Part shown: one piece after another, positions 1 to 64,000 of the stretch
Position numbering within the stretch: position 1 is the first letter of the stretch
Layout: every line of letters begins with the position of its first letter
Assembly (NCBI GenBank): GCA_040753815.1
Contig: JBFMDU010000021.1
Span: 172,856-236,855, forward strand
Reading direction: 5' to 3'
DNA length: 64,000 nt
Source of the DNA: Chloroflexota bacterium
GTDB lineage: Bacteria > Chloroflexota > Dehalococcoidia > GIF9 > JBFMDU01
Position numbers and translations under genes: made by a program
Notes under the pieces: model-generated
The model's input: only the letters and a program-made list of their open reading frames with translations
What the model was told of the DNA's origin: nothing
Databases searched by the model: none

Positions 1-80
1 ACGGCCAGAAAGCGCTGACCGCGCATCATCACGCCTTCGATAACCGCCTGGCCGCCATAGTAGAAAGGCTTTTGAGGCAT
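1..80 (-). CDS. DUF1385/YqhQ-family membrane protein, 5' part only (runs off the window)
   Basis: Hand translation MPQKPFYYGGQAVIEGVMMRGQRFLA contains the GGQAVIEGVMMR signature; this family often follows rpmE. Confidence 0.85.
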   Translation of the reverse strand, partial: MPQKPFYYGGQAVIEGVMMRGQRFLA

Positions 81-132
81 ACTGACCCCGTTAAACAGTG
101 TTCAAGAGGACATTGTCCTCTTGCTATCTCCT

Positions 133-165
133 AAATAAAGAAGGAGCGGGCGCAACCGCTCCTTC
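133..165 (-). terminator. Intrinsic terminator after rpmE
   Basis: Perfect 10-bp stem GAAGGAGCGG/CCGCTCCTTC (140-165) followed on the minus strand by TTTATTT. Confidence 0.8.
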
Positions 166-187
166 GTAGTGCCGTTATTGTCCCGGG

Positions 188-394
188 CTAGTCCTGAATC
201 TTGTAGCGCTTCTTGTAGCGCTCGACTCGGCCGGCGGTATCAACGATGCGGCGCTCGCCGGTGAAGAAGGGGTGGCACTTACTGCATACTTCAACTTTTA
301 GCAGTTGCTTGGTGGAGCCGGTAGTAAAAGTGTTGCCGCAGGCGCAGACGACCTTGGCATCATGATAATACTTGGGATGAATCTTATCCTTCAT
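188..394 (-). CDS. rpmE: 50S ribosomal protein L31 (Zn-binding type)
   Basis: [26 protein letters not shown]. Confidence 0.98.
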
Positions 395-653
395 GGGGGC
401 CTGCCACTATGGAGACTTTCTTTTTGCCGTTCTTGTTGGCTGGATCGAACTTGACGGTGCCACTGGCGAGAGCGAAGAGGGTGTGGTCGCGGCCGATACC
501 GACGTTGATGCCGGGCTCGATGCGGGTGCCGCGCTGGCGGACGATGATGGTACCGGCGTTGACTGACTGACCGGCATAGCGCTTGGTGCCGAGACGCTTA
601 CCCTGGCTGTCGCGGCCGCCAGCTACGCTGCCGGTGCCTTTCTTATGGGCCAT
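384..653 (-). CDS. rpmA: 50S ribosomal protein L27
   Basis: [32 protein letters not shown]. Confidence 0.98.
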
Positions 654-655
654 GG

Positions 656-1255
656 TTACTTCTCCTTAGCCTTGGGACTGGTCTTCTTGCGGGTGGTCTT
701 TGGCTTGGGCGCTTCAGCCTTCGCCTTCTTTGGAGCGGCCTTTGGCTTGACGGTCTTCTTTTCCGCCTTCTCTGCCTTCTTAGGCGCCTTTTCAACCTTT
801 GGTTTCGGCGCCGCCTTCTTGACGGGAGCCTTGGCCTTCGGCTTTTCAGGCTTCACTTCCGGGGCTGGTTCAACAGCCTTGGGTGCTTCCTTGCGGATCG
901 CCTTCGGCTCAGGTTTGACCAATACCTCTGGCTCAGTCTCGCCGGGCTTAAGAATGCGTTGTATCGTCAGCTCGGTGTAGGGCTGGCGGTGGCCGAGCTT
1001 GCGGCGGTAGCGGTTCTTACGGCGGTACTTAAAGGCGATAACCTTGCGGTCTTTGGCCTCGGCCAGACAGGCGGCGATGACCCTGGCGCCCTCGATGAAT
1101 GGGCGGCCGAACAGTGCCTTCCCCCCATCGGCGATGACAAGGATGCGGTTAAGCTCGACGCGGTTGCCTGATGGAACGCCGAGCAGGTCAACCTTAACCT
1201 TCTGGCCGGGTGCAACCTTATACTGCTTGCCGCCGGTTTCAACAATCGCGTAAAT
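656..1255 (-). CDS. rplU: 50S ribosomal protein L21 with ATT start and long K/A/P/E-rich C-terminal extension (199 aa)
   Basis: Hand translation from 1255: [14 protein letters not shown]...[24 protein letters not shown], in frame with track ORF 656..922. GGAGGA SD lies 5 nt upstream; in-frame TAG at 1280-1282; no ATG/GTG/TTG in between. Confidence 0.93.
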
Positions 1256-1289
1256 CGGAGTCCTCCAAACGTAAAAGCGCTAAAGGCGA

Positions 1290-1319
1290 ATTATAACAAT
1301 CAGCTTTGGGAAGTGTCAA
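1290..1319 (-). promoter_or_regulatory. sigma70-type promoter of rplU-rpmA-rpmE
   Basis: TTGACA-18 nt-TATAAT with TG extension on the minus strand. Confidence 0.8.
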
Positions 1320-1325
1320 GGTGCG

Positions 1326-1354
1326 TTGACCCGCTTATAGGCCGATGGTATTGT
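1326..1354 (+). promoter_or_regulatory. sigma70-type promoter of the alcohol dehydrogenase gene
   Basis: TTGACC-17 nt-TATTGT with TG extension. Confidence 0.6.
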
Positions 1355-1400
1355 ATGCTGGCGTTTCGGTTTTGCAAACTGCTTCTTATGGAGGCCGGAT

Positions 1401-2498
1401 ATGAAGATGAAGGCCGCGGTGCTGTACCAGCCGGGGAAACCGCTGGTGGTGGAGGAAGTTGAGCTTGACGACCCCGGCGAGAACGAGGTGATGGTGAAGT
1501 TGGTGGGGACCGGTGTCTGCCATACCGACCTTGGAGTCCAGGAGAAAGGTCTGGTGATGCCGATGGTTCTGGGGCATGAGGGGGCGGGTATTGTTTACGA
1601 AGCCGGCCCGGGTGTGACCACCAGCAAGCCCGGCGACCACGTTGTCCTGACCGGCGCCGCCAGTTGCGGGCGTTGCCCCACTTGCCGCAAGGGGCCGCCG
1701 GTGATGTGCGAGGTCTACCGGCCTTTTTACTTTAACGGGTATTTACCCGGTAAGCATATCCGGTTGCACAGCCTTAAGGGCCAGCCCATTCATCATTTCT
1801 TTATGCAGTCGTCTTTTGCCGAGTATGCTGTCGTGCCGGCAGACTGTGCGGTCAAGGTGCGTGATGATGCGCCGCTGGATACGGTAGGGGTGCTGGGTTG
1901 CGGGGTAAAGACAGGACTCGGTGCGGTGATTAACAAGCTGAGACCTGAAGTGGGTTCGTGCATAGCGGTCTTCGGCTGTGGTGGGGTGGGCATGAGCTCG
2001 ATAATGGGTGCCAGGCTCTGCGGTGCCGGCAAAATCATCGCCGTCGATGTGCTTGAAAGCAAGCTCAAGGCGGCAGTGGAATTCGGGGCAACACACCTTA
2101 TTAACTCCAAGAAGGAGGATGCGGTTGCGCGCATACGCCGGATTACGGGTGGTGGTGCTGATTACAGCGTTATGGCGGTGGGAAGTGTAGATGTTATCCC
2201 GCCGGCATTTGATTGTCTTCGCTTCGGTGGCACTTGTGTTGTAGTTGGAGCGCCGCCGGACGGCGGTAAGGCCAGCGTCGACCTGCTATCTCTTATCAGA
2301 GAGAAGAAGCTGGCCGGCTCGAGCATGGGTTCGGGCGTGTCCAGTCTCGATATCCCGGCCTGGGTTGACCTTTTCATGCAGGGGAGACTGCCGCTGGACA
2401 GGCTGGTCAGCCGGCGGTACCCCTTGGCGGAAATTAACACGGCATTCAAGGCGCTGGCTGGTGGCAAGGTCATCAAGCCGCTGATAGTGTTCGAATAG
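1401..2498 (+). CDS. Zn-dependent alcohol dehydrogenase (MDR family)
   Basis: CHTD and GHEG catalytic Zn motifs, structural CxxCxxC-x7-C, GCGGVG Rossmann motif; GGAGG SD. Confidence 0.95.
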   Translation: MKMKAAVLYQPGKPLVVEEVELDDPGENEVMVKLVGTGVCHTDLGVQEKGLVMPMVLGHEGAGIVYEAGPGVTTSKPGDHVVLTGAASCGRCPTCRKGPPVMCEVYRPFYFNGYLPGKHIRLHSLKGQPIHHFFMQSSFAEYAVVPADCAVKVRDDAPLDTVGVLGCGVKTGLGAVINKLRPEVGSCIAVFGCGGVGMSSIMGARLCGAGKIIAVDVLESKLKAAVEFGATHLINSKKEDAVARIRRITGGGADYSVMAVGSVDVIPPAFDCLRFGGTCVVVGAPPDGGKASVDLLSLIREKKLAGSSMGSGVSSLDIPAWVDLFMQGRLPLDRLVSRRYPLAEINTAFKALAGGKVIKPLIVFE

Positions 2499-2523
2499 CG
2501 CTCGAGGGCATCATCGAGGGCTA

Positions 2524-2559
2524 TGTCATTCCGAAGGAGCGTTAGCGACTGAGGAATCT
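2524..2559 (+). repeat. REP-like element TGTCATTCCGA..GAGCG..GCGAC.GAGGAATC (copy A)
   Basis: Near-identical to the reverse complement of 10143-10176 and related to 11536-11563. Confidence 0.75.
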
Positions 2560-2581
2560 GGCGGGGTTGGGAAAGTACGGG

Positions 2582-2610
2582 TTGATTTTACAGGGATATT
2601 GGGTTATTAT
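2582..2610 (+). promoter_or_regulatory. Promoter of the pan operon
   Basis: TTGATT-17 nt-TATTAT upstream of the structured leader. Confidence 0.6.
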
Positions 2611-2619
2611 ATTAACCGT

Positions 2620-2785
2620 GGCCACTGACTCGTAGAGCGGTGAGCTGGCAGTTCCGGCGGAAGCCGGGACGCTTTATAAATTGAGCCAGGGTTAGAGTCG
2701 CTTGGATCGGCAACGACCGAGACGTACTGAATACGCAAGTCTCTTAACGCCTTCTCGGTTTGCTGAGAAGGCGTTTTTTATTTTT
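2620..2785 (+). ncRNA. Structured 5' leader/attenuator of the pantothenate operon (pan RNA motif-like)
   Basis: Two stem-loops with UAGAG in their loops, a GGAA tetraloop hairpin (2651-2670), an antiterminator (2715-2722 pairing 2753-2760) and a terminator, all directly upstream of the pan genes. Confidence 0.75.
2746..2785 (+). terminator. Leader (attenuator) terminator upstream of the pan genes
   Basis: AACGCCTTCTCGG-TTTG-CTGAGAAGGCGTT followed by a long T tract, ~40 nt before the first start codon. Confidence 0.9.
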
Positions 2786-2823
2786 CGAGGGGCACAGCCC
2801 TTCGAACTTCCCGAGGAGGAAGA

Positions 2824-3696
2824 GTGAAGGTCGGGTTTATCGGGGCGGGGACGGTAGGGACGGCCATGGCCGTCCGGCTGTCACAGCGCGGCTACCGGGT
2901 GGTGGCCGCGGCAAGCCGCACCTATGCTTCAGCGGAGAAACTGGCCGCCGCTGTCAAGAGCTGTAAGGCCTATCCGAAGCTTCAGGACGCGGCTGAGGCC
3001 GCTGACCTTGTTTTCATCACAACCCCGGATGCGTCCATCGGCCAGGTGGCGGGGAAGCTTAAATGGCGCAAGGGCCAGTATGTTTGCCACTGCTCCGGCG
3101 CCGACTCGCTGGATGTCCTCAAGCCGGTTGAAACCTCTGGGGCTATCCCCGGCGGCTTTCATCCCCTCCAGACCTTTGCCAGCGCCGTCCAGGCAATTGA
3201 GAACCTGCCCGGCTCGACCTTCGGCATTGAGGCGGCAGAGCCGCTCCTGGGGACTCTCAAACAGATGGCCAATGACCTCCACGGGAGCTGGGTGGTGCTC
3301 AAGGCCGGCGATAAGGTGCTTTATCACGCCGCGGCGGTTATTTCCTGCAACTATCTGGTCACATTGACCAAGCTGGCTACCGACCTGTGGCGGAACTTTG
3401 GTGTGGCGCCGCCCAGGGCCATCGAGGCGCTGATGCCGCTTCTCCGTGGCACCCTGAATAACCTGACCAATGTTGGTCTGCCCAACGCTCTCACCGGCCC
3501 CATCGCCCGGGGCGATGTTGGCACCGTGGAAAAGCACCTGGCGGCGCTGGGCAGGTCGTCGCCGCGCCTTTTAAGCACTTACAAGGAACTTGGAATGCAG
3601 ACCATTCCCATCGCCGTGGCCAAAGGCAAGTGCAACCCGGCCGCGGCCGATAAGATGCGGGCCCTTTTCAGAACAACAAAGCAGGAGAGGAACTAG
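2824..3696 (+). CDS. panG: Rossmann-like/DUF2520 oxidoreductase, probable PanG-type ketopantoate reductase
   Basis: GAGTVG, HCSGA, FHPLQTF, YHAAAV, LTGPIARGD motifs; first gene of the pan operon. Confidence 0.85.
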   Translation: MKVGFIGAGTVGTAMAVRLSQRGYRVVAAASRTYASAEKLAAAVKSCKAYPKLQDAAEAADLVFITTPDASIGQVAGKLKWRKGQYVCHCSGADSLDVLKPVETSGAIPGGFHPLQTFASAVQAIENLPGSTFGIEAAEPLLGTLKQMANDLHGSWVVLKAGDKVLYHAAAVISCNYLVTLTKLATDLWRNFGVAPPRAIEALMPLLRGTLNNLTNVGLPNALTGPIARGDVGTVEKHLAALGRSSPRLLSTYKELGMQTIPIAVAKGKCNPAAADKMRALFRTTKQERN

Positions 3697-3699
3697 AAA

Positions 3700-4095
3700 A
3701 TGAGGACCATGCTCAAGGCTAAAATCCACCGCGCCCATGTCACCCACACCAACGTCGATTACGAGGGCAGTATCGCTATCGACAAGCTCCTGCTCGATGC
3801 CGCCGATATTCTGCCCTACGAGCGGGTGGAAGTGCTTAATATTAATAACGGGGCGCGCTTCAGCACCTATGTCATTGAAGGCCCCAAAGGTTCGGGGATG
3901 ATTGGCCTTAACGGCGCCGCGGCGCGGCTGGTGGCCAGGGGTGATACCGTTATCATTCTTACCTACACTGATGTCCCGGATGCCCAGGCCATCACCATGA
4001 CGCCGCGCCTGGTCTATGTTGACACTGAAAACCACATTACCAGCGTCAAGGGTGTAAGGGACGAGGCGCCTTATCTGACTGCCGTCAGCGCCTGA
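3700..4095 (+). CDS. panD: Aspartate 1-decarboxylase
   Basis: [14 protein letters not shown] (G-S autocleavage site), NGAAAR. Confidence 0.98.
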
Positions 4096-4108
4096 AGAGG
4101 AGGCCGCC

Positions 4109-4930
4109 ATGCGCTACACCATCGCCGATATCCGGGAAATGAAGGCCCGGAAAGAAAAGGTCCTCATGATTACGGCCTATGACTATGCCACCGCCAGGCT
4201 GGTAGAAGAGGCCGGCATGCACATGATACTGGTCGGCGACAGCCTGGGTATGGTGGTGCTTGGCTACGAATCGACCATCCCGGTGACCATGGATGAGATG
4301 ATTCATCACACCCGTGCCGTCACCCGGGCGACCAAGAAATGCCTGGTGGTCGGCGATATGCCGTTCATGACTTATACCGTAAGCGTCGAGGACGCTTTGA
4401 GGAACGCCGCCCGCTTCATCCGGGAGGGTGGCTGTCAGTCGGTCAAGCTGGAGGGCGGCGAGATGGTAGCGGAAACAGTGCGGCGCATTGTCAATTGCGG
4501 CATCCCTGTTTGCGGGCACATCGGGTTGACGCCGCAATCGGTCAATCAGATGGGCGGCTATAAGATACAGGGCAAGACGCCGGAAGCCGCGGCAAAACTT
4601 CTAAATGATGCTGTCTGTCTTGAGCAGGCCGGGGCGTTTGCTGTTGTTCTCGAATGTGTGCCCTCGGAGCTGGCCAAACTCATCAGCCGGTGTATCGCCA
4701 TTCCAACCGTCGGCATCGGCGCCGGGCTTGACTGCGATGGGCAGGTCCAGGTGGTCAGCGATGTCCTCGGTTTCTACGAGCTGGCCCCGAAGCACGCTAA
4801 GAAGTATGCCAATCTGGCCGAGACTATTAAGAAGGCGGTGGCCGACTACGCCGCCGAGGTAAAGGCCGGGACCTTCCCGACGGCCAAGCAGAGCTACTCG
4901 ATGGACGCGAAACTGCTGGAGGGGCTTTAG
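4109..4930 (+). CDS. panB: 3-methyl-2-oxobutanoate hydroxymethyltransferase
   Basis: TAYD, LVGDSLGM, DMPF, VKLEGG, GHIGLTPQS. Confidence 0.98.
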   Translation: MRYTIADIREMKARKEKVLMITAYDYATARLVEEAGMHMILVGDSLGMVVLGYESTIPVTMDEMIHHTRAVTRATKKCLVVGDMPFMTYTVSVEDALRNAARFIREGGCQSVKLEGGEMVAETVRRIVNCGIPVCGHIGLTPQSVNQMGGYKIQGKTPEAAAKLLNDAVCLEQAGAFAVVLECVPSELAKLISRCIAIPTVGIGAGLDCDGQVQVVSDVLGFYELAPKHAKKYANLAETIKKAVADYAAEVKAGTFPTAKQSYSMDAKLLEGL

Positions 4931-4940
4931 TCCGGCGGCG

Positions 4941-5774
4941 ATGAAGGTCGTCAACACCATCGTCGAAATGAAGCAGGTGCGCCGCGCCCTTAAGGGCACG
5001 GTCGGTTTCGTGCCCACCATGGGCTATCTCCACGAGGGGCATCTTTCGCTGGTCAGGCGCGCCAAGGCCGAGAACCTGACCGCCGTCGTCAGCATTTTCG
5101 TTAATCCCACCCAGTTCTTGCCCCATGAGGACTTCCGGAGCTATCCGCGTGATACCGGGCGCGATTTGAAGATGCTTGGAGAAGCCGGCGCCGATATTGT
5201 TTTCATGCCGGCGCCGGAGGAGATGTACCCGGCTGGCTATGATACCTGGGTTGACCTGGGCAAGGTGACCCAGCGGCTTGAAGGAGCTTCCCGTCCCGGC
5301 CATTTCAAAGGTGTGGCTACCGTGGTTGCCAAGCTGTTCAATATTGTCGAGCCGACTAAAGCCTACTTCGGCCAGAAAGACGCCCAGCAGTGCGTGGTTA
5401 TCAAGAAGATGGCGGAAGACCTCAATATGAATCTCGAGGTCGTCATCTGCCCCACGGTGCGCGAGCCGGACGGCTTGGCCATGAGCAGTCGTAATGTTTA
5501 TTTGACGCCGGAGGAGCGCAAAGCGGCGCTGGTGCTTTATAAATCGCTCATGCTGGCCAGAGAACTATATGAGAAGGGTGAGCGTGATGCTGAAAAGATA
5601 CGGGGCCGGATGCTGGAATTATTGAATGCCGAGCCGCTGGGGAAGGCGGACTACGTCAGTATCGCCGATGCCCGGACACTGGAAGAGCTAAAGGTCATCG
5701 ACCGGCCGGTGCTGGTCTCGCTGGCCTTCAAACTGGGCAAGCCACGGCTGATTGATAATATCCTGCTGGGGTAG
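4941..5774 (+). CDS. panC: Pantoate--beta-alanine ligase
   Basis: VPTMGYLHEGH, FVNPTQF, RPGHF, FGQKD, GLAMSSRN, RLIDN. Confidence 0.98.
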   Translation: MKVVNTIVEMKQVRRALKGTVGFVPTMGYLHEGHLSLVRRAKAENLTAVVSIFVNPTQFLPHEDFRSYPRDTGRDLKMLGEAGADIVFMPAPEEMYPAGYDTWVDLGKVTQRLEGASRPGHFKGVATVVAKLFNIVEPTKAYFGQKDAQQCVVIKKMAEDLNMNLEVVICPTVREPDGLAMSSRNVYLTPEERKAALVLYKSLMLARELYEKGERDAEKIRGRMLELLNAEPLGKADYVSIADARTLEELKVIDRPVLVSLAFKLGKPRLIDNILLG

Positions 5775-5858
5775 GGGACTGGTTTTACTCCATCTCTTAT
5801 TTAAGGTCATCTGGGGCCGATCCTTGGCAGGAGTTCGAGTTCGCCATGGCGGACCTTG

Positions 5859-5948
5859 TGGACAGTTCCCGAACTGCTGTTTGAGAAGAAGGGACTGATT
5901 CCGGCTTTGCAGCGGTTGCTTGTATTGTATCCGCTGCCGACAGTGTGA
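5859..5948 (+). repeat. Gene 3'-end remnant, copy 1 (WTVPELLFEKKGLIPALQRLLV...stop)
   Basis: 18 of 22 codons encode the same residue as in 9094-9159; differences are mostly synonymous. Confidence 0.8.
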
Positions 5949-6114
5949 CTTTAGCCCATAGGCATATCATTCAAAAACCTCGGCTCCTGAATTGTTGATA
6001 ATCATCACCGGTGATAGAATCACCAATAAGACATACAAAGTTGTGGATTGGTTCTAGGCCAATGCAAACAGACCACTGAGAAATATCAGTGGAGTGCCTC
6101 TATGGGGAGCAACC

Positions 6115-7339
6115 ATGAGAATTACCAAGAAAGAAGCTAGAGGTGAATCGCACTTTGTAAGATTTGTCGAAATCTTCTTTGCGGTAGTCCTCGGTTCGAG
6201 TCTCCTCCGGTTCAGTGACATACTGTTTCCACCTTCAATATCAACACCGAGCTTCTGGGCATTGGTTGTGGTTTATTTTGCGGCCACAACCAGTTGGATT
6301 GGCTGGCATGACTCTACAACTGAATATCCATATACTCAATCTACCCCTGGGCTGGCTAGGTCAGTATTGGATGCAGCCATCGTAGTGGTATATGCTGCTC
6401 TCCTATTCCTCGCAAGTCAGGTAGAACGTTATCTTTCTTGGTACTTATGGGGCTTTGTATTTGTATTTGTCATGTATTTATCTGTAGGACTAATTCGAAG
6501 GGCTGAGCACGGCCCTCAGGCTAGCAAGCTTCATCTAATCTTTGTTCATGGCGCAGTCTTGCTAATTGGAGCTGTCGCTTTCACAGTGTCGTCTTATTGG
6601 TCATGGCAACTTCCTGTAGAGATACTGTGGGTTCTAGTTCTCATGCCAATCGCAGTCGTAGGAAGCTACCGGTGGTTCCGAAACTGGCGTGCTTTACCAT
6701 GGACGGTAAGGATTACAGTTGCTGTGGACCTGGATGGCGTAATAGTCGAACAGGTTATCCCTGTGCTGGAGAAACTGAAAAATGAGGGGGGGCTGAGTCT
6801 TAGTAAATCTGACATAACCGATTGGGAATACAAGTTTTTGGAAACTGACATCAAGACTGAGATAGAAAAGGCTGAAAGAGAGCGAGTGTTTGTCTCTAAC
6901 ATGCCTCCGATGTTAGGTGCAGTCCGAGCACTTCAGATTCTCTCTTTAGCCAGGAATCTCAATGTGGTTGTTGCTACGAGTAGAGAGGTCTTGACCGACC
7001 GTTGGAACCAAGAATGGCTGAGTAAAAACCAGGTGCCCTACGGGAAATACATCAATACTCGTTCAGATGGGAAGGCCTTGCCCGGCGTGGACATACTTAT
7101 CGATGATTATATTGGTAACATTGAACAGTTCATTAGGAAGGGGACTGCTAACAGGCAAGCTATTCTGTTTGCTCAACCTTTGGAATCAAGATATTGGGGC
7201 AATAACTGACTTAATAGCACAGCGTAAAGTCAGGGTTGCACATAGCTGGCAGGCAGTTCTGGCCATATTGGGCTTTCACGGCGAACTTGAAGATGAAGAA
7301 CGGCGGAACGACAGGAGTAGCCTTTCTGTCCAGAAATAG
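6115..7339 (+). pseudogene. Multi-pass membrane domain fused to a HAD 5'(3')-deoxyribonucleotidase (NT5C-like), with a +1 frameshift near 7180
   Basis: About six hydrophobic helices, then VAVDLDGV, VATSR, K, LIDD. The family C-terminus (F.QPWNQ...RVAHSW) is split between track ORFs 6094..7209 and 7067..7339 at CCT-T-TGG. Confidence 0.75.
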
Positions 7340-7428
7340 CAGTCGCATAATAAACGGTTAGTCAAACGGGTTTGGTACACAATGCCCCAGTTATGCCAAA
7401 CTATTGAGCTAGAGGGGGCAGGGACATT

Positions 7429-9036
7429 ATGACGACACTTACATTCTACGGTGGCATCAATGAAATCGGGGGAAACAAGATACTCCTTGAGGATGACAAT
7501 CATGTGCTTCTTCTTGATTTCGGATTTCCATACAAGAGGCACAAACTCTTCTACGAAGAGTATCTGAAGCCCAGAAGCGGCGCAGGGCTTCTTGACCCGC
7601 TTACGATGGGATTACTGCCGCTGCTCGAAGGTATCTATAGAGAAGACCTTCAGACAGAGGACCTTTGGGGTGAATTTCGTGGTAGCCCCTTGTACCGCAA
7701 GCTAGACCAAGTGGATGGAATACTCCTATCGCATGCTCATCTTGACCATTCAGGGCACATATCATTTCTCAAGAATAACATCCCCGTTTACTCAACGGCA
7801 GCCACGGCGTTCATAGCGAAGGCCATCCAAGATTCTGGGAAATCTGATTTTGACCAACAGGTGTGCTACTTCAATCCCGCTACCCTTGACTGCCCTACCG
7901 GATGGAAGCAGATGGCTTTCCTTTCTGAGAACGTCGCCAAGCAGCAACGCCAGTTCTGTGTAGCTGACATAGCCCCGGATGACTTGAGCCAGAGTGCGAG
8001 GCAGTTTTGGAGTTCTGGATTTTGGGAGAAGACGCCAAGACAAAAAGAACTAGCTTCCTGCGCTCTGCTAAGCCATACCGGTTGTGCCTTGAACCTGCGT
8101 TGCTTTCCCGTGGACCATTCCATACCTGGCGCCTGTGCCTGGGCAATTGAGACGAGTGCAGGGTGGGTCATCTACAGCGGAGACTTGCGTCTTCACGGTA
8201 AACGAGCTGCACTGACCAGCAGATTCGTCAATGAAGCAAGTGCCCTTCGCCCGCGAGCCCTCATACTAGAAGGCACTAACATAGGGCGGGCAACGAACGT
8301 AGCCGAGCACGAAGTCTATGATAATGCCCTTAGGGCCATCGCAAGTTCCCACGGCCTTGTGATAGCAGATTTTCCCGCTAGAGATGTAGACAGGCTGCTC
8401 ACCTTTCTACAAATTGCGAGGGACACGGGTAAGAAGCTGGCTATACTGTCCAAAGATGCCTATCTCCTGAAGACTATGCGGCTTCTCGAGCAGACCGTCC
8501 CGGATATTGCCACGGACGAAAACGTAGTAATTTACCAAGACACCATTGCGAGCAGGCATCCCAGCCTATGGATGCGCAACCTCTTCCAGGAATATGTCGG
8601 TAAGACCGTCTTGGCAAGTGATGTAAGCTCATCTCAGGACCAGTTTATCCTTTGCTTCAGCTTCTTCGACCTGAATGAACTCCCAAGCATACGTCCGAAA
8701 CCAGGTAGTCTATATTTGTTCAGTTCTAGCGAGCCTCACGATGAAGAGCAAGAGATTGACTTTCGCCGTCTACACAGCTGGCTTGAGCACTTCGAACTCA
8801 AAACGTTCGGACTCCCTACGGAGAAGGATGGTGAGTGGCAGATACCTGATGGGGAAAGAGGATTGCATGCTTCCGGCCATGCCTGTGGCACAGACCTCTT
8901 AAACATCGTCTGGGAAATCAACCCAGGGATTGTAATCCCGATTCATAGCGAGCAACCCCACTTCTACGCCGACCAGTTGGCAGGTAGTGACATTAGAGTC
9001 GTGCTACCGACTCCAGGCAAGCTAATCCAGATTTGA
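7429..9036 (+). CDS. MBL-fold beta-CASP nuclease (RNase J-related, archaeal-like subfamily)
   Basis: GGINEIGGN, LDFG, SHAHLDH, VDHSIPG, YSGDLR, HASGH, PIHSE. Confidence 0.88.
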   Translation: MTTLTFYGGINEIGGNKILLEDDNHVLLLDFGFPYKRHKLFYEEYLKPRSGAGLLDPLTMGLLPLLEGIYREDLQTEDLWGEFRGSPLYRKLDQVDGILLSHAHLDHSGHISFLKNNIPVYSTAATAFIAKAIQDSGKSDFDQQVCYFNPATLDCPTGWKQMAFLSENVAKQQRQFCVADIAPDDLSQSARQFWSSGFWEKTPRQKELASCALLSHTGCALNLRCFPVDHSIPGACAWAIETSAGWVIYSGDLRLHGKRAALTSRFVNEASALRPRALILEGTNIGRATNVAEHEVYDNALRAIASSHGLVIADFPARDVDRLLTFLQIARDTGKKLAILSKDAYLLKTMRLLEQTVPDIATDENVVIYQDTIASRHPSLWMRNLFQEYVGKTVLASDVSSSQDQFILCFSFFDLNELPSIRPKPGSLYLFSSSEPHDEEQEIDFRRLHSWLEHFELKTFGLPTEKDGEWQIPDGERGLHASGHACGTDLLNIVWEINPGIVIPIHSEQPHFYADQLAGSDIRVVLPTPGKLIQI

Positions 9037-9093
9037 CCTGTTAGTTCAAGGAGACTCAATAATAGGTTGACACTGTGATTCAAGCGGCTTTAT

Positions 9094-9177
9094 TGGACAG
9101 TTCCAGAACTTTTATTTGAGAAGAAGCAACTTATCCCATCCCTGCAGCAGTTTCTGGTTTCGCGTTCATTACTGTAG
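9094..9177 (+). repeat. Gene 3'-end remnant, copy 2 (WTVPELLFEKKQLIPSLQQFLV...stop)
   Basis: Diverged direct repeat of 5859-5948; in-frame TGA at 9076-9078 and no start codon after it. Confidence 0.8.
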
Positions 9178-9270
9178 TGATACGACAGCAAGCTAACCGT
9201 AGCATGAATCTGACATTTTTCAATTGTAGCTGTTGTTCTCTCTGCTGATTATTCGGGCCTAAGTGAGAAG

Positions 9271-9903
9271 CTATTGCTTAAGACCCTGTGCAATCATCAT
9301 TTTGGGCATCATGAACCCTTTTACATAGGTTATAACAATCTCTGAAAATCCAGCCTCTTTCAGCATATTCCGCACGTCATCTTCTGTCCAGAGCTTCATC
9401 CCATACCTCTTGATATCCTTGGAATGGTCCTTTCCGTCTTCAGCATTCAATTCTATAGAAACAACAACTCTACCTCCCGGGCGCAACACTCGATACATTT
9501 CTTTCAGCGACCCCAGAGCCACAGGCTTAGGAAACAGCAGGAAACTAGACATTGATGTAGCAACGCTGAACTTGGTATCTTCCCATGGGAGTTGCGTTGC
9601 TTCACCCAGCACGAATTCTGCACTCCCTGCTACAATACGCTTCTTGTTCTTCTTGGTTGCCAGCTTGATGCAAAGCTCGGAAAGGTCTAAACCGGCAACG
9701 CTATGGACATGTGAGGCATAATTCTTTATGAAATGGCCATTCCCACAAGCAATCTCAAGGAGACTGTCTTCTGCCCGAAGTTTTAAAGCTTTAGCCACAC
9801 TCTTATAGATAGACTTGTGTCCTAGGTTCATGGACATAAGTAAAATTCTACCGGCAAATCCTCTGGGTAATTCGAACTGTGTTTTTCCCCTTTCAGCGTC
9901 TAT
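9271..9903 (-). CDS. Class I SAM-dependent methyltransferase (probable ATA start at 9903; first ATG at 9837)
   Basis: LLEIACGNG, GLDLS, LPW.D..F, RVLRPGG. The frame stays open upstream through QFELPRGFAGR to an ATA preceded by GGGGGTG. Confidence 0.8.
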   Translation of the reverse strand: MDAERGKTQFELPRGFAGRILLMSMNLGHKSIYKSVAKALKLRAEDSLLEIACGNGHFIKNYASHVHSVAGLDLSELCIKLATKKNKKRIVAGSAEFVLGEATQLPWEDTKFSVATSMSSFLLFPKPVALGSLKEMYRVLRPGGRVVVSIELNAEDGKDHSKDIKRYGMKLWTEDDVRNMLKEAGFSEIVITYVKGFMMPKMMIAQGLKQ

Positions 9904-9916
9904 CTTTTCACCCCCT

Positions 9917-10068
9917 TGACCTTACCCCGACCTTAGTGCCACCGGCATCCCAGTTTCTCCGGCTGGTTGCATTAATTCTATGGGTACTATCCCACCTGAT
10001 GCACCGCGTGGTCTAATGGTATTATAGTCTTTCCACCAGTTCTCGATAACCTCCCTTGCGTACTTCAT
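9917..10068 (-). mobile_element. IS3-family remnant: transposase C-terminal fragment plus right terminal inverted repeat
   Basis: AREVIENWWKDYNTIRPRGASGGIVP matches the W..DYN..RPH.SL...P integrase-core tail in degenerate form; the end reads TGACCTTACCCC (IS3/IS407-like IR). Confidence 0.75.
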
Positions 10069-10142
10069 CCTCACGCCTGTCTGTAGACGGTGCATAGATG
10101 GCCTGAGTATGATATGAAGATGGATTTCTTGTCGCCGCCCCG

Positions 10143-10236
10143 GATTCCTCGGTCGCTTCGCTCCCTCGGAATGACATAAGAGGATGATGCTCCCTCGGAA
10201 TGATATAGAAAAGAGTATGCTCCCTGGGAATGACAT
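10143..10236 (-). repeat. REP-like element (copy B) plus three tandem GCTCCCT(C/G)GGAATGA(C/T)AT units
   Basis: 18-nt units start at 10160, 10189 and 10219 (period 29-30 nt). Confidence 0.85.
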
Positions 10237-10251
10237 GGTGAGGGTGTTCTC

Positions 10252-11460
10252 CTACTTGCGGACAAAGACTGCCAGGCCGATGATGGACAGGACAGCTAAA
10301 GCGGAACTGAAGGCGAAGGGGGCGGCGGGGGTGAAGGTCTGCCAGAGCCAGCCGGCGATGACTGAGGCGGGGAGGAGACCGATGCCGAGGGCGGCGTAGT
10401 AGATGCCGTAGGCGGTGCCGCGGCGCTTGGATGGGACAAGGTCGGCGACAAAAGCACGGGCGACGCCTTCGGTGAGGGCGTAGTAAAGGCCCCAGGCGGC
10501 AAACAACAGCCAGACATGCCAGTGCGCCGTAGCGGCGGTGAAGCCGAGACGGACGGCGGCGAAGACCAGCCAGCCGATGATGATGACGCCTTTGCGGCCG
10601 AGTTTGTCGGAAAGGACGCCGAAGGGCACCGAGAGTCCGGCATAGACGGCATTGAAAAGAATAAGCATGAGCATGATGGTAAGAGTGGTGTTCTGGAGGT
10701 CCTGCGCCCGCAGGACAAGGAAGGCATCGCTGGAATTACCCAGGGTGAAGAGGAACATGACGCTGATGAAGGTCCAGAACTTCCGGCCAAGGCCGGTACC
10801 GGCAGTAACGGCGGTGGGAGCAGGGGATGACGGGACCGGTAAGGTCGGGTCCTCCCGCCTTTTCTCTTTGACGAAGATAAACATGCACAGGGCCAGGACG
10901 GCCGGGATAACGCCAATGACGACGAGCATCTGGTAGGTGGAGCGCTCGAGGAGCAGGCTGTTTTGCTGGAGGAGGAAGATGATCAGGGCGGCGCCGGTGA
11001 TGCCGAGCATGGCGCCTCCGGTGTCCATGGCGCGGTGGAAGCCGAAGCCCTTGCCGCGCTCGTGCTTTTCCAGCGAATCGGCCACCAGGGCATCACGCGG
11101 GGCGGAGCGAATGCCTTTGCCGATGCGGTCAGTGAAGCGGACGCCGAGCACCAACCCCCAGGACGTGGCAATGTACATGAGCGGCTTCATGACAGTGGAC
11201 AGGGTATAGCCGGAGAAGGCCAGGAGCTTGCGACGCCCGATTTTGTCGCTGAGCCAGCCGGAGCCAATGCGCAGAAAGGAAGCGGTGCTTTCGGCGACGC
11301 CTTCGACCAGGCCGATAATGGTCGGCGCCGCGCCGAGGACGTTGGCCAGGAAAAGGGGGAGGAGGGTGAAAATCATCTCACTGCTCATGTCATTGAGCAG
11401 GCTGACCAGCCCGAGGAAGAAGACATTAGCGGCGATGCCGAAGATGCGCTGGCGTGTCAT
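10252..11460 (-). CDS. MFS transporter
   Basis: About 12 TM helices, GWLSDKIGRR and GVLSDKLGRK motif A, DRIGKGIRSAPRDAL; ATG at 11460 with AGGGGG SD. Confidence 0.95.
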   Translation of the reverse strand: MTRQRIFGIAANVFFLGLVSLLNDMSSEMIFTLLPLFLANVLGAAPTIIGLVEGVAESTASFLRIGSGWLSDKIGRRKLLAFSGYTLSTVMKPLMYIATSWGLVLGVRFTDRIGKGIRSAPRDALVADSLEKHERGKGFGFHRAMDTGGAMLGITGAALIIFLLQQNSLLLERSTYQMLVVIGVIPAVLALCMFIFVKEKRREDPTLPVPSSPAPTAVTAGTGLGRKFWTFISVMFLFTLGNSSDAFLVLRAQDLQNTTLTIMLMLILFNAVYAGLSVPFGVLSDKLGRKGVIIIGWLVFAAVRLGFTAATAHWHVWLLFAAWGLYYALTEGVARAFVADLVPSKRRGTAYGIYYAALGIGLLPASVIAGWLWQTFTPAAPFAFSSALAVLSIIGLAVFVRK

Positions 11461-11487
11461 GAATGTCCCCCTGTGTGTTGAACGGAG

Positions 11488-11516
11488 ACAATACGGTAAG
11501 AGAGCGGCGATGTCAA
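11488..11516 (-). promoter_or_regulatory. Promoter of the MFS gene
   Basis: TTGACA-17 nt-TATTGT, ~27 nt upstream of the ATG. Confidence 0.7.
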
Positions 11517-11535
11517 GAAGGCAGGGCACCCACCC

Positions 11536-11563
11536 AGATTTCTCGCTGGCGCTCGAAATGACA
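11536..11563 (+). repeat. REP-like element (copy C) AGATTTCTCGCTGGCGCTCGAAATGACA
   Basis: Same GATT.CTCG...CTCG.AATGACA frame as 10143-10176. Confidence 0.65.
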
Positions 11564-11571
11564 TAGCGTAT

Positions 11572-11604
11572 AAATAATGAGAAAGCCGCCGTACGGCGGC
11601 TTTC
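11572..11604 (-). terminator. Intrinsic terminator closing the minus-strand non-coding unit
   Basis: GAAAGCCGCC-GTAC-GGCGGCTTTC (11581-11604) then TCATTATTT on the minus strand. Confidence 0.8.
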
Positions 11605-11853
11605 CCTTAACTACCGATTATTTAATTTCGGTTCAGATTACCTGCTCGTCCTCAGCCCTCTTACGGGATTATACCCGAATCAGCCTTTCTCCCTTTCCGG
11701 GAGCAACCGGCTCATTTATCTCGCACGGGCCAAGATACGAGTTCCGGTCGGCCCCGTCTCACCGACGGGGCTCTCTGAATCCACCTGGAGTATACGGTAC
11801 ACGGTCTGTGTGCACCACCTCCTTTCGCCCCGTTTTTTCACCTCCCCACCTCA
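11575..11853 (-). ncRNA. Putative stand-alone structured ncRNA (~280 nt), family not recognised
   Basis: Own promoter and terminator, no credible ORF, at least five hairpins and a long-range closing helix (UUCAGA/UCUGAA). Confidence 0.65.
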
Positions 11854-11859
11854 CGCTAT

Positions 11860-11888
11860 AAGTTACCACACCCCGCCTGATATGTCAA
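11860..11888 (-). promoter_or_regulatory. Promoter of the putative ncRNA
   Basis: TTGACA-17 nt-TAACTT with TG extension. Confidence 0.7.
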
Positions 11889-12039
11889 TAGTCATCGTAA
11901 AACCACAAGCCATGGTGGTCAGGGTCTTTATCGTCACAATATGCATGGTCTCTGCACTATTATGGCCCGGACCGATAAGAGAATCGAAAACAGTTGCGGC
12001 CTCTTCAGTATCCAGGCGACGAGTTAGGCTTTTTATGGT

Positions 12040-12058
12040 AGAACATATGTGCTATATT
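12040..12058 (+). promoter_or_regulatory. LexA (SOS) box overlapping the extended -10 of the terminase operon
   Basis: aGAAC-ATAT-GTGCt has one mismatch to GAAC-N4-GTTC, the box reported for Dehalococcoides LexA; it overlaps TG-C-TATATT. Confidence 0.65.
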
Positions 12059-12075
12059 CGGACAGAGGAGGGGCG

Positions 12076-12249
12076 ATGAGACTGCTTAAGATAGCGCTGG
12101 ACAGTGGCCGGCTCGACCTGGCGGCGCACGTCCTGGTTTACGGTCTGGTGATGGCGCATCGCCGTACTTATCGGAAAAGTAATGGCCACAGAAAAGGGCC
12201 CGAAGAGGCGAGGCCGGAAGAGCGAAGCCTTCTACGGCCGCGCACTTGA
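12076..12249 (+). CDS. Small hypothetical protein (57 aa), first gene of the terminase operon
   Basis: GAGGAGG SD and ATG at 12076; amphipathic MRLLKIALDSGRLDLAAHVLVYGLV. Confidence 0.6.
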   Translation: MRLLKIALDSGRLDLAAHVLVYGLVMAHRRTYRKSNGHRKGPEEARPEERSLLRPRT

Positions 12250-12526
12250 TGAATCGGAAAAACTGAAACTCGAGGAAGCACGCCGGGTGGAAGGGCTTGA
12301 TGAGGAAATCGCCGTCCTGCGGGTGAAACTGCGCGAGCTAATCGAGTCCCAGCCGGAAAAAGTCGAGCTATGCCTCACGGCCGCTAACACCATCGCACGG
12401 CTGGTGAGGACACGCTACAACATCTCCAGGGAGCAGAAGAAGTCACTCAAAGAGGCTATCACCAGGGTGCTCACCGAGATTGCGATTCCGGCCGGGGTGA
12501 GCGTGACCAAAGCACTTATTAAATGA
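12182..12526 (+). CDS. Probable terminase small subunit-like protein
   Basis: Basic N-terminus, AFYGRALDE (HGFY-like), helical body; ATGA overlap with the TerL start. Confidence 0.6.
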   Translation: MATEKGPKRRGRKSEAFYGRALDESEKLKLEEARRVEGLDEEIAVLRVKLRELIESQPEKVELCLTAANTIARLVRTRYNISREQKKSLKEAITRVLTEIAIPAGVSVTKALIK

Positions 12527-13857
12527 AGCTTAGGCCGTACCAACTGGAAATAGTGCGGGCGGTAGCCCGGAGCGTCCTGGACAAGCGCGGTACCGCCTTC
12601 ACCGTCGAGATCGCCCGCCAGGGCGGTAAGAACGAGATTTCGGCGCATCTTGAAGTGCTTCTGCTGACGATGTTCATGGTTAAAGGCGGAAGCTCGGTAA
12701 AGTGCTCGCCAACCTTCAAGCCGCAGACTGTTATCTCGATATCGCGCCTGAAACAGCGCCTGGACGACTTCGGCTTCGACGGCATCTGGCAGTCGGAACA
12801 GGGCTACATCATCCGCCTGGGCAATGCCCGCCAGATATTCCTGTCGGCCGAGGAATCGGCCTCAGTCGTCGGCCACACCGCCGACATCCTGCTGGAAATC
12901 GACGAGGCCCAGGACGTAGCCAAGGATAAGTACACGCGGGACTTTCGCCCCATGGCTAGCGCATCCAACGCCACCACCGTCATGTACGGCACGACCTGGG
13001 ACGACCGGACGCTCCTTGAGGAGACCAAACAGGCGAATCTTGAGCTTGAGCGCAAGAACGGCATCAAACGGCACTTCTCTTTTGACTGGCAGGAAGTTGC
13101 CAGATATAACCCGGCCTACGGAGCGTTCGTTGAGACCGAGCGCCAGCGTCTGGGAGAGAATCACCCGCTTTTCCTTACTCAGTACGCCTTGAAGCCCGTC
13201 CGCGGCGGCGGAGGCTTCCTTAACTGCGCCCAGCTAGCCCAGCTTGTCGGAAGCCATCCGCGCCAGGCCCGCCCGTCCAATGGCGCAATCTATGTAGCAG
13301 GCATCGACATCGCCGGTGAGGCCGAGACAAACGAAATAACATCAGGCAGGGACGCCACCGTCATCACCATCGCTAGGGTACAGTCAGGGCAGGCCGGTCT
13401 GGCCGCGGAGGTTGTTGAGCACTACGCCTGGACCGGCAGGAAGCATCCGGAGCTTTACCAGCAGATGGTCGATATCCTCAAGACGTGGAATTGCCGGCAC
13501 ATCCTGGTCGACGCCACGGGCATCGGCGAGCCGGTGGCGTCATTTTTACGTAAGGCGTTAGGCTCCAGGGTTGAGTCGTTTGTTTTTACACAGCAGTCCA
13601 AGAGTGAGCTCGGGTTCGAGTTCTTAGCGGCCGTTAATTCCGGACGTCTCAAGCTGTACCAGCCGGACGGTTCAAAAGAGTACCAGGAATTGATGTTCGA
13701 GCTTGAGCGGGCGCGCTCAGTTTATCGACCGAACCAGACGCTTAACTTTTTCGTTGAGCCGTCAGACGGCCATGATGACTATCTGATGAGCCTGGCTCTG
13801 GCAGTAAAAGCGGCAGAATCATGGGTCCCGAGGCGTGCCTCGGGTGTGGAAGCCTGA
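12523..13857 (+). CDS. Phage terminase large subunit (ATPase plus RNase H-like nuclease)
   Basis: LRPYQ Q-motif, ARQGGKN Walker A, LLEIDEAQ Walker B, YGT coupling motif; nuclease acidic residues in GIDIA, VDATGIG and HDDYLMSLALA. Confidence 0.92.
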   Translation: MKLRPYQLEIVRAVARSVLDKRGTAFTVEIARQGGKNEISAHLEVLLLTMFMVKGGSSVKCSPTFKPQTVISISRLKQRLDDFGFDGIWQSEQGYIIRLGNARQIFLSAEESASVVGHTADILLEIDEAQDVAKDKYTRDFRPMASASNATTVMYGTTWDDRTLLEETKQANLELERKNGIKRHFSFDWQEVARYNPAYGAFVETERQRLGENHPLFLTQYALKPVRGGGGFLNCAQLAQLVGSHPRQARPSNGAIYVAGIDIAGEAETNEITSGRDATVITIARVQSGQAGLAAEVVEHYAWTGRKHPELYQQMVDILKTWNCRHILVDATGIGEPVASFLRKALGSRVESFVFTQQSKSELGFEFLAAVNSGRLKLYQPDGSKEYQELMFELERARSVYRPNQTLNFFVEPSDGHDDYLMSLALAVKAAESWVPRRASGVEA

Positions 13858-13888
13858 AGAGGGCCGGTACCTACCGGCCCTCTTAATT
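13857..13888. terminator. Bidirectional hairpin between convergent terL and tubulin-like genes
   Basis: AAGAGGGCCGGTA-CC-TACCGGCCCTCTT inverted repeat. Confidence 0.75.
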
Positions 13889-13890
13889 AA

Positions 13891-15066
13891 CTACATAAGG
13901 GTCGGGAGTTGTTTGCCGATATCGTCGAGGTCTTTAAGCTGGGTCTGGGTCTCTTTGGCGCGCTGTTTCTGGGTAGCGACGATGGTGCCGGCCCGCTCGT
14001 AGTATTCGCGGATGGCCTGGACATTGGCAAGCTGTGAGAGGATGACGGTGACATCGATGGAGCTCCGCTCGCCGGGGAAATCGCCACCGCGGATGATAGC
14101 GCCGTCGGTCAGCTCGCGTAGGTAATCACCGAGTCCTTTGACGATGTCAATGGTCATGTCCTTGCCGGGGGCGGCGAGGAGGTACATGGCTTTGCCAGCA
14201 TCACGCGGGTTGCAGGTTATGGAAAGCTCGCTGATGGCGGCATCCATGGTCTGAACGCCCTTGAGGGTCTCGTCTGTCTTGGCGCGGAACTGTCGGGTGG
14301 AGCGCCATGGGAGGCGCAGAGTCGGCACATCACTGCGGCCGACACCGATGGCCGTCCAGCCCTCAAGCGTCTGCATGATATCGCCAGCATCCACTACTTT
14401 GGCGCCGACATGCTTTATCTTGGTCACCTCGCCGGCGCAGAGTAAGTCATAGAACGGCTCGGCAATTTGCTTGTTAATCTTGTCCAGGTTGTTGGCCAGG
14501 CTGGCATCTTTACGGACGTAGCGCTGGTTGTCGGCGAGGAAGACGGCATCGGCGACCTGTTTGATGCTCTTGAGACAGGTGGCGGCGTTGTAAACGGTGC
14601 GGACTTCGGTAGCTTGCTCATGTTCGAAGGGGAGGACGCAGAGAGCATAGAGCGGCTTGCCAACATAGCGGTCTTTAATCATCTGAGCGATGACAGAGAT
14701 GGACCCGGAACCGGTGCCGCCGCCGGCGCCGGCAATCAGAAGGAAGGAGTGGGTCTCATAGAAGCGTGGGGCGGCACGGATGGCATCGACAACTTTATCT
14801 CCATCCTCGCGGGCAAGCTCGGCGCCGACTTCGTTGATTTTGCCGACCCCATGCCCGCCAGTCTTGCGGGCGCCGATAAGGATGCGGTGCATGTAGTCAG
14901 ATTGAATGTAGGTAAGGCCGGTGAGGTCAGTCTTATCGCTGTTGACGGCGTAAGCGCCGGTGAGAATGGTGACGTTGCGTTCGGCTTTAGCCTGGCGGGC
15001 CATCCGGGCTAACTGGTCAGCAATACGACAGCCGCATTGACCCAACCCGATTACGAGTAACTTCAT
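13891..15066 (-). CDS. Tubulin/FtsZ-superfamily GTPase, CetZ-like
   Basis: IGLGQCGCRIAD, GHGVG, GGGTGSG, VLPF..E, ADNQ, VVDAGDIMQTL in place of the FtsZ NxDFAD T7 loop. Confidence 0.88.
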   Translation of the reverse strand: MKLLVIGLGQCGCRIADQLARMARQAKAERNVTILTGAYAVNSDKTDLTGLTYIQSDYMHRILIGARKTGGHGVGKINEVGAELAREDGDKVVDAIRAAPRFYETHSFLLIAGAGGGTGSGSISVIAQMIKDRYVGKPLYALCVLPFEHEQATEVRTVYNAATCLKSIKQVADAVFLADNQRYVRKDASLANNLDKINKQIAEPFYDLLCAGEVTKIKHVGAKVVDAGDIMQTLEGWTAIGVGRSDVPTLRLPWRSTRQFRAKTDETLKGVQTMDAAISELSITCNPRDAGKAMYLLAAPGKDMTIDIVKGLGDYLRELTDGAIIRGGDFPGERSSIDVTVILSQLANVQAIREYYERAGTIVATQKQRAKETQTQLKDLDDIGKQLPTLM

Positions 15067-15216
15067 ACGACTCCTCTTCTGTTGTATTGACAGAGCGGGT
15101 CAGAATTATCCTTGGCACTAGAGTATTACGCTGATAGCCATTTGTCAAGGCAAATTCAAGCGTTTTCGAACTGGCACGGCGCAAAGGCGTGGTAATACCG
15201 GGAGCGCTAAACCGGC

Positions 15217-15891
15217 CTAGCGCCGGCCGAAGAGGGCGAAAAAGCGGTCCTGGTACTCCTCGAAGACGCCCCATTGATTGAGCTCCCGGGCGAGTTCGGA
15301 TACGCGTGACGGGTCGTGCCGGGCGTGGGCAAAGAGTTCTTCGATATGCTGGCGCGCTTCGGCGGGAAGGCCGGCTTTGTCAACTTCAAGCAACCCACGC
15401 GCCTGGAATTCGGCAACGTTGCTATAGAGCGACTTCCGCGTGAGTTCATAAGTAAACTTGATGAGTGAGACATCCCAGAACTCTTCGACCCCTTTGATGA
15501 CGGCGGCAAGCGGGTCGCCCTTGCTTTCTACCATGGAGACGACGTTGTTCACCGCCTGCTGGACCGGCCCGGAGACGATATCCATCTGGCGCGGCTGATT
15601 GCGGTAGCGGTAGAAGACGGCCGGCTCATGCGGCGACTGCTCGGCCATCATCTGGACAAAGCGCCGCGCCTGGTCACTGAAGCCTTCGAGGTTGATGAGG
15701 TAGCCAGCGGTGACGATGCGCGGTTTTTCGGCGATGACATTGCCTTCCCGGACAATATTAACGACCTCGGTTAACTCGGTGACCAGGTAGTAGTTGATGT
15801 TGGTGGTGCCGAAAGTGGCCAGCGTCTGTTTAGGCGGGCGCACCACTGTGGTCGCCTTCAGCGCCTGCTGGATTTTTTCGTCGAGTTCCAT
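15217..15891 (-). CDS. Conserved hypothetical protein
   Basis: 224-aa ORF with host-like codon usage; no recognised motif. Confidence 0.8.
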   Translation of the reverse strand: MELDEKIQQALKATTVVRPPKQTLATFGTTNINYYLVTELTEVVNIVREGNVIAEKPRIVTAGYLINLEGFSDQARRFVQMMAEQSPHEPAVFYRYRNQPRQMDIVSGPVQQAVNNVVSMVESKGDPLAAVIKGVEEFWDVSLIKFTYELTRKSLYSNVAEFQARGLLEVDKAGLPAEARQHIEELFAHARHDPSRVSELARELNQWGVFEEYQDRFFALFGRR

Positions 15892-15953
15892 CCTGTCTCT
15901 CGCCCTTCCCCGGAAGGGATTCTAAGAGGGCATAGCCCTCTTTAACACCCCTA

Positions 15954-16679
15954 TTATATAATCAATTTCACAGCCTGAAAGTTACGGATGATGTTCTGCT
16001 TGCCGGTGATAATACTCCCGTACTCGGTGCTGTGGCCGGGCAGGAGGTATTCGACGTCGAGTTCGGAGAGCCGCTCAATACTCTTCTTAATGGCCATCAG
16101 GTTGCCTCCGGGGAAGTCAGTACGGCCGATACTGCCGTAAAACACGGTATCGCCGGTGATGAGCACTTTTTTATCCGGCCAATAGAAGGCGACCGAGCCT
16201 GGTGAGTGACCCGGTGCGGCGATGACCTGAAGGGTCAGGCGGTCCTTGACGCCAAGTTCGAGAGTTCCCTCTTTCAAATAGAAGAAGGGCTGGTACTTCG
16301 GTTTGGCGGCGCCGAAGGCGGCATAAACGTGGTCGCTCAAAGTGCGGCCCCACTCCTGGTCTTCTTTTGTCATGGCCAGCAGGGCGCGGCTCTTTTCCAT
16401 GATGGCTTCGCCGGCGGCATAGTGGTCGGTGTGGTAATGGGTATTGAGCACCAGGCCGATATCCTCGACCTTAAATCCGTCGTTTTCGATAGCTTTGGCG
16501 AGGCTCTCAAAACAGAGTTCGCCGGCCTCGTTGGCCACAGCGCCAGGGTCGATGATAACGTGCGGCGTCTCGCCGCGCAGGATGTTGGGGAAGAGGCAGG
16601 TATTGCAGTTGTTGCCGCGGCCCTGCCAGACATAGAAGATAAGGCCGTCTACGACTGGTATTGATTTATGCAGGAGCAT
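15954..16679 (-). CDS. MBL-fold hydrolase (glyoxalase II-like)
   Basis: THYHTDH, PGHSPG, TGD, GRTDFPGG, PGH. Confidence 0.92.
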   Translation of the reverse strand: MLLHKSIPVVDGLIFYVWQGRGNNCNTCLFPNILRGETPHVIIDPGAVANEAGELCFESLAKAIENDGFKVEDIGLVLNTHYHTDHYAAGEAIMEKSRALLAMTKEDQEWGRTLSDHVYAAFGAAKPKYQPFFYLKEGTLELGVKDRLTLQVIAAPGHSPGSVAFYWPDKKVLITGDTVFYGSIGRTDFPGGNLMAIKKSIERLSELDVEYLLPGHSTEYGSIITGKQNIIRNFQAVKLII

Positions 16680-16799
16680 TCATCCTATCCCATGCCCCTT
16701 CCCTTCGAAGGGAAGGGGTTTGTCTCCTTATCCAGCTTTGGATATTGTCCGAATTATAGGGTAAAATCGAGGCTGAACGCCACTTGAGGAGCTGCGGGC

Positions 16800-17360
16800 A
16801 TGAGTTTTATCAGGAGCGCCAGAGAAATCGCCGCCGAGAAAGTGGAGAAGATAGGCAGGCTCTCGGAGGACGAGCAGAGGCGACTTAAAGAGCAGGAGAT
16901 AGGACAGGCGGGGGTGGCGCTGGCAGAGAAGTATCTGGGAAGCAGTGATGAGCGAGTGCTGGAGGACGCCTTTGAGCGTTACGGTGTCGAAGAGCGAAAA
17001 CTCCTCGGCAAAGCGGTGCTGGAGTGGTTGTTGCAGACGGTTGAACTCAGGCCGCCGGGTCGGCTTGATACAGTGATACGCGGTATCGCTAGTCTTCCCG
17101 GGACGGAAAAACTGGGGCCGGGAATCGTCAGGCTCCGGGATGTGTTCGCACACTATCAGACGGCGGAAAATGATATCCGCGGGCAGATTGACCGCGAAGG
17201 TAAAGAAGCGCTTCACCGGCTCCGAATTTCCGGGACCGCGGTGGGCGAAATCAACATCCGGGCCAGACCGGAGTGGGAGCAGAAGGTCAAAGGCCTGTCT
17301 GAGCCTTATATTCAGGAACTGGAAGCGGTAAAAAAGGAGTTGCTTTCGGCCGCTGGTTGA
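16800..17360 (+). CDS. Conserved hypothetical helical protein
   Basis: 186-aa ORF at the head of the HIT-ligA unit. Confidence 0.75.
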   Translation: MSFIRSAREIAAEKVEKIGRLSEDEQRRLKEQEIGQAGVALAEKYLGSSDERVLEDAFERYGVEERKLLGKAVLEWLLQTVELRPPGRLDTVIRGIASLPGTEKLGPGIVRLRDVFAHYQTAENDIRGQIDREGKEALHRLRISGTAVGEINIRARPEWEQKVKGLSEPYIQELEAVKKELLSAAG

Positions 17361-17418
17361 TGCGGCCGCGGCTGGCGGAGAGAAGATACTAAAAAATTAG
17401 TAAGGAGGGCGACGGTTG

Positions 17419-20214
<2,796 letters not shown>

Positions 20215-20253
20215 GTCCGGCGTACATTTGCCTGATACGGCCGGGGGTGCCTT

Positions 20254-20907
20254 ATCGCTAAATTACTGGTTGGCCTCGGGAACCCTGACCGGAGCTTCGC
20301 TCATAACCGCCACAACATCGGGTTCATGTGCATTAGCCGCTTTGCCAGACGGCATGGTATTGAATTAAAGAAGAAGCATTGCCGCTCGCGGGTTGGGGTA
20401 GGGAAAGTGGGTGGGGTTGACATAGTGGTGGCCAAACCACAGACATACATGAATGCTTCAGGCGAGGCGGTGGCTCAGCTTGTTGACCGGTACCGGATTG
20501 CTCTGGAAGATATTCTGGTGGTTCATGACGACCTCGATTTGCCGCTGGGGCGTATCCGGTTAAGGTCATCGGGAAGTTCGGGCGGCCATAAGGGGCTGAA
20601 GTCGATTGTCGCGGAAGTTGGCAGTGAGGAGTTTGCACGACTTAAGGTCGGCATAGGACGTCCCGAGCGGGACAGCGGCATCGAGACGGTGGTCGGCTAC
20701 GTGCTTGGTGACTTCAAGCCGGACGAAAGTGGACTGGTTGAGGAGGTGATTGAGCGTGCGGTGGCGGCGATGGAGCGCTTTGTGACCAGGGGCATCACCA
20801 TGGCGATGAATGAGTATAATGCCCCATCCCCCTGTTCTCGACAAAAAGGGAAAATGACCAAAAGGGACATTGCCCTCTTAGCTCTCACCCGTAAGAGAGG
20901 GGTATAG
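20254..20907 (+). CDS. pth: Peptidyl-tRNA hydrolase (probable ATC start)
   Basis: IAKLLVGLGNP..NRHNIGFM..KPQTYMN.SG..HDDLD..GGHKG. The conserved N-terminus lies upstream of the first ATG (20326). Confidence 0.93.
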   Translation: MAKLLVGLGNPDRSFAHNRHNIGFMCISRFARRHGIELKKKHCRSRVGVGKVGGVDIVVAKPQTYMNASGEAVAQLVDRYRIALEDILVVHDDLDLPLGRIRLRSSGSSGGHKGLKSIVAEVGSEEFARLKVGIGRPERDSGIETVVGYVLGDFKPDESGLVEEVIERAVAAMERFVTRGITMAMNEYNAPSPCSRQKGKMTKRDIALLALTRKRGV

Positions 20908-20920
20908 AATACAGTAATCG

Positions 20921-21838
20921 ATGGCTGTAATTAGTGACGTAAAGGGCTGGGTGTTTGACATCCAGCGGTATTCGATACATGACGGGCCGGGAATACGGAC
21001 TACGGTATTCTTCAAGGGCTGTCCCCTGCGGTGTCTATGGTGTGATAACCCGGAGTCGCAGAAGCCGGTGCCGGAGATACTATTCTTTGAATCGCTGTGT
21101 CAGCGTTGTTATCGCTGTGTCCAGGTATGTCTGACCGGTGCGACCTCGGTAGGTAAGGATGGTGCTATCCAGATTGACCGGAGCAAATGTACCGGATGCG
21201 GCAAATGTGCCGAGCAGTGCCTCAATGAGGCGAGGGTGCTTTCCGGGAAGCAGATGACGGCGGCGGAGGTGGTGGAGGTGGTCAAGAAGGACACACTTTT
21301 TTATGCCAATTCCCGAGGCGGTGTTACCGCATCCGGGGGAGAGCCTTTCTACCAGCCGGAGTTCCTCAAGGAGATTTTCCGGCTGTGCCGCGAGCTGGGG
21401 ATACATACCGCGGTTGAGACATCGGGCCATGCGAAATGGCGGGTCATTGAAGGCGCCTTGCCGTACATTGATTTGTTCCTGTACGACGTTAAGCACCTGG
21501 ACACAGCGAAGCACTACGAACTTACCGGCGTGGACAATTCACTCGTTTTGGAGAATTTGCGTAAGGTCGTGGCCGCGGGCAAACGGGTCATTCTTCGCGT
21601 GCCTTTGATACCTGGGTGTAATGACCAGCCGGAAGAGCTTGAGGCGCTGGCCGGGCTGGCTAAGGAACTGGGCATTAAGCGGTTGGATGTCATGGCTTAC
21701 CACCGGCTCGGCGAGAAGAAATACGAGCGGCTGGGGCGTAGTTACCAGCTTGAGAACGTGGCCCAGTACCGTGAAGATGAGGTTGGAGTGATGCTAGGCG
21801 TACTGAAGAACCAAGGGCTTGATGTGAGGCTGTCCTGA
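20921..21838 (+). CDS. Glycyl-radical enzyme activating protein with ferredoxin insert
   Basis: HDGPGIRTTVFFKGCPLRCLWCDNPES, two CxxCxxCxxxC motifs, SGGEP. Confidence 0.93.
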   Translation: MAVISDVKGWVFDIQRYSIHDGPGIRTTVFFKGCPLRCLWCDNPESQKPVPEILFFESLCQRCYRCVQVCLTGATSVGKDGAIQIDRSKCTGCGKCAEQCLNEARVLSGKQMTAAEVVEVVKKDTLFYANSRGGVTASGGEPFYQPEFLKEIFRLCRELGIHTAVETSGHAKWRVIEGALPYIDLFLYDVKHLDTAKHYELTGVDNSLVLENLRKVVAAGKRVILRVPLIPGCNDQPEELEALAGLAKELGIKRLDVMAYHRLGEKKYERLGRSYQLENVAQYREDEVGVMLGVLKNQGLDVRLS

Positions 21839-21845
21839 AAAACAG

Positions 21846-21880
21846 AAATTCCAAGTGCCAGGAGCCAAATTCCAAAACAA
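21846..21880 (+). repeat. Degenerate heptanucleotide tandem repeat
   Basis: AAATTCC AAGTGCC AGGAGCC AAATTCC AAAACAA. Confidence 0.55.
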
Positions 21881-21912
21881 AGTTGAATGGCCAGATGCTT
21901 GAGGGGGTATAA

Positions 21913-22398
21913 GTGAGCAAGCGAACGGGACCGTTAATAGGGGTTATCGGCTCCGGTAGTTGCTCGGTTGGTGAAGCTAAGGTAGCCGAAGAGGTCGGCC
22001 GGCGGCTGGCTAAAGCGGGTGCGGTGCTGATATGCGGCGGCCTTAGTGGGATGATGGAGGCGGCTTGCCGAGGTGCTTTCAGAGAAGGTGGATTGACTAT
22101 CGGCATACTGCCGGGCCAGGACACGAAAAGCGCTAACCGATACGTTGCGGTACCGATAGCCACCGGACTCGGCGAGGCGCGGAACGTCATTATCGCCAGG
22201 ACAGCGCAGGCGGTTATCGCTATCGGCGGTGAGTACGGCACGCTGAGCGAGATCGCTTTTGCCCTTAAGGCGGGGGTACCGGTGGTTGGACTGGGGACAT
22301 GGAAGCTGTCCCGGATGGGACAGGTCAAAGACCCTATCATCCGGGCGACGGATGCGGCCGATGCCGTGGATAAGGCTCTTTCACTGGCGCGGAGATAG
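21913..22398 (+). CDS. LOG/SLOG-family protein (TIGR00725-like)
   Basis: ICGGLSGMMEAA, GILPG, ARN, GGEYGTLSEIA. Confidence 0.9.
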   Translation: MSKRTGPLIGVIGSGSCSVGEAKVAEEVGRRLAKAGAVLICGGLSGMMEAACRGAFREGGLTIGILPGQDTKSANRYVAVPIATGLGEARNVIIARTAQAVIAIGGEYGTLSEIAFALKAGVPVVGLGTWKLSRMGQVKDPIIRATDAADAVDKALSLARR

Positions 22399-22498
22399 GC
22401 AACCTCTGGCTCTGGTGCTAAAATACACGGAATTGAAACCAATACTTACGGCTTCCCAAGTGTGTAGAGGAAAAGCCCAGCGATTTCCGGCAGGTTAA

Positions 22499-24795
<2,297 letters not shown>

Positions 24796-24800
24796 CTTAT

Positions 24801-25217
24801 ATGGGGAAGGGGGATGATTTCAGGGCGACAAAGAAACGAGTCAGCGGCCTCAAGCTGGTCTACAAGAAGCATCCGCAGAAAGACCTGTTGATAGCCTTGC
24901 CTAACCCGAATCCCGGGAGGGGTTACGAAATCGAGGTGGTCAGTCCGGAATTCACCTCCCTGTGCCCGCTGAATCCCGGCCAGCCCGATTATGCCACGGT
25001 CGCTATCCGGTACGTGCCGGATAAGAAAATTATTGAATTGAAGTCGCTGAAGTTTTATTTGACCAGCTACCGGACGGCGGAGGTATTTTTTGAGGATGCG
25101 ACCAATCGAATTCTCGACGACCTGGTTACGGTGATTAAGCCGAGGAAGATGGAGGTGGTGGCCGATTGGAATGTCCGCGGCGGTATTGCGGTGACGGTAC
25201 GGGTAAGCTATCCGTAG
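24801..25217 (+). CDS. queF: PreQ0 reductase
   Basis: PEFTSLCP..GQPD, ELKSLKFY, RGGI. Confidence 0.92.
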   Translation: MGKGDDFRATKKRVSGLKLVYKKHPQKDLLIALPNPNPGRGYEIEVVSPEFTSLCPLNPGQPDYATVAIRYVPDKKIIELKSLKFYLTSYRTAEVFFEDATNRILDDLVTVIKPRKMEVVADWNVRGGIAVTVRVSYP

Positions 25218-25319
25218 CTATTGAGTCGGTTGGGTGATTTCGCATTATATCTCTGTGACGATGGTGGTAGAATGAAAGACCTCTCGGCGGGGAGTTATTT
25301 TTGAAATTAGGAGGGATGA

Positions 25320-26336
<1,017 letters not shown>

Positions 26337-26394
26337 CCAAGGTTCCCTCTCCCTCCAGCTTCATCCTAAAGGGAGAGGTTGGGAGTAACTGAAT

Positions 26395-26982
26395 ATGCGG
26401 GGTGAGCTTCCAAGGCGGCTTTTTCACTTTCTTGGTAGCTTGACGATTGCGATCGCTGGTCTGGTACTTGTTGACCATCTATTTCTCCCTCTGCTTCTGC
26501 TTGCTACGGCTGGTTTCGTGGGTCTCGATGCCGCCAGGTTCGTCAGCCGCGGAGTGAACCGGTGGTTCCTACGGGTCTTCCGCGTCATGATGCGTGATCA
26601 GGAGACTGCGAGAATCACCGGTGCCAGCTATATGGCGCTGGGTGCGGCGCTTGCCTTTCTGCTTTTTGATAAGGTGGTTGCTTCGATGGCGGTATGCTTT
26701 CTGGCGGTTGGCGACCCGGTATCGGGTATGATTGGTGGTAAATGGGGTGGACTGCTTACGCGGAAAAAGAGTTTGGCCAGTAGTGCCGGTTGTCTGGCCG
26801 CGTGCCTTACAGTGGCATTAGTTTTTTACTATAGACTCGTGGTGCCGCTGGATGCGGCAGTACTCGGTGCGTTCTTTGCTGTGGTAGTTGAATCATTGCC
26901 ATTGCCGGTTGATGATAACCTTACTATCCCGGTGGTTTCCGGCGGTGCGGCCACGCTGGCACAATTGCTCGGCGCCGGATAA
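26395..26982 (+). CDS. CTP-dependent polyprenol/diacylglycerol kinase family membrane protein
   Basis: RRLFH, GDP..G..GG, KKSL, DDNLTIP. Confidence 0.85.
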   Translation: MRGELPRRLFHFLGSLTIAIAGLVLVDHLFLPLLLLATAGFVGLDAARFVSRGVNRWFLRVFRVMMRDQETARITGASYMALGAALAFLLFDKVVASMAVCFLAVGDPVSGMIGGKWGGLLTRKKSLASSAGCLAACLTVALVFYYRLVVPLDAAVLGAFFAVVVESLPLPVDDNLTIPVVSGGAATLAQLLGAG

Positions 26983-27077
26983 GCCGGGTTTGGTAGTTTG
27001 ATACGGCATTAAATAGTATAATTGGGTCAGGACTGACGACAGCCGCTCGCCGGCTTTTCAGGGCGAAACGGGTTCGG

Positions 27078-28742
27078 ATGACATCACAGGTATTTTATCG
27101 TAAATGGCGTCCCCAGACTTTTACCGAGGTCTCCGGGCAGGAGCATGTCACCCAGACCCTGCGCAACGCGATTAGCGCGGGTCGGATTGCTCACGCCTAT
27201 CTTTTCTGCGGGCCCCGGGGCACGGGTAAGACGAGCACCGGGCGTATTTTGGCAAAAGCAGTTAATTGTCTGAGTCTGAGCCAGGGCGAGCCGTGCGGTA
27301 AGTGCGAGGTGTGCCAGGCGTTTGCCGAAGGGCGCCTGCTTGATGTTATTGAGATAGACGCCGCTAGCAACCGTGGTATTGACGAGATACGCGACCTGCG
27401 GCAGAAGGTCAACTACGCACCTGGAATTGCCCGCTACAAGGTATATATTATCGACGAAGTACATATGCTGACCGAGCAAGCGTCCAATGCTCTGCTGAAG
27501 ACCCTGGAAGAGCCGCCATCGCACACCATCTTCATTCTGGCGACAACAGAGCCGCATAAAGTTCTGCCGACGATTCTATCCCGGTGTCAGCGTTTTGACT
27601 TCCGGCGCATCGCGCAATCGGCGGTGGTCAAGCGTCTGGAGCTTATTGCCGAGAAGGAGGGGATTACTATCCCCGCCGAAGGTCTCCGTCTGGTAGCGCG
27701 GGCGGCTACCGGCAGTCTGCGCGACGCCGCCAATCTGCTAGAACAACTTATCGCTTACTACGGTAAAAACATCGAGTTCACGCAAGTGCGCGAGATGCTG
27801 GGTGTCACCGGTGATGCTCGGATCAAAGAACTGGCTAAGCAGGTGTTGGACCGCGATACCGCTGCCAGTCTGCGGACGGTTGCCAGCGTCAATCGCGATG
27901 GTCTCGATTTGCGTCAGTTCAATCGTGAACTGGTACAGTACTTCAGGGGGCTACTTCTGGTCAAGTCTGGCTCAGAGGAGGCAGTTGATGTTACCGCCGA
28001 GGACCTGGCCGAGATGAAAGGTTTCGTTGCTCTGGTTACACCGGAGCGACTGCTCAAGGTCGTCCGCATATTTAATGATGCTGACCTGCGTCTGGACAGC
28101 TATTCAGCCCTTCCTCTGGAGCTGGCCGTGGTGGAAAGCACTGTTAGTGAAGAGAAGGCACCTGTCACGCGTATGGTAAAGCCAGTTGAAGCACCAAAGC
28201 CGGCAGAGGCGTCGCCAGCCAGGCCGGTAAGGCCGGAGTCGCCCAGGGCCGCAGCAGTGCCACCGGTGAAGTCAGCGGCGGCGGAGCCGCCGACGATGAA
28301 ACCAGCGGAACCAAAGTCGGTGGAAGACCAGGTCAAGCCCACGGAGCAGGTCAAGACACTGGCTGAGGGCCAACTTAATATCGAGTATCTCAAACTCCGG
28401 TGGAAGGACTTTGTCGAATCGTTGCGTGGAGTGGGATCAAGCGGCAATATGGATGCTGTATTACGCAGTGCCTGTCAACCGGTTGAGATTGAAGGGGACA
28501 CGATCACCCTGGCTTTTTACTGGGATTTCCATAAGGCAAAGATAGAGGACCCGAAGTACCGTTTTCTGGTTGAAAAGAAACTGGCAGAGGTTTTCGGCCA
28601 GCCTTATCGGGTTAAATGTGTCCTCAGGGAGAAAGCGAAAAAGGAATCGTCAAACTCCGGTGAGGACAATTATATGGCCAAGGCCGCTATGAAGATGGGC
28701 GCCCGCATCGTTAACAAGCGACCGATAGTGGAGGGTCAATGA
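27078..28742 (+). CDS. dnaX: DNA polymerase III gamma/tau
   Basis: YRKWRPQTF, GPRGTGKT, EIDAASN, IIDEVH, SRCQ. Confidence 0.98.
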   Translation: MTSQVFYRKWRPQTFTEVSGQEHVTQTLRNAISAGRIAHAYLFCGPRGTGKTSTGRILAKAVNCLSLSQGEPCGKCEVCQAFAEGRLLDVIEIDAASNRGIDEIRDLRQKVNYAPGIARYKVYIIDEVHMLTEQASNALLKTLEEPPSHTIFILATTEPHKVLPTILSRCQRFDFRRIAQSAVVKRLELIAEKEGITIPAEGLRLVARAATGSLRDAANLLEQLIAYYGKNIEFTQVREMLGVTGDARIKELAKQVLDRDTAASLRTVASVNRDGLDLRQFNRELVQYFRGLLLVKSGSEEAVDVTAEDLAEMKGFVALVTPERLLKVVRIFNDADLRLDSYSALPLELAVVESTVSEEKAPVTRMVKPVEAPKPAEASPARPVRPESPRAAAVPPVKSAAAEPPTMKPAEPKSVEDQVKPTEQVKTLAEGQLNIEYLKLRWKDFVESLRGVGSSGNMDAVLRSACQPVEIEGDTITLAFYWDFHKAKIEDPKYRFLVEKKLAEVFGQPYRVKCVLREKAKKESSNSGEDNYMAKAAMKMGARIVNKRPIVEGQ

Positions 28743-29044
28743 ACAGGAACATCATGCGCCAGGCACAGGAACTGCAGGCCCGGCTGGCCAAGGCACAGCA
28801 GGAGCTTGCTGAGGCGAGCGTAGATGGTACAGCCGGTGGTGGGGTGGTGACGGTGACGATGGATGGGCAGCAGCGTGTTAAGGCGGTCAGGATATCACCG
28901 GATGTGGTTAAAGCTGAGGATGTGGAGATGCTTCAGGACCTGATTGTGGCTGCGATTAACGAGGTGACCCGGAAATCACAGGAACTGGCGTCGAGCCGGC
29001 TGAGCGCTATTACCGGTGGGCTTAAAATCCCCGGGCTTACCTAG
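28739..29044 (+). CDS. ybaB: YbaB/EbfC nucleoid-associated protein
   Basis: AQELQ..GGGVV.V..DG..LQDLI.AA.N; dnaX-recR context. Confidence 0.95.
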   Translation: MNRNIMRQAQELQARLAKAQQELAEASVDGTAGGGVVTVTMDGQQRVKAVRISPDVVKAEDVEMLQDLIVAAINEVTRKSQELASSRLSAITGGLKIPGLT

Positions 29045-29062
29045 GGGGTCTTTGCCGCCGAT

Positions 29063-29638
29063 ATGGACTTGCAGGGGCTTCTCGACTCCGGGCTGGCGCA
29101 TGAACTGATTGTGCTCATCGTCGCCGTTTTTCCGATTGCCGAATTACGCGGCGCGCTCCCGGTAGCCATCAATGTCTTTAACATGCCGTGGCCGCAGGCA
29201 GTATTGCTTTCAATCGTCGGGAACATGCTGCCGGTGCCGATAATTCTTCTGTTCTTCGAATTCGTCTACCGGGGACTCAAACGCTTTCATCTGATGGACA
29301 GATTTTTCAACTGGCTTTTTGCCTACACACGCCGGAGGAGCCGTATCATTGAGAGGTATCATGCGGCTGGCCTTCTCCTTTTCGTGGCGGTGCCGCTCCC
29401 GTTTACCGGTGCCTGGACGGGATGCCTGGCAGCTTTTCTGCTCGGAATGAGATTCTGGGCGGCGTTTCTGGCTGTCTTGGGTGGTGTAATTATCGCGGCG
29501 GCCATAGTTACCACCCTGGCGCTCCTTGGCTGGGTGGGGGCAGTTGTAGCCGGAGTTGGTCTGGGTGCTGTGGCTGTCGTATGGACACTTGGTATGTTCC
29601 GGGGCAGACGGATAGCGGTGACCAAGCCTGCCGGGTAA
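29063..29638 (+). CDS. Small multidrug export (COG2426-like) membrane protein
   Basis: PIAELRGALP, LFVAVPLPFTGAWTG. Confidence 0.85.
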   Translation: MDLQGLLDSGLAHELIVLIVAVFPIAELRGALPVAINVFNMPWPQAVLLSIVGNMLPVPIILLFFEFVYRGLKRFHLMDRFFNWLFAYTRRRSRIIERYHAAGLLLFVAVPLPFTGAWTGCLAAFLLGMRFWAAFLAVLGGVIIAAAIVTTLALLGWVGAVVAGVGLGAVAVVWTLGMFRGRRIAVTKPAG

Positions 29639-29670
29639 TAGCTTGAGGGACTTCATTTGGAGGAGACTTT

Positions 29671-30282
29671 TTGAAAGGCAACATTATACCTACGGCGCAG
29701 CCGGTGGCCCGGTTAATTGAGGAGTTGAGCAAGCTACCCGGTATCGGTCCCAAGAGCGCTCAGCGCATGACCTATTATCTTCTGCGTGTTCCCATTGATG
29801 AGGTGAAAGCGCTGGCCGAGGCTATCATTGATGTCAAGGAAAAGATTACTCTTTGCTCAACCTGTTTCAACATCACCGATACAGACCCTTGCCTCATATG
29901 CCGCGATGAGGGCCGTGAGCGTAGCCGTATCTGTATTGTTGAGGACCCGTTGGATATCCTGCCACTGGAGCGGACGAGGAAGTACCGCGGCGTCTACCAC
30001 GTCCTGCATGGTGTAATCTCTCCTGGTGATGGGGTGGGTCCGGAGGACTTGAAAATCAAGGAGCTGTTGGGTCGCCTTAATAGCGGCTACGTTACGGAAA
30101 TCATCCTAGCCACCAACCCGAACGTTGAGGGTGAAGCTACGGCGATGTATCTCCAGCGTCTCATAACGCCGCTCGGCGTTAAGGTTACCCGCCTGGCTAG
30201 GGGGCTTCCTTACGGAGCAGACCTGGAATATGCCGATGACGCCACGCTGAGCCGTGCCCTCGAGGGCAGACAGGAATTCTGA
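29671..30282 (+). CDS. recR: Recombination protein RecR
   Basis: [12 protein letters not shown]4 Zn finger, [18 protein letters not shown]. Confidence 0.98.
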
Positions 30283-30286
30283 GTCT

Positions 30287-31126
30287 ATGCCGACTCCCCG
30301 CAACTATCAAGCCGAGGTTATTGTTCTCAAGCATAGGGGATTCGGGGAAGCCGATAAAGTCCTGACCCTGTATACGCTGGAGTACGGGAAGGTCCGGGCA
30401 GTTGCTAAGGGCATTAGAAGGCCAGGTAGTAAGCTTGGCGGGCACGTTGACCTTTTAACTCACAGCCAGTTGATGCTGGCCCGTGGCCGTAATCTTGATA
30501 TTATCACTCAGGCGCAGACCATCGACTCTTTTATCGAGCTTAAGAGCGACCTGGACCGACTGTCATACGGTCTCTACGTGGCCGAGCTTGTGGACTGCTT
30601 TACCGAGGAGCGTATGGAGAGCCGGGCGGTCTTCGATTTGACGCTCAACACTCTCCTGCGTCTGTCGGAGGCCTCGTCTCCGGATATTGCACTCAGGTAC
30701 TTTGAGCTACATCTGGTAGACCTTCTGGGCTATCGGCCTCGCCTTCATAATTGTGCTTCTTGCAACACGCTACTCCAGCCAGTTACGAACTTCTTTCATC
30801 CGGTCAGTGGCGGTGTTCTGTGTCCTGACTGCGCTATGAATGTATCGACGGTCCGCCATCTCAGCCTTAATGCTTTCAAAATACTGCGCCTGTGGCAGGA
30901 TTGCAGTTTTGACAATGCCTGCCGGGTCAGGCTAAACGGCGAGCTGGCCGGTGAGCTGGAAATGGTGATGAGGTCGTACGTGAAGTACTTGCTTGAGCGC
31001 GACCTTAAGGCTACGGCGTGGCTCGACAGACTGAAGCGGGACAGGTTGTCTGGTAATATGTCCAGGCTGGTGGGTGTTGACAGTGCCGATATTGGAGACT
31101 ACAATTCCGCCTTAATCGGCAGGTAA
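30287..31126 (+). CDS. recO: DNA repair protein RecO
   Basis: GEADK.LTLYT..GKV.AVAKG.R, LGYRP.L..C..C, GGVLC..C. Confidence 0.95.
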   Translation: MPTPRNYQAEVIVLKHRGFGEADKVLTLYTLEYGKVRAVAKGIRRPGSKLGGHVDLLTHSQLMLARGRNLDIITQAQTIDSFIELKSDLDRLSYGLYVAELVDCFTEERMESRAVFDLTLNTLLRLSEASSPDIALRYFELHLVDLLGYRPRLHNCASCNTLLQPVTNFFHPVSGGVLCPDCAMNVSTVRHLSLNAFKILRLWQDCSFDNACRVRLNGELAGELEMVMRSYVKYLLERDLKATAWLDRLKRDRLSGNMSRLVGVDSADIGDYNSALIGR

Positions 31127-31245
31127 CTGTATGCACTGGTCGATTAGCGGTTCGTCGCGGCCTCGGCCATCAATGACCGAGCCATAGGCGCAGATTCATG
31201 CCTCACTTGGATGTTGTCTCTTGTTTCTCCGAGTAGATTCCACTT

Positions 31246-32802
31246 ATGACTTCTGAATCCTATCGTCCTAAGCCAGGCGACAGGGTTGTCCGCGTCCGCC
31301 GTTTGAAGGCGCATCCCCTGCGGCGTATCATGGGTATCCCGGCACTATTTAGTACTACCTATGGTGATGTCGGGTCGTCCATCTACTACGCGCTTGGTCT
31401 GGTGGCGACGGTGGCGTTAGGAGCAACGCCGGTTGCGCTGGGTATTGCCGCAATATTTTTCATCTGTACGGCGCTGACTTATGCTGAGGGGACGGCGATG
31501 ATTCCTGAGGCCGGCGGCTCGTCTACTTTCGCCCGGCATGCCTTCAACAATCTGTCCGGCTTTATATCCGGGTGGGCGCTGATGTTCGGCTATATCGTAA
31601 CTATCGCCATTTCGGCTTATACTATTCCGTCTTACCTGGGCTTCTTCTGGCCGGTATTGAAGGGTTCGGCTTTTCTGGGGACATCAGTGGCCATCGGCGT
31701 GGTAGCTTTTCTGATACTGATTAACGTCCTTGGGGTCCGTGAGTCTTCGGTATTTAATCTCGGGCTTGCCGTTTTAAGCCTTTTAACGCAACTGCTCTTG
31801 ATACTCTTGGCGTTCATCTTTCTTTTCTCGCCATCGGTCTTTTTCGAGCGGATTATTAACTACTGGCCATCCACGGGCAACCTGCTGTTTGGCGTGGCCA
31901 TTGCAGCCATCGCCTATACGGGGGTGGAAACGGCTTCCCAGATGGTGGAGGAGGCCCGGCGTCCCAGGGTAAGCGTGCCGAGAACATTGACGTTGCTTAT
32001 ATTCGTAGTTGTTATCATATTTGGCGGTATTTGCGCCGCGGCTTTTTCGGCAATGACGCCTGAGGAGCTGGCTACGGACTGGGCGAAGGACCCGGTAGCG
32101 GGTATTGCCCATGGCATCCTGTCCACGCTAACACCTGAAAGAGCTGTCGTGAGCGGCGATTTGATGGCGACTCTGGTGCTAACCCGTATTTTTGAGGTGC
32201 TTCACAGCTTTTTACCGGTGCTGATCTCAGTGCTTGCGGCAACGATTCTGATGATAGCGACCAATGCCGGCCTTATGGGCATATCCCGCTTGGCCTTCTC
32301 GTTGGGCCGTTTCCAGTTGGTACCGCCGGAGATGTCGCGGATTCACCCGCGCTTCAGAACGCCGTATCCTTCTATTGTCCTGTTCGGCCTCGTAGCAATC
32401 CTGCTTTTGGTGCCGGGGTTCTTCTGGCCGGACGTATTTGAGAAGCTGGGCGGACTATACGCGTTTGGCTCAATGCTGTCTTTTAGTTTCGCTCACGCCG
32501 CTATTATTGGTCTAAGGATACGTAAGCCAAATGAGGGACGGCCATTCAAGTTAGGGTGGAACATCAAAGTGGCCGGGCGCGAGTTGCCGTTCAGCGCAAT
32601 ATTCGGTCTTCTAGGTACATTATCAATCTGGATAGTTATTCTGGTCTCGCAACCGATAAGCCGCTATGTTGGGTTCGCCTGGATGGTTGGCGGCGTGGTC
32701 ATGTATCTGGTATATCGCGGACGTAAAAAGATGGCTGGGGGCGGGGGTGGGGAGGACATTGCCGTCTCCAGTGGTTCGACTTATAATGGGCGTCTACCAT
32801 GA
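31246..32802 (+). CDS. APC-superfamily permease
   Basis: About 12 TM helices, GDVGSSIYY, PEAGG, YTGVE, FRTPY. Confidence 0.92.
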   Translation: MTSESYRPKPGDRVVRVRRLKAHPLRRIMGIPALFSTTYGDVGSSIYYALGLVATVALGATPVALGIAAIFFICTALTYAEGTAMIPEAGGSSTFARHAFNNLSGFISGWALMFGYIVTIAISAYTIPSYLGFFWPVLKGSAFLGTSVAIGVVAFLILINVLGVRESSVFNLGLAVLSLLTQLLLILLAFIFLFSPSVFFERIINYWPSTGNLLFGVAIAAIAYTGVETASQMVEEARRPRVSVPRTLTLLIFVVVIIFGGICAAAFSAMTPEELATDWAKDPVAGIAHGILSTLTPERAVVSGDLMATLVLTRIFEVLHSFLPVLISVLAATILMIATNAGLMGISRLAFSLGRFQLVPPEMSRIHPRFRTPYPSIVLFGLVAILLLVPGFFWPDVFEKLGGLYAFGSMLSFSFAHAAIIGLRIRKPNEGRPFKLGWNIKVAGRELPFSAIFGLLGTLSIWIVILVSQPISRYVGFAWMVGGVVMYLVYRGRKKMAGGGGGEDIAVSSGSTYNGRLP

Positions 32803-33242
32803 TGAAGCTACAACGGATTCTTGTGCCTGTCAGCGATGATATTGCGGCCGAGGAAGGTCTAAAGCTGGCCTGTTTTTTAGCCCGACAGTCTAAAGCGAAA
32901 GTATATGTTGTCTATGTTATTGAGGTGAAGCGGAGTTTACCACTCGATGCCCAGATACCGGGCGATACTAAGAAGGCAGAGCAGGTACTAACGCGGGCTG
33001 AGGACATCGCCGCTGACGAAGACTGTGAAATCGAGACCGACCTGCTCCAGGCGAGGGAGGTGGGTAGTGCCATCATCGATGAAGCGCAGGAGCGAGTGGT
33101 TGACCTGATTGTGATGGGCACAGAGCAGAAAAGGCGGTTTGGTTTTTACCACGTTAGTGATACTATCTATCATGTCATGCGTTACGCGCCATGCCGAGTA
33201 CTGCTTTTACAGGAAATGTCCCGGGTTAAGAATAAAGAATGA
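32799..33242 (+). CDS. Universal stress protein
   Basis: RILVPV, DLIVMG, APC.VL. Confidence 0.92.
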   Translation: MMKLQRILVPVSDDIAAEEGLKLACFLARQSKAKVYVVYVIEVKRSLPLDAQIPGDTKKAEQVLTRAEDIAADEDCEIETDLLQAREVGSAIIDEAQERVVDLIVMGTEQKRRFGFYHVSDTIYHVMRYAPCRVLLLQEMSRVKNKE

Positions 33243-33649
33243 ATATTGTTATCATGGGCTGTGGACGGACTGGAGCACAGCTGGCGGTGAGTATGGATGC
33301 TGCAAAACACAAGGTTACTGTTATTGACATCAGCACCAGCAGTTTCGCCAGGTTGCCGGCGTCTTTTAACGGTACTGCCTTGTTCGGTGACGGGACTGAT
33401 GAGGAGGTGCTTCGTAAAGCAGGGATTGACCAGGCTGATGCATTCGTAGCGGTGACTCAATCTGATAACCGCAACATTATGGGCGCTCAGATTGCTAAGT
33501 ATGTGTTCCATGTACCCCGGGTTGTATGCCGTATTTACGATCCTTTGAGAAAAGACGTTTACGAGGCGGTCGGACTCGAGGCTATCAGCCCTACGACGGT
33601 ATTTGCTGACCTGATTAAGAGTCAATTGGAAGCCAGGCCGCAGGAGTAA
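33239..33649 (+). CDS. TrkA-N/RCK domain protein
   Basis: IMGCGRTG, GDGTD, AVT.SDN.N. Confidence 0.92.
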   Translation: MNIVIMGCGRTGAQLAVSMDAAKHKVTVIDISTSSFARLPASFNGTALFGDGTDEEVLRKAGIDQADAFVAVTQSDNRNIMGAQIAKYVFHVPRVVCRIYDPLRKDVYEAVGLEAISPTTVFADLIKSQLEARPQE

Positions 33650-33656
33650 AGCACTG

Positions 33657-34346
33657 ATGTATGTTGTGATTGTTGGCGGCGGTATGGTTGGTTACTACCT
33701 GAGCAAGGCACTTCTGGCCGAAGGGCATGAGGTCATTGTTATTGAGAGAGACCGGCGCCGCTTCCAGCGCGGTGAAGAGGAATTAGGCAGTGTCTTCGCG
33801 CTCGGCGACGGTTGTGAGGCCTCGGTTCTGGCTGAAGCTGGCCTTGAGAGGGCCGATATCTTTATTGCCGCTACCGATCAGGACGAGGACAACCTGGTGG
33901 CCTGTCAGGTAGCTAAGTACCGTTTCAATGTACCTAAGACGATTGCCCGTATTAACAACCCGCGCAACGAGCCGATTTTCAAGCAGTTGGGCATTGACCG
34001 CACGGTTAGCCAGGTGAAGCATATGCTTGAAGACATCGAAGAGCAGATTCCGACGCACCTGCTGGCCCGGCTCTTCACTCTTGCCGACGTTGGTCTCGAT
34101 ATCGTGGAACTTAAAGTTTCTGCCGACTCACCGGTAGTCGGGCGTCAGGTCAGTGAACTGGCTATTCCTGAGGGCTCGGTCCTTTCGTTGCTGCTTCGCA
34201 ATGGTGAGAAACCCCGGGTGCCAGCGCCTGATATGGCGATTATGCCCGGCGACCGGATAATCGCTCTTACCAGCGCTGAAGGCGAGCCGGTGCTTCAGGA
34301 ACTGTTCAGCACGAAGCGTTCCAAGGGCAAGGGTAAGAATGGTTAG
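33657..34346 (+). CDS. trkA: TrkA-family protein (RCK_N plus RCK_C)
   Basis: VGGGMVG, GDG.E, DEDNLVAC, SPVVG. Confidence 0.9.
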   Translation: MYVVIVGGGMVGYYLSKALLAEGHEVIVIERDRRRFQRGEEELGSVFALGDGCEASVLAEAGLERADIFIAATDQDEDNLVACQVAKYRFNVPKTIARINNPRNEPIFKQLGIDRTVSQVKHMLEDIEEQIPTHLLARLFTLADVGLDIVELKVSADSPVVGRQVSELAIPEGSVLSLLLRNGEKPRVPAPDMAIMPGDRIIALTSAEGEPVLQELFSTKRSKGKGKNG

Positions 34347-35154
34347 GGTGGCTTTTCAAGGGGAGCGGGGTGCTTATAGTGAAGAAGCGGTAATGCGCTT
34401 TTTTGGTGAGGCCGAGCTTATGCCGTGCCTGGTGCTTGGTGACGTCTTCAAGGCGGTCTCAACCGGACAGGCTTCCTTTGGTGTGGTGCCCATTGAGAAT
34501 TCTCAGGCAGGCAGTATCAACGACAGCTATGACCTCCTGCTTAATTATCCGCTCAACATATATGGTGAGGTCTTTGTACGCGTCAGTCACTGTCTGATGG
34601 CCTTGCCGGGTGAGAAGCTGGCCTCGATTAAGACGGTCTACTCGCATCCGCAGGCGATTGCCCAGAGCGAGGATTTCCTGCGCAAGCTTAATGCCGAAAT
34701 TGTTCCGACGTATGACACGGCGGGAAGCGCCAAGATGGTCCGAGAGAAGGAATTGAAGAGTGCGGCGGCCATCGCCAGCCGCAATGCCGCCCGTTTTTAT
34801 AACCTCGAGATTCTGGCAGAGCATATTGAGACCAATCCCAACAACTACACACGGTTTGTTGTGATTTCGGAAGAAAGGGCGAAGAGATCTGAGAAAAACA
34901 AGACTTCACTGGTCTTCGCTGTTAAGAACGTGCCCGGCGCGCTGTACTCCATTCTGGGTGCTTTCGCTAACCGCAACATAAACCTCACCAAGCTTGAATC
35001 GCGCCCCCGCCGAGACCGGCCATGGGAATATATCTTCTACGTTGACTTTGAAGGACATCGTGAGGATGATGCCTGGCGCGAAGCCTTGAATGAGGTGCGC
35101 GAGAAGGCTACTTTCGTCAAGATTCTCGGCTCATATCCGCGGGCCGAGGATTAA
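34339..35154 (+). CDS. pheA: Prephenate dehydratase
   Basis: FQGERGAYSE, PIENS, SHPQA, NYTRF, TKLESRP. Confidence 0.97.
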   Translation: MVRVAFQGERGAYSEEAVMRFFGEAELMPCLVLGDVFKAVSTGQASFGVVPIENSQAGSINDSYDLLLNYPLNIYGEVFVRVSHCLMALPGEKLASIKTVYSHPQAIAQSEDFLRKLNAEIVPTYDTAGSAKMVREKELKSAAAIASRNAARFYNLEILAEHIETNPNNYTRFVVISEERAKRSEKNKTSLVFAVKNVPGALYSILGAFANRNINLTKLESRPRRDRPWEYIFYVDFEGHREDDAWREALNEVREKATFVKILGSYPRAED

Positions 35155-35471
35155 AACAGTATTTCGTGCTCCGTTGCCGGGTCTGTCGTCTCCCATTTAT
35201 TTCGTTCGGACTTTAACTTGCCGAAGTGACACCTTCATCATACACAGCGGTGACGACCACGATGAGTACCTAAGAAATCCCTGATAGTCCAAAGTGCTAG
35301 GTGGTCAGCCAGGTACTGGCAACAGGTTTTCTTCTTACTACGGAGGCTTAAGCGTAGGGGCTCTTGTCTCCTAAAGTAGTTTAAGTTTTCGATAGAATAA
35401 TTAAGATAATGCTAGATTTTTATAAGTTATTTATGATACACTATCTGTCACGTTTTAAAAGGAGGCTTGAG

Positions 35472-36170
35472 ATGACTGCCGATCGGGGGGCTGCTTTTAT
35501 TAGTATAAGAGAAGCAAGCCGCATGTTGGGAGTTAGCGAGGCAACGCTACGTCAGTGGACTGATCGGGGCCAAGTTAAGGCCTTTATTACCCCTGGCGGC
35601 CACCGACGGTACTCGCTGGCAGAGCTTAAAAGGCTACTTGTCCCAGGGCGGAAGATGCATCGGATTGGTGATATCGTAGCCGAGTTGCAGGGCACCAGCC
35701 GGTTGCATGGTGTAATTGGCCGGAAATCCCTCCAAGCAGCTATAGGTATTAAAGAACTAAGAGGTGAATCCGAAGAGCATTTCGCCAAACTCGGCCGCAG
35801 GTTACTCCATCTAATTATCCGGTGTATTCTGGAACCTTCCAACCGAGCTGAGATACTGGAATTTGTTCGTGATGTTGGTCGTGACTTTGGTGAAAGCATG
35901 GCAAAAATAGGCATTCCCCTTGCTGACTCAGTTGAAGCGGTGATCCTGCACCGTGCCCCCTTAATCGAAGCTACCTCACACTTCATCAAGAAACGGGAGG
36001 TGGTCGATGGGAGTGTGGTGGATGCCATTTCACTGGTGGCGCGCATCATGGATGAAGTATTAATTGCCATGGTCGAGGCGCATCAGGGGACGAGAAGGGG
36101 AGGCCGCAGCCAATCGAAAGGGTTACCGCGAAATGATATCAATCTCTCGCCTCCTATGCGACACGATTAG
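35472..36170 (+). CDS. MerR/excisionase-type HTH protein with an all-helical (globin/RsbRD_N-like) C-terminal domain
   Basis: AAGGAGG SD; EASRMLGVSEATLRQW.D.G...TPGGHRRY. Confidence 0.8.
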   Translation: MTADRGAAFISIREASRMLGVSEATLRQWTDRGQVKAFITPGGHRRYSLAELKRLLVPGRKMHRIGDIVAELQGTSRLHGVIGRKSLQAAIGIKELRGESEEHFAKLGRRLLHLIIRCILEPSNRAEILEFVRDVGRDFGESMAKIGIPLADSVEAVILHRAPLIEATSHFIKKREVVDGSVVDAISLVARIMDEVLIAMVEAHQGTRRGGRSQSKGLPRNDINLSPPMRHD

Positions 36171-36462
36171 TCCAGGTGATAGCCTCCGCTGCGGGAGACC
36201 AGATCGAGACCTGCCTCGCCGTAATGGCGGCAACATCCGTAACAAGAGATTCAACCAGATATGGTCAAGCGCTTCGGGACCTCTACTTAACTGCTTAAGA
36301 AACCGTAAAGGCCTCCTCAAAGACTGTTGCTCCCGGTGTGCATACCTCGATTTGTGCAATGGCAACTTGCGCGTCCGGGCTGAAGCCGTATACGGCGATG
36401 TTTGGGCTGAAGACCCGGCATGCTATCTGAGCGACAAGGAGATTGGAATTAACTATGACTGA
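36133..36462 (+). pseudogene. ahbC: ahbC/nirJ1 with an in-frame internal deletion (109 aa)
   Basis: AhbC-like N-terminus MISISRLLCDTISPGDSLR joined directly to the SPASM tail GNIR..F..IW..C..C.YLDLCNGNLRVRAEA..GD.WAEDPACYL; no radical-SAM CxxxCxxC. Confidence 0.8.
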
Positions 36463-37657
36463 CGGAGGACCGAACGGAAACGACATGGCATCTCCAGACA
36501 TCATCGTGCCTAAGTTACAAGTTGTTGCCTGGGAATTGACAAGGAGTTGCAATCTGCTTTGTGCCCATTGCCGCGGCTCGGCTGACAGCAGCCGCTATGA
36601 TGGGGAACTCTCGACTGAAGAGTGTTTCCGCCTGATTGACGGCATCGTTCAGGTAGCCAAGCCAGTTCTCATTCTCACTGGTGGGGAGCCACTTGCCCGC
36701 CCTGACTTGCTGGAGATCGCGAAATATGCGGCTGCAAGGGGTCTTATTGTTGTTTTAGGTACCAATGGTACATTGCTTACTCCTGAAATAGCTACCAGTC
36801 TGCGTGATGTGCCGATATTCCGGGTAGGGATAAGCCTTGATTTCCCGTCTGCGGAATTACAGGATGCCTTTCGCGGCCAGAAAGGTGCTTTTGATGCTGC
36901 CATGGCTGGGATACTTAACGTACGCCAGGCAGGCATTGACGTTCAGATTAACAGTACGATAACGAAACGCAACGTCGCGTTCCTGGACAAACTACTCTCC
37001 GTAGCACTTGGGATGGGAGCCGTAGCGTTTCATCCGTTCATGCTTGTGCCGACCGGGCGTGGGAAGGGTTTAGAAACGGACGAACTGTCTCCGGAGGAGT
37101 ACGAAAGGACGCTGAACTGGATCTATGACAAACAGGTGGAGTTGGGTGACCGGATCTTTTTCAAGCCCACCGATGCTCCCCACTACATGCGCATTCTAAA
37201 ACAGAGGGAAAAGTCAGGAGTTGCCCCGCATCCGCCGGCTCATTCACAGGCAATACCGATAAAGAGGGGCCACCCGGTTAACAGGATAACGCGCGGCTGT
37301 TTAGCCGGTACGGGGTTCTGCTTCATTTCGCACCGGGGCAGGGTGCAAGGGTGTGGCTACTTTGATGTAAGCGCTGGCAATGTCCGGATACAGCCGTTCG
37401 GGGACATCTGGGCACATTCGCACGTGTTTAATAGTTTGAGGGACCTGTCGGGCCTCAAGGGGAAATGTGGCCGTTGTGAGTACAAGACGATTTGCGGTGG
37501 CTGTCGTGCGCATGCCTACGAAGCTACAGGCGACTATCTTGAGGCGGAGCCATATTGTGTCTACCAACCCCGGCAGCGGCCTAAATATGAGCTTGGAAGG
37601 GCTGTGACTAAAACCGATGGCTCTCTTCTTGTGGCTACTTCCGAGTTAAAAGACTAG
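36455..37657 (+). CDS. ahbD: Radical SAM/SPASM heme synthase AhbD (NirJ2-like)
   Basis: AWELTRSCNLLCAHCR, LVPTGRG, PTDAPHY, GCLAGTGFCFISH, CGGCRA. Confidence 0.88.
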   Translation: MTDGGPNGNDMASPDIIVPKLQVVAWELTRSCNLLCAHCRGSADSSRYDGELSTEECFRLIDGIVQVAKPVLILTGGEPLARPDLLEIAKYAAARGLIVVLGTNGTLLTPEIATSLRDVPIFRVGISLDFPSAELQDAFRGQKGAFDAAMAGILNVRQAGIDVQINSTITKRNVAFLDKLLSVALGMGAVAFHPFMLVPTGRGKGLETDELSPEEYERTLNWIYDKQVELGDRIFFKPTDAPHYMRILKQREKSGVAPHPPAHSQAIPIKRGHPVNRITRGCLAGTGFCFISHRGRVQGCGYFDVSAGNVRIQPFGDIWAHSHVFNSLRDLSGLKGKCGRCEYKTICGGCRAHAYEATGDYLEAEPYCVYQPRQRPKYELGRAVTKTDGSLLVATSELKD

Positions 37658-37672
37658 GGGTAAGGCGGCACA

Positions 37673-38023
37673 GTGAGTCAGCAAATGAGCATGTGGGTCA
37701 CAGCAACATTTATTCTTCTACTCAATATTCACTTTGGGTATTGGAGAGCTAACACTAAACGTCTCTCCCGCGAATGGGTTCTCGCGGTCCACATACCTGT
37801 GGCTATCGTGGTCCTTATTCGTATCTTCGGTGGTCTCGGTTGGGAGTGGGTGACATTCCCGGCGTTGTTTGCCGCTTTCGTGATTGGCCAATACTTCGGT
37901 GGCCGGCTCCACATATGGTGGGTACGGCATTGGGTGCCCGCTACTTCCTGTTTGGTATGGGACTTTATTCGTGTTATGCGAACACAGTCCAACGACCGAG
38001 TTCGCAGGAAATTCTCTCGCTAG
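37673..38023 (+). CDS. Small membrane protein, unknown function
   Basis: NI.FGYWRA..S.EW.LAVH.PV pattern; three hydrophobic segments. Confidence 0.65.
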   Translation: MSQQMSMWVTATFILLLNIHFGYWRANTKRLSREWVLAVHIPVAIVVLIRIFGGLGWEWVTFPALFAAFVIGQYFGGRLHIWWVRHWVPATSCLVWDFIRVMRTQSNDRVRRKFSR

Positions 38024-38168
38024 CTGGGTCGTACCTACGTAAGTAATCTTAATCATCATTTGATAACAAAGGCATGGTGAAGAGCTCGTTCTGTATTGTT
38101 TGGCTCACCGAGAGTGACACCTTGGGCTGGTGGTTGACTTGACCTTATGTCCATCTTAAGATTGGGCC

Positions 38169-38867
38169 ATGTTTGGAGGTTCGTTCAAAGAGGCAGTCAA
38201 GCGCGACCCTCTGGTGCGTCTTTTCCGCAAGCTGACGGCCCCACCGGAGCCGGCGCAGTGGAATTATAAAAAAGCCCGCAAGTACCTTGACTACCAGAGC
38301 AAGGACTTTAACTATCCGCTGGCCATCGCCCATTTCAAAGAAGCGATACGTCTGGTGCCAGCCCATCCCCTGTACCATTGTGGTCTTGGTGAGGCCCTGC
38401 TTTCGGCGCCCTCGATGGCGGTATTTCGCGGGGCCAAGCCAGATTTCAGTCTAGGCCGAGCGGTGGAGCTTGCGATACCGGAACTGCAAAAAGCAATCAG
38501 GCTGGCGCCCGAATTCGCCTGGCCATACTACCTCTTGGCGGTGGCACATGAATATCAGAACCAGCTCGATAAGGCCCGGCAGATATGTCGCCAGGCACTG
38601 TCAGTTGACGTGCCCAATGAGGCCAAAGCCACCTTTGAAGCCTATCTAAAGGCACTCGACGAGTATCCCAGTCGTATCCGTGATCCGGAAAAGGTCCGTC
38701 AGATGGAAGAGGAATGCTTGGCCAGGCTGAAGAAAGCAATAGCGTTGCGTGATGCGGGGAAATACAAGGAAGCGGAGAAAGAGCTTCAGGAGGCAGGCAA
38801 GGCGTCTCCGGGTGGGGCGTGGCTGTATGGTACGTTGTGCCGGCTTGGGTCAGCATCCTCACGGTAG
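38169..38867 (+). CDS. Tetratricopeptide repeat protein
   Basis: Repeated A...F/L.KAI.L.P...Y..L units. Confidence 0.8.
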   Translation: MFGGSFKEAVKRDPLVRLFRKLTAPPEPAQWNYKKARKYLDYQSKDFNYPLAIAHFKEAIRLVPAHPLYHCGLGEALLSAPSMAVFRGAKPDFSLGRAVELAIPELQKAIRLAPEFAWPYYLLAVAHEYQNQLDKARQICRQALSVDVPNEAKATFEAYLKALDEYPSRIRDPEKVRQMEEECLARLKKAIALRDAGKYKEAEKELQEAGKASPGGAWLYGTLCRLGSASSR

Positions 38868-38928
38868 CCCTCTCCAATCGGGGGATATTGGTTCATAATA
38901 ATCTCATGGCAGGACAGATTACAGGGTA

Positions 38929-39324
38929 ATGAATACCAAGTGGATTCTTCTTGACGCCGTTCTCGGTGGTATATTGAAACAGGTTGCCTTGTTGGCCATA
39001 GCTTTCTGGGGTCTGCCGGTGTTTGATTATTATTTGCCGCTCTGGGCCGTTGTTCTGATTGGCCTGGCGCTGGCAGTGCAGTCCGGTTTTTCCTGCTTCC
39101 TCGCTCTTCGTCTTCGCAAGCTTAAGCCAGTCACCGGGACACAGACGATGATTGGCAGATGCTGTGTGACGGCCACGGTATTGGATCCGGAGGGTTACGT
39201 CCGAATTGATGGTGAACTGTGGAGGGCAGTCTCCGTCGGTGGCGTTATTGGGGCAGGGATGACGGTTCTGATCGTCGCCGTGGATGGGATGGCTCTGAAG
39301 GTTAAAGGCGGCCCATCTGGATAA
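38929..39324 (+). CDS. NfeD-like C-terminal (OB-fold) membrane protein
   Basis: TG...MIG..L.PEG.VRI.GELWRA. Confidence 0.85.
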   Translation: MNTKWILLDAVLGGILKQVALLAIAFWGLPVFDYYLPLWAVVLIGLALAVQSGFSCFLALRLRKLKPVTGTQTMIGRCCVTATVLDPEGYVRIDGELWRAVSVGGVIGAGMTVLIVAVDGMALKVKGGPSG

Positions 39325-39379
39325 TGCTCCGAGCGGTGTGGCAAGCAGCCAGCTGTGGTAATATAGCGCGGCTAGCAGT

Positions 39380-39838
39380 ATGAGTGTCATCATTCATGAG
39401 GACAGGCCGCGGTACGACCCGCGCTTGAAGGGGATCTTTGGGGTCGTTTTTGCGGTGCTTATTTACAGCGGCATCGAAGCCTATCTGAATGAAGGCTTGG
39501 AAGCCGCTTCCTTTGTGCTCATTCCGGTAGTAGTGGTTGGCCTGGCGTTATATCTGGTCATGCCGAGACGGTATCAGGTGCTGGATGACTGTCTCAAAGT
39601 AGTGATGGGGGGCGGTTTCTCAATTGGCTATCCGTTCTCCACTATGAAGGGAATTGTGCAGAGGAGCGATATCTGGTTCAGCATTAACTTTGTGACTACA
39701 TTCTCATCCAAGCATGTGGTCTATCTTATCCGCACTAAGGGATTTCCTGTTGCGATTTCACCATCTGAACCGCAGGCTCTTATCGCCACCACTGAGCGAG
39801 CTATGGCATTGTGGAAACGGACGGGAGGCGTGGGGTGA
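39380..39838 (+). CDS. Two-TM protein with a bacterial PH-like domain
   Basis: Two TM helices, then PRRYQV...ISP.EP. Confidence 0.65.
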   Translation: MSVIIHEDRPRYDPRLKGIFGVVFAVLIYSGIEAYLNEGLEAASFVLIPVVVVGLALYLVMPRRYQVLDDCLKVVMGGGFSIGYPFSTMKGIVQRSDIWFSINFVTTFSSKHVVYLIRTKGFPVAISPSEPQALIATTERAMALWKRTGGVG

Positions 39839-40869
39839 TTCAGCCGCTTGAGTGGACAGGCCGCAGTCTTAAAGTCGTTGACCAGACGAGACTGCCGTCG
39901 AGACTCTCCTGGCTTGAGCTGTCTGATTACTGCGAGGTGGTGGAGGCTATTAAGTCTCTTCGGGTACGTGGGGCGCCAGTTATTGGAATTACCGCGGGGT
40001 ATGGTATCGCGCTTGGGGCCAAAGGCATTAAGGCTGGTACGAAGCGCGGGTTCATGAGGAAGCTTGAAGCAGTCCTTAAGGACTTTGCCACTAGCCGGCC
40101 AACGGCGGTGAACTTGTTCCATGCCATCGACCGGATGCGGTCGGTCGCCAGTGGGGCGGGAATCGGCGAGGTTAAGACGGCGCTGGTTGCTGAAGCCAGG
40201 AAGATTCATACCGAGCAAGTAGCCGCCACGGAGCGTCTGGGCAAGTTCGGAGCCACCCTGATTCCAGACAAGGCGATGGTGCTGACACACTGTAACGCAG
40301 GCCCCCTAGCGGCGGCCGGAATCGGGACAGCGCTGGGCGTTATCATTGGAGCAGTTAGACAAGGTAAAAAGGTTACGGTGATGGCAAACGAGACGCGGCC
40401 GCTCCTGCAAGGAGCGCGATTGACGACATGGGAACTGAAGCAGGAGGGAATACCGGTAACGCTTATCACTGATTCGATGGCGGGTCATTTTCTGAGGCAG
40501 GGTGCTATTGATTGCGTTGTCGTGGGTGCTGATCGGGTAACCGCCAACGGTGATTTCGCCAATAAGATCGGCACTTATCCTATGGCAGTGCTTGCCAGGG
40601 AGAACGGGGTGCCTTTTTACGTAGCGGCGCCGTTGTCTACTATTGACGTATCCATGAATTCGGGCGATGATATTCCTATCGAAGAAAGGTCAGAGCAGGA
40701 GGTCACGCATCTTGGCGGCAAGAGGCTAGCGCCGCGCGGCATTCCAGCGCGTAATCCGGCCTTTGACGTTACCCCTGCCGAATATGTCACTGCTATTATT
40801 ACTGAGCGGGGAGTCATAGCCGGGCCGAACCGGCGTAAAATATTGAAATTGTTCAAGGAGCGCAACTGA
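39835..40869 (+). CDS. mtnA: Methylthioribose-1-phosphate isomerase
   Basis: DQTRLP, VRGAP, RPTAVNL, THCNAG, ETRPLLQGARLT, NKIGT. Confidence 0.97.
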   Translation: MIQPLEWTGRSLKVVDQTRLPSRLSWLELSDYCEVVEAIKSLRVRGAPVIGITAGYGIALGAKGIKAGTKRGFMRKLEAVLKDFATSRPTAVNLFHAIDRMRSVASGAGIGEVKTALVAEARKIHTEQVAATERLGKFGATLIPDKAMVLTHCNAGPLAAAGIGTALGVIIGAVRQGKKVTVMANETRPLLQGARLTTWELKQEGIPVTLITDSMAGHFLRQGAIDCVVVGADRVTANGDFANKIGTYPMAVLARENGVPFYVAAPLSTIDVSMNSGDDIPIEERSEQEVTHLGGKRLAPRGIPARNPAFDVTPAEYVTAIITERGVIAGPNRRKILKLFKERN

Positions 40870-41738
40870 TGCCTGGAGCGAGAATTGGAGTAATCGGCGG
40901 CACCGGACTGTATCAGATTGAAGGCATGAAGTCGTTTCAGGAAGTCCGGCCGAAGACGCCGTTTGGCGACCCAAGTGATGTTATAGTTATCGGGGAGCTT
41001 GATGGTCACAACATTGCGTTTTTACCGAGGCACGGCCGGGGTCATGTCTTGCTTCCCTCGGAAGTCCCGTATCGCGCCAATATTTACGCCCTCAAATCCC
41101 TTGGTGTGGAGCAGATTATCGCAATTAATTCCTGTGGGAGTCTCAAGGATACAGTGAAGCCGGGAGATCTGGTAATACCGGACCAGTTGATTGACCGTAC
41201 CCGTAGCCGTATCAACACTTTTTTCGGCAATGGGTTGGTAGCGCACATTCCTTTTTCAGAGCCGTTCTGTCCGATGCTGAGCAAGGTCCTTTACGATGGC
41301 GCTAAAAATCTGGGAGCGAAGGTGCATATGGGCGGCACTTGCATTGTCATGGAAGGGCCGGCCTTTTCAACCGTGGCCGAGTCGCGCCTGTACAAAGCAT
41401 GGGGCGGTGATATTATCAATATGACGATGCTGCCTGAAGCCAAGCTGGCACGTGAGGCCGAGATGTGCTATGCCTCAATTGCTTGTGTCAGCGATTACGA
41501 TAGCTGGCGTCAGAAGGGCACTTTTGAGCCGGTTAGGGCTGATTTGGTAGTGACGGTGATGCACGGCAACATCAGTACTGCCAAGCAGATCATCAAGAAA
41601 GCAGTGGGAAATGTGCCTGGCGACCGTGGATGTGAGTGCCGGGAGGCGCTTAAAACAGCTATCATTACCGAATCGTATAAAATGTCGAAGTCAGCGAGGA
41701 AGGACCTGAGCCTTCTCATCAGTAAATACGTTAGCTAA
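40869..41738 (+). CDS. mtnP: S-methyl-5'-thioadenosine phosphorylase
   Basis: IGGTG, TPFG.PS, RHG..H, EGPAFST.AES, SDYD. Confidence 0.95.
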   Translation: MPGARIGVIGGTGLYQIEGMKSFQEVRPKTPFGDPSDVIVIGELDGHNIAFLPRHGRGHVLLPSEVPYRANIYALKSLGVEQIIAINSCGSLKDTVKPGDLVIPDQLIDRTRSRINTFFGNGLVAHIPFSEPFCPMLSKVLYDGAKNLGAKVHMGGTCIVMEGPAFSTVAESRLYKAWGGDIINMTMLPEAKLAREAEMCYASIACVSDYDSWRQKGTFEPVRADLVVTVMHGNISTAKQIIKKAVGNVPGDRGCECREALKTAIITESYKMSKSARKDLSLLISKYVS

Positions 41739-41743
41739 TTAAT

Positions 41744-42769
41744 ATGGCAAACAAGGTCAAGTTTAGTTGTCTGGCTACGGGCATCGGCACTCTGCCTGAT
41801 ACTGATGCCGGTGCCGCTTGTCGGCGCATCTTCAGGCATTTGAAGGACGTTCCCTTCTGGCCTCAGTTGCCGAAGCGTTCGCCTAAGGAGAACATGTATC
41901 TCCAGTTCAGCGAGGGCTTCCCCGGGGTGGTGGTTGAGGATGACCATATCTATGCAGAGAAATCGGATGATTTCGAGAGCAAGCTGGAGAAGGTCTACGT
42001 GGCTTATCTTGAGAATTATCCGGACGACTTCGCTATTAGTCAGGACTACGCCGCCGGGCTTCGTGCCTTCGTAAACTGTAAGGACGAGCGTTACCAGTTT
42101 GTCAAAGGGCAGGTGACTGGACCGATAAGCTGGGGGCTGGTGGCAACCGACCGCCGGCAAAGAGGCATCATTTACGATGAGACGCTTGGCGATACGGTAG
42201 CCAGGTTCCTGAGACTGAAGGCGACGTGGCAAGAAAAACTCCTGCGCACCATGACAGAGAACACCATTATCTTCGTCGATGAGCCGTACCTGACATCGCT
42301 GGGGTCGGCTTTCGTATCAATTCCGCCGGAAAAGGTAGTCAGTCTTATCGGCGAGGTGCTGTGTGGTATTGAGGGCATCAGCGGCGTTCACTGCTGTGGC
42401 AGTACCGACTGGTCGCTCATGCTCGGACTGCCGACTGACATCGTCAGCTTTGATGCCTATAACTATTCCCAGTCGTTGAGTCTCTATCCAGATGATGTTA
42501 GGGCTTTTCTTCAGCGCGGCGGTACCATTGCCTGGGGTATTGTGCCGAATGACGAGGAAACGCTGGCTAAAGAGACGGTGGCCAGCCTTGGTGACCGGCT
42601 TGGTGAGGCGATGGCGCCGTTCACACGCGATGGGATTTCATATCATACGGTGCAAGAGCAGTCTCTAATCACGCCTTCATGCGGTTTGGCTTCATTGTCG
42701 TCGGAAGCTGCTGACCACGCCCTTAACCTCCTCACTAAGCTATCGGAGTCATTAAGACAGCGCCTCTAG
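41744..42769 (+). CDS. Core (folate-independent, MesB-type) methionine synthase
   Basis: WPQLP, KGQVTGP, DEP, HCC and TPSCGL Zn ligands; single barrel; SAM-cycle context. Confidence 0.8.
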   Translation: MANKVKFSCLATGIGTLPDTDAGAACRRIFRHLKDVPFWPQLPKRSPKENMYLQFSEGFPGVVVEDDHIYAEKSDDFESKLEKVYVAYLENYPDDFAISQDYAAGLRAFVNCKDERYQFVKGQVTGPISWGLVATDRRQRGIIYDETLGDTVARFLRLKATWQEKLLRTMTENTIIFVDEPYLTSLGSAFVSIPPEKVVSLIGEVLCGIEGISGVHCCGSTDWSLMLGLPTDIVSFDAYNYSQSLSLYPDDVRAFLQRGGTIAWGIVPNDEETLAKETVASLGDRLGEAMAPFTRDGISYHTVQEQSLITPSCGLASLSSEAADHALNLLTKLSESLRQRL

Positions 42770-42792
42770 GCGCGAGCGAGTGGAATCATCAT

Positions 42793-42993
42793 ATGGAGTG
42801 CCGGATTGTCAACAATAAAGTGGAATGCACCTGTACCTATGAACCATGCGAGCGTAAAGGCAAATGTTGTGAGTGCGTTGTTTATCACCGTGAGGCAGGT
42901 GAGCTGCCCGGTTGTTTTTTCTCACCGGAAGTTGAACGCACTTACGACCGGTCGATAGCCCGCTTTATCCAGGGGTATTCTAAAACGCGTTAG
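42793..42993 (+). CDS. Small Cys-rich protein (DUF6485-like)
   Basis: CTCTYEPC.RKGKCCEC..YH...ELP.CFF. Confidence 0.8.
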   Translation: MECRIVNNKVECTCTYEPCERKGKCCECVVYHREAGELPGCFFSPEVERTYDRSIARFIQGYSKTR

Positions 42994-43067
42994 AAATAGC
43001 CGCTCTGTACCGTGGGACGATTATATTGCATTCGTCCCTAGGGGGGCGTGAGTACAGGTTGATTATC

Positions 43068-43166
43068 ATGAATAAGCGAAAGAAGGTAGCACTCAGGAAG
43101 CATCGCAGGGCCCGTCAGAAGCTGGAGGCCAGGGCCAGGGCTAAAACCTCCCGGGCTCGGCCTTGA
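43068..43166 (+). CDS. Unannotated 32-aa basic peptide
   Basis: MNKRKKVALRKHRRARQKLEARARAKTSRARP; its TGA overlaps the TTG start of the next gene. Confidence 0.55.
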   Translation: MNKRKKVALRKHRRARQKLEARARAKTSRARP

Positions 43167-43714
43167 TTCCTGAGGCGAGGGCCCTTCTTATTACGGGAAA
43201 ACCGGGTTGCGGCAAGACCACGCTTGTACGCACGGTAGTTGAGTGGTCACGCGCGGATGCCGGCGGCTTCTACACTGAGGAAATCAGAGAAGACAGTGAG
43301 AGGCGGGGTTTCCGTATTGTGACACTTGGTGGCCGCAGTGCGGTCTTGTCCCATGTAAATATCCGTGGCCCATACCGAGTTGGTCGCTACGGCGTCGATC
43401 TTGCGGCGTTGGAAGAGGTCGGCGTGTTAGCCATCCGGGACGCTATCGCCCGTCATGAGGTCGTGGTTATCGATGAAATCGGTAAGATGGAGCTTCTATC
43501 ACCGCGTTTTCGTCAGGCGGTATTGGAATCACTGGGATCCGGAAAGAAGGTGCTGGCGACAGTGATGTTGGCTGTGTCACCATTTGCCAGCCGGCTTAAG
43601 AGCCGTGCTGATGTTAGCGTGATTGTGCTTGACCGGGCTAGTTGGCATAGGATACTTGGCGATGTGGTGGTTTGGCTGGGTGGAGCAAAGCTTAATGTGG
43701 CGGCACGATGCTAG
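43163..43714 (+). CDS. THEP1/NTPase_1 nucleoside triphosphatase
   Basis: ITGKPGCGKTT, GGFYTEEIR, IDEIGKMEL. Confidence 0.93.
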   Translation: MIPEARALLITGKPGCGKTTLVRTVVEWSRADAGGFYTEEIREDSERRGFRIVTLGGRSAVLSHVNIRGPYRVGRYGVDLAALEEVGVLAIRDAIARHEVVVIDEIGKMELLSPRFRQAVLESLGSGKKVLATVMLAVSPFASRLKSRADVSVIVLDRASWHRILGDVVVWLGGAKLNVAARC

Positions 43715-44226
43715 TGTTGTGTGCCGTTGGAGTGGACAGTCTCCATGGGAAAGAGTGGTTGGTGGTTTCTCTGGACAAGGTCTTCGGGGCTAAAGTTGTA
43801 GAAGGACTACCGTTGGTGGCTATCGACGACGCCTGTGATCAAGGACGGGGGCAGTATCTTGCCGGGGGGATACTGGCGAAGTTGGCTGTCTCAAATTTGG
43901 AACGGGGGGCCAAAGTGCTTGGCGTTGCTGAGGTTGACCTTTACGCACCTGGCCTGAACTTTGTCTTCGGACAGGCGGATGCCCGGCTTGGTACCGCTGT
44001 CATTTCACTTTGCCGCCTGCGGCAGGAGTTTTACGGCTTGCCGGCGGATGATCAGTTATTCCGTGACCGTGCTTTGAAAGAGGCCGTCCATGAGATAGGG
44101 CATACCTTCGGTCTCGGACATTGTCCAGATGATGGGTGTGTGATGCGTTTTTCGAACTGCCTGGCAGATACTGATTTTAAGAGTGCTAACTTTTGCGCCG
44201 GTTGCCGGCCAAAACTGCTGGTTTAG
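43708..44226 (+). CDS. Archaemetzincin (peptidase M54)
   Basis: LNFVFG.A, HEIGHTFGLGHC....CVM, D.K...FC..C. Confidence 0.92.
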   Translation: MLVLCAVGVDSLHGKEWLVVSLDKVFGAKVVEGLPLVAIDDACDQGRGQYLAGGILAKLAVSNLERGAKVLGVAEVDLYAPGLNFVFGQADARLGTAVISLCRLRQEFYGLPADDQLFRDRALKEAVHEIGHTFGLGHCPDDGCVMRFSNCLADTDFKSANFCAGCRPKLLV

Positions 44227-44235
44227 GAGACAGCG

Positions 44236-45795
44236 GTGGCGAAATATCCGGGATTCGTTATGGCAATGCTTGTGCCGTCTTTTTATCCGCATTCTGTAGA
44301 TAGGGTGGAACTTGTCCAGACACAAATGTCGTTTGTCTTTCTGGCCGGCGACTATGTGTATAAGGTTAAGAAACCGGTGAATCTAGGATATCTTGACTAC
44401 ACCACACTGGAGAAGCGCCGGTTCTTCTGCGAGCGGGAGCTCGAGTTGAACCGCCGTCTGGCCCCAGATGTCTATTTGGCAGTAGCGCCGATAGCGGTCT
44501 CTGATGGTGGTTTTTCGCTGGGAGAGGGGGGGGCAGTTGTGGAGTACGCAGTTAAGATGCGCCGTCTGCCGCCAGAGCGGATGATGAACGTGCTACTGCC
44601 ATCTGGTCACGTTACGGCGAGGATGGTCAATAGTCTGTCAGAAAAACTGGTGCGATTTCATGAGAAAGCCGGGACCAGTCCTGAGATTAGCGTCTTCGCC
44701 AGTTTAAAGGCTATCAAAGTCAATACTGATGAAAATTTCTCTCAGACTATTAAGTACCTAGGCATTTCTATAGATGCGGCTGATTACAATCGCATTAAGG
44801 CTTTCACCGAAGACTTTCTGGCATCAAAGGCGGCATTGTTCAGGGAACGTATTCGCCGGAGAAGGATACGGGACTGCCATGGTGACCTCCATGCCGCCCA
44901 CATATGCTTTACTGATGGTATTCAGATATACGACTGCATCGAATTCAACGATCGCTTTCGCTACTGCGACGTGGCTTCGGAAATCGCTTTCCTGGCAATG
45001 GATCTCGACCGTTATGACCGTGGTGACCTTTCCCGTGAGTTCGTGGATGCTTATATTAATGCTAGCCAAGACATCGCTATCCGGCAGCTACTGCCTTTTT
45101 ATAAGTGTTACCGTGCCTACGTTCGCGGCAAGGTTGAAAGCTTCAAACTGGATGACCCGTATATTGCCGGCGATGAGAAAGAGAAAACGCTGGGAGTCGC
45201 CCGCAGCTACTTTTCACTGGCTAGAAGGTACACTGTGACAAGGCCAGCCTTGCTAATCGTCTCCGGTCTTATGGGGACAGGTAAGACAACCTTGGCCGAG
45301 GCGGTTGGGCGAAAGACCGGAGCGGTGGTTATTTCATCTGATGTGGTACGGAAGCGGATTGCCGGGATACAGCCCACAGAGCGGCGTTATGAGGGCTTTG
45401 AGAGCGGTATTTACTCGGCAGACTTTACCAAAAAGACCTACGACACTCTGTATGCAGAGGCGTCACGGCTTCTGGCGCAGGGCCAGTCGGTCATACTGGA
45501 TGCGTCATTTAAGAAGCGGGATGAGCGCCTGCGGGCAGCAGAGGTCGCGGTCAAGGCTGGGGCGCGCTTTGTGGTGGTCGAATGTGTGCTTGATGAAGCA
45601 ATCATAACGGAGCGTCTTCGGGGACGGGCAGTCAAGGGGACGTCAGCTTCTGACGGGCGCTTGGAGATTCTTGGCGCGCAAAAGGCGGATTTTGATACAA
45701 TAGCCGAGTTTAGCAAGACCAACCATATCGTAGTGGATACATCACACCCGCCGGGTGAACTTGCCGATATGATTGTGGAGGAAGTATGGCAGTAA
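44236..45795 (+). CDS. Aminoglycoside-phosphotransferase-like plus AAA_33 kinase fusion
   Basis: [33 protein letters not shown]. Confidence 0.9.
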
Positions 45796-47048
45796 AAAGC
45801 TGGGACATTAAAGACCGGTCGCTGGCCAAGTCGGGGGCGCTGAGAATTGAGTGGGCAGCCCGAGAGATGCCCGTCCTTAAGCTAATTCGTAAGCGTTTTG
45901 AGCGGGAGAAGCCGCTTGATGGAATCCGTCTTGGTGCCTGTCTTCATGTGACCACTGAGACTGCCAATCTCGTAACAACGCTGGTTGCCGGTGGGGTGAC
46001 GGTCTCGGTATGTGCATCTAACCCTCTTTCTACCCAGGATGATGTGGCTGCGGCTCTGGTAGCCGATGGCATTCCGGTCTTTGCTATTAAAGGTGAGGAC
46101 AATAAGACGTACTACCGCCACATAATGTCGGTGCTGGCCATGAGACCACAGTACACTATGGATGATGGCGCCGACCTGGTGAGCATTCTCCACACCGAGC
46201 GGCGTGAGCTTCTAAGGAACGTCCGGGGTGGGACTGAAGAAACGACTACCGGCGTTATTCGGCTGAGGAACATGGCCCGTGACGGAGCGCTGGCCTATTC
46301 TATCATTGCTGTTAATGATGCGCAGACCAAGCATTTTTTTGACAACCGCTACGGTACCGGTCAGAGTACCATTGATGGCATTACCCGCGCCACTAACATT
46401 CTGTGGGCGGGTAAAAGGGTGGTCATCTGCGGATATGGTTGGTGTGGCCGCGGCATCGCCCGTAGGGCGCAGGGGCTCGGTGCACACGTAGTTGTGACTG
46501 AGGTTAACCCGATTGCCGCACTGGAAGCGGTAATGGACGGTTACGAGGTGATGCCGCTGTTAAAAGCGGCTAGGGTTGGCGATATTTTCATCACGGTCAC
46601 CGGCGATGTGAATGTCCTTGATGCGCCGCACTTCAGACTTATGAGAGATGGAGCAATCCTGGCCAATACTGGCCACTTTAATGTTGAGATAAATATTCCT
46701 GCCTTGAGTAAGCAGACAGAATCGAAACGTCAGATACGGCCTTTTGTTGAAGAGTACCGGCTTCGGGATGGTCGATGTCTCTACCTGCTGGGTGAGGGGC
46801 GTTTGATTAATTTGGCCGCGGCGGAGGGGCATCCAGCCAGTGTCATGGATATGAGCTTTGCTAATCAGGCATTATGTTTGGAGTACTTAGTTAAGAGCGG
46901 TGGAAAGCTGAAACCGGATGTTTATCCGGTACCGGGGCACATTGACCAGGAAATCGGGCGGCTGAAACTCAAGTCTATGGGTGTCACCATTGATACTCTT
47001 AGTCAAGAGCAGGAGAGCTATCTGAGGAGTTGGGTGGAAGGGACATAG
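45786..47048 (+). CDS. ahcY: Adenosylhomocysteinase
   Basis: [36 protein letters not shown]. Confidence 0.98.
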
Positions 47049-47061
47049 GAAAGGAAAAGGT

Positions 47062-48279
47062 ATGACCAACAGTTTTTCATCGTCCCTGCGGTATCTCTTC
47101 ACTTCGGAATCGGTAACCGAGGGCCATCCGGACAAACTTTGCGACCGGATATCCGACGCGGTTCTTGACGCGATAATTAAGGATGACCCTGAAGCCCGGG
47201 TTGCCTGTGAAGTGGCGGTCACGGTGGGGTTGGTCATGGTGATGGGTGAAATCACTACCAGGACCTATGTTGATGTTAATCGGGTGGTACGCGAAGTTGT
47301 CCGAGATGTCGGCTATACCAAGACCGAGTACGGTTTCGAGGCTAATACCTGCGGCGTGGTCAACATGATTCACGGGCAATCACCGGACATTGCCCGGGCC
47401 GTTGATAAGGCCGCCGAGGTCAGAGCCAAGAAAGGTGTAGTTGATGTACTGGATAGGACCGGTGCTGGCGACCAAGGGATGATGGTTGGTTTTGCCTGCA
47501 ATGAGACTGTCCAGTTGATGCCGATGCCTATCTATTATGCTCATCGGTTGTGCCAGCGTATTGCCGAAGTGAGGAAGAAGGGAATATTGCCGTACCTGCG
47601 GCCTGACGGGAAGTCACAGGTCACCGTTGAGTATGAGCGCGGTGTGCCGAAGCGAATTGATTGCGTTATCCTGGCGGCCCAACATGACCCGGATGTTACT
47701 CAGGAAGCTATCCAGCGGGACCTGATTAAACATGTTGTCGATGAGGTGTTGCCTAAGAAGCTGGTGGACAGCAAGACGAGATTCATGGTCAACACCAGCG
47801 GCCGGTTTGAGGTTGGCGGCCCGGTGGGAGATACGGGATTTACCGGGCGTAAGATACTAGTGGACACATATGGTGGGGCTTGCCGTCATGGTGGTGGTGC
47901 ATTCTCAGGGAAGGACCCGACCAAGGTTGACCGGTCTGCCGCCTATTATGCCCGGTATGTTGCCAAGAATGTGGTAGCGGCGGGCTTGGCAGAACGTCTG
48001 GAGCTCCAGGTAGCCTATGCCATCGGGCGGGCGCAGCCATTGTCTCTTTCTATTGAGACCTTTGGCACCGGTAAGGTGCCCGATGAACTCATTATGAAGC
48101 TGATTGAAAAGCACTTTGATTTCCGTCCGGAGGCAATCATCAGGAGCCTGGACCTGCGTCGGCCGATTTACCTGCCGGTGGCGGCCTATGGCCACTTCGG
48201 GAGGGATGACGTCAGGTTACCCTGGGAGAAGACTGATAAGGCAAGAATTTTGAGTAAAGAAGCAAGGTTGCTCCAGTGA
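47062..48279 (+). CDS. metK: S-adenosylmethionine synthetase
   Basis: [35 protein letters not shown]. Confidence 0.99.
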
Positions 48280-49733
48280 GCGGTATCAAGTTCGGGACCG
48301 ATGGATGGCGCGCTGTTATTGCTGAAGACTTTACCTTCGATAACGTGCGCGTTTGCGCTCAGGCTGTGGCTGATTTAGTGCTCCAGAGTGGAACAGCGGA
48401 ACGCGGTGTCGTCGCAGGTTATGACACAAGGTTTGCTTCAGAAGACTTTGCTTTAGCGGCCGCTGAGGTGCTGGCAAGAAACGGTATTAAAGCTCTGCTT
48501 TGTACACATCCGACGCCAACACCGGTGGTCAGTCACGCAGTCCTTGCGACGAAGGCGGCGGGTGGTATCATTATTACCGCTTCGCATAATCCTGCCAGAT
48601 ACAATGGTTTCAAGTACAAATCGCAGGATGGAGCGAGTGCTCCGACCGAGATAATCGAAGCGCTGGAAAGAAATGTGGCCGTAATTGTTGCATCGTCTAA
48701 ACCGCAGGTTGCGTCTGCCGGGGACGCATTTAACAAAGGGCTGATTACGGAATACGATGCTGATCCGGCTTACTTCGCAGACGTCAGCCGGCTGGTTGAT
48801 CTGGAAGGTATACGGCGGTCGGGTCTCAAAATTGTCTATGACGCGATGTACGGTGCTGGCGCCGGCTATTTCCACCGGTTCCTTCAGGGTGGTGATGTCC
48901 AATTGGAGGAAGTTAACGGGGAGCGCAATCCGTCCTTTCCTGGAATCAATCCTGAGCCAATAGCTCGGCACCTTGGCAAACTATGCCGGCTGGTAATTGA
49001 GCGTAAGGCCAGCGTGGGGTTGGCTACCGATGGGGATGCTGACCGCATCGGCATCGTGGATGAGAACGGCGTTTTTCTTAACCAGCTTCAGGTGTTCGCT
49101 TTACTGGCGTTATACGTTCTGGAGGTACGTCGTGACCGGGGGCCGATCGTTAAAACAGTGACCTCCAGCGCCATGCTTAATAAGCTTGGCGAATTGTACG
49201 GTGTCAAGGTCTTCGAAACTCCGGTCGGCTTCAAGTACGTAGCGCCGGTGATGTTGAGGGAGGGTGCTTCGATTGGAGGTGAAGAGAGTGGAGGTTACGG
49301 TTTTCACAGACATGTTCCAGAGCGCGATAGCTTCGTGGCTGGCCTGTATTTCTTAGATTTCATGGTGAAGACGGGGAAAACGCCGTCACAGCTTTTGCAA
49401 TGGCTTTACAGTATGGTCGGGCCGCACTATTACGAACGCGAGGATTTTCCACTTTCCTGGGAAGACCGCCGGCTGTTTATTACCTGCATGGAGAAGTCGT
49501 GTCCGGGCGAGATTGCTGGCAGGCCGGTTGCCAGACTGGATACCAGCGATGGGTACCGGTTCATTCTAGATGATGGCTCGTGGCTTCTCCTGCGTTTTTC
49601 CGGCACTGAGCCACTTATACGCGTCTATGCTGAGGCGAATAGTCCGGACAGGGTGAAGAGCTATCTGGCAGCAGGCAGGGAACTTCTTGGAATCGGCAAG
49701 AAGCCTCTTGCGGACGGACTGCGAAGGGAGTAG
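48276..49733 (+). CDS. Phosphoglucomutase/phosphomannomutase
   Basis: FGTDGWR, TASHNP, DGDADR, GGEESGG, RFSGTEP. Confidence 0.95.
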
Positions 49734-49735
49734 AA

Positions 49736-50800
49736 ATGGCCCTTAGCCTGGATCGATACAGCACTTATGAGAAGCTCGATCCGGGGGGTATGGGTGGGCA
49801 CCTGTCCGGTTTTCCATCTCAATGCCGGCGCTCCTGGCGGCGGGCAAATCAATTCAATCTGCCTACGAAATTCCACCGGGTGAATCGCGTTGTGGTGCTA
49901 GGGATGGGAGGGTCGGCGATAGGGGCTGACCTTGTGAGTGGTCTGATATCGCCGGTAAGGGCATCGGTTACAGTATCAAGGGACTACAGCCTACCAGCTA
50001 GCATCGGCGACCGGACGCTGATGATAGCTTCGAGTTATTCGGGGATGACAGAGGAAACGCTTTCTAGTTTTAATGAGGCGCTTAAGCTTAAATGTCCGAA
50101 GCTGGTGATAACTTCTGGCGGAGACTTGGCTGAGGTGGCGGAGCGGAATGGTGTGCCTGTGTTTCGGATTGATTATGAAGCGCCGCCAAGAGCAGCGCTG
50201 GCCTGGAGCTTTGTACCGTTACTCGTTATACTGCAACGGCTCGGTCTGATAGCAAATGGGGATGCCCGACTGGGTGCAGTGGTGAAGTTGCTTGATAGAC
50301 TTGCGGCAGTGTATGGGACAGAGGCGGTGACAGCTACCAATCCGGCTAAAATGATGGCCGGGCGACTGCACAACAGGCTGGTAGTAGTATACGGGGCTGG
50401 TTTTCTTACAGCAGTAGCCCAGCGCTGGAAGACACAGGTTAATGAGAACTCTAAAAGCTGGTCTTTTTATGAGGTCTTCCCCGAGTTGAACCATAATGCT
50501 ATTGAAGGCTACCGATGTCCAGACTTGATCAGGCGGGATGCTCACGTGATTATGCTTGGGTCACCGCTACTTGATGAGCGGCTCAAGCGGCGGTACTGGG
50601 TGACGGCCGATATCTTGCGGCGGGCAGGTGTGAAACATGAAATGGTGGAAAGTCAGGGGGACGACCGCTTGAGTCAAATGATGAGTCTTATCTACCTTGG
50701 TGATTGGGTCAGCTACTATTTAGCAATGTTAAACGGGGTAGACCCTTCGCTGGTTGATCGTATTGCCTATCTTAAGAAGCGTCTATCCAGATTAGAGTAA
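49736..50800 (+). CDS. Bifunctional phosphoglucose/phosphomannose isomerase (SIS)
   Basis: GMGGSAIG, SYSG.TEET, Q.NENSK, PELNHN. Confidence 0.92.
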   Translation: MALSLDRYSTYEKLDPGGMGGHLSGFPSQCRRSWRRANQFNLPTKFHRVNRVVVLGMGGSAIGADLVSGLISPVRASVTVSRDYSLPASIGDRTLMIASSYSGMTEETLSSFNEALKLKCPKLVITSGGDLAEVAERNGVPVFRIDYEAPPRAALAWSFVPLLVILQRLGLIANGDARLGAVVKLLDRLAAVYGTEAVTATNPAKMMAGRLHNRLVVVYGAGFLTAVAQRWKTQVNENSKSWSFYEVFPELNHNAIEGYRCPDLIRRDAHVIMLGSPLLDERLKRRYWVTADILRRAGVKHEMVESQGDDRLSQMMSLIYLGDWVSYYLAMLNGVDPSLVDRIAYLKKRLSRLE

Positions 50801-50818
50801 GGCTGGAAAGGTGCCCTT

Positions 50819-51346
50819 GTGGGCGAGCCGATAAACGAAGCTTACCTTGACATTGAAACTACCGGGCTTTCCCTTGATTATGACTACGTAACGGTAGTAG
50901 GCGTCTCTCGTGGCGGTAGCCGTAATCGAGAACTGGAGCAGCTTGTTAGCCCGGACATCTCGGCGCACCGGATTCTGCAGTTGCTAAAGGGTGCTCAGGT
51001 CGTTTATACCTTTGGTGGTAGTGACTTTGACCTCCCGTTTCTGAAGCGGCATTACGGAATTGACGTGAGAAGCGATTTCAGGCATCGTGATTTGAGGTAC
51101 GAATGCCGGGGCCGAAATTTGTGTGGTGGGTTGAAGGCGGTGGAGCGTCAGCTCGGGATCTGCCGTATCAGGTCGGATATGGATGGCCGGGAGGCAGTAA
51201 GATTATGGTGGCGCTACCGGAATCATCATGATTATGCGGCATTGCGGGTGCTCTTGGATTACAATAGGGAGGATGTGTTAAACCTGAAGACCCTTAAGCA
51301 GTTGCTGGCTAACTTGCGGCCAGTCATTATTAGAAAGACAGTCTGA
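50819..51346 (+). CDS. RNase H-like exonuclease-domain protein (YprB-like)
   Basis: LDIETTG, FDLPFL, GGLK.VE..LG, YN.EDV. Confidence 0.88.
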   Translation: MGEPINEAYLDIETTGLSLDYDYVTVVGVSRGGSRNRELEQLVSPDISAHRILQLLKGAQVVYTFGGSDFDLPFLKRHYGIDVRSDFRHRDLRYECRGRNLCGGLKAVERQLGICRIRSDMDGREAVRLWWRYRNHHDYAALRVLLDYNREDVLNLKTLKQLLANLRPVIIRKTV

Positions 51347-51364
51347 CGGACTTGAGGTACTCAG

Positions 51365-52381
51365 ATGATTGTTGAGATGAGAAAGGGAGTGACGGCAGAA
51401 GAGATTGATGCCGTCAAGCAGCGGGCCAAGTCGCTGGGGCTGGGTGTGCAGTTGAATCTCGGCACCGACAAGGTAGTTATTGCTATCCTCGGTGGTAATA
51501 CCGGGCAAATCCCAACGGATATCTTCGCCGTTTTGCCAGGTGTCGAGGGTGTCGCCCGTATCATGAAGCCGTATAAACTGGCCTCGCGGGAATTCCGGTC
51601 GCAGGATAGTATCGTCACAGTTGGTGATGTTGAAATCGGGGGTAAAAAGGTGGTGGTCATGGCCGGGCCGTGTGCAGTTGAGAACGAGGAGCAGATGGTC
51701 GAAGCGGCTAAAATTGTGAAAGAGGCAGGAGGTGCAGTCCTCCGTGGTGGTGCCTATAAACCGCGGACCTCGCCTTTTGCCTTCCAGGGCTTGCAAAAAG
51801 CCGGGCTTGAACTGCTGGCCAAAGTGAGGGAACGGTTTAAACTGCCGGTGGTGACCGAGGTGGTGGATACCCACGATGTACAGCTTGTCTCGAAGTACGT
51901 CGATTTGTTGCAGGTTGGCGCTCGTAATATGCAGAACTTTACTCTGCTTACGGAAATCGGGATGAAAGGCTGTCCCGTGGTGTTGAAACGCGGGTTTTCG
52001 GCTACAGTGGCCGAGTGGTTGACAGCGGCGGATTATCTTCTTGCGGAGGGCAATCATCAGGTTATCCTGTGTGAGCGCGGCATACGGACCTTTGAGACTA
52101 CGGCCCGCTTCTCTCTTGACATAACCTCAATACCTGTGATAAAGAAATCAAGTCACCTGCCGGTAATTGTGGACCCTAGTCATGCCGCAGGGCATTTTGC
52201 GCTGGTGCCGGCGGTAGCCAGAGCGGCAATTGCTGCCGGTGCTGATGGTCTACTGATCGAGGTGCATCCTAATCCAAAGGAAGCGCTGGTAGACGGGTTG
52301 CAGTCGCTAAGCCCTTCTGATTTCGCCCGGCTGATGAAAGAACTGCGACAGGTGGCCGAATCGGTGGGTCGTACTATGTAA
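51365..52381 (+). CDS. aroF: DAHP synthase type I-beta with N-terminal regulatory domain
   Basis: AGPCAVE, KPRTSP, GARNMQNF, CERGIRTFE, DPSHA. Confidence 0.96.
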   Translation: MIVEMRKGVTAEEIDAVKQRAKSLGLGVQLNLGTDKVVIAILGGNTGQIPTDIFAVLPGVEGVARIMKPYKLASREFRSQDSIVTVGDVEIGGKKVVVMAGPCAVENEEQMVEAAKIVKEAGGAVLRGGAYKPRTSPFAFQGLQKAGLELLAKVRERFKLPVVTEVVDTHDVQLVSKYVDLLQVGARNMQNFTLLTEIGMKGCPVVLKRGFSATVAEWLTAADYLLAEGNHQVILCERGIRTFETTARFSLDITSIPVIKKSSHLPVIVDPSHAAGHFALVPAVARAAIAAGADGLLIEVHPNPKEALVDGLQSLSPSDFARLMKELRQVAESVGRTM

Positions 52382-52399
52382 GTGTGCTCTGGGCTTTAG

Positions 52400-52433
52400 G
52401 AGGAATTATTCCTCTTGAACCATGTTTTATAAT
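52400..52433 (+). promoter_or_regulatory. 7-1-7 palindrome (PerR/Fur-like) over the rubrerythrin promoter
   Basis: GAGGAAT-T-ATTCCTC (52400-52414) at the -35 position of TATAAT (52428-52433). Confidence 0.55.
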
Positions 52434-52461
52434 CTGCAAGAGATGGTAAGAAAGGAGACAT

Positions 52462-52965
52462 ATGTCGAGCAGTACGGATAATCTTAAGGCGGCGTTTGCG
52501 GGAGAGAGTCAGGCGAACCGCAAATACCTTTTCTTCGCGGCCAAGGCCGAAGAAGAGGGGTTGAGGCAGGTGGCGCGGCTTTTCCGGGCGGCGGCGGATG
52601 CCGAAACGGTGCATGCCCGGGCGCACCTGCGCGTGCTTGGAGGTGTCAAGAGCACCAGGGAGAATCTCCAGGCGGCCATTGAGGGTGAAAGCTACGAGTT
52701 CACTAAGATGTATCCGGAGTTTATCAAGCGTGCTGATGCTGAAGGTAATCAGGCGGCCAGGAACAGTTTTGACCTGGCAAACAAAGTCGAACAAGTCCAC
52801 CACGCTCTTTATGCAAAGGCACTCGATGCAGTTCAGAAAGGAAGGGTGTTGCCTGATCAGTTGTACCATGTCTGTCAGGTGTGCGGCATGACGGTCGAAG
52901 GAGAAGCCCCTGAGAAGTGTCCGGTCTGCGGCGCGTCTAAGAAACAGTTTAAGAAGATAGACTAG
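52462..52965 (+). CDS. rbr: Rubrerythrin
   Basis: AFAGESQA, AETVHA, EYE...MYP-like segment, E..H, CxxC..CPVC. Confidence 0.95.
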   Translation: MSSSTDNLKAAFAGESQANRKYLFFAAKAEEEGLRQVARLFRAAADAETVHARAHLRVLGGVKSTRENLQAAIEGESYEFTKMYPEFIKRADAEGNQAARNSFDLANKVEQVHHALYAKALDAVQKGRVLPDQLYHVCQVCGMTVEGEAPEKCPVCGASKKQFKKID

Positions 52966-53014
52966 CGGGCCGATTGACACCGGTTAATGACGATTAATGA
53001 GATGGGGAATAGAT

Positions 53015-53197
53015 ATGGCAGAAGAACCCCTAAAACTTGATGCTGAGATTCAGAAATCGCTGGTGGGTGGGAAGCTACCGTGTGCAGTGGCTTTCCGCAT
53101 CGCCAGAGACCTGAATGTAGCTCCGAAGCAAGTTGGTGATGCCTGTAACCGGCTTAAGATTAAAATTAGCAATTGCCAGCTTGGTTGCTTCCCGTAG
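53015..53197 (+). CDS. Small Cys-containing HTH-like protein
   Basis: LPCA.A..IA..L....VG...N...IKI..CQLGCF pattern common in anaerobes. Confidence 0.8.
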   Translation: MAEEPLKLDAEIQKSLVGGKLPCAVAFRIARDLNVAPKQVGDACNRLKIKISNCQLGCFP

Positions 53198-53434
53198 GCA
53201 CGGTCAACTTAATCCAATGTAGAAGAACGAGGTCATATGGTCTCGCTCTTCGATTATATATTCTGAGTAACGGGACCTTTAGCCAGAGCTCCCTTCGTGG
53301 CAACAATCCCATTAGGGGTCTTTCAACCTTGTTAGTGATACTGGACTAGCGTATTTTTTTGTATAATGACCGCAATTGGCTTACTAACGCATGACGGCAT
53401 AAGGTGGTAATAGAACCCCGACTGGTTCATAGTT

Positions 53435-56400
53435 ATGAATCTATCTAAACCTGTCCGGGCATTTTTGGCAGTCGGCTTGGTAATTACCGTAGCGTTCGGG
53501 CTCATGCCGTCGCCGGTGCCTGTCCCTGTGTCAGCCGTAGTCGGTCTGCTTGAGTGGGGTACCCTGGAGACCCCGGGGAAAGACCCGTTCACAGTGATTT
53601 CTCCGTCCGAAGCTAATCAGTTTGCGCTCTATACCGACGTTGATGGCAATATTACCATTTATCTAACCGATATTCCCAACAGCCGTCTGCTTAAATCAAC
53701 CGACGGTGGATCAAGCTGGCTGACTACAGGGGATCCTCTAACAACAGTTGGGGCTGTACTTCCTGCCTACATGGTCGCCGTAGCTCCGGATGATAGTGAT
53801 ATTGTTGTCGCTGTCACTAATAACCGGAAACGGGTCTATTACTCGATAGATGGAGGTGTAAACTGGGCGACTGCCAGACTTGAAGACTTGGTGCCGCCGC
53901 TTGGCGCGAATGAACAGATTTCCGGAATTGAAATATCATCGAACTACCTGGCTGCCGGCGGATATGCTCGTGACATAGTTATTTGTACTCGGGACAGTAC
54001 CCCGGGGCCGGGCAGAATCCTGCTTCTACAGCTTCTTCCTCTCGGTATCGGTGCATGGAAAGACCAGCTGGCGCCGGCTCAGGGTTTCAGCCGCCTCAGA
54101 CTTTCGCCGAATTACGCCAGTGACCAGGCTCTGGTTGCAGTCGGCTCCAATGCAACTGACACTTTTCTGAACATCGGTATCCGTGATTTCTCTGCTAATA
54201 CATCCAGGTGGAATGCAGCGGTGACGTCTGGATGGCCGGTTGACATCACCGGTGTGGCTGTAGGGCCGAATTGGACGCAGTTGATAACTTCGGACATTGT
54301 GCTTCCAAATGATTACTACGGGCAGAATGATTATAGCCGGCGTGCGTACATCTGTTTTGATGACAATAATGCGACTGGACAGGCTAACGTTTATTATGTG
54401 GACAACTATACAGTGTACAAACTCAACTTTCCGGAACCGAGGCCATATTCGCTAGCAGGCAACGGGAGTTATTGGAGCATCGAATTAATGTGCAGCCCCG
54501 TAAGTGGGGCTTCGCTTGAGGGCACAGTACCAGTATATTACTGCGCCCGTCCATCACCTTCAGGCGGTACTGTCTGGACGGTGCCGTATAAATATCCATC
54601 CGGTGGCTTCGGCTCAACTCAGACCCGTGCTGTAGTCAGATGGACATCGGATGGAAGCAAGGTCTACGCTGGGAGTTTCTCGACGCCTGCTATCGATAGT
54701 GCTGCGGCATGGTACGTTGCGGCAAACTGGACGACCGGGACTGCTAACGATGAATCGGCTTTGTCCATCAGTATTGATGACGGCCTTACATGGAACCAGG
54801 TGGGCTACATTGATACCACCATTAGCGGTCTAAACGATTTTGCGGTATCTCCTGACGGGGGTTCGGCGTATGTTACCAGTTGGAACCTTGGCATCAATTT
54901 AGAGAGCATCTGGCGGACGAAAAGTGTGCCGCTGGGTAATGTCTGGGAGCGGGTGCGATGTACCTCTAGCACTATCAACCAGCCGATTGTCAGGTTGGTT
55001 CCTAAATTACCGGATGGTTCGATTGTATTTTGGGCAGATGTTGGCGGTAGGAGAGTGCAGAGGTCTCAGGATGGTGGGCAGACGTGGCAGGACACCCAGT
55101 CAAGGTTGAACGTTCAAGATATGGCGCTGGTGAATGCTTACAGTGCCTACGTGCTCCAGAACGATGGAAGGATTAGTAAAGGTAGTATCGGTGCTTATGG
55201 GGGCATGTGGGTCTGGGGTTCCCCAGTCTTTACGGGTATCACCACTGGCCATACTATTTCAGTGCAGGGCGATACCGTTGTTGTCGGCGGCTCACTGGGA
55301 AGCCGGGTGACTTACTCCCTGGATGGAGGCAGTAGTTTCCAGGTTACTCCGGAATTACCTACCGTAGGTAATCAGCACGTAGCCATTGATCCGGCCTTCC
55401 GGGAGACGCGGTGTATTTACGTGGCTGATGACAGTCCGGGTGGTCAACTCTATCGGTGGTATATAGGTGTTAGTGGGGATTGGAACGCCGAAGTTATATC
55501 AGACCGAGTGGGTCCACGTTTTGGCATTGTTGTTACCTCTGAAGCTACACAATTCGGTCCAGCGCTGTATTGCCCAATGTCTCTCATCGGTGGCTGGGTG
55601 GTTGAGAGGACACTGTATCCGAGAGTGCCTATGGCTAAAGAAGCCCGTCAGTCGTGGGACTATCTGACCAGTGGCCTCCCAGTCGGGGCAGCTTTCGCTT
55701 CAGAGCCTTCGGCATTGAAGATTTCCAGTACTTCACCGAATGTGGTTATTTGGGCTGTTGATACATCGGCCGCCAACCGGTTGCTGGCATTTAATGATTC
55801 AATGACTCTGGACTCTACGGTTATCATTGCTCCGAAGCTTGATGAGAAAACAGATACGGCTGTCATCCCGATTGCTCCTAATGGGTACAATGTTCCGTTT
55901 GGTTTGGGATGGGATACAGTCAGGACATCGTCTGAGTACGAAGCGCAGATATCGGCTACACCGGACTTTTCGGACGTGGTAGCTTCAGCACCCTGGGCTC
56001 CTCCGGGTCCGCCATTCTTCGTGCCGGCAAACCCCGAGCGTCCCAGCTGGCTAATTGGAACTGGGACATTAATGTCAGGGAAAACATATTATGCTCGTGT
56101 TCGTGTCCGGCGTGTATCTTCAGGACAGGAGATACGGACTGTGTGGTCCCCGGTGCAGAAGATGACGCTCCAACCACGGCTTCCCGTAGGCGCCAATTAT
56201 GCTGGGCCACGCGCGGTGTTTCCAGCAGTCGGTGCTCTGGATCAGAGGGTTGAAGAAGCGGCCTTCAGCTGGTCATCGGTGTCGGACGCTACCGAATATC
56301 ATTTTGTCCTTGGCAAAGAGCCATCATTCGACGAGCCGTTGGTAAACAGCCCGGTGAACGGCACTGTTTTCACCTACACCGGAACTCTTGAATACGGTAC

Positions 56401-56659
56401 CACATACTTCTGGCAGGTATGGGCGACCAAGCCAGCGCCTAGCGAGAAGAGTCCTGTTTTCATATTTACCACGGTTTACCAGCCGGAGCCCAAGCAGGAA
56501 GCGGAAATCATCATCATACAACCGGATCCGACTCCATTAGTAGTAGTCATGCCGGTGATTGACGAAGGTGTGCCGCCTTGGGGATGGGTGTTGATTGGAG
56601 TTAGTGGTTTGCTTCTAGTTACGGTGATTGTCGCGGTCGTCTTTGCTGGGCGACATTGA
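53435..56659 (+). CDS. Large exported BNR/Asp-box beta-propeller plus Fn3-like protein with C-terminal TM anchor (S-layer-type)
   Basis: Signal peptide; S.DGG..W boxes (STDGGSSW, SIDGGVNW, SIDDGLTW, SQDGGQTW, SLDGGSSF); TYYARVR and TYFWQV; Pro-rich linker and TM helix. Confidence 0.88.
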   Translation: MNLSKPVRAFLAVGLVITVAFGLMPSPVPVPVSAVVGLLEWGTLETPGKDPFTVISPSEANQFALYTDVDGNITIYLTDIPNSRLLKSTDGGSSWLTTGDPLTTVGAVLPAYMVAVAPDDSDIVVAVTNNRKRVYYSIDGGVNWATARLEDLVPPLGANEQISGIEISSNYLAAGGYARDIVICTRDSTPGPGRILLLQLLPLGIGAWKDQLAPAQGFSRLRLSPNYASDQALVAVGSNATDTFLNIGIRDFSANTSRWNAAVTSGWPVDITGVAVGPNWTQLITSDIVLPNDYYGQNDYSRRAYICFDDNNATGQANVYYVDNYTVYKLNFPEPRPYSLAGNGSYWSIELMCSPVSGASLEGTVPVYYCARPSPSGGTVWTVPYKYPSGGFGSTQTRAVVRWTSDGSKVYAGSFSTPAIDSAAAWYVAANWTTGTANDESALSISIDDGLTWNQVGYIDTTISGLNDFAVSPDGGSAYVTSWNLGINLESIWRTKSVPLGNVWERVRCTSSTINQPIVRLVPKLPDGSIVFWADVGGRRVQRSQDGGQTWQDTQSRLNVQDMALVNAYSAYVLQNDGRISKGSIGAYGGMWVWGSPVFTGITTGHTISVQGDTVVVGGSLGSRVTYSLDGGSSFQVTPELPTVGNQHVAIDPAFRETRCIYVADDSPGGQLYRWYIGVSGDWNAEVISDRVGPRFGIVVTSEATQFGPALYCPMSLIGGWVVERTLYPRVPMAKEARQSWDYLTSGLPVGAAFASEPSALKISSTSPNVVIWAVDTSAANRLLAFNDSMTLDSTVIIAPKLDEKTDTAVIPIAPNGYNVPFGLGWDTVRTSSEYEAQISATPDFSDVVASAPWAPPGPPFFVPANPERPSWLIGTGTLMSGKTYYARVRVRRVSSGQEIRTVWSPVQKMTLQPRLPVGANYAGPRAVFPAVGALDQRVEEAAFSWSSVSDATEYHFVLGKEPSFDEPLVNSPVNGTVFTYTGTLEYGTTYFWQVWATKPAPSEKSPVFIFTTVYQPEPKQEAEIIIIQPDPTPLVVVMPVIDEGVPPWGWVLIGVSGLLLVTVIVAVVFAGRH

Positions 56660-56727
56660 ATGCTTCCATGACAATTGTCCGGTTCTTGCTGTAATCCCCA
56701 GTTGATTTGTTACGGATGGAATTGTCC

Positions 56728-57726
56728 ATGACTTCCGGTGTTGTTGCTATCGAAACAAGAGACCTGACCAAGAGGTACGGGTCTTTGGTGGCGGTTGACC
56801 AACTAAACCTTTCTATTGGGTATGGTGAGGTCTTCGGCCTGCTCGGTCCCAACGGGGCAGGTAAAACCACTACCATTTCCATGCTCTGCACTATCGCGAT
56901 GCCTAGCTCTGGCGCGGCTTCGGTTAACGGTTTTGACATCGCTCGTCAACCAGATATGGTCCGGCGTAGTATCGGCATAGTCTTTCAGGACCCAAGCCTG
57001 GATGATCGTCTTACAGCATGGGAAAATCTGGAACTTCACGGCTGTCTTTATGACATGAGAAGGGATGACGTAAGAAAGCGAATCGGTGAGGTGCTGGAGC
57101 TGGTCGGTCTGTCCGACCGGGCACGCTCACTGGTCAGGACTTATTCTGGCGGTATGAAACGCCGGCTGGAGTTGGCCCGCGGTCTGATGCACTGGCCCAG
57201 GGTGCTTTTTCTGGACGAGCCGACTCTTGGTCTGGACCCTCAGACCAGAGAGCACATCTGGCAATATATCGAGGGACTGGTCAAGCGCGGCGATATGACT
57301 ATTGTCCTGACAACTCATTATATGGAAGAGGCGGAACGGTTGAGCCAGCGGGTAGCTATCATTGACCACGGCAGGGTGCAGGTGGTCGATACACCGGCAA
57401 ACCTGAAGAATTCTCTTCATGGCGATGTGATAACGGTACAATGTACGTTACCGCAAATACTTGGTGAAAAACTGACCGCGCTCACCGGTGCATCCAACGT
57501 CAGGGCCGATGGTGGTCTGGTGCGCTTGAATGTTATCGATGGGGAACGGTTCGTACCTCAGGTGGTGGAGTTAGCAAGGCAGGTGGGTATAGCAATCGAT
57601 TCGATTTCGATTCATCGTCCAACGTTGAACGATGTTTTCCTGCATTACACCGGTCGTGACATGAGGTCCGAGGATGCTGACTCGATGCATTTTGCCAGGG
57701 CATGGATAAGGAGGACGCACCGGTGA
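56728..57726 (+). CDS. ABC exporter ATP-binding subunit (DrrA-like)
   Basis: GPNGAGKTT, YSGGMKRRLE, FLDEPT, TTHY. Confidence 0.96.
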   Translation: MTSGVVAIETRDLTKRYGSLVAVDQLNLSIGYGEVFGLLGPNGAGKTTTISMLCTIAMPSSGAASVNGFDIARQPDMVRRSIGIVFQDPSLDDRLTAWENLELHGCLYDMRRDDVRKRIGEVLELVGLSDRARSLVRTYSGGMKRRLELARGLMHWPRVLFLDEPTLGLDPQTREHIWQYIEGLVKRGDMTIVLTTHYMEEAERLSQRVAIIDHGRVQVVDTPANLKNSLHGDVITVQCTLPQILGEKLTALTGASNVRADGGLVRLNVIDGERFVPQVVELARQVGIAIDSISIHRPTLNDVFLHYTGRDMRSEDADSMHFARAWIRRTHR

Positions 57727-58475
57727 GAGAACTGCGCAAAATTTACGGTATCTGGCGCCGTGAATTGATAAGGTTTGCGAGGGAGAAGTCACGAATTGCC
57801 TCTTCTCTGGCGGCACCTCTGCTGTGGCTGGTGGTGTTGGGTGGTGGTCTTCAAATGGTGCGGATACCGGTAGGTGGCAATTACCAATCGTTTCTTTATC
57901 CGGGCATAATCGGAATGACAATCCTTTTCACATCAGTCTTCTCCGGGATATCGGTAATCTGGGACAGGGAGTTCGGATTTCTCAAGGAGATTTTAGTAGC
58001 TCCGGTAGCGCGGTGGTCGATTGTACTGGGAAAAGCAATGGGTGGGGCTACAGCGGCCTTGATTCAAGCGTTGATACTCCTGCCGCTGGCGCCGCTGGTA
58101 GGGGTGGAACTATCATTGGCAAGACTGCCGCTGGTGATTATGTTGATGGTGGTAATTGCGATCGGCCTTACGAGTACCGGCCTGCTGATTGCCTCGTTAA
58201 TGGGGAGCATGGAGGGATTTAACCTGATTATGGGCTTTGCCATCCAGCCGATGTTTTTCTTAAGCGGTGCGCTCTTCCCGCTAAGCGGAGCGCCGGAGTG
58301 GCTCAGGGTAATAAGCTACATTAATCCATTTACTTACGGAGTGGACGCGCTGAGATGGGCAGTGTTCGCAGGCTTTACCACTCTGGTGCCGGTAGAGGCA
58401 GAGCTAGTTATTGTGGCTGGATTTGCCGTGGCGATGGTGCTTGCCTGCTCTTACACCTTCGGCAGGAAGAAGTAG
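57723..58475 (+). CDS. ABC-2 permease
   Basis: Six TM helices, DREFGFLKEILVAP, FLSGA.FP, NP.TY.VD.LR. Confidence 0.95.
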   Translation: MRELRKIYGIWRRELIRFAREKSRIASSLAAPLLWLVVLGGGLQMVRIPVGGNYQSFLYPGIIGMTILFTSVFSGISVIWDREFGFLKEILVAPVARWSIVLGKAMGGATAALIQALILLPLAPLVGVELSLARLPLVIMLMVVIAIGLTSTGLLIASLMGSMEGFNLIMGFAIQPMFFLSGALFPLSGAPEWLRVISYINPFTYGVDALRWAVFAGFTTLVPVEAELVIVAGFAVAMVLACSYTFGRKK

Positions 58476-58487
58476 ACCCCTGCTGAA

Positions 58488-58883
58488 CTAACGCTTGGTG
58501 TACTGCGGTGCTTTGCGGGCACGTTTTAGGCCGTACTTCTTGCGTTCCTTGATACGCGGGTCGCGGGTGAGCAGACCTTCTTTACGGAGGAGTGGCTTGA
58601 ACTGGTCGTTGACAGCAACCAAAGCGCGGCTGATCCCATGACGGATGGCTCCCGCCTGACCGCTGACGCCGCCGCCGATTACCTTGATCTGGATGTTGAA
58701 CTTGTTGCGGCTTTCAGTAGCAGTCAGAGGCTGTTCAATAGTCCGCTGGTGCTCAAGACGGGTGAAAATTTCATCGAACGGCTTCCCGTTGATTATTATT
58801 AGCCCATTGCCCGGTGAAAGCTTGACTTGGGCGATAGCACACTTCCGTTTGCCAGTAGCGTGGTTGTAGACCTCTTCACTCAC
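58488..58883 (-). CDS. rpsI: 30S ribosomal protein S9
   Basis: GGGVSGQAGAIRHG, LLTRDPR.KERKK.G. Confidence 0.99.
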   Translation of the reverse strand: MSEEVYNHATGKRKCAIAQVKLSPGNGLIIINGKPFDEIFTRLEHQRTIEQPLTATESRNKFNIQIKVIGGGVSGQAGAIRHGISRALVAVNDQFKPLLRKEGLLTRDPRIKERKKYGLKRARKAPQYTKR

Positions 58884-59341
58884 TTAGCGACCTCCGTTTG
58901 CTTGGCGTTTTTCTTAGCGGTGCCCTCTATCTGGGCCTTATGAGGATGCTTGTCGCCGACGTAGACCTTCAGCTTGCGGTACATTGCCCGGCCGAGGTTG
59001 TTGTGAGGCAGCATCCCCTTGACGCACAGTTCGATAACGCGGATAGGGTGTGTTTCGAGCATATCGCGCAGGCTGATAGTTTTAAGACCTCCTGGATAAG
59101 TGCTGTGCCGGTAGTAGGTCTTTTCAGCACCCTTCTTGCCAGGACCGGTGATAAGCACTTTGGCGGCATTGATAACGACGACAAAGTCGCCGGTGTCAAG
59201 CTGGGGCGTGTAAATCGGCTTATGCTTACCCATTAGTAGAGACGCTATCTCAGAGCAGAGTCTGCCCAGCGGCTTGCCAGCGGCGTCAATTACGTGCCAC
59301 TTGCGCTGAATGTCAGCTTTTCTTGTTGTGTAAGTATCCAT
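58880..59341 (-). CDS. rplM: 50S ribosomal protein L13
   Basis: W.VIDA...LGR, GKHKP.YTP..DTGD, GMLP. Confidence 0.98.
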   Translation of the reverse strand: MDTYTTRKADIQRKWHVIDAAGKPLGRLCSEIASLLMGKHKPIYTPQLDTGDFVVVINAAKVLITGPGKKGAEKTYYRHSTYPGGLKTISLRDMLETHPIRVIELCVKGMLPHNNLGRAMYRKLKVYVGDKHPHKAQIEGTAKKNAKQTEVAK

Positions 59342-59348
59342 TCTTATC

Positions 59349-60098
59349 CTATTCTCCAAGAGGCCTGCCGTAGTCAATTTTTGTGAGGCAAAGGCCCTTT
59401 GCCGGCGCCGTTGGCCCGGCTTGGCCGGGTCTCTTAGCCTCCATTATCTGACTGAAATCGTTAAACGATATGTTACCCAGGCCGAGTCTAATCAGCAAGC
59501 CAACAGTATTGCGCACCTGGTGAGGCAGGAAAGAATTAGCGACGATTTTAAAGTCGACCATGTCTCCCACCCGTTCTGCTCGCGCCTCGAAAACCGTTCG
59601 TGCCGGGTCGCGGTCTTCTTCCCATGAAGTGGCGAATGAAGAGAAGTCGTGCCGGCCTGTAAGAAGGCTGCAAGCCTCGTTCATCGCTTCCACGTTCAGT
59701 TCCCGGGCTACGAAGTAAGCGAGGTCCAGCGCCAGTGGTGAGCGGCATGGTCGGTTAAGGATGGAGTAGTTGTACTGCCGGCTGACCGCGTCACCCCGGA
59801 CGCTGAAGCTTTCCGGTATTCGGTGGGCCGATAGAACTGCGATATCGTCGGGCAGGTGAGCGTTTAGAGCGCGCTGGATAACCAGAATACTTAACCGGGA
59901 ATCGGTCCAGAAGCTCACAACCTGGCCTCTAGCATGCACCCCGGCATCAGTCCGGCTGGCGGCGATTACCCGTCGCTGTTCGCCGGTTGTCTGGCGTATG
60001 GCCTCTTCCAGCTCTCTCTGAATCGTTGGCAAGCCCTCCTGCCACTCGAATCCGTGGTAACGCTTGCCATTGTACTCTACTACCAGAGCGATTTTCAC
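59349..60098 (-). CDS. truA: tRNA pseudouridine(38-40) synthase
   Basis: SRTDAGVHA.GQ, G.HDFSSF, FL..QVR, TAPA.GL.L. Confidence 0.97.
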   Translation of the reverse strand: MKIALVVEYNGKRYHGFEWQEGLPTIQRELEEAIRQTTGEQRRVIAASRTDAGVHARGQVVSFWTDSRLSILVIQRALNAHLPDDIAVLSAHRIPESFSVRGDAVSRQYNYSILNRPCRSPLALDLAYFVARELNVEAMNEACSLLTGRHDFSSFATSWEEDRDPARTVFEARAERVGDMVDFKIVANSFLPHQVRNTVGLLIRLGLGNISFNDFSQIMEAKRPGQAGPTAPAKGLCLTKIDYGRPLGE

Positions 60099-60154
60099 CT
60101 TATGCGGAACACTGTTAAATTGTTAAAAAGCTAACCCGAGCACACCGGGCGGGC

Positions 60155-60508
60155 TTACTTGACCAGTTCAAGCCGGGCAAGTTCAGCGGCGTCACCCTGG
60201 CGAGGCCCTAGCCTTACCAGACGGGTGTAGCCGCCAGCACGGTCGGCGTACCTGGGTGCGACCTCTTTGAATAGTCTGTCAACGATGTTCTTGTCGGTCA
60301 GGAAAGCTATGGCACGCCGGCGCGAGGCCAGACTGCCTTCTTTCCCGAGCGTAATCATTTTCTCTGCCAGGCCGCGGATTTCCTTTGCCTTGGGTACGGT
60401 TGTGGTAATCCTTTCGTAGCGCAGAAGGTCGGTCACCTGGTTGCGGAACAACGACCAGCGATGTGCCGAAAAACGGCTGAACTTCCTACCTATTATTTGG
60501 TGTCTCAT
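60155..60508 (-). CDS. rplQ: 50S ribosomal protein L17
   Basis: MRH, ITTT.PKAKE, R.GGYTR, R.GD.A. Confidence 0.98.
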
Positions 60509-61496
60509 CGACTGCCTCTTTTTTGCTGTCGGAAGTAGTCTCTGTCTCTGTGGGTTCTTTGATCTCGATGAAGCTTAACAGCCCCATATTTTCGATGATG
60601 CCCTTGACTTCATCCTGTGACTTGCTACCGAAGCCGGGCAGGGTTGGAAGTCCGCGTTGGCTACGTTCAAGGAGCTCACCTAGTGTGGAAATTCCGGCGC
60701 GCCGTAGACTGTTGTAGGTTCTGGTGGACAGATTAAGCTGTTCGAGCGGCGTATCGTACTTATCCGGTGGAACAAGCTGACGCAAAAGGGTCTTTCCGCC
60801 TCCGACTTCCTCGGGGCCTTTTGTGAGCTGGCGGAAAACGGAAATCTGGTCAATGAGAATGGCGGCACTCTGGCTTACCGCCTCTTCTGGTTTGATGGTG
60901 CCATCAGTAGTTACGTCCAGGATCAAGCGTTCCTGGGAGCTTTCCTCGCCTGGCCTAGTGGGCTCGACGGCGAAATCAACCTTGCGAATTGGAGAGAAGA
61001 CGGCATCAACAGGTATGACGCCGGCTGGCAGACCATTAGCGGAGGCTGCCGGTGCATACCCGATACCGATCTCTACATTCAGCTCGACGTGAAGTTTAGC
61101 TTTTTTAGAGTCCAGCGTAGCCAGGTGCGTTTGAGGATTGACAATCTCGAAGTCAGCCGAGGGTGTGATGTCGTCGGCAGTGACCTCACCATCCCGCTCT
61201 ACGTCCAGGAACAGTCTTCCACCGCGTTGTGACAGCGCCTTGATTCTTATGTCCTTGATGTTGAGCTGGAAGTCCACTGCATCTTCTTTGGTGTGTGGGA
61301 TGGGAGTGAATTCATGCTGAATGCCTTCGATCTTGACCCAGGTGATGGCGGCGCCTGGTAGAGAACTTAAGAGCACCCGGCGCATAGCGTTGCCGATAGT
61401 GATGCCCCAACCCTTCGGAAGGGGCTCCACTTTGAAGCGGCCATGGCTCTCGCTGTTTTCTAGCGTTTCAACTGTGGGTAAAGCTGGCTGAGTCAA
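60486..61496 (-). CDS. rpoA: RNA polymerase alpha subunit
   Basis: EPL..G.G.T.GN..RR.LLSSLPG, DA.FSP, LNLS.R.YN.L. Confidence 0.98.
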
Positions 61497-61505
61497 AGTC
61501 CACCT

Positions 61506-62132
61506 CTACCGTGAATAGTACTCTACGATCATCTGCTCGTTGTAGATGGGCTCAACATCGGCGCGGGTTGGCAGAGTCGTAACCTTACCGATGAGGTTCT
61601 CCCGGTCAAGAGTAAGCCAGTTCGGGATGACCTTGTCCCTAATTTTGTCCTTAAGCACCGCGAAGTACTTGTTTTTAGTGCTTCCCGTGCGCCATTGGAT
61701 GGTGTCACCCTCGGCTACAAGGTATGAGGGGGCATTGGTCTTGTGACCATTGGTATAAATATGGCCGTGCCGCACCAACTGCCTGGCCTGGGCGCGAGAG
61801 TCCCCGAAACCAAGGCGGAAAACTACGTTGTCCAGGCGCCTTTCGAGGAGTACCAGCAGGTTCTCACCGGTGATACCCGGGAGATGGGCTGCTTCCTCGA
61901 AAGTTTTGCGGAACTGCCGTTCGAAGACGCCATAGGAAAAGCGAGTCTTCTGTTTCTCGCGGAGTTGCATACCACGGTCAGAAACCCTGCGGCGCCGGTT
62001 GTTGCCGTGCTGACCTGGCGGTATATTACGTTTATCAATGGTGCATTTGGTTATGCACTTATCGCCTTTGAGCATCAGCTTTTCGCCGATGCGGCGGCAC
62101 AAACGGCATTTGGCCTCAATAGTCCTTGCCAT
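61506..62132 (-). CDS. rpsD: 30S ribosomal protein S4
   Basis: CRLCRR, PPGQHG, LERRLDNVV, ARQLV.HGH, VEYYSR. Confidence 0.99.
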   Translation of the reverse strand: MARTIEAKCRLCRRIGEKLMLKGDKCITKCTIDKRNIPPGQHGNNRRRRVSDRGMQLREKQKTRFSYGVFERQFRKTFEEAAHLPGITGENLLVLLERRLDNVVFRLGFGDSRAQARQLVRHGHIYTNGHKTNAPSYLVAEGDTIQWRTGSTKNKYFAVLKDKIRDKVIPNWLTLDRENLIGKVTTLPTRADVEPIYNEQMIVEYYSR

Positions 62133-62138
62133 AGTTTC

Positions 62139-62540
62139 TTACACTCGTCTGCGTTTCGGTGGACGGCAGCCATTGTGGGGTACGGGAGTAATGTCACGGA
62201 TGGCGGTGACTACCAGACCGGCGGCAGTGAGGGCGCGGATGGCTGCCTCCCGGCCGCTGCCCGGTCCCTTGATCAGTACCTCTACCTGCTTCATACCATG
62301 GGCGATTGCCTTCTGGGCGGTCTCCTGGGCCGCAACATGGGCGGCATAGGGTGTGCCCTTGCGCGAGCCCTTGAATTTGGCTGTCCCTGAACTCCCCCAA
62401 GCAATCACATTGCCCCGCAGGTCGGTGACGGTGATGACGGTATTGTTGAAGGTAGACTGAATATATGCCCTGCCTTCACTTACTAGTTTGCGTCCTTTTT
62501 TCCTAACGCTTTTGGCCTTTGCTTTTACTGGCATCTTCAC
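62139..62540 (-). CDS. rpsK: 30S ribosomal protein S11 (start 62540 GTG or 62534 ATG)
   Basis: [33 protein letters not shown]. Confidence 0.99.
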
Positions 62541-62553
62541 TCACACTCAGGGT

Positions 62554-62943
62554 TTATTTCTTAGCGACGCCGCGCTTCTGGCCCCTACCAGCAACGGTCT
62601 TTCTGGACCCGCGCTTGGTTCTGGCATTGGTGCGTGTGCGCTGGCCGCGTGCTGGCAAATTGCGGCGGTGCCTTTGACCACGGTAACATCCAATTTCGAT
62701 AAGTCGTTTAATATCGAGTTGGGCGGAGCGCCTTAGCTCGCCTTCTACTTTGTACTTCTTATCGATAACTTCACGCAGGCGGTTGGTCTCTTCTTCTGTG
62801 AGGTCCTTGACTCTCGTAGCAGGGTTAATCCTGGTGGCAGCGAGAATCCTCTGACTTAGAGTGGGGCCGATTCCGTAGATGTATCTCAGTGAGATGGTCA
62901 CCGGTTTGTTGCTCGGTATGTCAACACCAGCGATACGCGTCAT
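62554..62943 (-). CDS. rpsM: 30S ribosomal protein S13
   Basis: [29 protein letters not shown]. Confidence 0.99.
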
Positions 62944-62956
62944 GTCGGTCCTCTAC

Positions 62957-63070
62957 CTAGCCCTGTCTCTGCTTGTGCTTCGGATTATCACAGATCACCC
63001 GGACGGTGCCATGCCTTTTGATAATTTTGCACTTCTCACAGCGGCGCTTTACTGAAGCTGATACTTTCAC
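62957..63070 (-). CDS. rpmJ: 50S ribosomal protein L36 (below the ORF-track cutoff)
   Basis: Hand translation [37 protein letters not shown]. Confidence 0.98.
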
Positions 63071-63127
63071 TATATTGAACCTCTAGGTTTGTTCCTTCGG
63101 GTGCTATATCCACAAGCGCAAAGCCAG

Positions 63128-63156
63128 ATTATATTCCTATCCCTCATCTCTGTCAA
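63128..63156 (-). promoter_or_regulatory. Consensus sigma70 promoter of the rpmJ-rpsM-rpsK-rpsD-rpoA-rplQ operon
   Basis: Perfect TTGACA-17 nt-TATAAT. Confidence 0.9.
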
Positions 63157-63224
63157 AGTGTTAAACACGTCCCGGATTTCCCCTTGTCCTTCTTCGATTG
63201 TAAGATTGCCCGCCAGTTCCGATA

Positions 63225-63443
63225 TTATTTAAATCGATACGTAACCCGGCCACGGCCCAGGTCGTATGGAGAAAGCTCAACTAAGACCCTATCTCCCGGT
63301 AGTATTTTGATATAGTGCAGGCGCATCTTGCCGGAGATATGGGCCAGCACCTTGTGACCATTAGCCAGTTCTACCCGAAACATGGCGTTAGGCAGAGTCT
63401 CAATCACCGTACCTTCGACCTCAATTGTCTCTTTTTTCGACAT
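63225..63443 (-). CDS. infA: Translation initiation factor IF-1
   Basis: [22 protein letters not shown]. Confidence 0.99.
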
Positions 63444-63457
63444 ATCTTGTCATGGTC

Positions 63458-64000
63458 CTATAGGGCAGTCAGTATCTCAGCCCCATTGTCAGTGAGGACT
63501 ATAGTGTGCTCGGCATAAGCCGAAAGACTGCCATCAGATGTCTTCACTGTCCAGCGATCCTTGGCAATACGTGTTTTCCACGTTCCTGCATTCACCATCG
63601 GCTCCAGCGCGATGGTTGTCCCGGAAGGCAATCTGGCTCCTTGACCCCTTGTGCCGAAGTTCGGTACCAGCGGGTCCTCATGCATGTCACGGCCAATGCC
63701 ATGTCCTGTATATTCCCGGACCACGGAGAAGCCGTGCGACTCAACATACTCCTGGATAACGGCTGAGATGTCGCCGATTCGGCAATCTCCATGCGCCGCG
63801 CGAATACCCGCCTCAAGGGCACCTTCAGCAGTCTCGACGAGACGGCGTGCCTCTTCGGAGACCTCGCCAACGGGAACAGTGAGGCCGGCATCACCGTGGA
63901 AGCCGTCCGCGATAGCGCCGAAATCGAGGGAGACAATATCGCCCTCTTTGAGTACATAGTCGCCTGGAATACCATGCACGATTTCGTCATTGACGGAAGT
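63458..64000 (-). CDS. map: Methionine aminopeptidase, 3' part (5' end outside the window)
   Basis: HGIP, GD.VSLD, GHGIG..MHEDP, EPMVN, EHT. Confidence 0.97.
   Translation of the reverse strand, partial: TSVNDEIVHGIPGDYVLKEGDIVSLDFGAIADGFHGDAGLTVPVGEVSEEARRLVETAEGALEAGIRAAHGDCRIGDISAVIQEYVESHGFSVVREYTGHGIGRDMHEDPLVPNFGTRGQGARLPSGTTIALEPMVNAGTWKTRIAKDRWTVKTSDGSLSAYAEHTIVLTDNGAEILTAL

Follow-up and report, generated by a model that had tools for sequence, protein, structure and literature searches.

Introduction

TnaC is a short ribosome arrest peptide that acts at a stop codon. In E. coli, the 14-residue peptide PepNL is described as stalling at its own UGA stop with tRNA-Asp occupying the P site, and Trp-tRNA as reading through that UGA (PMC11890864). 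Leader-peptide and upstream ORF (uORF) motifs, such as the ilvB and fthC uORF candidates, have been proposed from comparative genomics, and the uORF definition in that work requires a consistent downstream gene (PMC11109978). For Dehalococcoides, the same paper mentions only an rdhA motif. The dual-function RNAs SgrS/SgrT, Spot 42/SpfP, AzuCR, and VcdRP offer a further point of comparison (PMC12612679, PMC12310071, PMC8916003, PMC8915982, PMC8672173); they are described as acting through short base-pairing seeds, usually with Hfq.

Dehalococcoidia are abundant bacteria, most of which have not been cultured, and very little is known of their RNA biology. In this study, we examine a 64,000-nucleotide stretch of genome from a member of this class (hereafter, the window), in which a preliminary description had flagged an unrecognized gene for a structured RNA, bounded by a promoter and a terminator of its own, on the minus strand at about 11570-11888. 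That description is supported in part: the element is genuine and is predicted to be a free-standing small RNA gene. The balance of the evidence tips slightly toward its being a diverged member of a Dehalococcoidia family of free-standing transcription units of ~250-300 nt. This candidate family was previously uncatalogued and is not in Rfam 15. A literature search that covered abstracts and main-text passages found no account of the element. With about 80 examples and strong covariation, the family is a well-defined RNA candidate, and its architecture is unusual: a tightly conserved mini-ORF runs directly up to an invariant hairpin, behind which lies a folded domain, and there is no gene for the unit to regulate.

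Promoter, Leader, and Terminator of the Element

The element is present in one copy in its own genome (G000). Both boxes of the previously noted promoter can be read in the sequence of the minus strand, with a -35 TTGACA at 11888-11883, a 17-nt spacer, and a -10 TAACTT at 11865-11860. Because this -10 box matches the consensus at only 3/6 positions, the promoter is missing from the output of the promoter scan; a congener (G001) has TTGACA-17-TATTAT at the equivalent position. The transcript should start near 11854-11852. It would open on the purine-rich 5' leader (11852-11816, minus strand), where the repeated GAGGUG of the preliminary description was found as three Shine-Dalgarno (SD)-like GAGGUG/GGAGGUG copies; this leader is homologous to the GGAGGUG ribosome-binding site that occurs singly in family members. 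At the other end lies the strong intrinsic terminator (11606-11570, minus strand), which consists of a 12-bp stem at 11606-11579 and an interrupted U-rich tail.

Across the family, a predicted promoter matching at least 9/12 positions stands a constant distance away from the start of the ORF in 70 of the 71 evaluable loci, and a strict hairpin-plus-U-run rule for the terminator is passed by 59 of 77 unique loci; inspected by eye, the remaining 18 mostly have the same terminator hairpin with a AUUAUUUAU-type tail.

The element is 94% identical to the congener copy, and the flanking proteins are 83-89% identical. A metatranscriptome contig of 170 nt, which spans 11655-11824 only and differs from the element at 4 positions, is a weak hint of expression; its depth is low and it could be DNA carry-over. 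Sequencing runs cover a small share per run, and the uncovered parts of the window carry no evidential weight. The habitat labels of relatives read hot spring, sediment, and lake, and belong to those relatives and not to the window strain.

Range of the Family

The family was built within the present analysis, and two covariance models, R2 and R3, were used for genome searches; its range rests on samples of 151 genomes. In the order, R2 matched 16/151 genomes and R3 matched 18/151, with a single copy per genome. In the class, R2 matched 17/151 genomes, and in the phylum sample 2/151, the window's genome being counted in both; only one genome matched in the phylum sample lies outside the class. 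A BLAST-type search at the DNA level among 60 relatives matched only the congener. A scan of named genomes located the family pattern at least 120 times, nearly always under a Dehalococcoidia or Chloroflexota title, and the covariance model confirmed 65/80 of the pattern loci listed. Four pattern loci from outside the Chloroflexota (L038, L050, L083, and L088) gave no R2 match (0/4), which agrees with a hand estimate of roughly 9 chance matches.

No Rfam 15 family accounts for the element. Rfam 15 gave no match at gathering threshold anywhere in the window; in a permissive E-value search at the locus, the top score was 18.7 bits, where 49 bits would be needed, and such matches fell largely on the terminator hairpin; and three relatives (L007-L009) gave no match at E up to 1. 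The call for an Rfam comparison in the preliminary description is thereby answered in its favor, with no known family matched by the element or by these relatives.

Structured RNA Domain

The element folds at -111.9 kcal/mol (z -4.78), and none of 200 shuffled sequences folded as well. All helices below lie on the minus strand, and several had been named before. The 5' hairpin, GGAG-GU-GGUGCAC...GUGUACC-GUAUA-CUCC, was found at 11822-11787, where the fold sequesters the second SD-like GGAG; in the congener it shows a single C-G to U-G change and is otherwise invariant. The closing helix of the 3' domain, P1, pairs UCAGA (11778-11774) with UCUGA (11637-11633). For this helix, as for P2, P4, P5, and P6, the evidence is the fold, the comparison with the congener, and pairing across the family; P1 is 68-71% paired in the family with many gaps, and its support is thus moderate.

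P2, an 8-bp hairpin at 11771-11751, was recovered as previously described, with arms GCCCCGUC and GACGGGGC and the loop GGUGA, which is GAUGA in the congener. It is the most conserved RNA element of the family (GCCC...GGGC; 96.1-97.5% paired). Conservation in the family is concentrated in the small ORF and P2, where it is partly built in, since 65 of the 81 family sequences were picked by a pattern in which the W-Q-V-D codons and the 5' arm of P2 are prescribed.

One previously proposed structure had to be replaced. In the long bulged arm GACCGG-CUCGU-AUCUUG / CGAGAU-AUGAG-CCGGUU, the congener disrupts 2 of 17 pairs and compensates neither, and among 64 family members 48.4% of cells pair as compared with 46.3% in shuffles. 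Its strands pair instead with 11658-11640 to form a long helix, P3, with a 5' strand (ACC..CUCGU.UCUUGGCCC) at 11748-11727 and a 3' strand (GGGCUGAGGACGAG..GGU) at 11658-11640. P3 rests on compensatory changes, two between the window's genome and the congener, and on covariation in the family, where its 14 pairs are 96.3% and 92.6% paired in two alignments, with two-sided changes at 14 and 12 of the 14 pairs, respectively.

P4 is an arm within a three-way junction (11716-11678) and includes the CUCCC-GGAAA-GGGAG hairpin that had been noted; its length varies among family members, and family helices 8-10 are 69-92% paired. P5, the hairpin CGGG-UAUAAU-CCCG at 11677-11664, is 93.8-95.3% paired in the family with covariation at 4/4 pairs. 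P6, a small hairpin ACCGA...UCGGU at 11632-11613, is 80.6-91.4% paired and is conserved in position, not in sequence.

Over the whole structure, 87.9% of cells are paired in 16 family sequences, as compared with 67.4% in shuffles (0/500 as high), and 84.6% in a second set of 65 sequences, as compared with 68.6%, these counts coming from alignments fitted to the model. Covariation supports P2, the 14-bp helix P3, and the two inner hairpins. The P3-P5 domain is conserved chiefly as pairs. The 3' domain has few conserved unpaired nucleotides and could be a mere stabilizer; divergent subgroups keep the ORF and P2 and have a 3' region of different shape.

Small ORF

Between the promoter and P2, the family carries a small ORF of 14 codons, M-[KR]-L-[HQ]-x-[LIV]-[FYL]-G-V-W-Q-V-D-x-stop, which is preceded by an SD site and in which the C-terminal G-V-W-Q-V-D-x-stop is nearly invariant. 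Exactly 14 codons are found in 44 of 75 small ORFs; their start codons are ATG in 61, GTG in 10, and TTG in 4, with an SD upstream of each. The stop ends 1 nt ahead of P2 in 55/77 loci. Entropy is concentrated at third codon positions, both for the Gly codon (0.34/0/1.19) and for the Val codon (0.24/0.10/1.92), two codons that lay outside the search pattern. Judged by this clear coding pattern, the 5' region of the family holds a predicted translated ORF. The preliminary description saw a purely non-coding RNA and had allowed that a conserved translated ORF might explain the conservation instead. Neither view holds entirely: the 5' end is the predicted ribosome-binding site of a conserved ORF, and this coding signature accounts for conservation of the 5' region only and leaves the covarying 3' domain unexplained. 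The link to ribosomes that had been suggested is kept in changed form, by way of predicted translation of the small ORF, and not as the binding first proposed.

The stop is UGA in 40 of 55 ORFs that end in QVD-x-stop, and 8 members have UGG at the stop position. A SECIS/selenocysteine reading of the UGA and the hairpin was set aside, as conservation of the frame does not extend past the UGA and the loops of P2 differ among members. Within the ORF, the codon-3 Leu is CUU in 58/61 members and the other Leu position uses all codons, which argues for a constraint at the RNA level. RNAalifold applied to 53 family 5' regions returned only an invariant SD:CUUC pairing, without covariation; this pairing and the CUU bias are together suggestive and are no proof.

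In the window, the corresponding frame is an ORF of 41 codons with a GUG start at 11841 (11841-11716, minus strand), a diverged and extended form of the family ORF. In frame, its codons 14-21 (V-Y-R-I-L-Q-V-D) line up with the family [LIV]-[FYL]-G-V-W-Q-V-D; R-I-L replaces G-V-W, and the properly spaced start codon has been lost. The frame is intact in the congener and is shifted by a 1-nt insertion in an A-run in a relative from run X3, which may be an error, being a homopolymer change in one contig of depth 2.5. The window copy is a diverged outlier whose translation is doubtful. A mechanism based on translation may not apply at this locus, because the canonical start and the G-V-W are missing and because of the X3 frameshift. 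The window's genus has a degraded peptide motif and yet has maintained the RNA helices through compensatory changes; there, the element probably acts mainly as RNA.

Neighboring Genes

Of 81 rows of family loci, 36 have a convergent gene nearest downstream, 39 have a co-directional one, and 6 have no downstream gene. Since the neighbors vary, and about half are convergent, the unit is tied to no neighboring gene. An Rpe-like gene lies downstream at 18 loci and a PyrE-like gene at 6, these names being our reading of the sequences.

The terminase and transporter genes of the window have no connection with the element and its small ORF, and should be annotated as its unrelated neighbors. PHROGs identified 12523-13857 as terminase-large-subunit-like, and the next genes had no phage match. 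The linkage to terS-terL that had been proposed did not survive comparison: TerL and the two small upstream ORFs stand beside the copies of the window's genome and the congener only, and at 0/79 other rows, and the family pattern occurs in 1 place among 2.9 million viral contigs. That viral contig, L157, gave no R2 match, yet its ORF and P2 are present. The MFS gene, likewise, is beside the element in these two genomes and at no other family locus. It has its own promoter, TTGACA-17-TATTGT at 11516-11488, separate from that of the element and kept in the congener, so the element is not simply the MFS leader, as had been stated. The spacer between the terminator and this promoter carries a 49-nt gap in the congener and a 55-nt skip in a relative from run X4.

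Discussion

A typical unit, as predicted from the family, would begin with a near-consensus sigma-70 promoter, a ~45-nt 5' leader, and a strong GGAGGUG ribosome-binding site. The 14-codon ORF would follow, with the GC-rich P2 starting 1 nt past its stop, then a covarying and sequence-variable domain in which P3 encloses P4 and P5, and lastly the intrinsic terminator. From this arrangement we infer that the family is likely a translation-coupled or dual-function RNA. A ribosome finishing the small ORF would have to melt P2, the invariant tail of the nascent peptide may slow or arrest termination in the manner of short arrest peptides, and translation of the small ORF would in this way control whether the 3' RNA domain folds, is stable, or is active.

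A more specific form of this proposal is possible, if rather doubtful. The G-V-W-Q-V-D-x peptide would stall or delay termination 1 nt before the invariant hairpin, and the family would be a new, stand-alone class of ribosome-gated RNAs. The state of translation, whether set by RF2, by the availability of Trp-tRNA, or by a small molecule in the exit tunnel, would decide whether the 3' domain folds, and the folded domain would act in trans, as the output of a sensor without a cis-regulated gene. The window's genus would represent a lineage whose peptide part has decayed, leaving the RNA part to act on its own. If the mini-ORF encodes an arrest peptide, nascent-peptide sensing would have an RNA as its output and not a downstream gene; if it does not, the family would still be a new dual-function RNA or small-protein family for Rfam or the small-protein catalogues.

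By analogy with PepNL, we infer that the family peptide may act in an arrest-like way. Both peptides have about 14 residues, conservation in the family is strongest beside the stop codon, and that stop is mostly UGA, with UGG in its place in some members. The two differ in the place of Asp, which is the second-to-last residue of the family peptide, while the P site of a ribosome stalled on PepNL contains tRNA-Asp. Unlike PepNL, the family ORF has no regulated gene downstream, and the two peptides have no sequence similarity. Arrest peptides normally lie upstream of a regulated gene; none lies here, and no gene family is common to the lineages among the 81 rows.

The units would resemble dual-function RNAs in being short, putatively independent transcripts with their own predicted promoter and terminator, and in combining a very small ORF (14 codons here and 15 in Spot 42) with a separately selected RNA part. 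Unlike those RNAs, they have as their non-coding part a domain of ~130 nt that contains several covarying helices and lacks a conserved single-stranded seed, and the end of their ORF coincides with the base of a conserved hairpin.

The main competitor is a small-protein gene, with the 14-residue peptide as the effector and P2-P5 plus the terminator as a stabilizing 3' UTR. The strong promoter and SD, the conservation of the peptide over the full length of the ORF, and a 3' domain kept in shape and hardly in sequence all fit such a gene, as do the divergent subgroups that retain the ORF and P2 with a differently shaped 3' region; very small functional proteins borne on sRNAs are also known, such as the 15-residue SpfP (PMC8916003). 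A stabilizer, however, has no need of an invariant P2 sequence or of the fixed 1-nt spacing from the stop (55/77), the window's genus keeps its helices by compensation as its peptide motif decays, and the CUU at codon-3 Leu (58/61) is an RNA-level constraint within the ORF. We regard this explanation as unlikely. Still further from favor is the view of the preliminary description, a purely non-coding trans-acting RNA with T-box-like tRNA binding or a role in packaging. The window copy does have the AGAGA stretch and GGUGA loop of a T-box stem I, and with translation doubtful in its lineage the RNA may act untranslated. The proposed double T-loop fails, however, since the loop is GAUGA in the congener, both AGAGA and GGUGA vary among family members, and the T-box model gave no match at E up to 10 in the permissive search at the locus. 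Unlike a T-box, the element has neither a specifier loop nor a T-box antiterminator, the latter being missing in the preliminary description as well, and the varied downstream genes include no aminoacyl-tRNA synthetase or amino-acid gene. With no terminase at the other 79 rows, a single place in the viral collection, and a clear coding pattern in the family 5' region, the T-box and terminase parts of this view are largely refuted, and as a whole it is very improbable. Just as remote is an unusually placed, ligand-binding aptamer of the riboswitch type, which the strong covariation around a three-way junction might suggest: in the family, junction and loop nucleotides are poorly conserved, no gene association is consistent, and the domain lies after an ORF, not before one.

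The remaining alternative is a cis-acting leader or attenuator, in which translation of the small ORF would decide whether transcription passes the terminator and reaches the gene beyond it, which here encodes the MFS transporter. The layout does resemble leader-peptide attenuators, with an SD, a short conserved ORF, hairpins of which one carries or adjoins the stop, and an intrinsic terminator, and the downstream gene is co-directional in 39/81 rows, with the Rpe-like gene recurring at 18 loci and the PyrE-like gene at 6. Against this, the downstream gene is convergent in 36/81 rows and absent in 6, and downstream genes are unrelated between lineages; in uORFs as PMC11109978 defines them, a consistent gene follows, whereas half of the family's neighbors are convergent. 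Unlike leader-peptide attenuators, the units have a large structured domain between the ORF and the terminator, and no single amino acid is enriched in their peptide. The promoter of the MFS gene is separate and is kept in the congener, the spacer before it carries the 49-nt gap and 55-nt skip in relatives, and no conserved antiterminator pairing was found across the family, so that we consider attenuation improbable. An attenuator-like switch in which the W-Q codons pair with the 5' arm of P2 was also considered, and CAA breaks this pairing in 18/75 members. In the window, 7 nt of the 3' arm of P2 recur upstream (ACGGGGC); this repeat was weighed as part of such a switch and, given those CAA variants, was not taken as evidence for one.

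Results

Unit boundaries and genomic context

In 70 of 71 evaluable loci, a predicted promoter that matches at 9 or more of 12 positions, almost always with TTGACA, stands at a constant spacing from the start. A terminator follows in 59 of 77 loci by a strict hairpin-plus-U-run rule, and most other loci, judged by eye, show this hairpin followed by a U tail that is interrupted, as in the window. The estimated unit length has a median of 262 nt (range 249-305 nt). Of 81 context rows, which include four places twice, 36 have a convergent gene next downstream, 39 a co-directional one, and 6 none. The commonest neighbors, Rpe-like (18 loci), SDR-like (11), and PyrE-like (6), named by reading their sequences without a family search, mirror synteny within sublineages. 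The terminase-like gene on the other side of the element (TerL), two small ORFs upstream of it, and the downstream MFS gene were found beside the copies in G000, the window's own genome, and G001, its congener, only, and the viral collection holds the motif on one small contig. The suggested link to neighboring packaging genes is thus not upheld, and the element appears to be a free-standing, vertically inherited, patchy accessory gene rather than part of a phage or the leader of one particular gene.

The element in the window and in its congener

Several parts named in the preliminary description were located on the minus strand. By sequence reading, a -35 TTGACA (11888-11883) and, 17 nt from it, a -10 TAACTT (11865-11860) precede a purine-rich leader with three copies of GAGGUG/GGAGGUG (11852-11816) and a hairpin pairing GGAG (11822-11819) with CUCC (11790-11787). 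The element is completed by a domain with the closing helix UCAGA/UCUGA (11778-11774 with 11637-11633), a small hairpin 3' of it (11632-11613), and a 12-bp terminator (11606-11579) with a U-rich tail. The predicted fold of the 286-nt RNA has an energy of -111.9 kcal/mol (z -4.78), a value equaled by none of 200 shuffles, and the element has a copy number of one in its 2.0-Mb genome. Its unrecognized status held: Rfam 15 gave no match in the whole window at gathering scores, a permissive local search returned noise only (at most 18.7 bits, mostly over the terminator), and relatives' copies likewise fall in no Rfam 15 family. The MFS gene, a Pfam MFS_1 match, does have the separate promoter claimed for it (TTGACA-17-TATTGT, 11516-11488), which is kept in G001. 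The spacer between terminator and MFS promoter (11521-11575) is dispensable sequence: G001 shows a 49-nt gap there and a relative from sequencing run X4 a 55-nt skip.

A DNA search of 60 relatives gave a single match, in the same-genus G001 (89% identity), where the element again has that divergent small ORF on one side and the MFS gene on the other, and where the -10, TATTAT, is better than that of the window. Identity between the two genomes is 94% in the element and 83-89% in the flanking proteins. In two pairs of the minimum-energy fold both partners differ between the genomes (A-U to G-C and U-A to C-G), and both pairs lie in the long helix 11748-11727 with 11658-11640. The long bulged arm proposed earlier uses the same 5' strand, paired differently, and fared poorly: two of its pairs are lost in G001 with no compensation, and on the same kind of model-fitted alignment as the family helices it has 48.4% of cells paired vs 46.3% when shuffled.

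Family and range

R1, a covariance model built on the G000 and G001 copies, gave weak matches in three further genomes of the order; two of these matches, from different families, are strongly alike, and their own folds score z -5.97 and -3.50. Its successor R2 found one copy each in 16 of 151 genomes of the order (E 3e-48 to 3e-7; 13 of 48 genera) and the element in 17 of 151 genomes of a class sample. The phylum sample yielded 2 of 151 with R2, G000 and one genome outside the class (confirmed as L156), with no match in family f50, where six of the seven genomes are listed as single-contig assemblies; these seven we guess to be the cultured dehalogenating genera. The patchy distribution is real and not a sensitivity problem, because R3, a third and better-populated model (64 sequences), still finds the element in only 18 of the 151 genomes of the order.

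A search pattern running from the conserved ORF tail to the P2 foot, P2 being the hairpin after the small ORF, occurs at no fewer than 120 places in the named species collection; among the matches listed, nearly all titles are Dehalococcoidia, Dehalococcoidales, Dehalococcoidaceae, or Chloroflexota. R2 confirmed 65 of 80 among the pattern matches listed. Ten of the other 15 have the ORF and P2 with a differently shaped 3' region, four lie in other phyla and look like chance, and one is coding sequence. Loci L042, L066, L078, L108, L157, and others keep the small ORF, P2, and terminator with a 3' region unmatched by R2, a subgroup in which the 3' domain may have been remodeled or replaced during evolution. 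L157 (IMG/VR contig, 2189 nt; 278-319, minus) is a GC-rich-subgroup member with MTNRIRWGIWQVDT, P2, and a terminator; it is filed as viral and is too short to judge viral origin. Unlike all genomes searched with models, which have one copy each, one Dehalococcoidia MAG assembly has three model-confirmed copies, on contigs L036, L067, and L113, that differ in their small-ORF N-termini (MTLLKWYGVWQVDL, MNLQALYGVWQVDE, and MTIQKLYGVWQVDL).

RNA structure

In alignments fitted to the model, which favors the model, 16 model-found sequences have 87.9% of cells paired vs 67.4% when shuffled and at most 43% with partners slid, with two-sided changes at 51 of 55 pairs; 65 pattern-found sequences have 84.6% vs 68.6%. 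The best-supported helices are P2, P3, P5, and the core of P4. P2 (96.1% and 97.5% paired) has an invariant GCCC/GGGC foot, and the long helix P3 (14 bp; 96.3% and 92.6%) has two-sided changes at 14 and 12 pairs. Of the hairpins inside P3, P5 is 95.3% and 93.8% paired and the P4 core 85-91%; P1, which closes the 3' domain, is weaker (68-71%). Few nucleotides are conserved outside the ORF and P2.

The small ORF

The 5' part of the model in all members outside family f1 is a GGAGGUG ribosome-binding site, 4-6 nt, a start codon, and a short ORF. Among 75 unique sequences with a recognizable start, this codon is ATG in 61, GTG in 10, and TTG in 4; the ORF has 14 codons in 44 and 12-16 in 53; and the stop comes directly after Q-V-D-x in 55 (UGA 40, UAG 8, UAA 7). 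The peptide consensus is M-[KR]-L-[HQ]-x-[LIV]-[FYL]-G-V-W-Q-V-D-x, and M-x-x-D-R-[VI]-R-W-G-V-W-Q-V-D-x in the GC-rich subgroup. The W-Q-V-D codons were fixed by the search pattern in 65 of the 75 sequences. The preceding Gly and Val codons were free of the pattern, and their variation falls almost wholly on the third position (entropies of 0.34/0/1.19 for Gly and 0.24/0.10/1.92 for Val), which is, at the level of sequence, a coding signature; the 14 model-found members behave likewise. Nucleotide-level constraint, as read from codon usage, also acts within the ORF: at codon 3, Leu is encoded by CUU in 58 of 61 cases, and the other Leu position uses all codons. In 52-53 of 53 sequences the ORF's CUUC could pair with GAGG of the SD, with no covariation.

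In 55 of 77 unique loci the stop codon ends 1 nt upstream of P2's first G, and in 12 others it is located inside or close to the P2 loop (offsets -11 to -14). Termination thus requires that the ribosome has already melted P2.

Many family 5' leaders (A10) begin AGAAGCU and have GCUUCG immediately before the SD. Codons 2-4 contain GCUUC again, so that two copies, with a conserved CYGARU between them, could compete for one GAAGC; the arrangement could be a translational switch.

The window's copy as an outlier

The window's copy is a true member, since it scores 72.7 bits with R3. Its Q-V-D (11787-11779) is preceded by V-Y-R-I-L in place of [LIV]-[FYL]-G-V-W, a stop after Q-V-D is absent, and the frame runs for 41 codons, from GUG 11841 to UAA 11718-11716; neither of its two GGAGGUG copies has a start codon at the family spacing. 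The W-to-L change and the long frame are shared with loci L032 and L033. The frame stays open between G000 and G001, with three synonymous and three non-synonymous changes by hand count. Relatives' changes 3' of Q-V-D are non-synonymous and keep the helices, and in a relative from run X3 an extra A (depth 2.5, in a homopolymer) shifts the frame. Given the outlying motif and start, these helix-keeping changes, and the frameshift, translation of the window's ORF is doubtful, and selection on the RNA domain is clear. A weak hint of expression comes from one metatranscriptome run, in which a 170-nt contig covers 11655-11824 with four differences and nothing credible lies on the flanks.

Discussion

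From the observed architecture, coding signature, covariation, and independence from neighbors, we infer how the parts cooperate. Constraint is tightest on the peptide's C terminus, on where the stop lies, and on the P2 foot, a pattern that suggests an event at translation termination. Among described behaviors, the nearest is that of short arrest peptides; PepNL, of 14 residues, blocks RF2 at its UGA, a block lifted by Trp-tRNA readthrough (PMC11890864). UGA predominates in the present family, and 8 members have UGG instead. Because a cis target is absent, we propose that translation of the small ORF gates the 3' RNA domain itself, or that the unit is a dual-function RNA.

Less likely rival readings are a plain small-protein gene with a stabilizing 3' UTR, a cis attenuator, a pure ncRNA, as first described, and an aptamer. 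The element resembles dual-function sRNAs, arrest-peptide uORFs, and leader-peptide attenuators, and fails one defining feature of each, where testable. Literature searches found no description of it, nor was one found in a 50-genome ncRNA survey, which gives only an rdhA motif for Dehalococcoides (PMC11109978).

The plus-strand stretch 12076-13857 of the window contains the terminase-large-subunit-like gene (12523-13857; Pfam Terminase_6C and PHROG terminase matches), which is preceded by a 57-codon ORF and an overlapping 114-codon ORF, neither with a family match, and directly followed on the opposite strand by a CetZ/tubulin-like gene (13891-15066, minus). The two genes beyond the latter are without a phage match, and the trio is kept in G001; the terminase-like gene looks like an orphan terminase, not a prophage. 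At 7429-9036 (plus) lies a 535-residue protein with metallo-beta-lactamase and RMMBL domains, a layout that we take to be an RNase J/CPSF-type ribonuclease architecture.

What the first reader, a model, noticed from the sequence alone, without database searches (positions are those of the whole stretch)
12040..13888. Orphan, SOS-boxed terminase operon: candidate domesticated (GTA-like) DNA-packaging system
Seen: a compact unit of promoter with a GAAC-N4-GTGC box over the -10, a 57-aa ORF, a TerS-like gene, a TerL coupled by an ATGA overlap with all ATPase and nuclease motifs intact, and a terminator. Composition looks host-like, and no portal, capsid, tail, integrase or att site is recognisable in the 64 kb. 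Known: Dehalococcoides LexA binds GAAC-N4-GTTC; gene transfer agents are often split over several loci and can be tied to host regulators; staphylococcal SaPIs place terS under LexA. Inference: a host-maintained, DNA-damage-inducible packaging motor, either part of a dispersed GTA not yet characterised in this lineage or a module that hijacks or interferes with incoming phage. With the divergent ncRNA this is the best candidate for a new system in the window.
Basis: partly seen in the sequence, partly recalled or inferred. Interest (0 to 1): 0.85.

Follow-up and report, generated by a model that had tools for sequence, protein, structure and literature searches.

The report
SOS-controlled split phage packaging system
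Two virus-type DNA-packaging genes in an uncultured Dehalococcoidia bacterium are conserved across the whole class and sit behind a DNA-damage switch that also fronts capsid genes elsewhere in the same genome, which points to a domesticated virus-derived packaging machine not yet described in this group.

Summary
Window 12039-13884 carries a GAAC-N4-GTGC box abutting a -10, a real 57-aa gene, a 114-aa gene, an intact large terminase (TerL) joined by an ATGA overlap, and a strong hairpin.

- **Conservation:** The trio is in 49 of 61 genomes of the order and 172 of 251 of the class. It mostly lies beside the same CetZ-like tubulin gene, with dN/dS about 0.1.
- **Operator:** The box is kept in 46 of 59 orthologous promoters. 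It resembles the boxes in front of lexA in 27 of 30 relatives. It is missing from two genomes where no LexA was found.
- **Head genes:** The same genome has an HTH-portal-scaffold-capsid-adaptor cluster on another contig behind the same box and promoter layout. So the operon is not orphan in this genome.
- **Mobile relatives:** Integrase-bearing relatives keep all these genes contiguous and rarely carry the box (7 of 59).
- **Not found:** No tail, lysis gene or integrase was found in this genome.
- **Puzzle:** Some near-complete relatives keep the terminase operon without any head genes, and selection on it is undiminished.

Best reading: this is the packaging half of a chromosomally fixed, split, LexA-controlled phage-derived head and packaging system (GTA-like). 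Its function is unproven. It is a new variant of a known kind.

The parts
12016..12035 (+). Conserved upstream promoter element: GCGACG, then a -35-like T-rich hexamer 17 nt before the -10. Relatives have GCGACA-N~8-CTTGTT.
   Evidence: Anchored upstream sequences of 59 orthologous loci. The same GACAAAAT..CCTTG element precedes the box at head-gene promoters of relatives. Its function is inferred.
12039..12054 (+). LexA-type operator TAGAACATATGTGCTA (GAAC-N4-GTGC core at 12041-12052).
   Evidence: Sequence. Conserved in 46 of 59 orthologous promoters. It is 1 of only 4 sites matching TAGAAC-N4-GTNCTA in the 1.985-Mb genome. lexA promoters of 27 of 30 relatives carry boxes of the same type. 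Binding is not tested.
12050..12058 (+). Extended -10 (TGC-TATATT) that overlaps the 3' half of the operator.
   Evidence: Sequence. GTGCTAATAT/GTGCTATAAT recurs in relatives at both the terminase and head promoters. The generic sigma-70 scan did not list it because the -35 is weak.
12076..12249 (+). orf57: a small conserved protein with an N-terminal LLKxALxxxxYDLAAHxLVYGL domain and a basic tail. It is the first gene of the operon and overlaps orf114 in the +1 frame.
   Evidence: Homologues found in 63 distinct loci. Codon-position entropy is 0.81/0.49/1.49 over 61 distinct segments. No family match. It is also present in mobile relatives.
12182..12526 (+). orf114: an all-helical small protein in the TerS position, and a predicted TerL-binding subunit.
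   Evidence: Conserved in 72 distinct loci. dN/dS 0-0.25. Predicted complex with TerL scores ipSAE 0.72 against a best control of 0.00; the C-terminal helix (residues 81-111) sits on the TerL N-domain. No Pfam, PHROG, NCBIfam or PDB match. The monomer model has pLDDT of only 60.
12523..13857 (+). Large terminase (TerL): an N-terminal ATPase and a C-terminal RNase H-like nuclease, both with intact motifs.
   Evidence: It is the only terminase found in the genome.
13857..13884 (.). A 12-bp GC-rich hairpin that fills the 33-nt gap between the convergent TerL and CetZ-like genes. It is a likely bidirectional terminator without a U-tract.
   Evidence: -24 kcal/mol, z -5.0. Not listed by the consensus scan.

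Best explanation
The operon is the packaging module of a phage-derived head-assembly and DNA-packaging gene set. It encodes a small 57-aa protein, a TerS-like TerL-binding subunit and TerL. The gene set has become fixed in the Dehalococcoidia chromosome and split into at least two loci, each placed behind the same promoter. In that promoter a LexA-type operator (TAGAAC-N4-GTGCTA) overlaps an extended -10.

Proposed mechanism:
1. In undamaged cells LexA occupies both operators. One is at window 12039-12054. The other is at G000:C7:103122-103137, in front of the HTH-portal-scaffold-capsid-adaptor cluster.
2. DNA damage leads to LexA self-cleavage and both loci are transcribed.
3. Procapsids assemble on the portal.
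4. The small proteins bind DNA and recruit TerL through the orf114 C-terminal helix.
5. TerL cuts DNA and pumps it into the heads.

This genome has no integrase, recognisable replication module, tail or lysis genes at these loci. The product would therefore be a host-controlled, GTA-like (possibly tail-less) particle, not a virus.

Shown: the gene identities, the conservation, the shared promoter layout, purifying selection, and derivation from contiguous integrase-bearing elements. Inferred: LexA binding, co-induction, particle formation, and which DNA is packaged.
For: TerL identity.

Breadth:
- 49 of 61 genomes of the order (24 of 28 genera).
- 172 of 251 genomes of the class (one of these, G291, is unpublished).
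- 360 stretches in genome contigs, with all of the best 80 titled Dehalococcoidia or Chloroflexota, one of them Anaerolineae.

Synteny: orf57-orf114-TerL lies beside the convergent CetZ-like gene in 51 of 81 loci. TerL and CetZ distances co-vary, with Mantel r 0.71 and 0 of 2000 permutations as high, over 46 loci.

Selection: TerL dN/dS is 0.02-0.15 in 16 of 17 informative close pairs (one pair gave 0.49 at dS 0.03). orf114 is 0-0.25. A decayed TerL fragment on C10 shows what an unselected copy looks like.

Operator:
- Present in 46 of 59 chromosomal promoters against 7 of 59 viral-contig promoters.
- lexA is present in this genome and in 52 of 61 relatives.
- lexA promoters carry GTAC/GAAC-N4-GTTY/GTAC boxes in 27 of 30 cases.
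- The two better-quality genomes with TerL but no LexA found (G045 at 98%, G047 at 92%) lack the box.

Second locus: the same box precedes hth123, portal (PHROG 64, 1e-32), scaffold-like protein, capsid (PHROG 212, 1e-60) and adaptor-like protein. The same promoter layout occurs at head clusters of 18 of 23 relatives.

Linkage of the two halves: all 28 portal-positive genomes are TerL-positive, and none of the 12 TerL-negative genomes has the portal. In mobile relatives the genes are contiguous, in 68 of 80 viral contigs.

No tyrosine integrase lies near either locus in G000, G003, G007 or G022.

orf114-TerL interface: the model supports binding but does not show it. The score is 0.72 against a best control of 0.00. 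That mark was reached by 58 of 80 solved complexes and 2 of 110 mismatched pairs. The runs agree in at least 73% of contacts and partner pLDDT is at least 57.
Against: - No tail, lysis or release genes were recognised in this genome. The tail-like 661-aa protein and the small proteins of relatives have no homologue here.
- Head genes are patchier than TerL: portal in 28 of 61 and capsid in 26 of 61, against TerL in 49 of 61. The same-genus genome G001 (90% complete) has the operon, but no portal or capsid was found.
- The closed genome G026 keeps only a portal stub. G016 (97% complete) has neither. Both keep an intact TerL.
- TerL dN/dS is no higher in head-less genomes (0.07-0.12). So selection on the operon does not depend on its own heads.
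- Resident copies are not monophyletic; mobile-type copies nest among them (quick tree).
- TerL dS often exceeds that of the adjacent CetZ-like gene, for example 1.10 against 0.12. This suggests allele exchange with mobile copies.
- orf114 has no detectable TerS homology.
- The genome is 89.65% complete and the two loci are on different contigs.
- There is no expression or binding data.
Confidence: 0.5

Rival explanations
1. The terminase operon is kept for a role that does not need the host's own heads. One option is an SOS-induced decoy or pirate terminase that competes for, or exploits, procapsids of the related mobile elements. That would give phage interference, or host-driven transduction through borrowed capsids. 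Another option is a nuclease-translocase used in damage processing.
For: - TerL is in 49 of 61 genomes but the portal in only 28 and the capsid in 26.
- In genera g6 and g13, TerL is in 10 of 10 genomes and the portal in 5 of 10.
- G026 (closed) and G016 (97% complete) have no capsid of this family or of PF05065, yet keep intact TerL.
- dN/dS is 0.07-0.12 in pairs with head-less genomes, the same as in head-bearing pairs.
- Related mobile elements with matching portals are abundant: 570 of 600 matched stretches in viral contigs encode a relative.
- TerL evolves faster than the neighbouring CetZ-like gene.
Against: In this genome an intact head cluster with the same promoter exists. The simplest partner for TerL is therefore its own portal. 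Absences in draft genomes are not proof. The time of head loss is unknown, so unchanged dN/dS may reflect recent loss. No defence-system or repair gene is linked to the operon.
Confidence: 0.25
2. It is an inert relic of a defective prophage of the small integrase-bearing element family. It is conserved only through recent descent or gene conversion from active copies.
For: - Contiguous, integrase-linked relatives exist, with an integrase homologue in 14 of 80 viral contigs.
- Some class members carry 2-5 copies.
- This genome has a decayed TerL fragment on C10.
- Mobile copies nest among resident ones.
Against: - Open frames are intact across five families of the order.
- dN/dS is about 0.1 at dS up to 1.3.
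- Position beside the CetZ-like gene is conserved in 51 of 81 loci.
- The promoter and operator are conserved in 46 of 59 loci.
- No integrase lies nearby.
Confidence: 0.1
3. The two loci are still parts of a mobile or helper-dependent element, such as a capsid-forming satellite. Its remaining genes lie in unassembled parts of the genome.
For: - The genome is 89.65% complete in 23 contigs.
- The gene set is head, adaptor and terminase without a tail. From recall, that is the make-up of capsid-forming PICIs.
- A third boxed gene (p222 on C14) resembles an early-region protein of the mobile relatives and, weakly, a replication initiator.
Against: - Both loci are flanked by ordinary host genes: MFS and CetZ-like here, TauE and FtsK at C7.
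- Only two tyrosine recombinases were found in the genome, on other contigs.
- The split layout with host genes in between recurs in G003, G022 and G025.
Confidence: 0.1
4. The operator is real but is bound by another repressor, not LexA. Candidates are the HTH protein encoded at the head locus or a phage-type repressor.
For: - The most frequent form, GAAC-N4-GTGC (30 of 46 boxes), departs from the palindrome.
- A second conserved element (GACAAAAT..CCTTG) accompanies it.
- hth123 weakly matches a late transcriptional activator family.
Against: - The G that breaks the palindrome is explained by the overlapping extended -10.
- lexA promoters carry the same half-sites.
- The other genomic sites of the 16-mer precede a helicase-nuclease gene pair, and a gene that from recall looks like a radical-SAM DNA-repair gene (not checked against a family).
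- The box is missing in the two better-quality TerL-bearing genomes where no LexA was found.
Confidence: 0.15

Closest known systems
Gene transfer agents such as RcGTA of Rhodobacter capsulatus
   Same: Both are phage-derived terminase, portal, capsid and adaptor genes fixed in the host chromosome. Both are inherited largely vertically under purifying selection, are dispersed over more than one locus, lack integrase and replication genes, and are controlled by host regulators. From recall, LexA affects RcGTA production.
   Different: Here the terminase locus and the head locus are separate and each has its own LexA-type operator. No tail, lysis or maturation genes were found in this genome. 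Head genes are missing from many genomes that keep the terminase. Closely related mobile elements still circulate in the same class. Packaging of random host DNA is untested. No GTA has been reported for Chloroflexota in the papers found by my searches.
SaPI operon I: the LexA-repressed packaging module of staphylococcal pathogenicity islands (recalled)
   Same: A small-terminase packaging operon sits directly under a LexA box. Expression is therefore tied to the SOS response that also induces helper phages.
   Different: From recall, SaPIs are mobile islands with an integrase. They carry terS but no TerL, portal or capsid, and use helper-phage parts. Here TerL is present, the locus is not mobile, and the host has its own head genes.
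Capsid-forming PICIs (cf-PICIs; recalled)
   Same: Both have their own TerS, TerL, portal, capsid and head-tail adaptor but no tail genes. The related contiguous forms are small, about 12-22 kb.
   Different: From recall, cf-PICIs are integrative, replicate and depend on a helper. The window's system has no integrase or att site nearby, is split between contigs, and is syntenic across an order.
HK97, D6E, Sf6 and T4-type large terminases (solved structures)
   Same: Both have the two-domain fold of ATPase plus RNase H-like nuclease. Foldseek gives 1e-17 to 2e-15. Catalytic motifs are conserved.
   Different: Sequence identity is only 12-15%. A profile of the family finds no PDB sequence at E <= 0.01. 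Only the C-terminal Pfam domain is detected. The Walker A motif ends in GKN instead of GK[ST].

Membership tests
Large terminase (TerL) | N-terminal ASCE ATPase with Walker A, Walker B and a catalytic Glu | tested here: met
   RQGGKNE, LLEIDE(A/S)Q and YGTTWD are invariant in 18 orthologues. The ATPase domain aligns with the P74-26 and T4 ATPase domains. Walker A has N where S/T is usual. The motif names are recalled.
Large terminase (TerL) | C-terminal RNase H-like nuclease with an acidic triad | tested here: met
   Pfam Terminase_6C 1.3e-8, also found in 25 of 45 family members. D262, D330 and D418/D419 are invariant. Matches G20c, P74-26 and RB49 nuclease domains.
Large terminase (TerL) | Overall fold like solved TerLs | tested here: met
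   Model pLDDT 94.6. The listed Foldseek PDB hits down to rank 23 are large terminases.
Large terminase (TerL) | Encoded next to portal and head genes | tested here: not met
   Not in this window; the head genes are on contig C7. The feature is met in relatives: contiguous in 68 of 80 viral contigs and in 6 of 81 genome loci.
Small terminase (TerS) | Small gene directly upstream of TerL and translationally coupled to it | tested here: met
   orf114 ends in an ATGA overlap with TerL. The order is conserved in 72 loci.
Small terminase (TerS) | Sequence or profile membership in a known TerS family | tested here: not met
   No Pfam, PHROG, NCBIfam or PDB hit. The Atlas gives only sub-0.9 leads to T5_Terminase_small and DUF1804.
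Small terminase (TerS) | C-terminal segment binds the TerL N-domain | tested here: inconclusive
   Prediction only. The score is 0.72 against a best control of 0.00. That mark was reached by 58 of 80 solved complexes and 2 of 110 mismatched pairs. Runs agree in at least 73% of contacts and partner pLDDT is at least 57.
Small terminase (TerS) | N-terminal DNA-binding HTH and a ring oligomer | not tested
   The monomer model is all-helical at pLDDT 60. A ring cannot be modelled with the tools. orf57 might supply the DNA-binding part, but that is speculation.
LexA (SOS) regulon member | LexA is encoded by the genome | tested here: met
   TIGR00498 scores 161 bits, over its cut-off, at C9:8008-8604. 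Found in 52 of 61 relatives.
LexA (SOS) regulon member | The operator matches the lineage's lexA autoregulatory boxes and overlaps the promoter | tested here: met
   The genome's own lexA promoter has TAGAACAAATGTAC on the minus strand. 27 of 30 lexA upstream regions have a box with at most 1 mismatch. The operon's box abuts the -10.
LexA (SOS) regulon member | The operator is conserved in orthologous promoters and lost where LexA is lost | tested here: met
   46 of 59 loci carry it. It is absent in G045 and G047, where no LexA was found. It is present in G042 and G054, which are under 90% complete and where LexA was also not found. Only 2 cases are informative.
LexA (SOS) regulon member | LexA binds the site and damage induces transcription | not testable with these tools
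   No RNA or DNA run was listed. Needs EMSA or ChIP.
Gene transfer agent | Phage-derived structural genes fixed in the chromosome, vertically inherited, under purifying selection | tested here: met
   Caveat: mobile copies nest in the TerL tree.
Gene transfer agent | No integrase or replication module; cannot transmit itself | tested here: inconclusive
   No tyrosine integrase lies near either locus. Serine recombinases were not searched. The genome is 89.65% complete. p222 is a weak replication-initiator-like relic.
Gene transfer agent | Complete particle (head plus tail) and a release mechanism | tested here: not met
   No tail, tape-measure, baseplate or lysis family was found in the C7 cluster. 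The tail-like protein of relatives is absent here.
Gene transfer agent | Packages random host DNA in pieces smaller than its own gene set | not testable with these tools
   Needs sequencing of particle DNA.
PICI / cf-PICI satellite | Integrase, att sites, replication module and helper-dependent derepression | tested here: not met
   No integrase lies near either locus, and both have host-gene flanks. Integrases are present only in the contiguous relatives.

The most novel reading that the evidence does not exclude
Dehalococcoidia own a chromosomal, SOS-switched terminase that is selected for its own sake. Where head genes survive, as in this genome, it would drive the first gene-transfer-agent-like particle of Chloroflexota. 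Where they are lost, it stays under equal purifying selection. There it may load DNA into procapsids supplied by the related mobile elements, or block them. That would be piracy in reverse by the host, or a decoy-terminase defence.
Probability: 0.25. Interest if true: 0.85.

Novelty: new variant of a known kind. Interest (0 to 1): 0.7.

Why it matters
Only a handful of GTA lineages are known (recalled), and none in Chloroflexota according to the searches. Dehalococcoidia are slow-growing, mostly uncultured, small-genome organisms important in subsurface and dehalogenating communities, and their routes of gene exchange are poorly known.

A class-wide, damage-inducible packaging system would give a concrete and testable route for gene exchange. 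It also shows a domestication series in one dataset:
1. Integrase-bearing contiguous elements without the box.
2. Contiguous forms with an HTH and box in front of the portal.
3. Split chromosomal forms with LexA-type boxes on both halves.

Retention of the terminase without heads is unexpected. It makes the question of what an orphan terminase does directly testable.

Tried and rejected
- **Rfam and tRNA scans:** Neither found anything in the window.
- **Archaeal origin:** I considered it because of the CetZ-type tubulin next door. I rejected it because the related records are titled Dehalococcoidia or Chloroflexota, and the genome has LexA and a true FtsZ.
- **PDB sequence searches:** Profiles of TerL, orf114 and orf57 gave nothing usable.
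- **orf114 monomer model:** It was too uncertain (pLDDT 60) to send to a fold search.
- **De novo motif search:** A home-made EM search on 29 lexA upstream regions recovered the GTAC-ACTT-GTTY box. It is dominated by relatedness, so I did not use it as a scoring matrix.
- **Attachment-site explanation:** I considered that the CetZ adjacency marks a recurrent attachment site. I rejected it because no integrase is nearby and TerL lies in the middle, not at an end, of the contiguous elements.
- **Tail-like proteins of relatives:** Searches for the tail-like and small structural proteins of G003 and L076 in this genome found nothing. The window genome's own p279, p83, p155 and p156 found nothing in the fetched loci.
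- **Atlas searches:** orf114 gave only hypothetical Chloroflexota clusters. The 1171-aa neighbour of the head cluster looks like a Sortilin/BNR-type surface protein, not a tail.
- **Sequencing runs:** None was listed and no RNA holder was listed.
- **Papers:** The search listings and abstracts show no paper on a GTA or conserved terminase in Dehalococcoidia. Searches did not find the primary paper on the Dehalococcoides LexA box. A look-up by DOI was not held. A passage search in PMC3289957 was irrelevant. The GAAC-N4-GTTC motif for Dehalococcoides LexA is therefore cited from recall only. Supplementary files were not requested.


Full report
**What is in the window.** Three co-oriented ORFs lie between a divergent MFS transporter gene (10252-11529, minus strand) and a convergent CetZ-like tubulin gene (13891-15066, minus strand). 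They are orf57 (12076-12249), orf114 (12182-12526) and a 444-aa ORF (12523-13857). The last is joined to orf114 by an ATGA overlap. TAGAACATATGTGCTA lies at 12039-12054 and runs into TATATT at 12053-12058. Its TG at 12050-12051 makes an extended -10. A 12-bp GC-rich hairpin at 13857-13884 fills the gap to the tubulin gene. Its energy is -24 kcal/mol and z is -5.0. It has no U-tract, so the generic scan listed neither it nor the promoter. GC content is like the flanks.

**Gene identities.** The 444-aa protein is a large terminase.
- Pfam Terminase_6C matches, as do PHROG TerL families.
- A confident model (pLDDT 94.6) has the HK97, D6E, Sf6 and T4 terminases as its best PDB matches, over both domains.
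- ATPase and nuclease motifs are invariant in 18 orthologues.
- It is distant from solved proteins, at 12-15% identity. A family profile finds no PDB sequence.

orf114 matches no family. Its monomer model is helical but uncertain. A complex prediction places its C-terminal helix (residues 81-111) on the TerL N-domain. The score is 0.72 against a best control of 0.00. That mark was reached by 58 of 80 solved complexes and 2 of 110 mismatched pairs. The runs agree in at least 73% of contacts and partner pLDDT is at least 57. This supports binding but does not show it.

orf57 is a real gene. Its N-terminal 25 codons are conserved in 61 distinct sequences, with third-position variation dominating (entropy 0.81/0.49/1.49).

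**Organism and spread.** Related records are titled Dehalococcoidia, Dehalococcoidales or Chloroflexota MAGs. TerL occurs as follows:
- 49 of 61 genomes of the order, in 24 of 28 genera, at 59-84% identity and mostly as one open frame.
- 172 of 251 sampled genomes of the class, with some families at 0 of 13 and 0 of 7 (one positive, G291, is unpublished).
- 454 representative clusters at E <= 1e-30.

In 81 loci the trio is followed by the convergent CetZ-like gene in 51 (type A) and directly by a portal gene in 6 (type B). The other 24 are cut by contig ends or differ. Distances of TerL and the adjacent CetZ-like gene co-vary, with Mantel r 0.71 and 0 of 2000 permutations as high, over 46 loci. 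TerL diverges faster at short range.

**Selection.** In 17 informative close pairs, TerL dN/dS is 0.02-0.15, except one pair at 0.49 with dS 0.03. orf114 is 0-0.25 and the CetZ-like gene 0.008-0.13. A TerL fragment flanked by stop codons on contig C10 shows what an unselected copy becomes.

**The box.** A GAAC-N4-GTTC box with at most one mismatch lies within 80 nt upstream of orf57 in 46 of 59 distinct loci, at a median of -31 from the ATG. About 2% per locus is expected by chance. The forms are GAAC-GTGC in 30, GAAC-GTAC in 9 and GTAC-GTTC in 4. It always sits between a TTG-type -35 and a TAATAT-type -10. The conserved G completes TGnTAnnnT, which explains the departure from the palindrome.

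The genome encodes LexA, and 52 of 61 relatives do too. The lexA promoters of 27 of 30 loci carry boxes of the same kind, often in tandem as GTACACTTGTTT-G-TAGAACAAATGTAC.

TAGAAC-N4-GTNCTA occurs at only 4 places in the 1.985-Mb genome:
- This operon.
- C7:103122.
- C14:61547, between a helicase-nuclease gene and a 222-aa gene.
- C21:59839, before a gene that from recall looks like a radical-SAM DNA-repair gene (seen; not checked against a family).

Two better-quality genomes with TerL but no LexA found (G045, G047) have no box. G047 has a different palindrome in its place. I take the box to be a LexA operator. That is an inference.

**The second locus.** The C7 site precedes a series of genes:
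- An HTH gene (hth123).
- A portal gene (PF05133 3.6e-20; PHROG 64 1e-32).
- A coiled-coil scaffold-like gene.
- An HK97-type capsid gene (PHROG 212 1e-60).
- Several small ORFs.
- A weak SU10-adaptor-like gene.

Ordinary host genes (TauE, FtsK) follow. No other terminase, portal or capsid family was found in the genome.

In relatives, 18 of 23 hth-portal clusters carry the box. The whole promoter layout, GACAAAAT..CCTTG..TAGAAC-N4-GTGCTA-ATAT, matches that of the terminase operon. The portal is in 28 of 61 genomes and the capsid in 26 of 61. All 28 portal-positive genomes have TerL, and none of the 12 TerL-negative genomes has the portal. G049 is TerL-negative but has capsid hits at 39-44% identity.

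**Origin.** In viral contigs, 570 of 600 matched stretches encode relatives. Of the best 80, 68 have TerL followed directly by the portal. The common order is integrase homologue (seen in 14 of 80), orf57, orf114, TerL, portal, scaffold, capsid, adaptor, small proteins, sometimes hth, and a 661-aa protein with weak tail-protein matches. These contiguous forms carry the box before orf114 in only 7 of 59 cases. Four of the 5 forms with hth in front of the portal have it. Mobile-type copies fall in two clades of a quick TerL tree, one of them nested among resident copies. In G003, G022 and G025, host genes lie between the terminase and head loci, which are 10-27 kb apart. No tyrosine integrase is nearby in G000, G003, G007 or G022.

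**What does not fit.**
- No tail, lysis or release genes were recognised here.
- Head genes are absent from several good genomes that keep the operon. G006 (99% complete), G016 (97%) and G034 (96%) have neither portal nor capsid of this family.
- The closed genome G026 has only a box, hth and a portal stub.
- G016 and G026 also lack any PF05065 capsid.
- TerL dN/dS in pairs with head-less genomes (0.07-0.12) equals that of head-bearing pairs.
- TerL dS often exceeds that of the neighbouring CetZ-like gene.

**Verdict.** The best reading is a chromosomally fixed, split, LexA-controlled phage-derived packaging and head system, of which the window holds the packaging half (confidence 0.5). A head-independent role of the terminase is a serious rival (0.25). 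The system works like a GTA in its layout and control. It fails the membership tests for a complete particle and for release, and packaging specificity is untested.

Noticed in passing
window 13891-15066 (minus strand): A CetZ-like tubulin (Pfam Tubulin 7.6e-33 plus CetZ_C 2e-20) in a bacterium. The genome has 3 such paralogues besides a true FtsZ at C9:3215-4159. Homologues are in 57 of 61 genomes of the order, usually 2-3 per genome. It is the conserved convergent neighbour of TerL.
   Followed up: partly
window 12182-12249: orf57 and orf114 overlap by about 20-70 nt. In all 15 loci I checked by hand from the coordinates, orf114 is in the +1 frame. Both frames encode K/R-rich stretches. A frameshift fusion (DNA-binding head plus oligomerisation and TerL-binding body) is conceivable, but shared ancestry explains the constant frame equally well.
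   Followed up: no
window 12016-12035, and head-locus promoters of relatives (for example L143, L145, L149, L153, L161): A second conserved element, GCGACA/GACAAAAT-N-CCTTG, lies 6-8 nt upstream of the box at both the terminase and head promoters. It is sometimes a dyad (GACAA..TTGTC). It could be a site for another regulator such as hth123.
   Followed up: partly
G000:C10:34073-34156: A 28-aa remnant of a TerL C-terminus (64% identical to residues 410-437), flanked by stop codons. It is a decayed second copy.
   Followed up: partly
G000:C14:61547-61562 (L167:5548-5563): A perfect palindrome, TAGAACACGTGTTCTA, lies between a ResIII-helicase/endonuclease gene (995 aa) and a 222-aa gene. The C-terminal 80 residues of the 222-aa protein are 40% identical to an ORF found between the integrase and orf57 in viral contigs L186 and L188, and in L066. 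It also gives a weak PHROG replication-initiator match (8.6e-4). It may be a third dispersed relic of the same element family under the same box.
   Followed up: partly
G000:C21:59824-59839, about 113 kb upstream of the window on the same contig: TAGAACGATTGTACTA (minus strand) lies downstream of a TTGACA, in front of a 394-aa gene. From recall its start looks like the radical-SAM 'DNA modification/repair' family. I did not check it against a family.
   Followed up: no
L136:940-4455 (G000:C7:98939-102454) and window 53435-56659: Paralogous proteins of about 1100 aa with high GC (0.66-0.67). The Atlas places the C7 protein with Sortilin-Vps10/BNR-type Chloroflexota surface proteins. One lies next to the head cluster in f1, f2, f3 and f4 genomes.
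   Followed up: partly
L083 / L173 (G047:C20): In a genus where no LexA was found (0 of 2 genomes), the terminase promoter has TTGACA-17-TATACT with a different palindrome (TTAGTAAGCAATGCTTATACTAA) in place of the box. The operator seems to have been swapped.
   Followed up: partly
L100 vs L063, L032 vs L047, L023 vs L031: The synonymous divergence of TerL is 2-9 times that of the adjacent CetZ-like gene and, in one pair, of orf114. This hints at allele replacement of TerL by recombination with other copies.
   Followed up: no
window 11530-12040: The 550-nt intergenic stretch upstream of the operon is conserved in the same-genus genome: the frame translations are alike. It holds a strong hairpin at 11579-11606. 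Rfam finds nothing. I did not study it.
   Followed up: no
window 12613-12633 (TerL residues 31-37): The Walker A motif reads RQGGKN, with Asn where Ser/Thr is usual. It is invariant in 18 orthologues, and K36 is conserved in at least 90% of 45 family members.
   Followed up: no
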